Part shown: in pieces, positions 1 through 11,592 of the stretch
Layout of the letters: each line of letters begins with the position of its first letter
How positions within the stretch are numbered: position 1 is the stretch's first letter
IMG/VR virus record: IMGVR_UViG_2657245521_000009
DNA length: 11,592 bases
Direction: 5' to 3' (one strand)
DNA from: a virus
Lineage: Duplodnaviria > Heunggongvirae > Uroviricota > Caudoviricetes
Translations under genes and position numbers: made by a program
Notes under the pieces: model-generated
What the model was told of the DNA's origin: nothing
What the model saw: the letters and a program-made list of their open reading frames with translations, nothing else
The model's database searches: none

Positions 1-116
1 AACCAAATAAGAATGGGGTATACAGGATCACTCTGAGGTATGATGACGAGCACTGCCATAAAAAACAATAAACTGTGAACAATCCCGAGGTGTAAGGAAG
101 AGTATATACTTTTCAT
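1..116 (-). CDS. Partial small hydrophobic protein; N-terminal 38 codons only, gene runs off the window start
   Basis: ATG at 116-114 (minus) preceded by AAGG 5 nt upstream; open to position 1; translation MKSIYSSLHLGIVHSLLFFMAVLVIIPQSDPVYPILIW has a hydrophobic core. Not in the ORF track because it is truncated. Confidence 0.25.
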   Translation of the reverse strand, partial: MKSIYSSLHLGIVHSLLFFMAVLVIIPQSDPVYPILIW

Positions 117-220
117 CGATGACCTTTTTAATAATGGGTTATTCTATTGGAATTAGAAAAACCACCAGCAGGCCATTACTGTCAAGCCCGGACGCTGTCT
201 GTTTTATCCGTAGCACACGT

Positions 221-253
221 ACATAAACGCGCCATCCGAACCACGATGGCGCG
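221..253 (-). terminator. Candidate intrinsic terminator after the 56-aa minus-strand gene
   Basis: Perfect 9-bp stem CGCGCCATC/GATGGCGCG (228-236 / 245-253) with 8-nt loop; on the minus strand it is followed by UUUAUGU; starts 11 nt downstream of the stop at 264-266. Confidence 0.4.
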
Positions 254-263
254 ACAGTACATC

Positions 264-434
264 TTACAGTTGGTCAGACTTTCCTTCAGGGCGTATCAGC
301 TCGTCCCGTGATTCAGGCGTTATTACAATCTGATGACTCAGCAATGGCACGACCACGAACTCACCAGAACTGAGTACGTATACAAGATATCTGCCAGGAA
401 CTTTCAACATTCTCAACAGTTCATCTGTATTCAT
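264..434 (-). CDS. Hypothetical small protein, 56 aa
   Basis: ORF-track ORF 264..497; I place the start at the internal ATG (432-434) because GGAG sits 7 nt upstream on the minus strand; the TTG at 497 and ATG at 485 lack an SD. No family recognised. Confidence 0.4.
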   Translation of the reverse strand: MNTDELLRMLKVPGRYLVYVLSSGEFVVVPLLSHQIVITPESRDELIRPEGKSDQL

Positions 435-560
435 ATTTTTGCTCCGTTGGTTAACAGATTCCCTTTCGGGAGCATTCCCTTTCATCCCTGTGCACAATCT
501 TTTTAAAACAGTGCCGGTACGCGCATACAGGTTTGTTAGAATGTCTGTTAATAGAGCAAA

Positions 561-767
561 TCAGATATCACTCTCCCCAAGGCTCCTGCATTCAAAGTTC
601 TCCAGTTTCACATGTTCACCGGCAGTACGGCCCGCCTCTTTAGGCTTATAAAAACGCATTTCGCACTGTTTCTGGGTCAGTCTGGTTTCGGAGTAAAATG
701 ACCAGGCCACAGGCGGATTGCCTGCTTTATGGATAGTTGCTGTAATTTTGTATTTTTTCCCTTTCAT
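561..767 (-). CDS. Hypothetical small basic phage protein, 68 aa
   Basis: ORF 561..767 with ATG start; weak SD; K/R-rich product MKGKKYKITATIHKAGNPP...; sits in the position of lambdoid nin-region small genes. Family not recognised. Confidence 0.45.
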   Translation of the reverse strand: MKGKKYKITATIHKAGNPPVAWSFYSETRLTQKQCEMRFYKPKEAGRTAGEHVKLENFECRSLGESDI

Positions 768-803
768 ACTTACTGCCGAAAAATGTGTTGATTATTTACA
801 CAG

Positions 804-848
804 ATTCGTATCACAAGCAGCCAGGAGTATCCAAGCAGGATATGAAGG
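804..848. repeat. Copy A of a shared element ATTCGTATCACA(A/T)GCAG...GATATG
   Basis: 804-820 ATTCGTATCACAAGCAG matches 5924-5940 at 16/17 positions; 839-845 GATATGA matches 5941-5946 plus one base after 5947, where copy B has an extra T. Copy A carries an 18-nt insert (821-838) that partly duplicates the motif. Lies 37-81 nt upstream of the start of the 561..767 gene (minus sense). Confidence 0.6.
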
Positions 849-869
849 TAACCCAGTATGTTACCTTCA
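843..869 (-). terminator. Strong hairpin just after the stop of the 246-aa gene; possible terminator or attenuator
   Basis: Perfect 10-bp stem TGAAGGTAAC/GTTACCTTCA (843-852 / 860-869) with 7-nt loop; 14 nt downstream of the minus-strand stop at 883-885; 3' flank on the minus strand is only weakly U-rich. Confidence 0.3.
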
Positions 870-882
870 CTGTCTGATATCA

Positions 883-1623
883 TCATTCGGTACTAAGCCC
901 CTGCCACAACGCCCTGTTACCAGGTTTATGCACTTGCCGGGAAATCTCACGGCACTTTTTCAGACGTTTCAGTTTTGCTTCCGTCCTGCGAATTTCAGCG
1001 CTGATCGCCCGTGGTGTAGGGATGACAACGTCGTCGTGCCGCCGTTCTGTGAATGACGGTATCGACTGAATAAGGTCTGCAACGTTATCTGTTGAGGCTT
1101 CAGCAGCAGTTACTGATGCCGCTAACTTTATTGCTTCAGGTTGCGGCGCAGGATTATCGTCGCGCCCCATGGCTGAACAGGCTTTCTGTTTCTCCGGTAA
1201 ACCATCATCAGGCAGACTGTAACGAAACTTGCCATCATGATTAATCCGCAAAAGACGCCCCTTTCCCGTAGCCATCGCCAGCGTGGAGGCAACCTTCCTG
1301 GCTGTTGTGCTGAAGCGCCTGGACAGTTCATCCGCCGTCTGTGGGCCGTGTTTTCGGATAGCGTCTGTCAGCTGCTTCTCATCGATTTTCATAACCGTTT
1401 CCACTGGTGTTACAGGGTTCACTATTTTTTCTTTGGCAACGTCAGTCAGTTCCTTTTCCGGTCCGGACAGAGACCAGTAGCCGTTCAGGAATATCACCCT
1501 GCCTGAGTCTTCCTGCTCACGCAGCATTTCCAGAACATCTTTTGTCTCGATGAGCAGGCGTGCTGCGACCTCGCGAGCAGTGGCTTTTCCCATCGCTTTC
1601 AGTGCATCAGTCACTGTTTCCAT
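883..1623 (-). CDS. Phage protein with two tandem ~50-aa winged-helix-like repeats, 246 aa (DUF1627-like is a tentative recollection)
   Basis: ORF 883..1698; I prefer the ATG at 1623 (AGGAGA 8 nt upstream, 24 nt after the DnaC-like stop) over the overlapping start at 1698. Internal repeat visible in the protein: TDALKAMGKATAREVAARLL...GRVIFLNGYWSL and TDAIRKHGPQTADELSRRFS...GRLLRINHDGKFRYSL. Confidence 0.6.
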   Translation of the reverse strand: METVTDALKAMGKATAREVAARLLIETKDVLEMLREQEDSGRVIFLNGYWSLSGPEKELTDVAKEKIVNPVTPVETVMKIDEKQLTDAIRKHGPQTADELSRRFSTTARKVASTLAMATGKGRLLRINHDGKFRYSLPDDGLPEKQKACSAMGRDDNPAPQPEAIKLAASVTAAEASTDNVADLIQSIPSFTERRHDDVVIPTPRAISAEIRRTEAKLKRLKKCREISRQVHKPGNRALWQGLSTE

Positions 1624-1646
1624 TGACAATTTCTCCTGTGATTCAG

Positions 1647-2387
1647 TCAGGGCCGGTTGACGTTTTTTCGCCAGCTTTCCCAGCCAAAATTTACCCATCG
1701 GCCACCGTTCATGGACATTCTGTCCATCACCCGCTGACCTGCCAGCTTAGTCAGTGCATCATGGTTCAGGTTGGTCAGCATTCCGACGCTGCGCAGGGAT
1801 GCGGTCCGGCGATCAACAATCTGGTGCAGGATGACCTGCTCGTTGCGTGTCTCACGCTGCACACCAACCTCATCAAGGATCAGCAGGTCCACTCCGCACA
1901 GCTCCTTCAAAAATTTTTCACCCGAATTTCCATCATCGTACCCGGCATGAAGCGCACTCATCACGTCGGCGACGGTGATAACAATCACACTGCGTCCGGC
2001 GTTCATCAGGCGGTTACCTATGGCGGCGGCCAGATGATTTTTGCCGGTACCAGGCTTACCGCTGAACACAAAATTTGTACAACCGGTATCCAGTTCAGCA
2101 GCTATGGATTTGGCCTGGCTGAGCGCATGCTTCTGGCCGTCATTCTGCACCCGGTAATTCTTGAACGAGCATCTGCGATGCAGTGGCTGAATACCGGCCC
2201 GACCGAAGATTTTTTCGGCCCTGGTCTGGCGGTTAAGTCGGTCAATTTCCTCGCAGCGTCTGCGCCCTTCGGCTAGCTGCCATTCCCGCCACTCCCCCGG
2301 CGTCCGGAACGGTGCGGAACTGTTGGCCGACCGTGGCGCCAGTTTCCTGATGCGGGCCAGAATCCCGGTATCTGCGATGTTTCTCAT
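1647..2387 (-). CDS. DnaC/IstB-like AAA+ helicase loader (phage replication protein), 246 aa
   Basis: Walker A GKPGTGKNHLAAAIG and Walker B LLILDEVG in the translation; directly follows the replication organizer gene with a 6-nt gap; SD GGGGGTGA upstream. Confidence 0.85.
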   Translation of the reverse strand: MRNIADTGILARIRKLAPRSANSSAPFRTPGEWREWQLAEGRRRCEEIDRLNRQTRAEKIFGRAGIQPLHRRCSFKNYRVQNDGQKHALSQAKSIAAELDTGCTNFVFSGKPGTGKNHLAAAIGNRLMNAGRSVIVITVADVMSALHAGYDDGNSGEKFLKELCGVDLLILDEVGVQRETRNEQVILHQIVDRRTASLRSVGMLTNLNHDALTKLAGQRVMDRMSMNGGRWVNFGWESWRKNVNRP

Positions 2388-2393
2388 GGCTTG

Positions 2394-3311
2394 TCACCCC
2401 CTGAAACCCGGTGGAATGGTTGTGTCCGGTGGCGAAATATCCTGAATCCTGGTCGGGCTGTCGCGGCCACGATTGCCTCCCCGGTCCTGGTCTTTTGCCA
2501 GCCAGCCGGTGATAAATTTCCTGATGCCTCGGGCGGTTTTTCGTCGTCGTCGTTCGCTGAGCAGCCATCCGCGCTGATTACGCAGTGCCTGCCGGACGTC
2601 GACCGCCGGATACAGCGTCTCAAACTCGACAACCATCGATTCGGTCACGGAAAATTCAGAACCGTCGTTGAGCGGAAGCCGAATAAACTCAGGGTCATCA
2701 GGCGGTGTTGATGGCACACCAGCGCTCAGAGGCCGACGCTCAGGTCCGACATGGGCTGGTCCGGTACCATCGGGCAAACTCGCACCCTGTGACCCGAAAT
2801 TTTCATCCAGTTGCGTGGGGCTGATTTTTTCAGCTCCGCGCAAGAGGTTTTGATCTTTTAGATCTGTTTCTTTATCTTTATCTGGATCTTTATTAGTTGC
2901 CTTTGTGTTGGGCTCCTGTTCAAACACAGAACCAACACCTGTTGAACATGTGTTATTTTCGCTGGCAGATTGTGCTTCCTTCCTGTTCCTTCTTGACTGA
3001 ACAGATGCTTTTCCTGCTGCAGACTTTTTCGCTAAGGTTTCCCTGACCGAATGAAGATCATCTTCAATACGCTTGTGAACCCACTCCGTGCCGTTATCAG
3101 TAAAAAATTCTCTCAACGACTCTTCTACGGCTCCCCAACGCTCACTGCTAACCCGGGCAATCTTTGCCAGCCTGTTTTTCGGTATAGCCCTTCCGGTCTG
3201 CCAGTAATTGAACATCAGCAGTAAATAGGCCCCATGCTCCTCGGTTGAAAGATGCATTGTGTCAGCCAAGTAATCAGCGATATAAAGCTGCATGTATGGA
3301 AGTGCCGCCAT
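2394..3311 (-). CDS. Phage replication initiation/organizer protein (DUF1376/YdaU-like N-terminal domain; lambda O analogue), 305 aa
   Basis: N-terminus MAALPYMQLYIADYLADTMHLSTEEHGAYLLLMFNYWQTG fits the DUF1376 pattern from memory; K/D-rich low-complexity linker; sits upstream of the DnaC-like gene as in O-P type replication modules; SD GAGG before the ATG at 3311. Confidence 0.75.
   Translation of the reverse strand: MAALPYMQLYIADYLADTMHLSTEEHGAYLLLMFNYWQTGRAIPKNRLAKIARVSSERWGAVEESLREFFTDNGTEWVHKRIEDDLHSVRETLAKKSAAGKASVQSRRNRKEAQSASENNTCSTGVGSVFEQEPNTKATNKDPDKDKETDLKDQNLLRGAEKISPTQLDENFGSQGASLPDGTGPAHVGPERRPLSAGVPSTPPDDPEFIRLPLNDGSEFSVTESMVVEFETLYPAVDVRQALRNQRGWLLSERRRRKTARGIRKFITGWLAKDQDRGGNRGRDSPTRIQDISPPDTTIPPGFRG
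2851..2895. other. Candidate replication origin iterons inside the organizer gene
   Basis: ATCTTT(T)A-type repeats starting near 2853, 2862, 2874, 2886 (10-12 bp spacing) with three GATC sites within 40 bp. Caveat: the same DNA encodes the KDPDKDKETDLKD linker, so the repetition may be purely coding. Confidence 0.25.
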
Positions 3312-3361
3312 AACGCCTCGCTACGCTCTTTTCCGTTCGGTCTGAATACAAAAATTAATAC

Positions 3362-3378
3362 TCACTGGTCATGTCTCT
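3362..3378 (-). repeat. Copy 1 of the 17-nt element AGAGACATGACCAGTGA (minus-strand sense)
   Basis: Plus strand 3362-3378 TCACTGGTCATGTCTCT is identical over 17 nt to 3951-3967; embedded ATG is 61 nt upstream of the organizer gene start (3311) and opens a mini-ORF MTSEY. Confidence 0.7.
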
Positions 3379-3451
3379 CTGTTTGGTGCCGAACCTCCTG
3401 CTGGTGCTAGCCTGCTGATTCCCCAACCAACAGAACCACAGGAGGTTCGAC

Positions 3452-3664
3452 ATGTCAGATACAAAACTTAAAAATGGATTAACGCCTGAACAAATGGCAC
3501 ACGATATCGCTATGGTGCTCATCGGGAACCCATCCCATGAATGGCTTTCGGATAATGCGACCAAAACTCGTAGCACTGAATTAGCAATGAGCGCTGTAGC
3601 AGAAGAAGTCATGAACATGGAAAAACATCTTGCTGCAGCTCTTCATCAGTACACGGAGAACTAA
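3452..3664 (+). CDS. Hypothetical small acidic protein, 70 aa, encoded antisense within the early-right (minus-strand) operon
   Basis: Consensus SD AGGAGG 6 nt before ATG 3452; followed 9 nt after the TAA stop by a strong intrinsic terminator; the overlapping minus-strand ORF 3355..3618 has antisense-like composition. No family recognised. Confidence 0.55.
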   Translation: MSDTKLKNGLTPEQMAHDIAMVLIGNPSHEWLSDNATKTRSTELAMSAVAEEVMNMEKHLAAALHQYTEN

Positions 3665-3672
3665 TCCGCATC

Positions 3673-3700
3673 AAAGGTCGCTGAGTTCGCGACCTTTTTT
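3673..3700. terminator. Rho-independent terminator between convergent genes; strong for plus-strand RNA, partial for minus
   Basis: Stem AAAGGTCGC/GCGACCTTT (3673-3681 / 3689-3697), 7-nt loop, T6 run 3695-3700. On the minus strand the same hairpin has only UUUGAUG after it, so it could act as a tR1-like partial terminator. Confidence 0.7.
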
Positions 3701-3921
3701 CAGTCCACTCCAGTAGGCATCCCCAACCATTTTTTTATATCGCTATAACTCAGCGTTATGGGCTGATTTTTGCCGGACTCTTCAACCGGTATGGTATGTT
3801 CCTCTTCAAATTTCTTTTCGAAGGTACGCATGTGCTCACGCCAGGCATTTCGATCTTCGATCGCTTCTTCCCTCCGGTTCAGTCTGGCGTAATACCGTTC
3901 CTGCTCAGTCAACGTTTTCAT
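3700..3921 (-). CDS. Hypothetical small protein, 73 aa
   Basis: ORF 3700..3954; start set at ATG 3921 because AGGAG lies 5 nt upstream; charged, helix-prone product MKTLTEQERYYARLNRREEAIEDRNAWREH... Confidence 0.5.
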   Translation of the reverse strand: MKTLTEQERYYARLNRREEAIEDRNAWREHMRTFEKKFEEEHTIPVEESGKNQPITLSYSDIKKWLGMPTGVD

Positions 3922-3937
3922 TACTTCTCCTGCATGG

Positions 3938-4441
3938 TTACAACAGATGGTCACTGGTCATGTCTCTGATACTGCTGGCGGTAACTGCTTCGTAGCGTCT
4001 GTATTGCTTGTATGGCTTCATCACACTCCCGTTCAAAATCCGTAACAGGCGCACCAAGAAGTACCGCATTTGCCACTGCGGTTTTTTTAAAAACTGTGTA
4101 AGCAGATACTCGATGCTATGCCCTGCCGTGACCTGCTTATGCAGCTCCGGCGCGTGTATCCGGATTGCTTCAAGAACTGCGGGGATTAGCGCTGAAAACT
4201 TTTCGCGGTGCTCTGTCGTTTCGAGTTTTCGCCATCGCTGAAAAATGTTTATACGATTCCGGCGCCATGCTTCGTAATCCACCGTTCCGTCATCACGTTC
4301 TATACGGTGGACAGCAATATCTGGTCTCACTTGCTGTTCCAGAAAGGCGCGGGTGATCAACTGTGTTGCACTTTCCTGACTCATTGCGGGTGTAGCCAGC
4401 CAGGATGACAGTGCTTTGTTGGCATCCTCAGGGGTGATCAT
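3938..4441 (-). CDS. CII-like regulator, YdaT-family (tentative), 167 aa
   Basis: Immediately downstream of the Cro-like gene, overlapping its stop by 14 nt; SD AGGTG 7 nt before ATG 4441; position and size match ydaT of Rac-type immunity regions. Family assignment is from recollection, not a search. Confidence 0.55.
   Translation of the reverse strand: MITPEDANKALSSWLATPAMSQESATQLITRAFLEQQVRPDIAVHRIERDDGTVDYEAWRRNRINIFQRWRKLETTEHREKFSALIPAVLEAIRIHAPELHKQVTAGHSIEYLLTQFLKKPQWQMRYFLVRLLRILNGSVMKPYKQYRRYEAVTASSIRDMTSDHLL
3951..3967 (-). repeat. Copy 2 of the 17-nt element AGAGACATGACCAGTGA (minus-strand sense)
   Basis: Identical 17-mer to 3362-3378; overlaps the last codons of the CII-like gene; embedded ATG is 40 nt upstream of the 73-aa gene start (3921). 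Confidence 0.7.
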
Positions 4442-4703
4442 CGTTGTTCACCTCTCTCGCATCCTTTAGTGGTAGATTTTGATGGCTAGGCAAAGCATCC
4501 GTTGGATTAGGGTAAAGAACTGAGTCGAGCTGATGCGGTGTAACTGCATACCCTACGGCCTCACAAAAAGGAATAATTCGTCGCGGTGGGAATTTTCCTG
4601 TTGTAACCCATAGACTTACGTTTTGCTGACTAGTTTTAAGACGTCGGGCGATCTCGGTCTGATTAGTGATGCCGAATAGTCGGCTCCTGGTTTTAAATTC
4701 CAT
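4428..4703 (-). CDS. Cro-like HTH regulator, YdaS-family pattern, 91 aa
   Basis: HTH segment GITNQTEIARRLKTSQQNVSLWV followed by the P..R...EAVGY.V....L motif typical of YdaS-like proteins; GGAGG 4 nt before ATG 4703; divergent from the repressor gene across a 102-bp operator region. Confidence 0.7.
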   Translation of the reverse strand: MEFKTRSRLFGITNQTEIARRLKTSQQNVSLWVTTGKFPPRRIIPFCEAVGYAVTPHQLDSVLYPNPTDALPSHQNLPLKDAREVNNDDHP

Positions 4704-4805
4704 ATATCCTCCAAATGTCACACTTGTATAAATACAGCATGAACTTGTATTTTACAAATTTAAATTTGTGTGACGCTAACAAAATTTACTTGTAAAATAT
4801 GAGGT
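4704..4805. promoter_or_regulatory. Divergent promoter/operator region between the cro-like and cI-like genes (OR-like)
   Basis: AT-rich; perfect 16-bp palindrome ACAAATTTAAATTTGT (4754-4769); TTGTA-N3-TACAA inverted repeat (4745-4757); ACTTGTA half-sites at 4722-4728, 4743-4749, 4788-4794; TTGTAAAAT present in both orientations (candidate -10 elements); TAAAAT 4793-4798 ends 7 nt before the repressor ATG. Confidence 0.6.
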
Positions 4806-5240
4806 ATGAAAAAAAACAACGAATCAGCTCAATACGAGACTTCAGCCAGAAGGATCAAACAGGTCCTGTATGAATTAGGCTGGAACCAAAGTCGCCTGGC
4901 TAAAGAAATTGGGGTTTCAGCTCAGGCGGTACAACAATGGGCAAAAGGTACTTCTCGACCGAATGGCCCTAATCTAACTCGACTTTCTGAAGTCACAAGC
5001 AAACCTGAAGCATGGTTTTTCAGTGATGTCAGCGGGTTATCTGAGAGTCATGCAGTACATTTACCAGAAAGTAATGGTTCAGACTTTCTCCCGCTTAGCG
5101 ATGAAGAGATCAGACTGCTAACTGTCTTCAGGAAATTTCCTTCTGTAGAGAGTAAAAACATGCTGTTAGCGTTTGAGATGAGACTTCAGGAGATAAAAGA
5201 ATACTATTCCAAATACGCTAATCCCAATAAAAACCGATAG
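4806..5240 (+). CDS. CI/RacR-like prophage repressor, HTH_XRE N-terminal domain, no S24 peptidase domain, 144 aa
   Basis: HTH QSRLAKEIGVSAQAVQQWAKG; divergent from the cro-like gene; C-terminal 60 aa lack an Ala-Gly cleavage site and Ser-Lys dyad; candidate -10 immediately upstream suggests a short or absent leader. Confidence 0.8.
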   Translation: MKKNNESAQYETSARRIKQVLYELGWNQSRLAKEIGVSAQAVQQWAKGTSRPNGPNLTRLSEVTSKPEAWFFSDVSGLSESHAVHLPESNGSDFLPLSDEEIRLLTVFRKFPSVESKNMLLAFEMRLQEIKEYYSKYANPNKNR

Positions 5241-5266
5241 TCTCCTTCTTTCCTCCCCCAACAATC

Positions 5267-5293
5267 ACAAGCCTGCTTGAAATGCAGGCTTGT
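5267..5293. terminator. Strong hairpin after the repressor gene; possible terminator lacking a U tract
   Basis: Perfect 10-bp stem ACAAGCCTGC/GCAGGCTTGT (5267-5276 / 5284-5293) with 7-nt loop; no T run on either strand, so function is uncertain. Confidence 0.3.
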
Positions 5294-5299
5294 TACACC

Positions 5300-5420
5300 T
5301 CGCATAATAAAACACTTAAATTTCATACAATTAAAAATTTTTAGTGATTTTCTCACTTTAAACACTTGTATTTATCAAATCCATTTTGTAGATTGATTGT
5401 ACAAATCCTCTAGCAACACA
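5300..5420 (+). promoter_or_regulatory. Candidate left operator/promoter (OL/PL-like) for the plus-strand early operon
   Basis: AT-rich; 10-mer ACACTTGTAT (5362-5371) is identical to 4720-4729 in the cro/cI intergenic region; further TTGTA half-sites at 5386-5390 and the palindrome TTGTACAA at 5397-5404. Confidence 0.45.
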
Positions 5421-5476
5421 TGCGCGACAGGTAAACGTTCCGCCGACGGGCGTAAAACAAAGATGAGGACGACAGA

Positions 5477-5665
5477 GTGGACAAGACTGAACTGAAACAC
5501 ATTATCGCCCTGCTCCTGGAAGATGCAAAACGTCTTCAGCAGGTTGAACCAAATGCAGGCACTGAGGCCCGCATATGGTTGGCTAATAAAACACTTAATT
5601 CATTCAGAGAGTTAAGCGGTTTTGCAAGAGGGTCAGGTATCTCTACCGAACACCAACTTTCTTAG
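5477..5665 (+). CDS. Hypothetical small protein, 62 aa, GTG start
   Basis: GTG 5477 with GAGG 8 nt upstream; first ORF after the OL/PL-like region; 3' end overlaps the convergent zinc-ribbon gene by 23 nt, which lowers confidence. Confidence 0.35.
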   Translation: MDKTELKHIIALLLEDAKRLQQVEPNAGTEARIWLANKTLNSFRELSGFARGSGISTEHQLS

Positions 5666-5831
5666 CTAGCGCCTCCATAATAATAGAATGTCGTTCGCTA
5701 AGAATGCCGATTGCCGCCCCGCAAAGTGCACACTGAACGAAGTGAATAATGTGACTGCAATTTTTCACTGAGGAATTGGTTTTTAACTCAAAAGAAGTTG
5801 ATGGGCATTTTGGACAGGTTGTTACAGCCAT
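5643..5831 (-). CDS. Small zinc-ribbon protein (C-x2-C ... C-x2-C), 62 aa
   Basis: Translation MAVTTCPKCPSTSF...VQCALCGAAIG has Cys 6, 9, 34, 37; GGAGGG 6 nt before ATG 5831; transcribed against the plus-strand early operon. Confidence 0.55.
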   Translation of the reverse strand: MAVTTCPKCPSTSFELKTNSSVKNCSHIIHFVQCALCGAAIGILSERHSIIMEALAKKVGVR

Positions 5832-5923
5832 ATTTTACCCTCCACGGGGTCGATGTTGGTGGAGTTCCCGACGGACGAGGTCGGGAATGTGCGCCGGACA
5901 CAGGTATAAATCCGGCATACGAA

Positions 5924-5950
5924 ATTCGTATCACATGCAGGATATGTATT
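5924..5950. repeat. Copy B of the shared element ATTCGTATCACA(A/T)GCAG...GATATG
   Basis: Contiguous 27-mer ATTCGTATCACATGCAGGATATGTATT matching copy A (804-848) apart from the insert in A; lies 93-119 nt upstream of the zinc-ribbon gene start (minus sense). Confidence 0.6.
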
Positions 5951-6077
5951 TAAACACGAGCACATAACCGAAAACGCACTACGCAGAACCTTCCTTGTCG
6001 GGTCTGTCGTTAAATTTACTGCGATAGTGCGTTTCCGGTTATGAGTGAAAATCATAACAGTGCTGTGTGTAGTCTTT

Positions 6078-6123
6078 GACGGTATCCGTTAACAAAGTTT
6101 TCCTGGCTGATACCGTCCTTTTT
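6078..6123 (+). terminator. Intrinsic terminator, plus strand
   Basis: 9-bp stem GACGGTATC/GATACCGTC (6078-6086 / 6109-6117), 22-nt loop, then CTTTTT (6118-6123); the reverse strand has no U tract. Confidence 0.5.
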
Positions 6124-6308
6124 CAGAATGAATTTTATAGTGTGGTGAATGCGGCTCAGCGCACGTGACACAGTTAAAAACATGTCAGTCCTTCATCTGT
6201 TGATGGGTGGGAATGTTCGTCGGCAGTAATGGTTAGCTGTTTACTGTCACCGGGAGGCACCCGGCACCACACTCCAAAATTCATTGTGTTACCAGAATGG
6301 AGACAACT

Positions 6309-6599
6309 ATGCCAGTTACACCTGAAATAAAACAAAACTCAGACTGGATGCGGCGCAACAAATCTGAACAAACCGCCCCTGCCTGTAAGCCTGGTATTAT
6401 TCAGAAAATATTAAGTACGCTGAACCAGAAAGGTGACCCCACCCTTATTCCTTGCGCTTATTGTGGCAAAGCCATCAACAAAAGTGAAATCGTGGAGCAT
6501 GAACTTATTTATATAAACGGAAGTCAGCTCGCAAGAAAAACGAATCTATATTGCAGTAAACGATGTGCCGAATATGACCAGATGGCACATGAATCTTAA
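6309..6599 (+). CDS. Hypothetical Cys-containing small protein (CAYCGK ... CSKRC, possible zinc ribbon), 96 aa
   Basis: ORF 6297..6599; start set at ATG 6309, which has GGAGA 5 nt upstream; family not recognised. Confidence 0.5.
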   Translation: MPVTPEIKQNSDWMRRNKSEQTAPACKPGIIQKILSTLNQKGDPTLIPCAYCGKAINKSEIVEHELIYINGSQLARKTNLYCSKRCAEYDQMAHES

Positions 6600-6682
6600 T
6601 AGCTGAAAGTTTAACACTGCATTAACCCTGAAACTATGCCTGCAATGGCAGGATATCACTCACCCTGAAAAGAGAATATAAA

Positions 6683-7015
6683 ATGAGAAAGACACCGAGC
6701 GAATCAGTAATTAATGAACTCAACAAACGAGCAAAGGAAATTCTTGAACTGTGTGAGAAAAACGATATTCCGGTTGTTTTTTGTTACTCATTCGAATTAA
6801 GCCGGAATGAAAATGGATATTTAAACAACAAATCCATTACAGCTTATATCAATAAAGAGAAAGGAGCATGGGATTCAACAATAGCCGCAGCCAGCATGAT
6901 CCTGCGGATGAAAGAGGTTCCTGAGATAGCTATCCATGCAATGGCTGAAATGGCTGCGATTTGTGACATCACACGGACTGCATCCGGTACTTCAGATGAA
7001 AAAAGCCTGCACTAA
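6683..7015 (+). CDS. Hypothetical protein, 110 aa
   Basis: ORF 6683..7015 with ATG start and weak AAGAGA SD; followed by a terminator-like hairpin that contains its stop codon; family not recognised. Confidence 0.5.
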   Translation: MRKTPSESVINELNKRAKEILELCEKNDIPVVFCYSFELSRNENGYLNNKSITAYINKEKGAWDSTIAAASMILRMKEVPEIAIHAMAEMAAICDITRTASGTSDEKSLH

Positions 7016-7027
7016 GGCAGGCATTTT
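7005..7027 (+). terminator. Candidate intrinsic terminator after the 110-aa gene
   Basis: 6-bp GC stem GCCTGC/GCAGGC (7005-7010 / 7017-7022), 6-nt loop containing the TAA stop, then ATTTT; same stem sequence as the hairpin at 5267-5293. Confidence 0.45.
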
Positions 7028-7078
7028 CCCGGTTTTTACATCCCGGCGATGCTGAGGTGGGCGACCAAACCCACCGAC

Positions 7079-7095
7079 AGAGACATGACCAATGA
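7079..7095 (+). repeat. Copy 3 of the 17-nt element (AGAGACATGACCAATGA), plus-strand sense
   Basis: 16/17 identical to the minus-strand copies; embedded ATG is 67 nt upstream of the recE start (7152) and opens a mini-ORF MTNEHQR; flanked by hairpins at 7056-7075 and 7102-7122. Confidence 0.65.
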
Positions 7096-7151
7096 GCACC
7101 AGAGGTGATCACCGATCGCCTCATTCTAAACAGAAGTGAGGTTAAAAAACA

Positions 7152-10100
7152 ATGAGTGATAAGAAAGAAGATTTCGCGCTGTACTGCCCTGTTAAAAATG
7201 AAGAGGCCAGGAAACGACTTGGAATAAAAGCAGGCTTTTTCTGGGCAACTGCAAAAAAATTATCTGTGGCTGTTTCCCGCTGTATTGCTGCTATGGACGA
7301 TAAGGGGTATGACGAGGATGACTTTAAAAAACCTGTTCGCGTCAATTACCCCGTCGTTAACGACCTGCCTCCTGAAGGCGTGTTTGATACTGAATTCTGC
7401 AACCGTTACGAAAAAGGCGGTCAGGGTGGTATCACAATGGTACTTATCCCCGGCGCTGTTCCCGCCGATCCAATGCACGGCGAAGTCGGCAGGGATATTA
7501 CTGGCAGCGGCAACGCAGACGCAGACGCAGACGCAGGCACAGACGCAGATAATGCTACGGACAATACCGAAAGTACGCTCCTCCCCGCTTACGCTTATAA
7601 CGTCAACGGCGAACTGATGTCGGAAGTGGAAAAGGAAATGTCGCAGCCTGTTTCAGGACTAAGTCTGCCACTTCGTTTCCTGGCGCAATTTAATAACGAC
7701 TGTCCACAACATCAGGTCACACCAGAGCGTTTACGGGAGTTAAACCTTACAGAGCAGGATCCCGACAGTCGTACCGGAACTATTTTACTCGCCATCCAGA
7801 ACAGAAAGGAACAGCTCGAAAAACTGGACACAAAAAACCTGCATCCTTTGGCGACGTACATTGAAAAAGTATTTCCCTGCGGAAAACGACCACAACTCAA
7901 TGATGTCATTAATTTTATCGATGCCGTACTTAATACAGACTATGTCGATCGCGGACTGCTCGTTAAGGAATGGTGCGAAGGTCGTCGAGCCGCGTGCGTA
8001 GAGCATGTAACAGCACCAGAAACCAGGCGTGATAATACTGTGTCAGCGCAGACGGAAACGAAGACTACTGTCACTGAACGTCCGCGTCGTAGCGAAAAAA
8101 CAACGCACCGGACGATTAATTATGAAATTGGCTGTGGCTTATATGACGGCGAGCTGGATCTTCATAACCTGAGGGAACCGCTGGATTTTGCGAAACGCAT
8201 TATGGCGAAAGACCGGGAAGACTGGAAAGTATGGTCAGACACAATCAACTGCATCCCTGGCATCCTGAATTATGACCGCCAGACCATTATCGAGATGGTA
8301 CGAAAAGCCCCCACCCCGACTTATCACAGTGCTGCACTGCGCCGCGAGTGGTGTGATTCTTATCTGCGAGCCTGGGGACGGCTCGATCCCGACTGGAGCC
8401 AGAGCGCCGCTGTCAAAACAGCAGAGTCACATGAAGATGTCTGTGCTGATATCAGGAAGGCCGGAAAGCGCCTGCGTGAAATTGAATCAGGAGTTGGGAT
8501 CAATGAAGAAAAACAGACGACACAGGGAGAACTGGCAGATGAACCGTCAGCGCCTGAATCAGTGGAACCGGCTTCAGCTGAACATCAGCAGAATACGCAG
8601 CCGCTGGATGCTGAGGCATCTGTAAACACCACTAAAACGGAATTCGATGTATTTGCTCTAATGCAGAACTCATCTGTTTATGGCAGCAAAAACACACAGG
8701 AGACGACCAGCAATGTGCAGGTTCAGGACGCTGAAAAGGATGAAAAACAGGCTGGTACTGAAGTTCAGTCAGGCGAAAGCAGTCTGGGAACTGGTGAAGA
8801 GTCAGATACCAGACAGCAAGCCGATGTAAACCAGAATACGGATTCTGTCGCCCAAAATAGCGATTCTGTAAACCAAACTGAACCAGTTTTGGCACAAACC
8901 GAGCCAGAAGTGCAATCTGACGAACCGGCTGTTGTTTACCCCGCTTACTTCGAACCAGGCCGCTATGAGGGTCTGCCGAACGAGGTTTATCACGCAGCCA
9001 ACGGTATCAGCTCGACAATGGTAAAAGATGCGCGGGTGAGCCTGATGTACTTCAATGCGCGCCACGTAGAGAAAACCATTATCAAAGAACGCTCTCCTGT
9101 ACTGGATATCGGTAACCTGGTGCATGCACTGGCGTTGCAGCCAGATCAACTCGATGAAGAATTCAGCATTGAACCCGTAATTCCGGAAGGTGCATTTACC
9201 ACCACGGCAACGATCCGCGCGTTTATTGATGAGCACAACGCCAGCCTGACAGCGATGCTGTCAGCCGACGACATCAAAGCACTGTTAGAAGAGTACAACG
9301 CCACCCTTCCTGCTCAGGTTCAGTTAGGTGGTTCCGTGGAGGAAACTGGCCAGAGCTATATGTCGCTGCCAGAAGAGTTCCAGCGTCTCGAAGCGGACAA
9401 GAAGCAGACCGCAGCGGCAATGAAAGCCTGCATCAAGGAATACAACACCACACTGCCTGCACAAGTGAAAATCAGCGGTAGCCGTGATGCGTTACTCGAG
9501 CAGTTAGCAATCATCAATCCTGACCTGGTGGCGCAGGAAGCGCAGAAGCCCGCGCAGTTGAAAGTGTCCGGCACCAAAGCGGATCTGATTCAGGCCGTGA
9601 AGTCTGTTAATCCTGATGCCATCTTCGCCGACGAACTGCTGGATGCGTGGCGCGAAAATACGCAAGGGAAAGTGCTGGTCACCCGCCAGCAACTGAGCAC
9701 TGCACTGAGCATTCAGAAAGCCCTGCTCGAGCACCCTACAGCGGGCAAGCTACTGACACACCCGAGCCGCGCCGTTGAGGTGAGCTACTTCGGTTTTGAC
9801 GACGAAACCGGTCTGGAAGTCCGCGTTCGTCCCGACCTTGAGATCGATCTTGACGGGGTGCGCATCGGCGCCGACCTGAAAACCATCAGCATGTGGAACA
9901 TTAAACAGGAAGGTCTGCGCGCCAAACTGCACCGCGAAATCATCGACCGTGACTACCACCTGAGTGCTGCCATGTATTGCGAGACCGCAGCGCTTGACCA
10001 GTTCTTCTGGATTTTCGTCAACAAAGACGAGAACTACCACTGGATCGCCATCATCGAGGCATCCGCCGAACTTCTGGAACTGGGCATGCTGGAGTACCGC

Positions 10101-10256
10101 AAGGCAATGCGCGCCATCGCTACCGGCTTTGACACTGGCGAGTGGCCAGCGCCGATCACCTCCGGTAACTCCGATGAAATAGCCGACTACACCGACGAAC
10201 TGAACGATTTCGACACACGCCGCCTTGAAGCGCTGCGTACGGCACAAGGGGAATGA
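7152..10256 (+). CDS. recE: RecE-like exodeoxyribonuclease VIII (5'-3' dsDNA exonuclease with PD-(D/E)XK-type C-terminal domain), 1034 aa
   Basis: N-terminal segments NYPVVNDLPPEG, LPLRFLAQ and EHQQNTQPLDAEASVN resemble E. coli RecE as I recall it; C-terminal region has GLPNEVYHAANGISSTMVKD and RPDLEIDLDG...GADLKT consistent with a PD-(D/E)XK nuclease; followed by a start-overlapping annealing-protein gene. Confidence 0.8.
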   Translation: MSDKKEDFALYCPVKNEEARKRLGIKAGFFWATAKKLSVAVSRCIAAMDDKGYDEDDFKKPVRVNYPVVNDLPPEGVFDTEFCNRYEKGGQGGITMVLIPGAVPADPMHGEVGRDITGSGNADADADAGTDADNATDNTESTLLPAYAYNVNGELMSEVEKEMSQPVSGLSLPLRFLAQFNNDCPQHQVTPERLRELNLTEQDPDSRTGTILLAIQNRKEQLEKLDTKNLHPLATYIEKVFPCGKRPQLNDVINFIDAVLNTDYVDRGLLVKEWCEGRRAACVEHVTAPETRRDNTVSAQTETKTTVTERPRRSEKTTHRTINYEIGCGLYDGELDLHNLREPLDFAKRIMAKDREDWKVWSDTINCIPGILNYDRQTIIEMVRKAPTPTYHSAALRREWCDSYLRAWGRLDPDWSQSAAVKTAESHEDVCADIRKAGKRLREIESGVGINEEKQTTQGELADEPSAPESVEPASAEHQQNTQPLDAEASVNTTKTEFDVFALMQNSSVYGSKNTQETTSNVQVQDAEKDEKQAGTEVQSGESSLGTGEESDTRQQADVNQNTDSVAQNSDSVNQTEPVLAQTEPEVQSDEPAVVYPAYFEPGRYEGLPNEVYHAANGISSTMVKDARVSLMYFNARHVEKTIIKERSPVLDIGNLVHALALQPDQLDEEFSIEPVIPEGAFTTTATIRAFIDEHNASLTAMLSADDIKALLEEYNATLPAQVQLGGSVEETGQSYMSLPEEFQRLEADKKQTAAAMKACIKEYNTTLPAQVKISGSRDALLEQLAIINPDLVAQEAQKPAQLKVSGTKADLIQAVKSVNPDAIFADELLDAWRENTQGKVLVTRQQLSTALSIQKALLEHPTAGKLLTHPSRAVEVSYFGFDDETGLEVRVRPDLEIDLDGVRIGADLKTISMWNIKQEGLRAKLHREIIDRDYHLSAAMYCETAALDQFFWIFVNKDENYHWIAIIEASAELLELGMLEYRKAMRAIATGFDTGEWPAPITSGNSDEIADYTDELNDFDTRRLEALRTAQGE
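7515..7550 (+). repeat. In-frame tandem hexanucleotide repeat (GCAGAC)n inside recE
   Basis: GCAGAC x3 then GCAGGC, ACAGAC, GCAGAT; encodes ADADADAGTDAD in an acidic linker. Confidence 0.8.
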
Positions 10257-11308
10257 TGATGGAAAAAAACAACGTAGCAGTAATTGAACATAACGAACCG
10301 AGCACGATGAATAACACATCCCTGCTTCTGAATATCGACGTCATGGATCGCATGATGAAGCTAGCAGAGGTGATGTCTCAGGGCGTCGCGACAGTACCGA
10401 AACATCTACAGGGAAGACCTTCTGATTGTCTGGCAATAATCATGCAGGCCGCTCGTTGGGGTATGGACCCATTTGTTGTAGGACAGAAAACACACCTGGT
10501 TAACGGGGCTCTGGGTTATGAAGCACAGCTTTACAACGCTTTAATCACCAGCTCCAAAGTTGTACACGGGCGCTTTAAATACGAGTACGGCGGTGAGTGG
10601 GAAAAAATTGTTGGCAAAAAAGACGGGCGTGATGAATCAGGTTTGTTTGTTCGTGTCGGAGCAGTTCTTCGAGGCGAGACAGAGGTGACCTGGGGAGAGC
10701 CAATTTACCTTGCTGATATTACTACGCGAAATTCCCCTTTGTGGAAAACCGCACCTAAACAGCAAATAGGTTATTTGGCCGTTAAGTATTGGGCGAGGAC
10801 TTACTGCCCTGAAGTCACAATGGGTGTTTATGACAGAGAAGATCTGGAACAACGAACAGAGCGCGAAATTAACCCTGCACCAATCCAACGAATGAGCGCT
10901 GCTGAAATCGCAGGTGACACCGTCACAACCACACAAAACACGCAGGAATCGTCAGTAAATATCGACTCACTGGCTGATGTTTTCCGCGAACGCATCAATG
11001 CTACGCAGGATGTAGACAGCGCCAAAGTAGTCCGGGCTGATATCGAAAGCGCGAAGGTCACACTCGGTTCGGCTCTGTTCACCGAACTGAAAAACAAGGC
11101 AGTGAAGCGCTATTACCTGGTAGATCACCGCAACAAAGTTGAAGCCGCGATCAACTCCCTGCCGTCTCCGGACGAACCGAATGCAGCAGAACGGTTCGGA
11201 GAAGTTGAGCGAGCTCTTGCTGCGGCCAAACGTCACCTGGGTGACGAGCTGCACGATCAGTTCAGCATCACCCTGGCAGATATGAAACCGGAATACATCA
11301 CTGCATAA
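10253..11308 (+). CDS. recT: RecT/Red-beta-superfamily single-strand annealing protein (putative), 351 aa
   Basis: Start overlaps the recE stop (ATGATGATG, three candidate ATGs at 10253, 10256, 10259; the AAGGGGA SD favours the second or third); motifs ALGYEAQLYNALITSSKV and PLWKTAPKQQIGYLAVKYWAR resemble conserved RecT blocks from memory; synteny with recE. Confidence 0.55.
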   Translation: MMMEKNNVAVIEHNEPSTMNNTSLLLNIDVMDRMMKLAEVMSQGVATVPKHLQGRPSDCLAIIMQAARWGMDPFVVGQKTHLVNGALGYEAQLYNALITSSKVVHGRFKYEYGGEWEKIVGKKDGRDESGLFVRVGAVLRGETEVTWGEPIYLADITTRNSPLWKTAPKQQIGYLAVKYWARTYCPEVTMGVYDREDLEQRTEREINPAPIQRMSAAEIAGDTVTTTQNTQESSVNIDSLADVFRERINATQDVDSAKVVRADIESAKVTLGSALFTELKNKAVKRYYLVDHRNKVEAAINSLPSPDEPNAAERFGEVERALAAAKRHLGDELHDQFSITLADMKPEYITA

Positions 11309-11323
11309 CGGAGGTGGTTGAAT

Positions 11324-11500
11324 ATGCCCAGATCAAACCCACCACAAAAGCAGGAGGCACTCATTCAGATAATCATCGAGGAAGTGAACCTGCGTGGTCG
11401 CCTGACCGTTAACCAGGCATCAGAGATGTTGTCGCTGCACCGTGGGACAACAGAAAAGTACTTTCGGGAAGCGACAATACGCGTAAAAATCTTATTTTGA
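11324..11500 (+). CDS. Hypothetical small HTH-like protein, 58 aa (possible Xis/AlpA-like DNA-binding protein)
   Basis: ATG 11324 with GGAGGTGG 7 nt upstream (track ORF begins at TTG 11318); segment LTVNQASEMLSLHRGTTEKYF looks like a helix-turn-helix; assignment is tentative. Confidence 0.4.
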   Translation: MPRSNPPQKQEALIQIIIEEVNLRGRLTVNQASEMLSLHRGTTEKYFREATIRVKILF

Positions 11501-11510
11501 GGAGGGCGAA

Positions 11511-11592
11511 GTGGCGGAGCAATTAGAGTTCTTTCCCGTCCAGAGCCCGTGCCGGGGAATTTGCCAGTCTGACGAACGCGGGTTTTGTCGCG
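11511..11592 (+). CDS. Partial CDS (first 27 codons), Cys-rich N-terminus, DUF1289-like pattern (tentative)
   Basis: GTG 11511 with GGAGGG 4 nt upstream; translation MAEQLEFFPVQSPCRGICQSDERGFCR; continues beyond the window end. Confidence 0.35.
   Translation, partial: MAEQLEFFPVQSPCRGICQSDERGFCR

Follow-up and report, generated by a model that had tools for sequence, protein, structure and literature searches.

The 11,592-nt stretch of viral DNA analysed here (the window), from a Salmonella Rac-like prophage, carries a short repeat upstream of two small minus-strand genes. This 23-base repeat most probably derives from a commonplace promoter that moves together with a DUF1187/YdaC-family gene and has been copied in part. 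Specifically, comparison of upstream regions leads us to put at about even the chance that one sigma-70 extended -10 promoter gave rise to both copies, which would then be paralogous pieces of it. The repeat, ATTCGTATCACA(A/T)GCAG, is present as ATTCGTATCACAAGCAG at 804-820 (copy A, + strand) and as ATTCGTATCACATGCAG at 5924-5940 (copy B, + strand). In copy B it is contiguous with GATATG (5941-5946), and in copy A GATATG (839-844) comes after an 18-nt segment, CCAGGAGTATCCAAGCAG, that itself repeats CAAGCAG. The sequence and coordinates given in a preliminary description of this DNA were thereby reproduced, and the distances it gave from the copies to the starts of the two minus-strand genes (767 and 5831) agree with ours.

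Table 1. Features at and around the two copies of the repeat (positions in the window)
Feature	Position	Strand	Remarks
68-aa DUF1187 (YdaC-family) gene	561..767	-	Pfam PF06688, E = 1.3e-18; downstream of copy A
Copy A, full homologous block	804..844	-	aligned to the invariant block that precedes DUF1187 genes in L022, L027, L024, L163 and L165
Hairpin GAAGGTAAC-N7-GTTACCTTC	845..869	-	between the DUF1627 stop codon and copy A
62-aa zinc-ribbon gene (CPKC...CxxCG)	5643..5831	-	strong SD GGAGGG; antisense inside the pL-like operon
Conserved structured 5'UTR of the antisense gene	5832..5916	-	three hairpins; begins right after copy B
Perfect 7-1-7 palindrome ATACGAAATTCGTAT	5917..5931	.	downstream end of copy B; read from sequence
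42-nt lineage-specific junction	5920..5961	.	holds copy B; flanked by two blocks conserved in relatives
Copy B	5924..5946	-	copy A minus the 18 nt between the two CTGCTTG repeats

The repeat had been described as unlikely by chance, which does not apply to the 12-mer identity (the window holds 24 direct 12-mer pairs, so that one more is not unusual). The ungapped 16/17 match is by itself without significance: repeats that score as well turn up in 38% of the windows when these are dinucleotide-shuffled (on average 0.43 per window). With the gapped GATATG added, E falls to ~0.01-0.03 on a rough estimate, so that the statement is partly right. A better test than the 12-mer statistics is the motif CTGCNTGTGATA, which was defined from homologous upstream regions of DUF1187 genes outside the window: within the window it matches only A and B, both on the minus (gene-sense) strand, with 0.01 matches expected. 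On these comparisons copies A and B are homologous. Among 2.9 million viral contigs the repeat sequence is confined to one prophage lineage, an exact 17-mer search returning only two fragments of the same prophage plus two chance matches, and no diverged copies. A search with the pattern TTGGNNACNNNNNNCTGCNTGTGATA likewise gave only the same prophage and one chance match in a coding region (L039); a looser pattern, CCTGCNTGTGATACNNNT, gave more than 120 unrelated matches and was uninformative.

In five other distinct island sequences, all from Salmonella, the best-conserved block ahead of the DUF1187 genes is the counterpart of copy A read on the minus strand. The comparison thus covers six distinct upstream regions (window A, L022, L027, L024, L163 and L165), all from Salmonella and some closely related. 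In the islands the block reads TTGGCG, then 16-17 nt, then TGTGATA(A/C/T)T, i.e. it is promoter-like, of the extended -10 sigma-70 type, with TTGGCG as -35, a 16-17 nt spacer and TGTGATAAT/GATACT/GATATT. C.TGTGATA is invariant in six of the six regions, all six have TG at -15/-14, and TTGG(C/A) lies 16-17 nt upstream; the island hexamers (GATAAT, GATACT or GATATT) vary at position 5 only and so keep A2 and T6. The block is the top-scoring sigma-70-like site in L022, L027, L163 and L165, at 9.3-12.3 bits, values that reach or exceed the shuffle 95th percentile (10.07 bits) in two loci only. In L022, L023 and L027 the neighbour upstream of DUF1187 is divergent; a promoter must therefore lie between the two genes, and these three intergenic regions yielded no other consensus promoter. 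Similarity between the DUF1187 cassettes begins at the -35 box, and the genes upstream of it differ. A scan of genome contigs with the DUF1187 alignment gave one spurious match only, and a metagenome scan added only a duplicate of L027 and loci lacking the motif. In blastn searches region A had no match in E. coli genomes and phages, and region B matched only in the flanking conserved blocks.

In its minus sense copy A reads CATATC-CTGCTTGGATACTCCTGG-CTGCTTGTGATACGAAT, with a -35-like TTGGAT (829-834), a spacer of 16 nt, TG (814-815) and the hexamer GATACG (807-812). It contains two direct repeats, CTGCTTG(T)GATAC, with a spacing of 18 nt. The same two-repeat layout, CTGCTTGG-N10-CTGCNTG, recurs in the DUF1187 cassettes of other elements, the island copies included. 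The earlier suggestion that an 18-nt partial duplication splits copy A, as a recent insertion would, has therefore to be turned around, copy B being the deleted form. The hairpin next to copy A lacks a U-tract and forms the upstream boundary of the DUF1187 cassette, and the RNA fold of the copy-A leader is unremarkable (z = -1.65). On the plus strand, a weak hairpin with a T-run was spotted by eye only at ~934-960.

Copy B, CATATC-CTGCATGTGATACGAAT in its minus sense, has the same hexamer, GATACG (5927-5932), and TG (5934-5935). The ancestral -35 box is missing from it; TTTAAA (5949-5954), 16 nt upstream, is a possible replacement, and in extended -10 promoters the -35 element is dispensable. 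A 14-nt stretch of copy B, CCTGCATGTGATAC, is identical in the L027 island copy. Both window copies have a G at hexamer position 6, GAAT behind it and CATATC in front, none of which occurs in the island copies, and this makes A and B each other's closest relatives. Copy A has no counterpart of the copy-B palindrome, and ~3.5 such palindromes are expected per window by chance, on our estimate. Homology between the window and L018 ends at 5919 and picks up again at 5962, and E. coli TOE17 and the K-12 Rac prophage also differ from the window across this junction.

The DUF1187 gene shows protein-level conservation in alignment, and its homologue in Rac-SA53 is annotated ydaC. The zinc-ribbon protein has homologues at 90%, 92% and 55% identity in which the cysteines are retained, and its gene occupies the slot held by sieB in E. 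coli K-12 Rac. Being antisense to the pL-like operon, the zinc-ribbon gene needs a promoter of its own. Its structured 5'UTR persists in L018 and in TOE17, where it precedes an unrelated gene, and the hairpins include two pairs with compensatory changes and G-U pairs that fit a minus-sense RNA. Between the end of the copy-B hexamer and the zinc-ribbon ATG there are 95 nt; the best predicted promoter of TOE17 (9.8 bits) ends 94 nt before its own ATG and a candidate promoter in L018 ends 92 nt before, all of them just upstream of the conserved hairpins. Copy B is thus at the position where relatives have a predicted promoter.

The preliminary description had proposed a common promoter for the minus-strand small genes, and of the readings considered this fits the comparative evidence best, given the island block and the position of copy B. 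The sequence TGTGATAC, with TG at -15/-14, is found in both window copies and in all five island copies, and the -35 positions hold TTGGAT in copy A, TTGGCG or TTGGCA in the islands and TTTAAA in copy B. Less favourable to the proposal is the hexamer, in which both window copies keep A2 and have G in place of T6; they score only 5.7-5.8 bits, compared with a mean best score of 6.4 bits for shuffled 150-mers, and the consensus promoter scan lists neither of them. The window DUF1187 gene, moreover, could be read through from pR, in which case activity of copy A would not be needed. From the comparisons we infer that the block acts as a promoter and that the window copies may still fire despite the G, perhaps weakly or only with an activator. 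An alternative -10 reading, TATCCT within the shared CATATCCTGC (5.9-6.9 bits), lacks conservation among the island copies and was judged the less likely one. Inspection by eye also led us to set aside sigma-54 (wrong GG-N10-GC spacing), sigma-E (no GGAACTT), sigma-S (no C at -13), a CRP site (second half-site absent) and LexA, IHF or 434- or lambda-type operators (no matching dyad).

A history can be proposed on this basis. Copy A would be the native upstream block of a mobile cassette, consisting of a promoter and a DUF1187/YdaC-family gene, that entered the pR-like operon of this prophage behind the DUF1627 gene. A derivative of that block, shortened to 23 nt by loss of the 18 nt between the CTGCTTG repeats, would be copy B. 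It would have come to lie in a mosaic junction, immediately ahead of the structured zinc-ribbon 5'UTR, and would supply a TG-extended -10 region, with transcription predicted to start at ~5918-5922.

Much of the same evidence bears on the proposal, which we consider doubtful, that illegitimate or short-homology recombination left copy B at a mosaic junction as a remnant, without function, of the upstream region of a DUF1187-type gene, and that copy A is a decayed promoter whose gene is read through from the pR-like operon. Such a scar would explain why copy B sits inside a lineage-specific segment between conserved blocks, why both copies have T changed to G at the key -7 position and score poorly as promoters, and why their 18-nt difference is bounded by 7-nt direct repeats, a typical signature of slippage or deletion; the palindrome at the edge of B resembles a junction artefact, and relatives with a 92%-identical zinc-ribbon gene and a DUF1187 gene are without both copies. 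It leaves the zinc-ribbon gene still requiring a promoter, however, and copy B exactly at the predicted promoter position of the relatives. Both copies are also unchanged in every close relative examined, a point of little weight because these relatives are very similar overall. It is improbable, in our assessment, that the copies are instead an operator through which a phage or host DNA-binding regulator co-regulates the two small genes, as the preliminary description had also suggested. The presence of the same 17-23 nt upstream of two genes on one strand, the conserved spacing of the direct repeats in copy A and the overlap of a perfect palindrome with copy B would suit an operator, but the copies have no dyad in common, the palindrome being found only in B and the direct-repeat pair only in A, and the variation among the islands (position 5 free; A2, T6 and TG kept) has the pattern of a -10 element. 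In L003 and L007, furthermore, the repressor/Cro module (4455-5418) and its ACTTGTATTTWWCAAAT operator-like repeats are replaced and both copies are unchanged, so the copies are not operators of the immunity repressor.

It is likewise improbable that the copies act through RNA, with transcripts from opposite strands pairing in trans. This reading takes two forms, which we weigh jointly: a plus-strand RNA of the pL operon carrying copy B would pair with a pR read-through mRNA carrying copy A, as proposed in the preliminary description, or a plus-strand RNA antisense to the DUF1187 locus and carrying copy A would pair with the zinc-ribbon mRNA leader carrying copy B. The E. coli Rac prophage offers a precedent for the second form: the strand opposite its ydaC (DUF1187) locus encodes the sRNA RalA, and a 16-nt repeat lets RalA pair with the transcript for RalR, a small zinc-ribbon toxin (PMC4041452). 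The equivalent direct repeat can be seen in Rac-SA53. In the window, direct DNA repeats read from opposite strands would allow 12 + 4 bp to pair, with 6 bp more beyond a bulge, a figure that matters only where both RNAs are made and contain the copies. For the duplex, the energy is -36.2 kcal/mol, compared with -24.5 +/- 4.1 for shuffles, but complementarity and favourable energy are automatic consequences of the repeat. The two copies are both present in the window lineage and both absent from the L018 lineage; the A-type block is nevertheless conserved in islands that show no second copy within ~7 kb, i.e. independently of a pairing partner. Plus-strand promoters near A and B are poor, at best 4.7 and 4.5 bits (none above 4.7 bits in the scanned 768-900), neither copy has an Rfam match, and pairing would stop 37 nt (A) or 93 nt (B) short of the start codons; if the copies are promoters, their transcripts would exclude them. 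The specific idea of a plus-strand sRNA with its 5' end at copy B found no support, and the Rfam matches begin only at 6064 (DicF, 6064-6118, E = 0.11; STnc100, 6117-6321, 39.5 bits against a gathering score of 47). Copy B, which ends at 5946, lies outside these regions and was not retained as part of a DicF or STnc100 (PasD-like) sRNA. The zinc-ribbon protein has a faint match to Pfam Lar_restr_allev (E = 0.007), but at 17.0 bits this is far below the cut-off of 28.6, and BLASTP against RalR of Rac-SA53 gave no alignment, so that membership of the RalR/Lar family was rejected. We regard it as very unlikely that the copies form a RalR/RalA-like trans antisense pair, in which the opposite-strand DUF1187/YdaC RNA or the pL transcript would bind, by way of the 17-23-nt repeat, the mRNA of the other small gene, and that the zinc-ribbon protein would be a new toxin or defence effector under RNA control.

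If the promoter reading is right, a cassette promoter was partly copied into a mosaic junction, where it drives an unrelated antisense gene in the sieB slot, and two prophage-expressed small genes share a core promoter; this would be a small-scale example of how lambdoid prophages wire accessory genes. In annotation, the practical gain would be that probable starts of transcription can be assigned to two small genes so far unannotated, and that one subclade of DUF1187 cassettes can be recognised by its upstream box. No long-standing question is opened, and a larger significance would come only via the unproven RalA-like pairing; were that true, the link between a ydaC locus and a small zinc-ribbon gene would be a recurrent design of Rac-like prophages.

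The arrangement invites comparison with several known systems. As in RalR/RalA, a direct repeat of ~16 nt links a small zinc-ribbon gene with a ydaC/DUF1187 locus in a Rac-like prophage setting, and the two genes or RNAs would be transcribed from opposite strands. By contrast with RalR/RalA, the window repeats lie upstream of both ORFs rather than inside them, the loci are 5.1 kb apart rather than adjacent, the zinc-ribbon protein is not detectably a RalR homologue, and no promoter or terminator of an antisense sRNA is evident. Copy B resembles the boundary sequences of lambdoid mosaic junctions in that it lies where homology with relatives breaks, in a prophage that encodes RecE/RecT, but as the property of a single prophage lineage the repeat is unlike a widely shared linker. 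Parallels are also found in phage morons, i.e. genes that are inserted with their own promoter into a lambdoid operon. The island form of the block has, like moron promoters, TG one base upstream of GATAxT and a TTG-type -35 element 16-17 nt upstream, and the block stands at the 5' edge of a small gene cassette in unrelated contexts (prophage and integrative elements). The island hexamers include those of lambda PL (GATACT) and PR (GATAAT); the window copies differ from such promoters in the G at the last hexamer position and, for copy B, in the loss of the ancestral -35. The zinc-ribbon gene itself is placed like sieB of lambda and Rac, antisense to the early-left operon.

The available evidence is that the repeat comprising copy A (804-844) and copy B (5924-5946), which lie on the minus strand upstream of the 68-aa DUF1187 gene and the zinc-ribbon gene, respectively, is genuine, with copies that are homologous by sequence. 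Both copies are present where the preliminary description placed them. Its argument against chance from a 12-mer identity is weak alone, as there are 24 direct 12-mer pairs in the window and, in 38% of dinucleotide shuffles, some ungapped direct repeat reaches the score of the 16/17 match; with the gapped GATATG included, E is ~0.01-0.03 by our own estimate. The family motif CTGCNTGTGATA matches the window at copies A and B only, both on the minus strand, against 0.01 matches expected. Both copies are unchanged in close relatives of the window (L001-L008, L010, L011), but this conservation is of little informative value because these relatives are ~99% identical overall.

The window corresponds to the early part of a lambdoid prophage of the Rac type and is not from Escherichia coli. 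Near-identical copies occur in many assemblies, and the strains of GCA_000939335.1 and GCA_910665095.1 are among those with the prophage; of the DUF1187 homologues with a named source, the closest are labelled Salmonella enterica. The slot occupied by the zinc-ribbon gene is that of sieB in E. coli K-12 Rac. Other repeats occur in the window. An (ACGCAG)n hexanucleotide repeat (7513-7542), located within the recE-like gene, gives a DADADA stretch in the protein. A third repeat, TCACTGGTCATGTCTCT, is present as identical 17-mers at 3362-3378 and 3951-3967 (plus-strand text) and as an inverted 17/18 copy at 7079-7096, all three reading AGAGACATGACCA(G/A)TGA in the local direction of transcription; the copies at 3362-3378 and 7079-7096 precede the starts of the ydaU-like gene and of recE by ~50-55 nt, and that at 3951-3967 adjoins the start of an 84-aa ORF at 3954, ~30 nt from an internal ATG at 3921. 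These copies could be nut-like or processing sites.

Genes and RNA features of the prophage early region
Feature	Position	Strand	Remarks
68-aa DUF1187 gene	561-767	-	pR-like operon
DUF1627/YdaW	883-1698	-	pR-like operon
DnaC-like gene	1647-2387	-	pR-like operon
DUF1376/YdaU	2394-3311	-	pR-like operon
YdaT	3938-4441	-	pR-like operon
YdaS-like gene	4428-4703	-	pR-like operon
Repressor	4806-5240	+	
62-aa gene	5477-5665	+	
62-aa zinc-ribbon gene	5643-5831		antisense inside pL-like operon
Structured 5'UTR	5832-5916	minus sense	conserved; immediately downstream of copy B; three hairpins, compensatory changes, G-U pairs fitting a minus-sense RNA
Long non-coding leader, then YdaE-like gene, RecE, RecT		+	downstream of 62-aa gene
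Long hairpin	arms 5963-5981 and 6025-6043		pL-like operon leader
DicF-like terminator hairpin	6064-6118		Rfam match, E = 0.11
STnc100/PasD-like module	6117-6321		Rfam 39.5 bits, below gathering score

The DUF1187 protein belongs, by protein alignment, to a conserved family (PF06688), the homologue in the Rac-SA53 prophage being annotated as ydaC. Its closest homologues (59-73% identity) are encoded in integrative elements and islands of Salmonella, where the upstream neighbour is of five different kinds, and the regions upstream of these island genes align with minus-sense copy A. The similarity starts at a TTGG(C/A) box, followed by a 16-17 nt spacer and an invariant C.TGTGATA; the hexamer is GATACT in L022 and L027, GATATT in L024 and L165, GATAAT in L163 (all island loci), and GATACG in the window. 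Position 5 of the hexamer is thus variable, A2 and the TG are kept, and T6 is kept outside the window, a pattern of variation that is that of a predicted TG-extended -10 sigma-70 promoter. In a simple position-weight scan, for which shuffled 150-mers gave a mean best score of 6.4 bits and a 95th percentile of 10.1, the block is the best intergenic site in L022, L027, L163 and L165 (9.3-12.3 bits). Because the upstream gene is divergent in L022, L023 and L027, their intergenic regions must hold a promoter, and the consensus scan revealed no other in them. The block is absent where the DUF1187 gene is translationally coupled to its upstream gene, as in other prophages, IncI2 plasmids and Rac-SA53. 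On this evidence copy A would mark the 5' boundary of a cassette made up of a promoter and its gene. The 18 extra nucleotides of copy A, previously described as a partial duplication splitting the element, are indeed present; rather than a secondary insertion, however, CTGCTTGG-N10-CTGCTTG is, from the alignments, the ancestral layout, its first repeat overlapping the -35 box. In a Plesiomonas plasmid (NZ_CP062198.1), TATCACAAGAATCTTGTGTGTGATAAT lies ~100 nt upstream of a DUF1187 gene, with an inverted pair TATCACA/TGTGATA whose dyad has a TGTGATAAT box of extended -10 type at its end; this sequence may be distantly related to the block.

Removing from copy A the 18 nt that separate its CTGCTTG repeats yields the sequence of copy B, which is identical to L027 over 14/14 nt. 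Copies A and B have three features in common that are missing from the island copies, namely CATATC ahead of the block, a G in position 6 of the hexamer, and a GAAT that follows. Homology to relatives is interrupted over the 42 nt (5920-5961) that contain copy B: the window is 90.8% identical to L018, a more distant relative with the zinc-ribbon gene, as far as 5919, the two can be aligned once more from 5962 onwards, and E. coli TOE17 and K-12 Rac differ at the same point, with conserved flanks. The structured 5'UTR is common to unrelated antisense genes, encoding the zinc-ribbon protein in the window and L018 and a 69-aa protein in TOE17, and has the appearance of a portable leader serving the sieB slot. 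The copy B hexamer ends 95 nt before the zinc-ribbon ATG; the best predicted promoter of TOE17 (TTTTCA-17-TAAACT, 9.8 bits) and a candidate promoter in L018 end 94 and 92 nt, respectively, before the corresponding ATG. Judged by these predictions, copy B is exactly at the expected promoter position of the antisense zinc-ribbon gene.

The best reading is, in our view, that the repeat represents a promoter core that was duplicated and would serve two small accessory genes. The preliminary proposal of a common promoter or operator is thus partly supported, for the promoter, by the island block and the expected position of copy B, but not for the operator. Outside 4455-5418, L003 and L007 match the window at 99-100% identity; inside this interval they have a different repressor/Cro module, yet copies A and B are unchanged in both, and no dyad is common to the two copies, leaving an immunity-system operator without support. 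The operator-like repeats ACTTGTATTTWWCAAAT at 4743-4759 and 5364-5380 of the window are not in L003 or L007; they read ACTTGTATTT(T/A)(A/T)CAAAT and flank the repressor gene. By sequence alone, both window copies are weak or decayed promoters, reading GATACG and scoring 5.7-5.8 bits in the position-weight scan, and for this reason a neutral scar remains a credible alternative, with copy B a remnant at a mosaic junction and copy A a promoter that pR read-through has rendered superfluous. Consistent with this alternative, both copies are missing from relatives that carry a DUF1187 gene together with a zinc-ribbon gene 92% identical to that of the window.

It had also been suggested that a plus-strand sRNA with its 5' end at copy B pairs with the mRNA carrying copy A. 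Plus-sense copy B RNA is complementary to minus-sense copy A RNA by construction (duplex -36.2 kcal/mol, versus -24.5 +/- 4.1 for shuffles). The position-weight scan, however, gave no plus-strand promoter above 4.5 bits near copy B, and Rfam matches are found only from 6064 on, leaving copy B outside; such an sRNA is not supported. Copy B is likewise outside the conserved blocks of the leader, of which ~5962-6296 has its homologue in the stretch between sieB and kilR of K-12 Rac and in part matches 4327 of 5426 E. coli genomes. On the plus strand at 934-960, a 5-bp stem rich in GC (TGCCG...CGGCA), closed by a 10-nt loop and followed by CTTTTT, was seen by eye. It lies on the strand antisense to the 3' end of DUF1627, at 90-150 nt beyond copy A in the downstream direction, and would be relevant only to a plus-strand RNA that extends across copy A.

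RNA pairing between the two loci does have a precedent in E. coli Rac, where the ydaC (DUF1187) locus is reported without a protein product and encodes, on its opposite strand, the RalA sRNA; a 16-nt repeat mediates pairing of RalA with the mRNA for RalR, a small zinc-ribbon toxin (PMC4041452). The conservation of DUF1187 at the protein level is clear, spanning prophages, integrative elements and IncI2/IncF plasmids (534 plasmid records), and the views of it as a protein and of the ydaC locus as a source of RalA may both hold. A RalR/RalA-like pairing in the window is, however, improbable: the zinc-ribbon protein has no BLASTP similarity to RalR, its match to Pfam Lar is far under threshold, the repeats are outside ORFs, there is no evident antisense promoter, and the block of the copy A type is conserved in islands with no second copy seen within ~7 kb. 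The geometry, direct DNA repeats with transcripts from opposite strands, is that of RalR/RalA.

Follow-up and report, generated by a model that had tools for sequence, protein, structure and literature searches.

A 70-codon antisense gene behind a conserved, portable head in a Rac-like prophage: a putative moron at a cargo-exchange hotspot

Why should the early operon of a prophage be interrupted by a single short open reading frame (ORF) that points the other way, and is that ORF a gene at all? The question is raised by a stretch of viral DNA of 11,592 nt (the window, by which the whole stretch is meant hereafter), which corresponds to the part of a Rac-like lambdoid prophage that governs immunity and replication. 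A preliminary description of this DNA had drawn attention to a 70-aa ORF lying as a stand-alone unit antisense in the minus-strand early operon. The neighbouring genes are arranged as follows.

1647-2387, minus strand: DnaC-like loader gene
2394-3311, minus strand: DUF1376/YdaU-like replication-initiator gene (family match)
3700-3954, minus strand: early-operon flank gene, 84 aa from a GTG or 73 aa from an internal ATG
3938-4441, minus strand: YdaT/CII-like gene
4428-4721, minus strand: YdaS/Cro-like gene
4806-5240, plus strand: HTH repressor gene
part of 6297-6599, plus strand: 96-aa ORF (YdaE, PF27493, is called in the relatives L004-L006)
minus strand of the window: DUF1627 gene
plus strand of the window: RecE and RecT genes

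No conserved ORF was found on the operon strand between the genes at 3700-3954 and 2394-3311, and the earlier statement that about 390 nt of this strand carry no convincing sense ORF can therefore be kept. The stop codon of the 84-aa gene abuts the terminator of the antisense unit; a counterpart of this gene is called at the same spot in L004-L006, and no family match was found for it in the family searches. E. coli and Salmonella records contain both the exact 70-aa protein and the YdaU-family protein. Two further observations concern the surroundings. The gene in the repressor position (4806-5240, plus strand, 144 aa) encodes an HTH domain without an S24 peptidase domain, so that its product resembles RacR/DicA more than lambda CI in predicted domain make-up and induction presumably does not proceed via RecA-mediated self-cleavage; in L005 and L006 a different repressor (Phage_CI_repr, 125 aa) lies beside the same cassette. 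In the 69-nt spacer between the start of the YdaU-like gene and the antisense unit, which is conserved among YdaU-type loci, the sequence ACGCTCTTTTC occurs at 3322-3332 (plus strand, antisense to the early operon), which we take to resemble a lambdoid boxA (CGCTCTTA).

The antisense unit itself, referred to below as the cassette, consists of three parts.

3380-3451, plus strand: conserved "cassette head" of 72 nt, a promoter-like region and 5' leader (covariance model R1)
3452-3664, plus strand: gene for the 70-aa protein (conservation and coding selection)
3673-3700, plus strand: intrinsic terminator of the cassette (hairpin and T6)

The ORF and its Shine-Dalgarno sequence (SD) were found as previously claimed, with AGGAGG at 3440-3445, 6 nt 5' of the ATG. 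That this 70-codon ORF is a real gene is concluded not from its length, which is within chance (the window holds 87 ORFs of at least 40 aa), but from several features of its homologues: the conservation of ORF, leader and terminator, indels in multiples of three, an excess of third-position changes, and in addition the AT skew. At the homologous loci the ORF always lies on the same strand and is accompanied by the leader and the terminator, and homologues that are only 49% identical retain all three despite different flanks. The indels in the coding region are multiples of three, and substitutions are concentrated at third codon positions (dN/dS 0.07-0.28); judged by this pattern the product of 3452-3664 is evolving as a protein, under purifying selection. 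The AT skew turns positive over 3400-3700, over the gene only.

The same data bear on the opposite possibility, namely that the true gene is the minus-strand ORF at 3355-3618, an 87-aa member of the early operon, and that the plus-strand ORF is spurious. An ATG-initiated ORF of this length is indeed present on the operon strand. It has no SD, however, its product has no protein relatives and no family matches, and both the substitution pattern and the AT skew fit coding on the plus strand. Conserved homologues of this ORF were looked for and not found: its frame survives in the homologous loci just as fragments of 31-60 aa with differing ends. Broken in this way, it can for practical purposes be ruled out as the real gene.

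The terminator has a stem of 3673-3681/3689-3697 with the G+C core GGTCGC/GCGACC, a T6 run at 3695-3700 and a folding energy of -13.1 kcal/mol (z -2.8). It is conserved in the homologous loci L001, L002 and L003, where a compensatory change has turned the core into GGCCGC/GCGGCC, and it is also present in L249 and L252. A simple terminator scan did not pick it up, in our opinion because three T of the run pair with the AAA of the stem. The asymmetry ascribed to this structure holds, since in the minus-strand reading UUUGAU alone follows the hairpin; the further suggestion that it might act as a tR1-like checkpoint did not gain ground, the one point in its favour being this weak reverse U-tract. 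A conserved tail common to all cassettes was considered and dropped, as the sequences past the stop codons differ and the GGCCGC terminator is common to only some of the genes found behind the head.

The 70-aa protein is acidic (pI 5.1) and hydrophilic (GRAVY -0.44), and structure prediction yielded three soluble helices (pLDDT 72). The preliminary description had not recognised it, and our searches agree: no match was obtained in Pfam, PHROGs, NCBIfam or the PDB sequences, nor a fold match in Foldseek searches against the PDB and BFVD. Relatives were sought with a word-indexed search of 5.8 billion sequences and an exhaustive HMM search of 1.84 billion representatives. The family comprises seven clusters (P0001-P0006 and the window protein) from E. 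coli, Salmonella and Edwardsiella, neither protein search returned members beyond these, and the family is very rare. The Edwardsiella homologue P0006 (66 aa) is 32% identical to the window protein. Deposited phages gave neither a DNA nor a tblastn match to the gene, megablast against complete E. coli genomes was likewise negative, and scans with a protein pattern found nothing in a set of one genome per species or in the JGI metagenomes. Among the PADLOC profiles of defence families there was a marginal partial match to the candidate family PDC-M18A (E 4.9e-4, residues 13-66) and no similarity beyond it. When the gene was compared with its homologue at L001:6001-6222, a mosaic break was seen within it: codons 1-25 are 85% identical, while the 3' two-thirds of the coding sequence are 35% identical and saturated. 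Such a pattern suggests either that recombination took place inside the ORF or that a conserved N-terminal module has been joined to a C-terminal helix that evolves rapidly.

The most informative feature of the locus is one that is absent from the preliminary description, the conserved 72-nt head upstream of the ATG. In an alignment of the homologous loci (A1) conservation is higher over the roughly 70 nt 5' of the ATG than within the coding sequence; the head shares 93% identity with that of L001, compared with 36% for the 100 nt upstream of it. The covariance model R1 matched the window at 3380-3457 with 84 bits, and no additional head was found when the window was scanned. A search pattern built from both ends of the head retrieved 87 viral contigs as well as genomes of Salmonella, Citrobacter, Klebsiella and Izhakiella, and every locus retrieved with a pattern from the 3' half alone has a recognisable 5' half. 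With one head variant as blastn query, matches were obtained in 635 of 5,426 complete E. coli genomes (about 12%, with at most four copies per genome), and in one of 50,697 deposited phage genomes. In Edwardsiella the head is present in diverged form. The single deposited phage is "Actinobacillus phage vB_Apl-pPE4" (L300; PP818812.1 4889-11962), the head of which is 97% identical to E. coli heads and whose immunity and replication region (DicA, YdaT, Kil, exonuclease VIII) is like that of an E. coli Rac-type phage; its host assignment may be questionable. An Rfam covariance search gave no match in the window at the gathering threshold, and only chance-level hits (E about 1 or more) in 3250-3760. 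No tRNA-like element was found for the head, and LexA, CRP or FNR-type boxes, an invertible-promoter switch, a MITE and an integron attC site were dropped by eye because of the spacing, the arm distance or the exact fusion of head and ATG.

Within the head, the following elements were recognised.

3383-3388, plus strand: -35-like hexamer TTGGTG (conserved columns)
3405-3413, plus strand: -10-like hexamer TAGCCT (3408-3413) preceded by TGC, extended -10-like
3390-3399, plus strand: distal arm CGAACCTCCT, an "anti-SD" complementary to the SD/start region
3440-3451, plus strand: proximal arm, the SD AGGAGG (3440-3445) and the spacer TTCGAC
3382-3452, minus strand: complement of the head in the early-operon transcript, predicted to form a long near-continuous hairpin

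On the plus strand the head reads as a predicted sigma-70 promoter with a short leader. Most heads carry (T/C)TGGTG, 17-18 nt and TAnnnT, and this spacing is kept across head classes that differ by indels and in divergent heads that were retrieved via their cargo protein. In a further alignment (A3) T29 and A30 do not vary, T34 hardly varies and TGG at columns 5-7 shows little or no variation, and pairing offers no explanation for any of them. From the end of the -10-like box to the start codon there are 36-39 nt, and a C- and A-rich leader of about 30 nt is predicted accordingly. The window head, with TGC-TAGCCT at 19-nt spacing, belongs to the weakest promoter class among the heads, and a simple promoter scan did not call it. 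A hint of expression behind the head comes from a different cargo, ECs1072 (see below), which is listed as a growth-phase-regulated transcript in uninduced O157 Sakai. Expression of the gene from the head promoter in lysogens appears reasonably probable.

The head is at the same time an inverted repeat. The distal arm CGAACCTCCT (3390-3399) is a perfect 10-bp complement of AGGAGGTTCG (3440-3449), and AGGAGGTTCGAC, followed directly by ATG, precedes every cargo family. In Edwardsiella both arms have changed together, to CGAATCTCC and GGAGATTCG, a compensatory replacement of C:G by T:A that was seen once, there; uncompensated variants occur in the distal arm. When two helix positions were freed in the search, the Edwardsiella type and one probable chance match were retrieved, and nothing more. 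With the inner helices P1b and P2 a long hairpin can form on either strand, and the window head folds with -41.0 kcal/mol (z -6.0) on the minus strand and -26.8 kcal/mol (z -3.4) on the plus strand. Pairing was counted over 57 distinct heads aligned by fitting to the model: on either strand P1 is paired to about 91%, P1b reaches 97% on the minus versus 74% on the plus strand, and P2 87% versus 80%, figures to be read in the light of outer arms that were fixed by the search patterns, of heads that are mutually related and of a C/A-rich plus strand. P2 has compensatory pair types; one pair, for example, is U-A in 21 heads and G-C in 28. The most divergent heads have no significant fold on either strand. 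In our reading of the sequences the plus strand would serve as promoter and leader, and the hairpin would belong to the early-operon RNA.

An inverted repeat that sequesters an SD is, however, not accounted for if the promoter lies inside the repeat, and this counts against the cassette reading. It could be explained if the mRNA began 5' of the head and the 10-12-bp anti-SD:SD helix silenced translation until phage infection, RNA processing or a trans-acting RNA opened it, an arrangement that would liken the gene to the type I toxins or to the IsrK-controlled Gifsy-1 message. The perfect complementarity of the distal arm to SD and spacer, in which the A of the AUG can also take part, agrees with such gating, as do the compensatory change in Edwardsiella, the tolerance on the plus strand of the U:G wobble of the majority class, and the CT-rich stretch with which divergent heads pair their own SD in the plus-strand minimum-energy fold. 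Moreover, one protein found under the same head, PD-Lambda-6, is by eye a predicted small membrane protein, a kind that is often toxic. A conserved promoter 5' of the head or of the distal arm was looked for and not found, however, the flanks there being unrelated, and the promoter-like boxes place the distal arm in their spacer, upstream of the likely transcription start. The 70-aa protein, hydrophilic and acidic, is not toxin-like and is not the small hydrophobic membrane protein that defines a type I toxin. Uncompensated distal-arm changes also speak against a gating helix, and a symmetric protein-binding site could explain the inverted repeat equally well. We consider translational gating improbable.

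The ORF that begins with the ATG behind the head belongs to one of about ten unrelated families, each cargo being a single small gene (56-157 aa): the ECs1072 family (NF033230), phrog_4753, a 151-155-aa family, a 67-83-aa family, the 70-aa family, a BssS-like protein, a 71-aa family, several singletons and the 131-aa PD-Lambda-6. The commonest is the ECs1072 family, annotated under this NCBIfam entry in hundreds of E. coli genomes. Wherever the flanks are recognisable, the cassette is in antisense orientation, with cro/YdaT to one side of it and O/DnaC to the other. The Rac prophage of K-12 has no insert at this site, ydaT and ydaU being 12 nt apart there, and in lambda cII and O are separated by 32 nt. 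An exception to this position is Edwardsiella, where N and recE of the pL operon flank P0006, which is antisense there and has a diverged head and a terminator of its own. On a 2.3-kb contig (L252) a cassette carrying P0005 is accompanied by a second, the cargo of which is Cys-rich and 94 aa long. In these cases the head travels with the cargo, and 3380-3700 is very probably a modular cassette at a hotspot. The stand-alone antisense unit of the preliminary description is borne out, and a unit of this type recurs at the junction with the unrelated cargos. Its likening to a moron stood with respect to the terminator and to the position between genes that are adjacent in K-12 Rac and lambda, but not with respect to an atypical GC content: the cassette has a GC of 0.47, that of the flanks being 0.45-0.49.

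Several side observations were made at these loci. In L252:554-909 (plus strand) a head scoring 67.8 bits precedes the Cys-rich ORF (CxxC...CxxC, 94 aa), for which gene callers chose the opposite strand, and the proximal arm of this second cassette, GGAGGTCCGGC, is two helix positions off the standard arm. Large variable plus-strand genes adjoin the 66-aa Edwardsiella homologue in the interval from N to the recE side (L249:5901-9458, L251:6007-7524 and L251:8710-10092, encoding proteins of 1185, 505 and 460 aa, the last a SIR2_2 protein), so that the Edwardsiella pL operon looks like a second antisense hotspot of defence type. In an E. coli O103 prophage with an ECs1072 cassette (L102), RelB/RelE lie directly past the repressor gene and hokD further on (7007-7485 and 98-253), which points to several accessory modules around the immunity region. 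Finally, several cargos behind intact heads are cut short by a frameshift or a stop codon (L022:3194-3440, L030, L047, L014), among them the BssS-like protein as 56 aa, phrog_4753 at 35-36 aa and a 10-aa stub in Klebsiella; judged from these sequences, decay of the cargo with retention of the head does occur.

With respect to the function of the cargos, the preliminary description had held that such positions often contain exclusion or defence factors. This gains indirect support in that the 131-aa cargo of contig L095 is a full-length match to PD-Lambda-6 (PADLOC PDLC04020, E 6.9e-89), reportedly a gene selected for anti-lambda defence in the Vassallo 2022 work. Term searches of that article (PMC9519451) did not retrieve PD-Lambda-6. 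The claim does not extend to every cargo, since the BssS-like one belongs to a biofilm regulator family and the hotspot is therefore not restricted to defence. Because PD-Lambda-6 shares the head, defence or exclusion is the leading guess for the 70-aa protein; the association has one validated cargo as its basis, and by this analogy the role is possible rather than probable.

We therefore favour, at a probability of about 60%, the reading of the unit as a lysogen-expressed moron at the ydaT|ydaU (cII|O-equivalent) hotspot of a Rac-like prophage. In a lysogen, the sigma-70 promoter of the head (TTGGTG ... TAGCCT) would transcribe the gene behind a leader of some 30 nt with a consensus SD, and the terminator would halt the transcript before it ran antisense into ydaT/cro. 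After induction, opposing transcription from the early promoter would cross the cassette and suppress the gene; the complement of the head would then fold, placing a stable hairpin just 5' of the replication genes, where it may serve as a processing or stabilising structure. The protein would be a factor of benefit to the lysogen, most likely one protecting it against superinfecting phages.

The strength of the minus-strand fold and the place of the head also invite the view that what is conserved is a regulatory role, with the protein as a passenger. As an analogue of lambda po, the head would fire against the early operon and, by transcriptional interference, antisense pairing and RNase III cleavage, curb expression of the replication genes that is leaky or comes too early; the complement hairpin would be part of this control, for instance as a processing or stabilising site upstream of O, and the cargo genes would exploit a promoter that is active in lysogens. 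Position and orientation match those of lambda po/oop, no cargo or flank comes near the head in conservation, the fold is stronger on the minus strand (-41 kcal/mol, z -6.0), and there the inner helices pair better, with compensatory pair types. The head moves, however, with the cargo and not with the replication genes, as seen in the Edwardsiella pL operon and twice in L252, and the cargo is under purifying selection. The transcript ends before overlapping ydaT or the 84-aa gene, whereas oop overlaps cII, and the divergent heads L288 and L294 have lost the minus-strand fold while retaining promoter-like boxes and SD. A primarily regulatory head is in our view possible but doubtful; it is compatible with the moron reading and does not exclude it.

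A broader and rather unlikely version of the moron reading would make the head a previously unrecognised bifunctional module, promoter and leader on one strand and a structured early-operon RNA on the other, of a cassette system widespread in enterobacterial lambdoid prophages whose uncharacterised cargos would be new anti-phage or lysogeny factors. If this were true, any gene behind the head would be expressed in the lysogen, would be silenced upon induction and could be swapped through recombination at the head, and the 70-aa protein, the ECs1072 family, phrog_4753 and others could be found by a search for the head alone. Irrespective of this, the head is a brief conserved stretch of DNA that tags a slot for cargo in about 12% of the complete E. 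coli genomes and provides a cheap way of listing candidate lysogen-benefit genes, and the locus offers a compact system for examining how a head-on gene inside an essential lytic operon is tolerated and switched.

Literature searches on ECs1072, PD-lambda-6, the ydaT hotspot, the cII/O junction and the head sequence found, within the terms chosen, no description of the site, perhaps because the head is nearly missing from deposited phage genomes (1/50,697). As far as searched, the junction as a hotspot, the conserved portable head and the protein family are new; morons, prophage hotspots and an antisense promoter at the cII|O junction are already known in kind. Morons of lambdoid phages, as known from Juhala and Hendrix, are units of promoter, gene and terminator inserted between two phage genes, for example bor and lom of lambda and gp15 of HK97, and an atypical base composition is common in them but not obligatory. 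The window unit is like them in having promoter-like boxes, a strong SD, one gene and an intrinsic terminator, in its varying cargo and in its position between genes that are adjacent in a related prophage (K-12 Rac). It differs in that one conserved inverted-repeat head is reused for about ten cargos across genera, in lying antisense in the early operon and not in late or accessory regions, and in a GC content that is not atypical.

At the cII|O junction of lambda, oop is a 77-nt non-coding RNA over the 3' end of cII. The head lies at the same junction and its putative promoter is directed from O towards cII, against transcription from pR; in contrast to oop the unit is protein-coding and ends at 3700, before the upstream gene, and the head has no sequence or Rfam similarity to oop. 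Of the cargos with a named family, PD-Lambda-6 shares the hotspot and the head with the 70-aa gene and likewise lies between YdaU-like and YdaT-like genes, but is a 131-aa protein with a hydrophobic N-terminus and without sequence similarity to the 70-aa protein; the ECs1072 family (NF033230) is also a cargo of the same head, but an unrelated protein of about 150 aa. The closest parallel to the site as a whole is given by the defence hotspots of P2-like prophages and P4-like satellites (Rousset 2022, PMC9122126; Vassallo 2022, PMC9519451). Like these, the junction combines a fixed position in the phage backbone with interchangeable, mostly uncharacterised cargo that includes a validated defence gene. 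It differs from them in the type of phage (Rac-like/lambdoid), in the junction that is used and in cargos that are single small genes, and the site is marked here by a conserved regulatory head, there by the flanking genes only.

Follow-up and report, generated by a model that had tools for sequence, protein, structure and literature searches.

A portable gene-junction sequence between early genes of Rac-like prophages and a predicted antisense RNA opposite the recE leader

Introduction

Antisense RNAs control leader-peptide-coupled translation in the CopA/CopT-tap-repA system of R1 and the Inc RNA-repY-repZ system of ColIb-P9. Among phages, the lambda OOP RNA, a cis-encoded antisense RNA, lies opposite the 3' end of cII and depends on RNase III, while the c4 RNA of P1/P7 and the sar RNA of P22 block ribosome-binding sites. 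The c4 RNA is processed from a longer transcript, and short complementary boxes give it phage-specific specificity. Boundary (linker) sequences between the modules of lambdoid early operons are said to have been described by Susskind and Botstein in 1978 and, for HK620, by Clark et al. in 2001. PMC3029335 cites 'short conserved boundary sequences'.

Here we describe a 17-nt motif, AGAGACATGACCARTGA, that occurs three times in the window, the whole 11,592-nt stretch of phage DNA that was analysed. We consider it moderately probable that the motif combines three roles, as a translational-coupling junction, as the place where a CopA/OOP-like antisense RNA pairs and as a joint for occasional recombination; support for the junction role is good, and the RNA role is one that we infer. 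The repeat may serve in the co-regulation of early genes and also mark sites of gene-cassette swapping.

Results

The three exact matches to AGAGACATGACCARTGA lie at 3378..3362 (minus strand), 3967..3951 (minus) and 7079..7095 (plus), and no further site with three or fewer mismatches was found in the window. Chance expectation is 0.04 and three copies were reached in 0 of 200 dinucleotide shuffles, in agreement with the initial annotation, which had judged the threefold repeat to be beyond chance. Copies 1 and 2 are identical and copy 3 differs at motif position 14 only (A for G), which corresponds to the 16/17 match given earlier, and each of the three copies lies on the coding strand of its neighbouring genes, ahead of early genes as had been proposed. 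Measured from the first base of the motif, copy 1 is 67 nt from the ATG of the DUF1376 replication gene (3311), copy 2 is 46 nt from the ATG of a 73-aa ORF (3921) and copy 3 is 73 nt from the recE ATG (7152); the range of 40-67 nt given previously is close, with the last value falling outside it. The reported ACCAAAC precedes copy 1 (3387..3381) and copy 3 (7065-7071). The exact motif is found in 97 IMG/VR stretches, about 10 of which resemble unrelated chance matches.

The initial annotation had proposed that the motif and its position be checked in related prophages, and there the core RGAGACATGACCA is present in 4-6 copies per genome, at gene junctions and without exception in sense. Positions 1-5 form a weak, purine-rich SD-like block (AGAGA), followed by two TGA stops (positions 8-10 and 15-17) that are out of frame with each other and are used by upstream genes; in several genomes upstream ORFs terminate at position 10 or 17. 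Downstream genes start at positions 14-16 with ATG or GTG (RTG), and this RTG, rather than the ATG at positions 7-9 stressed earlier, is the start used by genes of 61-568 aa in the relatives. It opens DUF4942 genes of 545-568 aa, genes of 258-277, 93 and 61 aa, and a 78-82-aa DUF4224 excisionase-like gene among whose homologues ATG and GTG alternate. The motif therefore combines an SD-like block, upstream stops and a downstream start, in keeping with translation passed from gene to gene. The frame in which ydaT enters the motif differs among phages, and conservation is therefore at the nucleotide level. Sequence comparison suggests a portable cassette, with the 17-mer as its core, that is used at junctions of early genes in a Rac-like lineage of prophages. 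This lineage occurs in Citrobacter, Pseudescherichia and Rahnella and in the host of the window, but not in E. coli. We regard a junction with a translational-coupling role as very likely.

Copy 2 (3951..3967, minus) had been placed merely upstream of a gene; it in fact supplies the end (QRHDQ*) of the conserved frame of the cII-like ydaT (3951..4441, minus), including its TGA stop (3953..3951). The conserved C-terminal 45 codons of ydaT are read in the -1 frame after an A7 run (4088..4082). The GTG of copy 2 (3954..3952) overlaps the ydaT stop and opens an 84-aa ORF (3700..3954, minus) that is in frame with the internal 73-aa start (3921). This ORF belongs to an inserted cassette of 572 bp (3379..3950), bounded by the 17-bp direct repeat, with copy 1 (3362..3378, minus) as its right boundary. 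The cassette contains the 84/73-aa ORF (minus), a bidirectional terminator, a convergent 70-aa ORF (plus) and a long hairpin, and is missing from relatives with a single motif at the ydaT/replication-gene junction. Window segments 4450..3951 and 3378..1658 both adjoin the single motif of L058 (2120-2136). In L058, L070 and L010 a lone motif aligns to copy 1 as well as to copy 2, and the homology stops precisely at the edges of the motif. On this alignment the two copies, previously treated as separate sites, are one ancestral junction duplicated by insertion of the two-gene cassette, which entered by exchange at the motif. A different insert in L035 shows the same arrangement at the junction, and the unrelated inserted genes of L035 and L091 are likewise in frame with the motif GTG. 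The right-end segment of the cassette, CAGCAGGAGGTTCGGCACCAAACAG (3381..3414, minus), is common to the different insert of L035 and resembles the 5' arm and loop (ACCAAAC) of hairpin H1 in the recE leader. The GTG of copy 1 (3365..3363) opens a 14-codon bridging uORF, VSINFCIQTERKRA (3321..3365, minus), whose TAG stop (3323..3321) directly precedes the SD (CGAGG) and ATG (3311) of the DUF1376 replication gene.

Copy 3 (7079..7095, plus) sits in the recE leader within a conserved element of about 170 nt. Its ATG (7092) opens a 15-codon uORF, MSTRGDHRSPHSKQK (7092..7139, plus), whose TGA stop (7137-7139) lies inside the recE SD GTGAGG (7136-7141), and the bridging ORFs of copies 1 and 3 (14 and 15 codons) both end in the SDs of the genes they precede. 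A predicted hairpin, CCUCAUUCU / AGAAGUGAGG (7119..7141, plus), sequesters the recE SD, and its equivalents covary in L093, L101 and the L010 type; ribosomes on the bridging ORF would open it. Neither the uORF peptides nor their frames are conserved. Hairpin H1/H1' (7056..7075) has covarying stems and a conserved loop that reads CGACCAAA in sense and UUUGGUCG in antisense, the latter with the YUNR motif UUGG.

The complement of copy 3 is the anti-motif of a predicted antisense sRNA of about 118 nt (6999..7116, minus). From 5' to 3' the RNA would consist of helix S2 (7109-7117 with 7087-7095), an exposed anti-motif segment, H1', helix Hc (7038-7042 with 7048-7052) and a strong terminator, a hairpin at 7022..7005 followed by a T6 run (7004..6999). 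The terminator is kept with compensatory changes in all class B loci. The putative promoter (7123..7152, minus) has a -10 box, TAGAAT (7128..7123), whose TAnAAT is invariant in 11 diverse relatives, and a weak -35 box, TTGTTT (7152..7147; 3/6), with an 18-nt spacer, overlapping the recE ATG. The -10-like box is also part of the sense SD hairpin and is conserved in recE leaders without the motif, so it is possibly constrained from the sense side. In L093 the scanner called a minus-strand promoter and terminator on either side of the anti-motif.

We compared the three helices on both strands. The antisense strand is 202/209 paired, with 30 G.U pairs that become A.C mismatches on the sense strand, which is 172/209 paired and has no G.U; RNAalifold gave -20.3 for antisense and -7.9 for sense. 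Because the initial prediction of these helices used the antisense alignment, the strand comparison is biased toward antisense. Structure z-scores were -4.0, -4.2 and -3.3 for antisense and -3.0, -3.2 and -1.8 for sense, and the sense strand is thus also significantly structured (z about -3). Helix covariation exceeded 500 of 500 shuffles, a test inflated by the relatedness of the aligned sequences, and slid controls were about 40% paired. No Rfam family matched the predicted RNA. On this modelling, an antisense RNA gene opposite the recE leader is likely.

Such an RNA (about 7116 to 6999) would expose an unpaired complement of the motif. Its cis target would be the start of the recE-leader uORF; in trans it would form 17-21 bp, including no more than one G.U, with the ydaT end and with the leader of the replication gene. 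Such pairing would block coupled translation and/or make RNase III substrates. Action in trans on copies 1 and 2 is a tentative proposal, which we hold to be somewhat doubtful. Motif positions 1-13, conserved at all junctions, correspond to the sRNA segment predicted to be unpaired. The ydaT-end and recE-leader copies carry the same variant within each lineage, in three variant classes (AGAGACATGACCA..; AGAGATGTGACCAGTAR in three Citrobacter-type phages; CGAGGTATGACCAATGG in Rahnella), and their identity tracts are always 17-23 nt with unrelated flanks, in at least five lineages. In the recE-anchored sample, the ydaT-end motif was present in 6 of 6 class B loci with ydaT in range and in 0 of 42 loci that have a ydaT homologue without class B. 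L100 and L117 lack a recE-leader partner for their ydaT-end motif, the ydaT-end motif is deleted in L107 and L108, and L123 and L124 retain a degenerate leader element only.

Between two motif copies L093 and L038 are unrelated, whereas their sequences outside these copies are 97-98% identical. The motif takes 4 of 198 distinct mosaic breakpoints, with about 1.4 expected, and is therefore an occasional and not a dominant joint; the suggestion of a module-boundary recombination sequence is retained in that altered form. As a by-product, the identical 17-23-nt junctions would act as crossover points for cassette exchange.

Discussion

The best-surviving alternative, which we still consider unlikely, is that the motif is purely a boundary, a stop/RBS/start junction spread by recombination, with copy identity due to descent and gene conversion and no antisense RNA. 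Cassettes are inserted or replaced exactly at motif copies, the motif is present at many gene junctions, and co-occurrence of copies within lineages would be equally expected. The motif-bearing phages also encode RecE/RecT, and RecET can use short homologies. However, the modest enrichment of breakpoints argues against it, and identity tracts of just 17-23 nt between unrelated flanks are odd for repeated gene conversion. It also leaves the antisense terminator, the TAnAAT box and the strand-asymmetric covarying helices at copy 3 unexplained.

A second alternative is a minus-strand RNA that acts in cis only, repressing recE via the leader uORF, with the other copies being homologous junctions. 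Antisense-oriented terminators and a -10-like box also occur in motif-less recE leaders such as K-12 Rac and the L131 and L139 types, and the antisense unit therefore seems general and motif-independent. Against this stand the co-occurrence of the copies, the matched ydaT-end/recE-leader variants in three classes and the coincidence of positions 1-13 with the predicted unpaired RNA segment, and we rate cis-only control as rather improbable.

It is very unlikely that a protein of the phage or the host uses the motif as an operator, whether as a DNA-binding regulator or as a translational repressor of the RegA type at a shared initiation region. A sequence of 13-17 nt that is conserved, with lineage variants, at several initiation regions would fit a translational operator regulon, but the motif lacks palindromic symmetry, no RNA-binding candidate was recognised among the window's proteins, and the antisense-strand features are left unexplained. 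The YdaT operator, TTGATTN6AATCAA (PMC9986795), also counts against this reading.

We give an equally slight chance to functional mini-ORFs of 5-7 codons opened by the ATG at positions 7-9. All three copies have this ATG, the mini-ORFs (MTSEY, MTSDHLL and MTNEHQR) are as the initial annotation described them, and in the L010 type the frame extends over 24 codons to an ATGA on the recE start. The SD-like block, however, is just 1-2 nt from this ATG, the mini-ORFs vary in sequence and in length (3 to 36 codons), real genes begin at positions 14-16, and at copy 2 the frame is the unshifted ydaT frame. Of the roles first suggested, leader-ORF translational control is kept in altered form, with the bridging ORFs in place of the mini-ORFs.

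The analogy with nutL and nutR, one antitermination site per divergent early operon, is largely refuted and close to untenable: the window copies are sense-oriented in both operons and hairpin H1 adjoins copy 3, but no boxA was found beside any of the three copies, no N-like protein was found, copies 1 and 2 have no hairpin, copy 3 is preceded by a terminator-like hairpin and is distant from any early promoter, relatives carry 4-6 copies abutting start codons, and in L093 and L101 all copies, including that of the recE leader, share one strand, so the family as a whole does not have the inverted arrangement.

Among known systems, nutL/nutR share with the motif a repeated sense-oriented element in both divergent early operons. 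The motif differs from them in having neither boxA nor N, in its position relative to promoters and terminators, in its multiple copies at start codons and in an arrangement that is not inverted in relatives. Our predicted RNA differs from c4 and sar in genes, structure and targets, although the box specificity of c4 resembles the lineage-specific matched variants seen here. As with OOP, one predicted target is at the end of a cII-like gene, here the last 17-21 nt of ydaT together with the junction to the replication gene; unlike OOP, the RNA would be encoded about 3 kb away, opposite the recE leader, and would act in trans. The CopA and Inc RNA systems likewise have a short leader ORF ending at the SD/start of a main gene whose SD is sequestered, and an antisense RNA of about 100 nt, a predicted one in our case, over the leader ORF start with a YUNR-loop stem-loop. 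Here the leaders are those of a phage recE and a replication gene, sequence similarity is absent, and trans targets are proposed besides the cis target. The lambdoid boundary sequences, like the motif, are short junctions joining a stop, a ribosome-binding site and a start, flanked by non-homologous modules, at which recombinant joints fall. The motif is distinct from them in its sequence and phage group (Rac-like, non-E. coli), in its small share of all breakpoints and in the reason proposed for its conservation, which would be pairing with an antisense RNA.

Occurrence and genomic setting of the motif

The window covers the early region of a Rac-like prophage. On the minus strand it carries a Cro/YdaS-like gene (4428-4721), a CII/YdaT-like gene (3938-4441), a 73/84-aa ORF between the ydaT-like and replication genes, a DUF1376 (YdaU-like) replication gene (2394-3311) and a DnaC-like gene; on the plus strand it carries a RacR-like repressor gene (4806-5240), small ORFs, a YdaE-like gene, a RacC-like gene, and the genes for RecE (7152-10256) and RecT. 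In two NCBI assemblies (GCA_010686365.1 and GCA_037004945.1) the prophage of the window adjoins ttcA, as does Rac of E. coli.

The 17-nt motif AGAGACATGACCARTGA was found at 3378..3362 (minus, copy 1), 3967..3951 (minus, copy 2) and 7079..7095 (plus, copy 3, in the recE leader), and no further sites with up to three mismatches were present in the window. The threefold occurrence described in the initial annotation was borne out, with a chance expectation of 0.04 and three copies reached in none of 200 shuffles. An exact-match scan of IMG/VR recovered 97 stretches with the motif. Most of these contigs held two copies about 3 kb apart, one at the end of the ydaT-like gene and followed by the replication gene (class A), the other in a conserved leader ahead of recE (class B). 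With mismatches allowed, some lineages carried 4-6 copies per genome, every copy in sense orientation. No close relative of the motif regions was found in GenBank phages or in 5,426 complete E. coli genomes, the motif was absent altogether from K-12 Rac, and a protein-anchored scan of species-representative genomes yielded only 4 loci.

Two other features of the early region were noted. Tandem DicF-like (24 bits) and STnc100-like (39.5 bits) RNAs, both scoring below the Rfam gathering scores, lie at 6064-6321 on the plus strand ahead of the YdaE-like gene. The pair also occurs in L083, L093 and L099 (L numbers denote related IMG/VR or prophage loci compared with the window), and in relatives a motif copy (GGAGAYATGACC-ATG) stands directly 3' of the DicF-like terminator. 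A second portable leader (TATGCCWGCAATGGCAGG...) lies at 6636-6682, ahead of the RacC-like gene of the window; in many other Rac-like phages, E. coli types included, it is found directly ahead of recE (as in the recE leaders of L164, L183 and L100), and it looks like another exchangeable junction cassette.

The motif as a stop/start junction

In L093, L038, L042, L089 and L101 (the last a Pseudescherichia MAG), the 13-nt core RGAGACATGACCA was located directly 5' of the start codons of real genes. The genes starting at the motif encode a DUF4942 protein of 545-568 aa, products of 258-277, 93 and 61 aa, and a DUF4224 excisionase-like protein of 78-82 aa; the start codon of the last, at motif positions 14-16, differs between phages, being ATG in one and GTG in the other. 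Upstream genes stop within the motif, at a TGA in positions 8-10 or 15-17. Since upstream genes stop inside the motif and downstream genes start at position 14, we describe it as a stop/SD-like/start junction; its Rahnella variant, CGAGGWATGACCAATGR, has a canonical GAGG 8 nt 5' of the ATG. The YdaT-like gene enters the motif in differing frames among phages, and conservation is therefore at the nucleotide and not the protein level.

Within the window, the conserved ydaT frame ends ...YRQQYQRHDQ-TGA inside copy 2, and the GTG of this copy (3954) overlaps the ydaT stop and opens the 84-aa ORF. The GTG of copy 1 (3365) opens a 14-codon ORF whose TAG stop lies directly next to the replication-gene SD, and the ATG of copy 3 (7092) opens a 15-codon ORF (7092-7139) whose TGA lies within the recE SD. 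In relatives, the bridging ORFs opened by the motif terminate, without exception, from -25 to +6 relative to the main start, and their peptides, even their frames, vary. The recE SD is paired in a hairpin (7119-7141) that covaries between lineages and has an equivalent arrangement in relatives; sense-strand structure around copies 1 and 2 was not significant. A short upstream ORF together with a sequestered SD is the architecture of leader-ORF translational coupling, and such coupling would be expected from the sequence. We are highly confident that the motif serves as a junction and translational-coupling element.

At the DUF4224 gene of relatives, the CAUGACC of the motif pairs with an upstream GGUCAUG, leaving the SD in the loop (L070 11640-11680, L089 12190-12230, L090 3600-3640 and L099 ~1695). 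This conserved hairpin over the initiation region might gate translation of the DUF4224 gene.

The ydaT-like gene has features of its own, at 4063-4093. Its coding sequence occupies two frames that meet at an A7 run, 4088..4082 (TTT TTA AAA AAA CCG), an arrangement retained in the ~76%-identical L010 type. A -1 shift at the A7 run leads into the conserved C-terminus ...KKTAVANAVLLGAPVTDFERECDE...QRHDQ*, uninterrupted in L070, L093 and L042. The A7 run abuts a hairpin that forms a canonical plus-strand intrinsic terminator (ACCGCATTTGCCACTGCGGT + T7); this terminator opposite ydaT (4063-4088) is conserved, and no convincing promoter for an OOP-like RNA opposite ydaT was found. Programmed frameshifting or slippage, a tolerated frameshift, and the terminator of an OOP-like RNA are possible explanations. 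In L093, a single consensus match suggests a promoter-like site with an extended -10 (4841-4869, minus; CTGATA-17-AATAAT, TG present). It is placed immediately 3' of the ydaT-end motif and faces back into ydaT, a position like that of lambda pO.

Duplication of the junction and recombination at the motif

Alignment of the window with L058, L070 and L010, each of which has a single motif in this region, placed positions 4450..3951 through the last base of that motif and positions 3378..1658 from its first base. Because both homology blocks abut the single motif of the relatives, copies 2 and 1 represent one junction that has been duplicated. The duplicated junction flanks a 572-bp insert (3379-3950) containing the 84/73-aa ORF, a terminator, a convergent 70-aa ORF and a long hairpin. 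The initial annotation had placed each of the three copies ahead of a gene; the three copies stand, and copies 1 and 2 are not independent of each other. In L035 a different gene is inserted likewise, and 36 nt plus the motif at the right end of the insert are common with the window. The long hairpin of the window insert (3387-3452) has a folding energy of about -50 kcal/mol (z = -3.8) and, on the plus strand, sequesters the SD of the convergent 70-aa ORF (3452-3664), for which no family match was found.

A comparable exchange was found between L093 and L038. The sequences flanking two motif copies are 97-98% identical, and the stretches enclosed by the two copies are unrelated: one replication gene has been replaced by a non-homologous one, with homology stopping within 1-3 nt of the motifs. 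Homology also breaks at the motif edges between the window and L058, L070, L010 and L035, and YdaT homologues from phages without the motif diverge exactly where it would start. One junction sequence demonstrably bounds both inserted and replaced cassettes. The swap and the window insert, both joined at the motif, fit the module-boundary role proposed among others in the initial annotation. Raw breakpoints at the motif numbered 112 of 2727 (19 expected), and distinct breakpoint contexts within 10 nt of it numbered 4 of 198 over all loci (about 1.4 expected), a modest genome-wide enrichment. The motif is a genuine but occasional recombination joint.

In the mosaic genomes of lambdoid phages, modules are joined at gene boundaries; whether conserved 'linker' sequences cause these joints, and why they are conserved, has been debated since 1978. 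The idea of boundary sequences in lambdoid early operons is said to come from Susskind and Botstein in 1978 and Clark et al. in 2001. PMC3029335 contains the boundary-sequence idea as a concept. A lambdoid boundary or linker sequence is a short conserved gene-junction sequence with a stop, an RBS and a start, where non-homologous modules meet and at whose edges homology breaks. The motif has each of these defining features.

A candidate antisense RNA opposite the recE leader

Class B is a ~170-nt element kept from Citrobacter to Rahnella. At the end of the upstream gene it contains a hairpin that, on the plus strand, has an A-run 5' and a poor T-tail 3', and that therefore reads as a strong intrinsic terminator on the minus strand (7022..7005 + T6); the stem shows compensatory changes in all lineages. 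A minus-strand TAnAAT box (TAGAAT, TAAAAT or TATAAT), which overlaps the sense SD hairpin, lies 21-31 nt 5' of the anti-motif (the complement of the motif). It was invariant across 11 diverse sequences, and its neighbours vary. The -35 box is weak. In L093 the scanner reported both a promoter and a terminator on the antisense strand, and only the L093 promoter passed the threshold.

The predicted antisense RNA extends from about 7116 to 6999 (minus). Its 5' helix (S2) includes the first 7-9 nt of the anti-motif and would be followed by an unpaired ...AUGUCUCUG... segment, H1' (the antisense form of hairpin H1, 7056..7075), a small hairpin and the terminator. The H1' loop UUUGGUCG, read directly, contains a YUNR motif. 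For the three helices, derived on the antisense alignment of related sequences, 202 of 209 cells were paired on the minus strand, 30 of them as G.U, compared to 172 of 209 and no G.U on the plus strand. In H1, four independent lineages have a sense A.C mismatch that is a G.U pair in the antisense, and GC to CG swaps also occur. RNAalifold gave -20.3 kcal/mol for the minus strand and -7.9 for the plus, single-sequence energies favoured the minus strand by 3-19 kcal/mol, and the z-scores were -4.0, -4.2 and -3.3 (minus) versus -3.0, -3.2 and -1.8 (plus), the sense strand of the leader being structured as well. By formal covariation count, 92.5% of cells were paired versus 85.9% in shuffles (0/500), with 16 double-change cells versus 5.4 (0/500); slid controls paired at ~40%.

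A search at 6995-7165, and at its equivalents in L083, L093, L099 and L102, gave no Rfam match at E<=1, and known RNA families were rejected as the identity of the RNA. The literature search found no description of an sRNA between racC and recE; the predicted RNA is uncatalogued. We consider that an antisense RNA gene probably exists at this locus. Leaders of recE without the motif, such as that of K-12, also have a -10-like box and an antisense terminator, which suggests a general antisense unit opposite recE leaders, with class B as one version.

The K-12 Rac spacer between racC and recE (L098, 6387-6489) has neither the motif nor H1. On the strand opposite recE it contains TTGTTT-N18-TAAAAT and a terminator (ATAGCCTGCGCCATACGCAGGCTAT + T-rich tail), from which a shorter (~75-nt) antisense RNA, absent from the annotation of the RefSeq record, is predicted.

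Complementarity of the predicted RNA to other motif copies

Between the anti-motif and copies 1 and 2, a duplex of 17 bp with one G.U is predicted. In the IMG/VR type met most often the duplex would extend to 21 bp, and several gene starts of L093 would allow 20-22 bp. When the window was scanned for duplexes with the predicted RNA, the copy-1 region was the best trans match; the method inflates energies, and its values add little. The ACCAAAC 5' of copy 1 matches the H1 loop on direct inspection, and could kiss the H1' loop of the predicted RNA.

Wherever a lineage has both a ydaT-end and a recE-leader copy, the two agree in their variant. Five lineages share AGAGACATGACCA.. between the two sites. 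Three Citrobacter-type phages share AGAGATGTGACCAGTAR, with the G16A change compensated in helix S2 (CCAGTAAG/CTTACTGG), and in Rahnella, where the motif lies outside ydaT, the common variant is CGAGGTATGACCAATGG. Identity between the two sites is limited to 17-23 nt and the flanks are unrelated. In an unbiased sample of 80 recE-anchored loci, class B was present in 7; the class A motif was found in all six class-B loci with ydaT in range and in none of the 42 loci that have a ydaT homologue and no class B. Exceptions include L100 and L117, with class A only, and L123 and L124, with a degenerate class B and no class A. In L107 and L108 (~4037, minus), exceptions as well, the class A motif has a clean 10-nt deletion (AGAG[ACATGACCAG]TGAG).

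The matching variants and the co-occurrence fit co-evolution of an RNA and its targets; lineage effects or short-tract conversion may instead have produced both patterns. Trans regulation by the predicted antisense RNA is, in our estimation, possible at somewhat less than an even chance. More tentatively still, we propose that a prophage antisense RNA made opposite the recE leader controls an early-gene regulon (recombination, replication and excision-related genes) sharing a 13-17-nt initiation cassette. Selection for complementarity would keep the junctions identical within a phage and co-varying between phages, and the junctions would double as the long-postulated 'linkers', where RecET-type recombination would exchange gene cassettes.

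Several related loci carry further changes in these elements. The recE-leader copy of L107 and L108 has a point change (AGAAACATGACC), in L006 and L023 the box predicted as the -10 of the antisense RNA is lost to a 10-nt deletion, and L024 has lost a terminator arm. These natural 'mutants' may be of use in comparisons.

Alternative readings of the motif

The initial annotation had likened the inverted copies to nutL and nutR. In a lambda-type nut site, boxA (CGCTCTT(T)A) lies a few nt from a boxB hairpin on the transcript, a cognate N-like antiterminator is encoded just downstream of pL, and one site per early operon is found, promoter-proximal and upstream of terminators. The sole near-match to boxA in the window (3324-3332) is on the wrong strand and at chance level, and profile searches of the early ORFs gave no Pfam or PHROG match to an N-like protein. 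No hairpin adjoins copy 1 or copy 2, a terminator-like hairpin precedes copy 3, and all copies are on one strand in L093 and L101. With 4-6 copies per genome at start codons in relatives, the likeness fails on boxA, N, position, copy number and orientation, and the nut reading was rejected. A sigma-70 promoter inside the motif was rejected since the hexamers fit nowhere and the scanner was silent at all copies. The motif does not resemble the YdaT (CII-like) operator, a TTGATTN6AATCAA inverted repeat (PMC9986795), and its pairing with the DicF-like RNA (6064-6118) amounts, by eye, to about 6 bp only, so that this possibility was set aside.

Significance and comparison with known systems

The motif offers a concrete and testable case for why boundary sequences are conserved, in which one junction sequence organises the stop/start hand-over and matches, by exact complementarity, a region exposed in the predicted RNA. 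The finding links a candidate sRNA regulon with the way in which phage genomes become mosaic. Should the RNA prove not to be real, the locus is still a clean new example of a boundary sequence, with exchanges resolved to the base pair. If it is real, a post-transcriptional layer would be added to the control of Rac-type prophages and the concerted evolution of the junctions would be explained; the regulon, if true, would supply a functional reason for conserved boundary sequences.

The recE leader has an anatomy like that of the antisense-controlled, leader-peptide-coupled translation of R1 CopA/tap/repA and ColIb-P9 Inc RNA/repY. As in the CopA/tap type, the leader ORF ends, at the sequence level, at a sequestered SD of the main gene, and the predicted RNA is structured, with covarying stems and a recognition loop. 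One proposed trans target, the 3' end of the cII-like gene, recalls lambda OOP. For this predicted RNA the likeness to the three systems would be one of mechanism only, sequence homology being absent. A real RNA would couple the expression of recET and the replication gene, paralleling plasmid copy-number control and lambda OOP.

Follow-up and report, generated by a model that had tools for sequence, protein, structure and literature searches.

KilS is an annotated but barely characterised sRNA of the Rac prophage of Escherichia coli K-12. As reported, it was predicted by RIL-seq and verified by northern blot, its transcription starts at 1418502, an RNase E site lies at 1418471, and the authors concluded that it is independently transcribable; a single RIL-seq partner, yncL, is listed in K-12 (Bar et al. 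2021, PMC8175672). For DicF, the related sRNA of the Qin prophage, RNase III processing at the 3' end has been reported, which gives a 72-nt form. Additionally, RNase E cleavage of RprA, a core-genome Hfq sRNA, leaves a shortened 3' form, and STnc100 is a known prophage sRNA family and a relative of PasD. In the sib region of phage lambda, an RNase III-sensitive duplex forms only in transcripts that span both halves of the element, and the promoter or terminator that defines the RNA decides its RNase III sensitivity. In that system, antitermination sets the difference at the 3' end, and the RNA under control is the int mRNA.

In this study, we analysed a window, that is, the whole stretch of 11,592 nucleotides of phage DNA, and compared an interval in front of its recombination genes with these systems. 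We put a probability of about 0.72 on the reading that this interval is a divergent counterpart of KilS and a paralogue of DicF, which would encode a plus-strand sRNA of about 100 nt and thus belong to a kind of sRNA that is already known.

Genomic context of the locus

Judged from its sequence, the window corresponds to the immunity and early-left part of a lambdoid prophage of the Rac-like kind. The minus strand carries Cro/YdaS-like, CII/YdaT-like, and replication genes. The gene order matches that of Rac, with a sieB-position gene followed by the leader and the kil/ydaE-racC-recET genes, and a racC-position gene on the plus strand lies downstream of the YdaE homologue (Table 1). The predicted sRNA locus is placed inside the long untranslated leader before the ydaE/racC/recE/recT genes of the early-left operon. 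In the 96-aa protein encoded directly after the leader, the C-terminal half is homologous to YdaE, with 43% identity to K-12 YdaE. Comparison of this protein with KilR gave no similarity, and the predicted KilS-type sRNA has no kilR at this place.

The ACTTGTA-type repeats of the cro-repressor spacer (4720-4800) recur at 5364-5410, past the repressor gene, and a terminator-like hairpin (5267-5293) is located after the repressor gene and before the recurring repeats. The region at 5364-5410 (~5360-5410) is likely to be the early-left operator and promoter, and its transcripts would consequently run antisense through the Zn-ribbon gene. Megablast of the window against 5426 complete E. coli genomes gave no match, and homology emerged only in a sensitive search mode. 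Because no match was found among these genomes, the host of the prophage is, on sequence comparison, not E. coli. Assembly GCA_037004945.1 shows no difference from the window over 5832-6308.

Table 1. Positions of the features discussed, in window coordinates
Feature	Position	Strand	Remarks
HTH repressor	4806-5240	+	
Small phage ORF	5477-5665	+	
62-aa Zn-ribbon gene	5831..5643	-	occupies the sieB slot of Rac
77-aa ORF	5822..6055 (6055..5822)	-	no SD, odd composition; judged non-coding
Small hairpin GCCGGA/TCCGGC	5893..5916	+	arms 5893-5898/5911-5916; loop holds TATAAA
15-bp palindrome ATACGAAATTCGTAT	5917..5931		lineage-specific, not above chance
Left arm of the long inverted repeat	5963..5986	+	predicted upstream of the sRNA promoter and outside the primary sRNA
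Motif GTTAAATTT in the repeat loop	6009..6017	+	predicted -10 TAAATT at 6011-6016
Right arm of the inverted repeat	6019..6043	+	predicted sRNA 5' end from ~6023
Predicted KilS-like sRNA	6023..6123	+	primary transcript of ~101 nt; aligns to all of K-12 kilS
Small hairpin GTTATGA/TCATAAC	6038..6058	+	arms 6038-6044/6052-6058; two compensatory pairs
Segment shared with RprA	6041..6078	+	RprA nt 44-79; includes presumed seed TGCTGTGTGTAGTC at 6061-6074
43-aa ORF	6052..6183 (6183..6052)	-	ATG, SD AAGGA; antisense to the predicted sRNA; judged non-coding
Intrinsic terminator	6078..6123	+	9-bp stem 6078-6086/6109-6117, 22-nt interior, T5 at 6119-6123
STnc100-like structured leader of the next gene	6117..6321	+	context, outside the sRNA
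YdaE homologue, 96 aa	6309-6599	+	gene after the leader
recE	7152-10256	+	
recT	10253-11308	+	

Identification of a KilS-like sRNA

In a sensitive BLAST search, positions 6001-6311 share ~72% identity with the 300-bp stretch that precedes kilR in E. coli Rac. Matches of this kilR-upstream type are found in 4621 of the 5426 complete E. coli genomes, and dicB-upstream matches are found in other prophages. In the MG1655 annotation, the kilR-upstream stretch contains kilS (b4833), which spans 98 nt at 1418405-1418502. kilS aligns over its full length to approximately 6023-6123 of the window with a local score of 43, and a 14-nt seed is identical in both. The presumed seed is unchanged in Rac, TOE17, and the window. 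A target search for this seed within the window returned its own site as the sole match, and an Rfam scan at gathering thresholds gave no match in the window.

Similar to kilS, the predicted sRNA has the sieB-position gene on one side and the kil/ydaE-racC-recE-recT genes on the other. Common to both are also the -10 9-mer, the seed UGCUGUGUGUAGUC, a repeat that brackets this 9-mer, the same type of terminator, and a length, predicted for the window, of ~100 nt. In contrast, the overall identity is limited to the value given above, and the stem and interior of the window terminator differ from those of K-12. Moreover, the extended -10 TG of Rac is absent (CGTTAAATT in the window versus TGTTAAATT in Rac), the small hairpin contains an extra block of 6 nt, and the gene downstream is the YdaE homologue instead of kilR.

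Within the predicted sRNA, the small hairpin at 6038-6058 is built in part from the 3' end of the long repeat's right arm. Since both structures use this segment, the small hairpin and the long hairpin are mutually exclusive. By analogy with K-12, where the RNase E site at 1418471 is located 4 nt before UUGCUGUG, cleavage by RNase E is expected directly on the 3' side of the small hairpin.

Comparison with DicF and RprA

The DicF model (RF00039) scored 24.1 bits at 6064-6118 of the window, under the gathering threshold of 48. Across the series, the same model gave 76.7 bits for DicF itself, 45 bits for the closest relative (L255), 43.3 bits for TOE17, and 39.1 bits for K-12 KilS. Similar to dicF in Qin, the locus has an upstream module of repeat plus motif, a terminator hairpin, an STnc100-like leader, and a position in the division-inhibitor slot, as well as a role in the early-left operon. 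In Qin, the module upstream of dicF consists of a CATAACGCGAAAGCGCA / GTGCGCTTCCGGTTGTG repeat around GTCGTTAAATTT. Processing is expected to be alike, with a 5' end generated by RNase E and a 3' end generated by termination or RNase III. In contrast, the 5' seed with which DicF pairs to ftsZ (UUUCUGGUGACGUUUGG) is absent from the window, which has UGCUGUGUGUAGUCUUUG instead, and the ~110-nt insert that separates the repeat from the sRNA in Qin is missing.

Pattern scans of IMG/VR yielded 190 loci of 8 sequence types. Across these loci, the seed varies among KilS-type, DicF-type, and two other forms, and the upstream module, the terminator type, and the leader are common to them. Furthermore, mosaic loci carry a KilS seed followed by the true DicF hairpin.

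Approximately 36 nt of RprA (nt 44-79) align to 6041-6078, including an exact run of 18 nt. The local score of this alignment was 40, compared with 14.4 ± 2.2 for shuffled sequences, and 0 of 2000 shuffles reached it. The RprA model (RF00034) gave 30.1 bits on the window (E 0.28), under the gathering threshold of 70. In both RNAs, the shared segment stands directly before a GC-rich terminator. In contrast, the window lacks the 5' stem-loop of RprA, the terminators differ, and, by inspection only, most of the rpoS-pairing region of RprA appears to be missing. A literature search found nothing that links RprA with KilS or Rac.

A putative promoter motif in the loop of the repeat

The 9-mer GTTAAATTT is identical in the window and E. 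coli K-12, and in K-12 the KilS start (1418502) falls 7 nt past TAAATT, within TGTTAAATTT. Because the -10 9-mer is the same and the K-12 start is mapped, analogy predicts an sRNA start near G6023. Since the loop of the repeat contains this predicted -10, the sRNA would have its 5' end in the right arm, with the left arm upstream of the promoter. An RNA that starts inside the right arm could therefore not form the full hairpin in its primary form.

The 9-mer is invariant in the relatives found by BLAST, namely Rac, TOE17, and Qin. In more distant loci, the loop carries variants (GTTAATCC, GTTTAATCC, and TAAATC), and the canonical -10 is not kept. Neither sequence inspection nor a promoter scan recognised a -35 element for the internal promoter. 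Because both the extended -10 TG and a -35 are missing, the internal promoter may be weak or inactive in the prophage of the window.

These promoter features bear on the main alternative explanation, in which there is no independent gene: the sRNA would arise only through termination and processing of the early-left transcript by RNase E and RNase III, and the loop motif would have a structural or binding function. The missing TG and -35 of the window and the poor -10 elements of the distant loop variants agree with it. DicF, moreover, has been described as processed from the ydfABC-dicF-dicB transcript, and the leader of ~450 nt, upstream hairpins included, is conserved as a plus-strand unit, also in Qin, whose upstream gene is on the plus strand. 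In contrast, a primary start has been mapped in K-12 at the stated distance downstream of the motif, the authors of that work concluded that KilS is independently transcribable, and the 9-mer is retained without change in the window. Furthermore, the upstream gene lies on the opposite strand in the window, TOE17, L255, and Rac, so that read-through would run antisense to it. On balance, we regard an origin by processing alone as unlikely, and an sRNA with its own start in the right arm remains our preferred reading.

Terminator and downstream leader

The plus-strand terminator described in the initial annotation was verified, including its 9-bp stem and T5 tract. Relative to Rac, the stem shows compensatory changes, with GACGGTATC/GATACCGTC in one and GGCGGCATCAG/CTGATG(T)CCGCC in the other. 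On sequence comparison, the terminator of the predicted sRNA is homologous to that of DicF.

The STnc100 model (RF02076) scored 39.5 bits (E 7e-7) at 6117-6321, under its gathering threshold of 47, and the dicF-dicB and kilS-kilR spacers of K-12 scored 28-34 bits, also below threshold. The outer stem of this leader (24 nt, 6124-6147/6265-6288) starts directly after the terminator and differs from Rac by compensatory changes, and its right arm stops just before the SD of the next gene. RNase III cleavage at this outer stem probably accounts for the 72-nt form of DicF. In four KilS-type loci (L255, L261, L272, and L287), the repeat, the sRNA, and the terminator are kept, there is no STnc100-like leader, and a gene follows directly. 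Since these leaderless loci keep all three elements, the sRNA unit looks like a portable module.

Conservation of the long hairpin

The inverted repeat was recovered at exactly the coordinates given previously, with 5963-5986 pairing to 6019-6043. The single mismatch and single bulge noted at that time correspond to A5971/C6035 and A6024, respectively, and the mismatch does become a G-U pair on the minus strand, as had been claimed. The segment 5885-6130 folds with -76.9 kcal/mol on the plus strand (z -4.7) and with -79.8 kcal/mol on the minus strand (z -5.3); on either strand, none of 200 shuffles was as low.

Covariation had been suggested as a check on the stem, and compensatory substitutions are present in homologous prophages (~60 distinct sequences). 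Standard pairs occupy 88% and 85% of the cells in two alignments of distinct family sequences (A4 with 61 rows and A6 with 58 rows, respectively), and since the rows derive from about ten lineages, these pair-count figures express consistency and not a formal probability. When the 3' partner was slid, the paired cells dropped to 29-49%. Changes on both sides were observed at 7 and 10 hairpin pairs in the 61-row and 58-row alignments (88 and 97 cells, respectively), and the covariation score of the hairpin was reached by 0 of 500 shuffles. The distal stem is wholly different among the types, and its pairing is still kept: it reads CACTACGCAG/CTGCG-A-TAGTG in the window, CACGGCGA/TCG-A-CCGTG in Qin, and CATTTCC/GGGAGTG in Rac. 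Because pairing is held by compensatory changes across the family, we conclude from these alignments that the long hairpin is selected as a helix.

The A.C mismatch at 5971/6035 does not vary among the 61 or the 58 distinct family sequences, and it is flanked by the invariant CGAA / TTCCGGTT. This combination suggests a specific recognition site and not a plain helix. Regarding the strand, the hairpin is more stable on the plus strand in 57 of the 61 members, with means of -33.8 and -28.8 kcal/mol for the plus and minus strands, respectively. In most members, the G.U pairs favour the plus strand, whereas the invariant A.C favours the minus strand. The window is an exception, and its minus-strand hairpin is the more stable one (-38.8 versus -34.6 kcal/mol).

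One family locus, L256 (IMG/VR contig 2563367006_000010), is a decayed copy in which a deletion between the arms takes out the loop motif; its seed is mutated as well (TGCTGTGTATTTTGG).

The upstream TATAAA and the extent of the transcript

The initial annotation had proposed a noncoding unit of ~200 nt that runs from TATAAA (5905-5910) through the hairpin to the terminator. An sRNA gene that ends at this terminator is retained here, and the long RNA from TATAAA is not. The hexamer does exist, but it sits in the loop of the small hairpin at 5893-5916, and across relatives the stem of this hairpin is kept and the loop hexamer is not. Its counterpart is GTAAGCAC in L255, GTGTGAAT in TOE17, and GTGCGCAT in Qin. 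At TATAAA, there is no -35, and the promoter scan gave no match. Furthermore, the RNA of K-12 is 98 nt by northern blot and RNA-seq. A longer RNA would fit the good plus-strand fold of the full hairpin and the preference for this strand across the family, and plus-strand transcription through the conserved upstream hairpins must have some promoter. Nevertheless, given the evidence at TATAAA and the size of the K-12 RNA, we consider a ~200-nt sRNA highly improbable and retain the shorter KilS-like RNA.

The 15-bp palindrome, which had been assigned to the expected start site, is present, but it occurs at chance level and is absent from all relatives. The window contains 7 perfect palindromes with arms of >=7 and a spacer of <=3, compared with 3.1 ± 1.9 in shuffled sequences. 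As a candidate operator, the palindrome was rejected: the window holds no second copy, even when 3 mismatches are allowed, the palindrome is unlike the ACTTGTA-type repeats between cro and the repressor gene, and the relatives lack it. In the neighbouring sequence, 5898-5918 is 81% similar to 4720-4740 of the operator region. This likeness is probably a coincidence, because TOE17 and Qin also keep 5898-5918, and their repressors carry different annotations.

Minus-strand readings and a DNA-level element

The gap between the Zn-ribbon gene and the next plus-strand gene had been described as having no ORF of 60 aa or more with an SD. The gap is not ORF-free, with ORFs of 43 and 77 aa on the minus strand, and both are judged non-coding. 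For the 43-aa ORF, the sequence of the start and SD region is fully diverged in relatives, where the start is ATG, GTG, or TTG, and across the types the frames shift and the stops differ. The minus strand repeatedly shows a peptide-like block, LTV.RALSRIH.I.KF.LK, but this merely reflects conservation of the nucleotides beneath it, and the amino-acid changes within it coincide with compensatory changes in the outer stem of the plus strand. Searches of Pfam and PHROG gave no match for either ORF, and gene callers predicted the 43-aa ORF in 1 of 3 near-identical assemblies. A coding role of the two ORFs was rejected on the basis of the lack of conservation and of family matches.

A functional minus strand could mean that the hairpin belongs to the 5' UTR of the mRNA for the Zn-ribbon/sieB-position gene, or that the 43-aa product is real, possibly in a toxin-antitoxin-like arrangement. 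The minus-strand hairpin is the stabler one in the window, the invariant mismatch becomes G.U on this strand, and the ORF has an ATG and a good SD and is predicted by the caller of one assembly. However, the start and SD have diverged, the frames and stops vary, and the peptide block rests on the compensatory nucleotides of the plus-strand stem. Moreover, Qin has the same module without a minus-strand gene upstream, and the plus-strand hairpin is the stabler in nearly the whole family. A minus-strand function is thus very unlikely in our assessment, and the type I toxin-antitoxin partner that had been considered earlier is not supported, as start, frame, and stop of the 43-aa ORF are not conserved and family matches are lacking.

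Finally, the initial annotation had raised a protein-binding cruciform, and a DNA-level element, either a cruciform or a protein-binding palindrome, might control the promoter in the loop. The promoter-like motif does sit precisely between the two arms, and the invariant CGAA / TTCCGGTT core with its A.C might serve sequence-specific recognition. This reading is nevertheless hardly credible, given that complementarity is held while the sequence changes and that many members carry 2-3 G.T wobbles together with the bulge and the A.C mismatch, which RNA tolerates far better than an extruded DNA cruciform.

Proposed mechanism and implications

In the preferred reading, the KilS-like sRNA of ~100 nt (~6023-6123) would be transcribed from the internal promoter with the -10 TAAATT, its start being transferred from E. 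coli K-12. It would comprise a 5' segment from the right arm, the small hairpin, the single-stranded seed UGCUGUGUGUAGUC, which also occurs in RprA, and a terminator of the DicF type that ends in a U tail. On the model of KilS, DicF, and RprA, the sRNA is predicted to bind Hfq. RNase E may trim it just upstream of the seed to a form of ~65 nt, and this trimmed form would base-pair with host or phage mRNAs. Additionally, the terminator would attenuate transcription of the downstream genes.

The least certain step concerns the long hairpin, which would act only in RNAs that start upstream, for example, in early-left read-through from ~5360-5410, since only those RNAs hold both arms. In such transcripts, the hairpin might make the 5' part of the sRNA inaccessible, and the duplex of ~24 bp could conceivably serve as an RNase III substrate, which is pure conjecture. 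The fate of the sRNA would then be set by the point at which transcription starts, much like retroregulation by lambda sib. In contrast to sib, the difference proposed here would be set at the 5' end, the promoter lies in the loop, the sRNA itself would be the target, and the two elements have no sequence relation.

A cis role, which had been suggested earlier as antitermination, is possible in longer read-through transcripts. Similar to put of HK022, the locus would be a structured early-operon RNA upstream of a terminator that requires read-through. A put-like antiterminator was considered and rejected: the putL / PL-nun region of HK022 gave no significant local alignment with the window, and the architecture differs.

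In the literature searched, several features of this family are undescribed. KilS-type and DicF-type loci share an upstream hairpin module, with the mapped -10 of KilS in its loop. The body of the sRNA is modular, with different seeds before the same terminator and leader. Moreover, the seed region of KilS is common to RprA. We tentatively consider two linked readings, although they are rather doubtful: the repeat that brackets the promoter could sense where the transcript starts, and the sRNA with the RprA 3' region might imitate some of the RprA regulon or compete for that regulon. In a lysogen, transcription from the internal promoter would yield an RNA that has the right arm only, free of RNase III. 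Upon induction, read-through would add the left arm, and the resulting duplex of ~24 bp would redirect the processing of both the sRNA and the kil/recET message. If the hairpin ties sRNA biogenesis to the promoter used, the lysogeny-to-induction decision would be linked to sRNA output. If true, this would have a bearing on how the division inhibitor and the recombination genes are expressed in enterobacterial prophages of a very widespread group.

Further structures upstream of the repeat

Just 5' of the left arm, E. coli K-12 Rac (L129) carries an element similar to an H-type pseudoknot, which reads ACCACC-GAA-GCCCGG-A-GGTGGT-GAAATAAAA-CCGGGC; L101, L159, and related types have the element as well. 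In other types, GCCTG/CAGGC replaces GCCCGG/CCGGGC, which represents covariation. The element is missing from the window.

A plus-strand hairpin at 5865-5887 (TTCCCGAC/GTCGGGAA) belongs to the conserved leader upstream of the repeat. It shows compensatory changes in relatives, with TTCCCAAC/GTTGGGAA in L255 and TTCTCCAC/GTGGAGA in TOE17 and Qin. Additionally, on the minus strand at 5839-5864, an upstream CUCCAC is able to pair with the SD (GUGGAGGG) of the Zn-ribbon gene, which may give an SD-sequestering hairpin. At the corresponding position, TOE17 has CUCCU/AGGAG.
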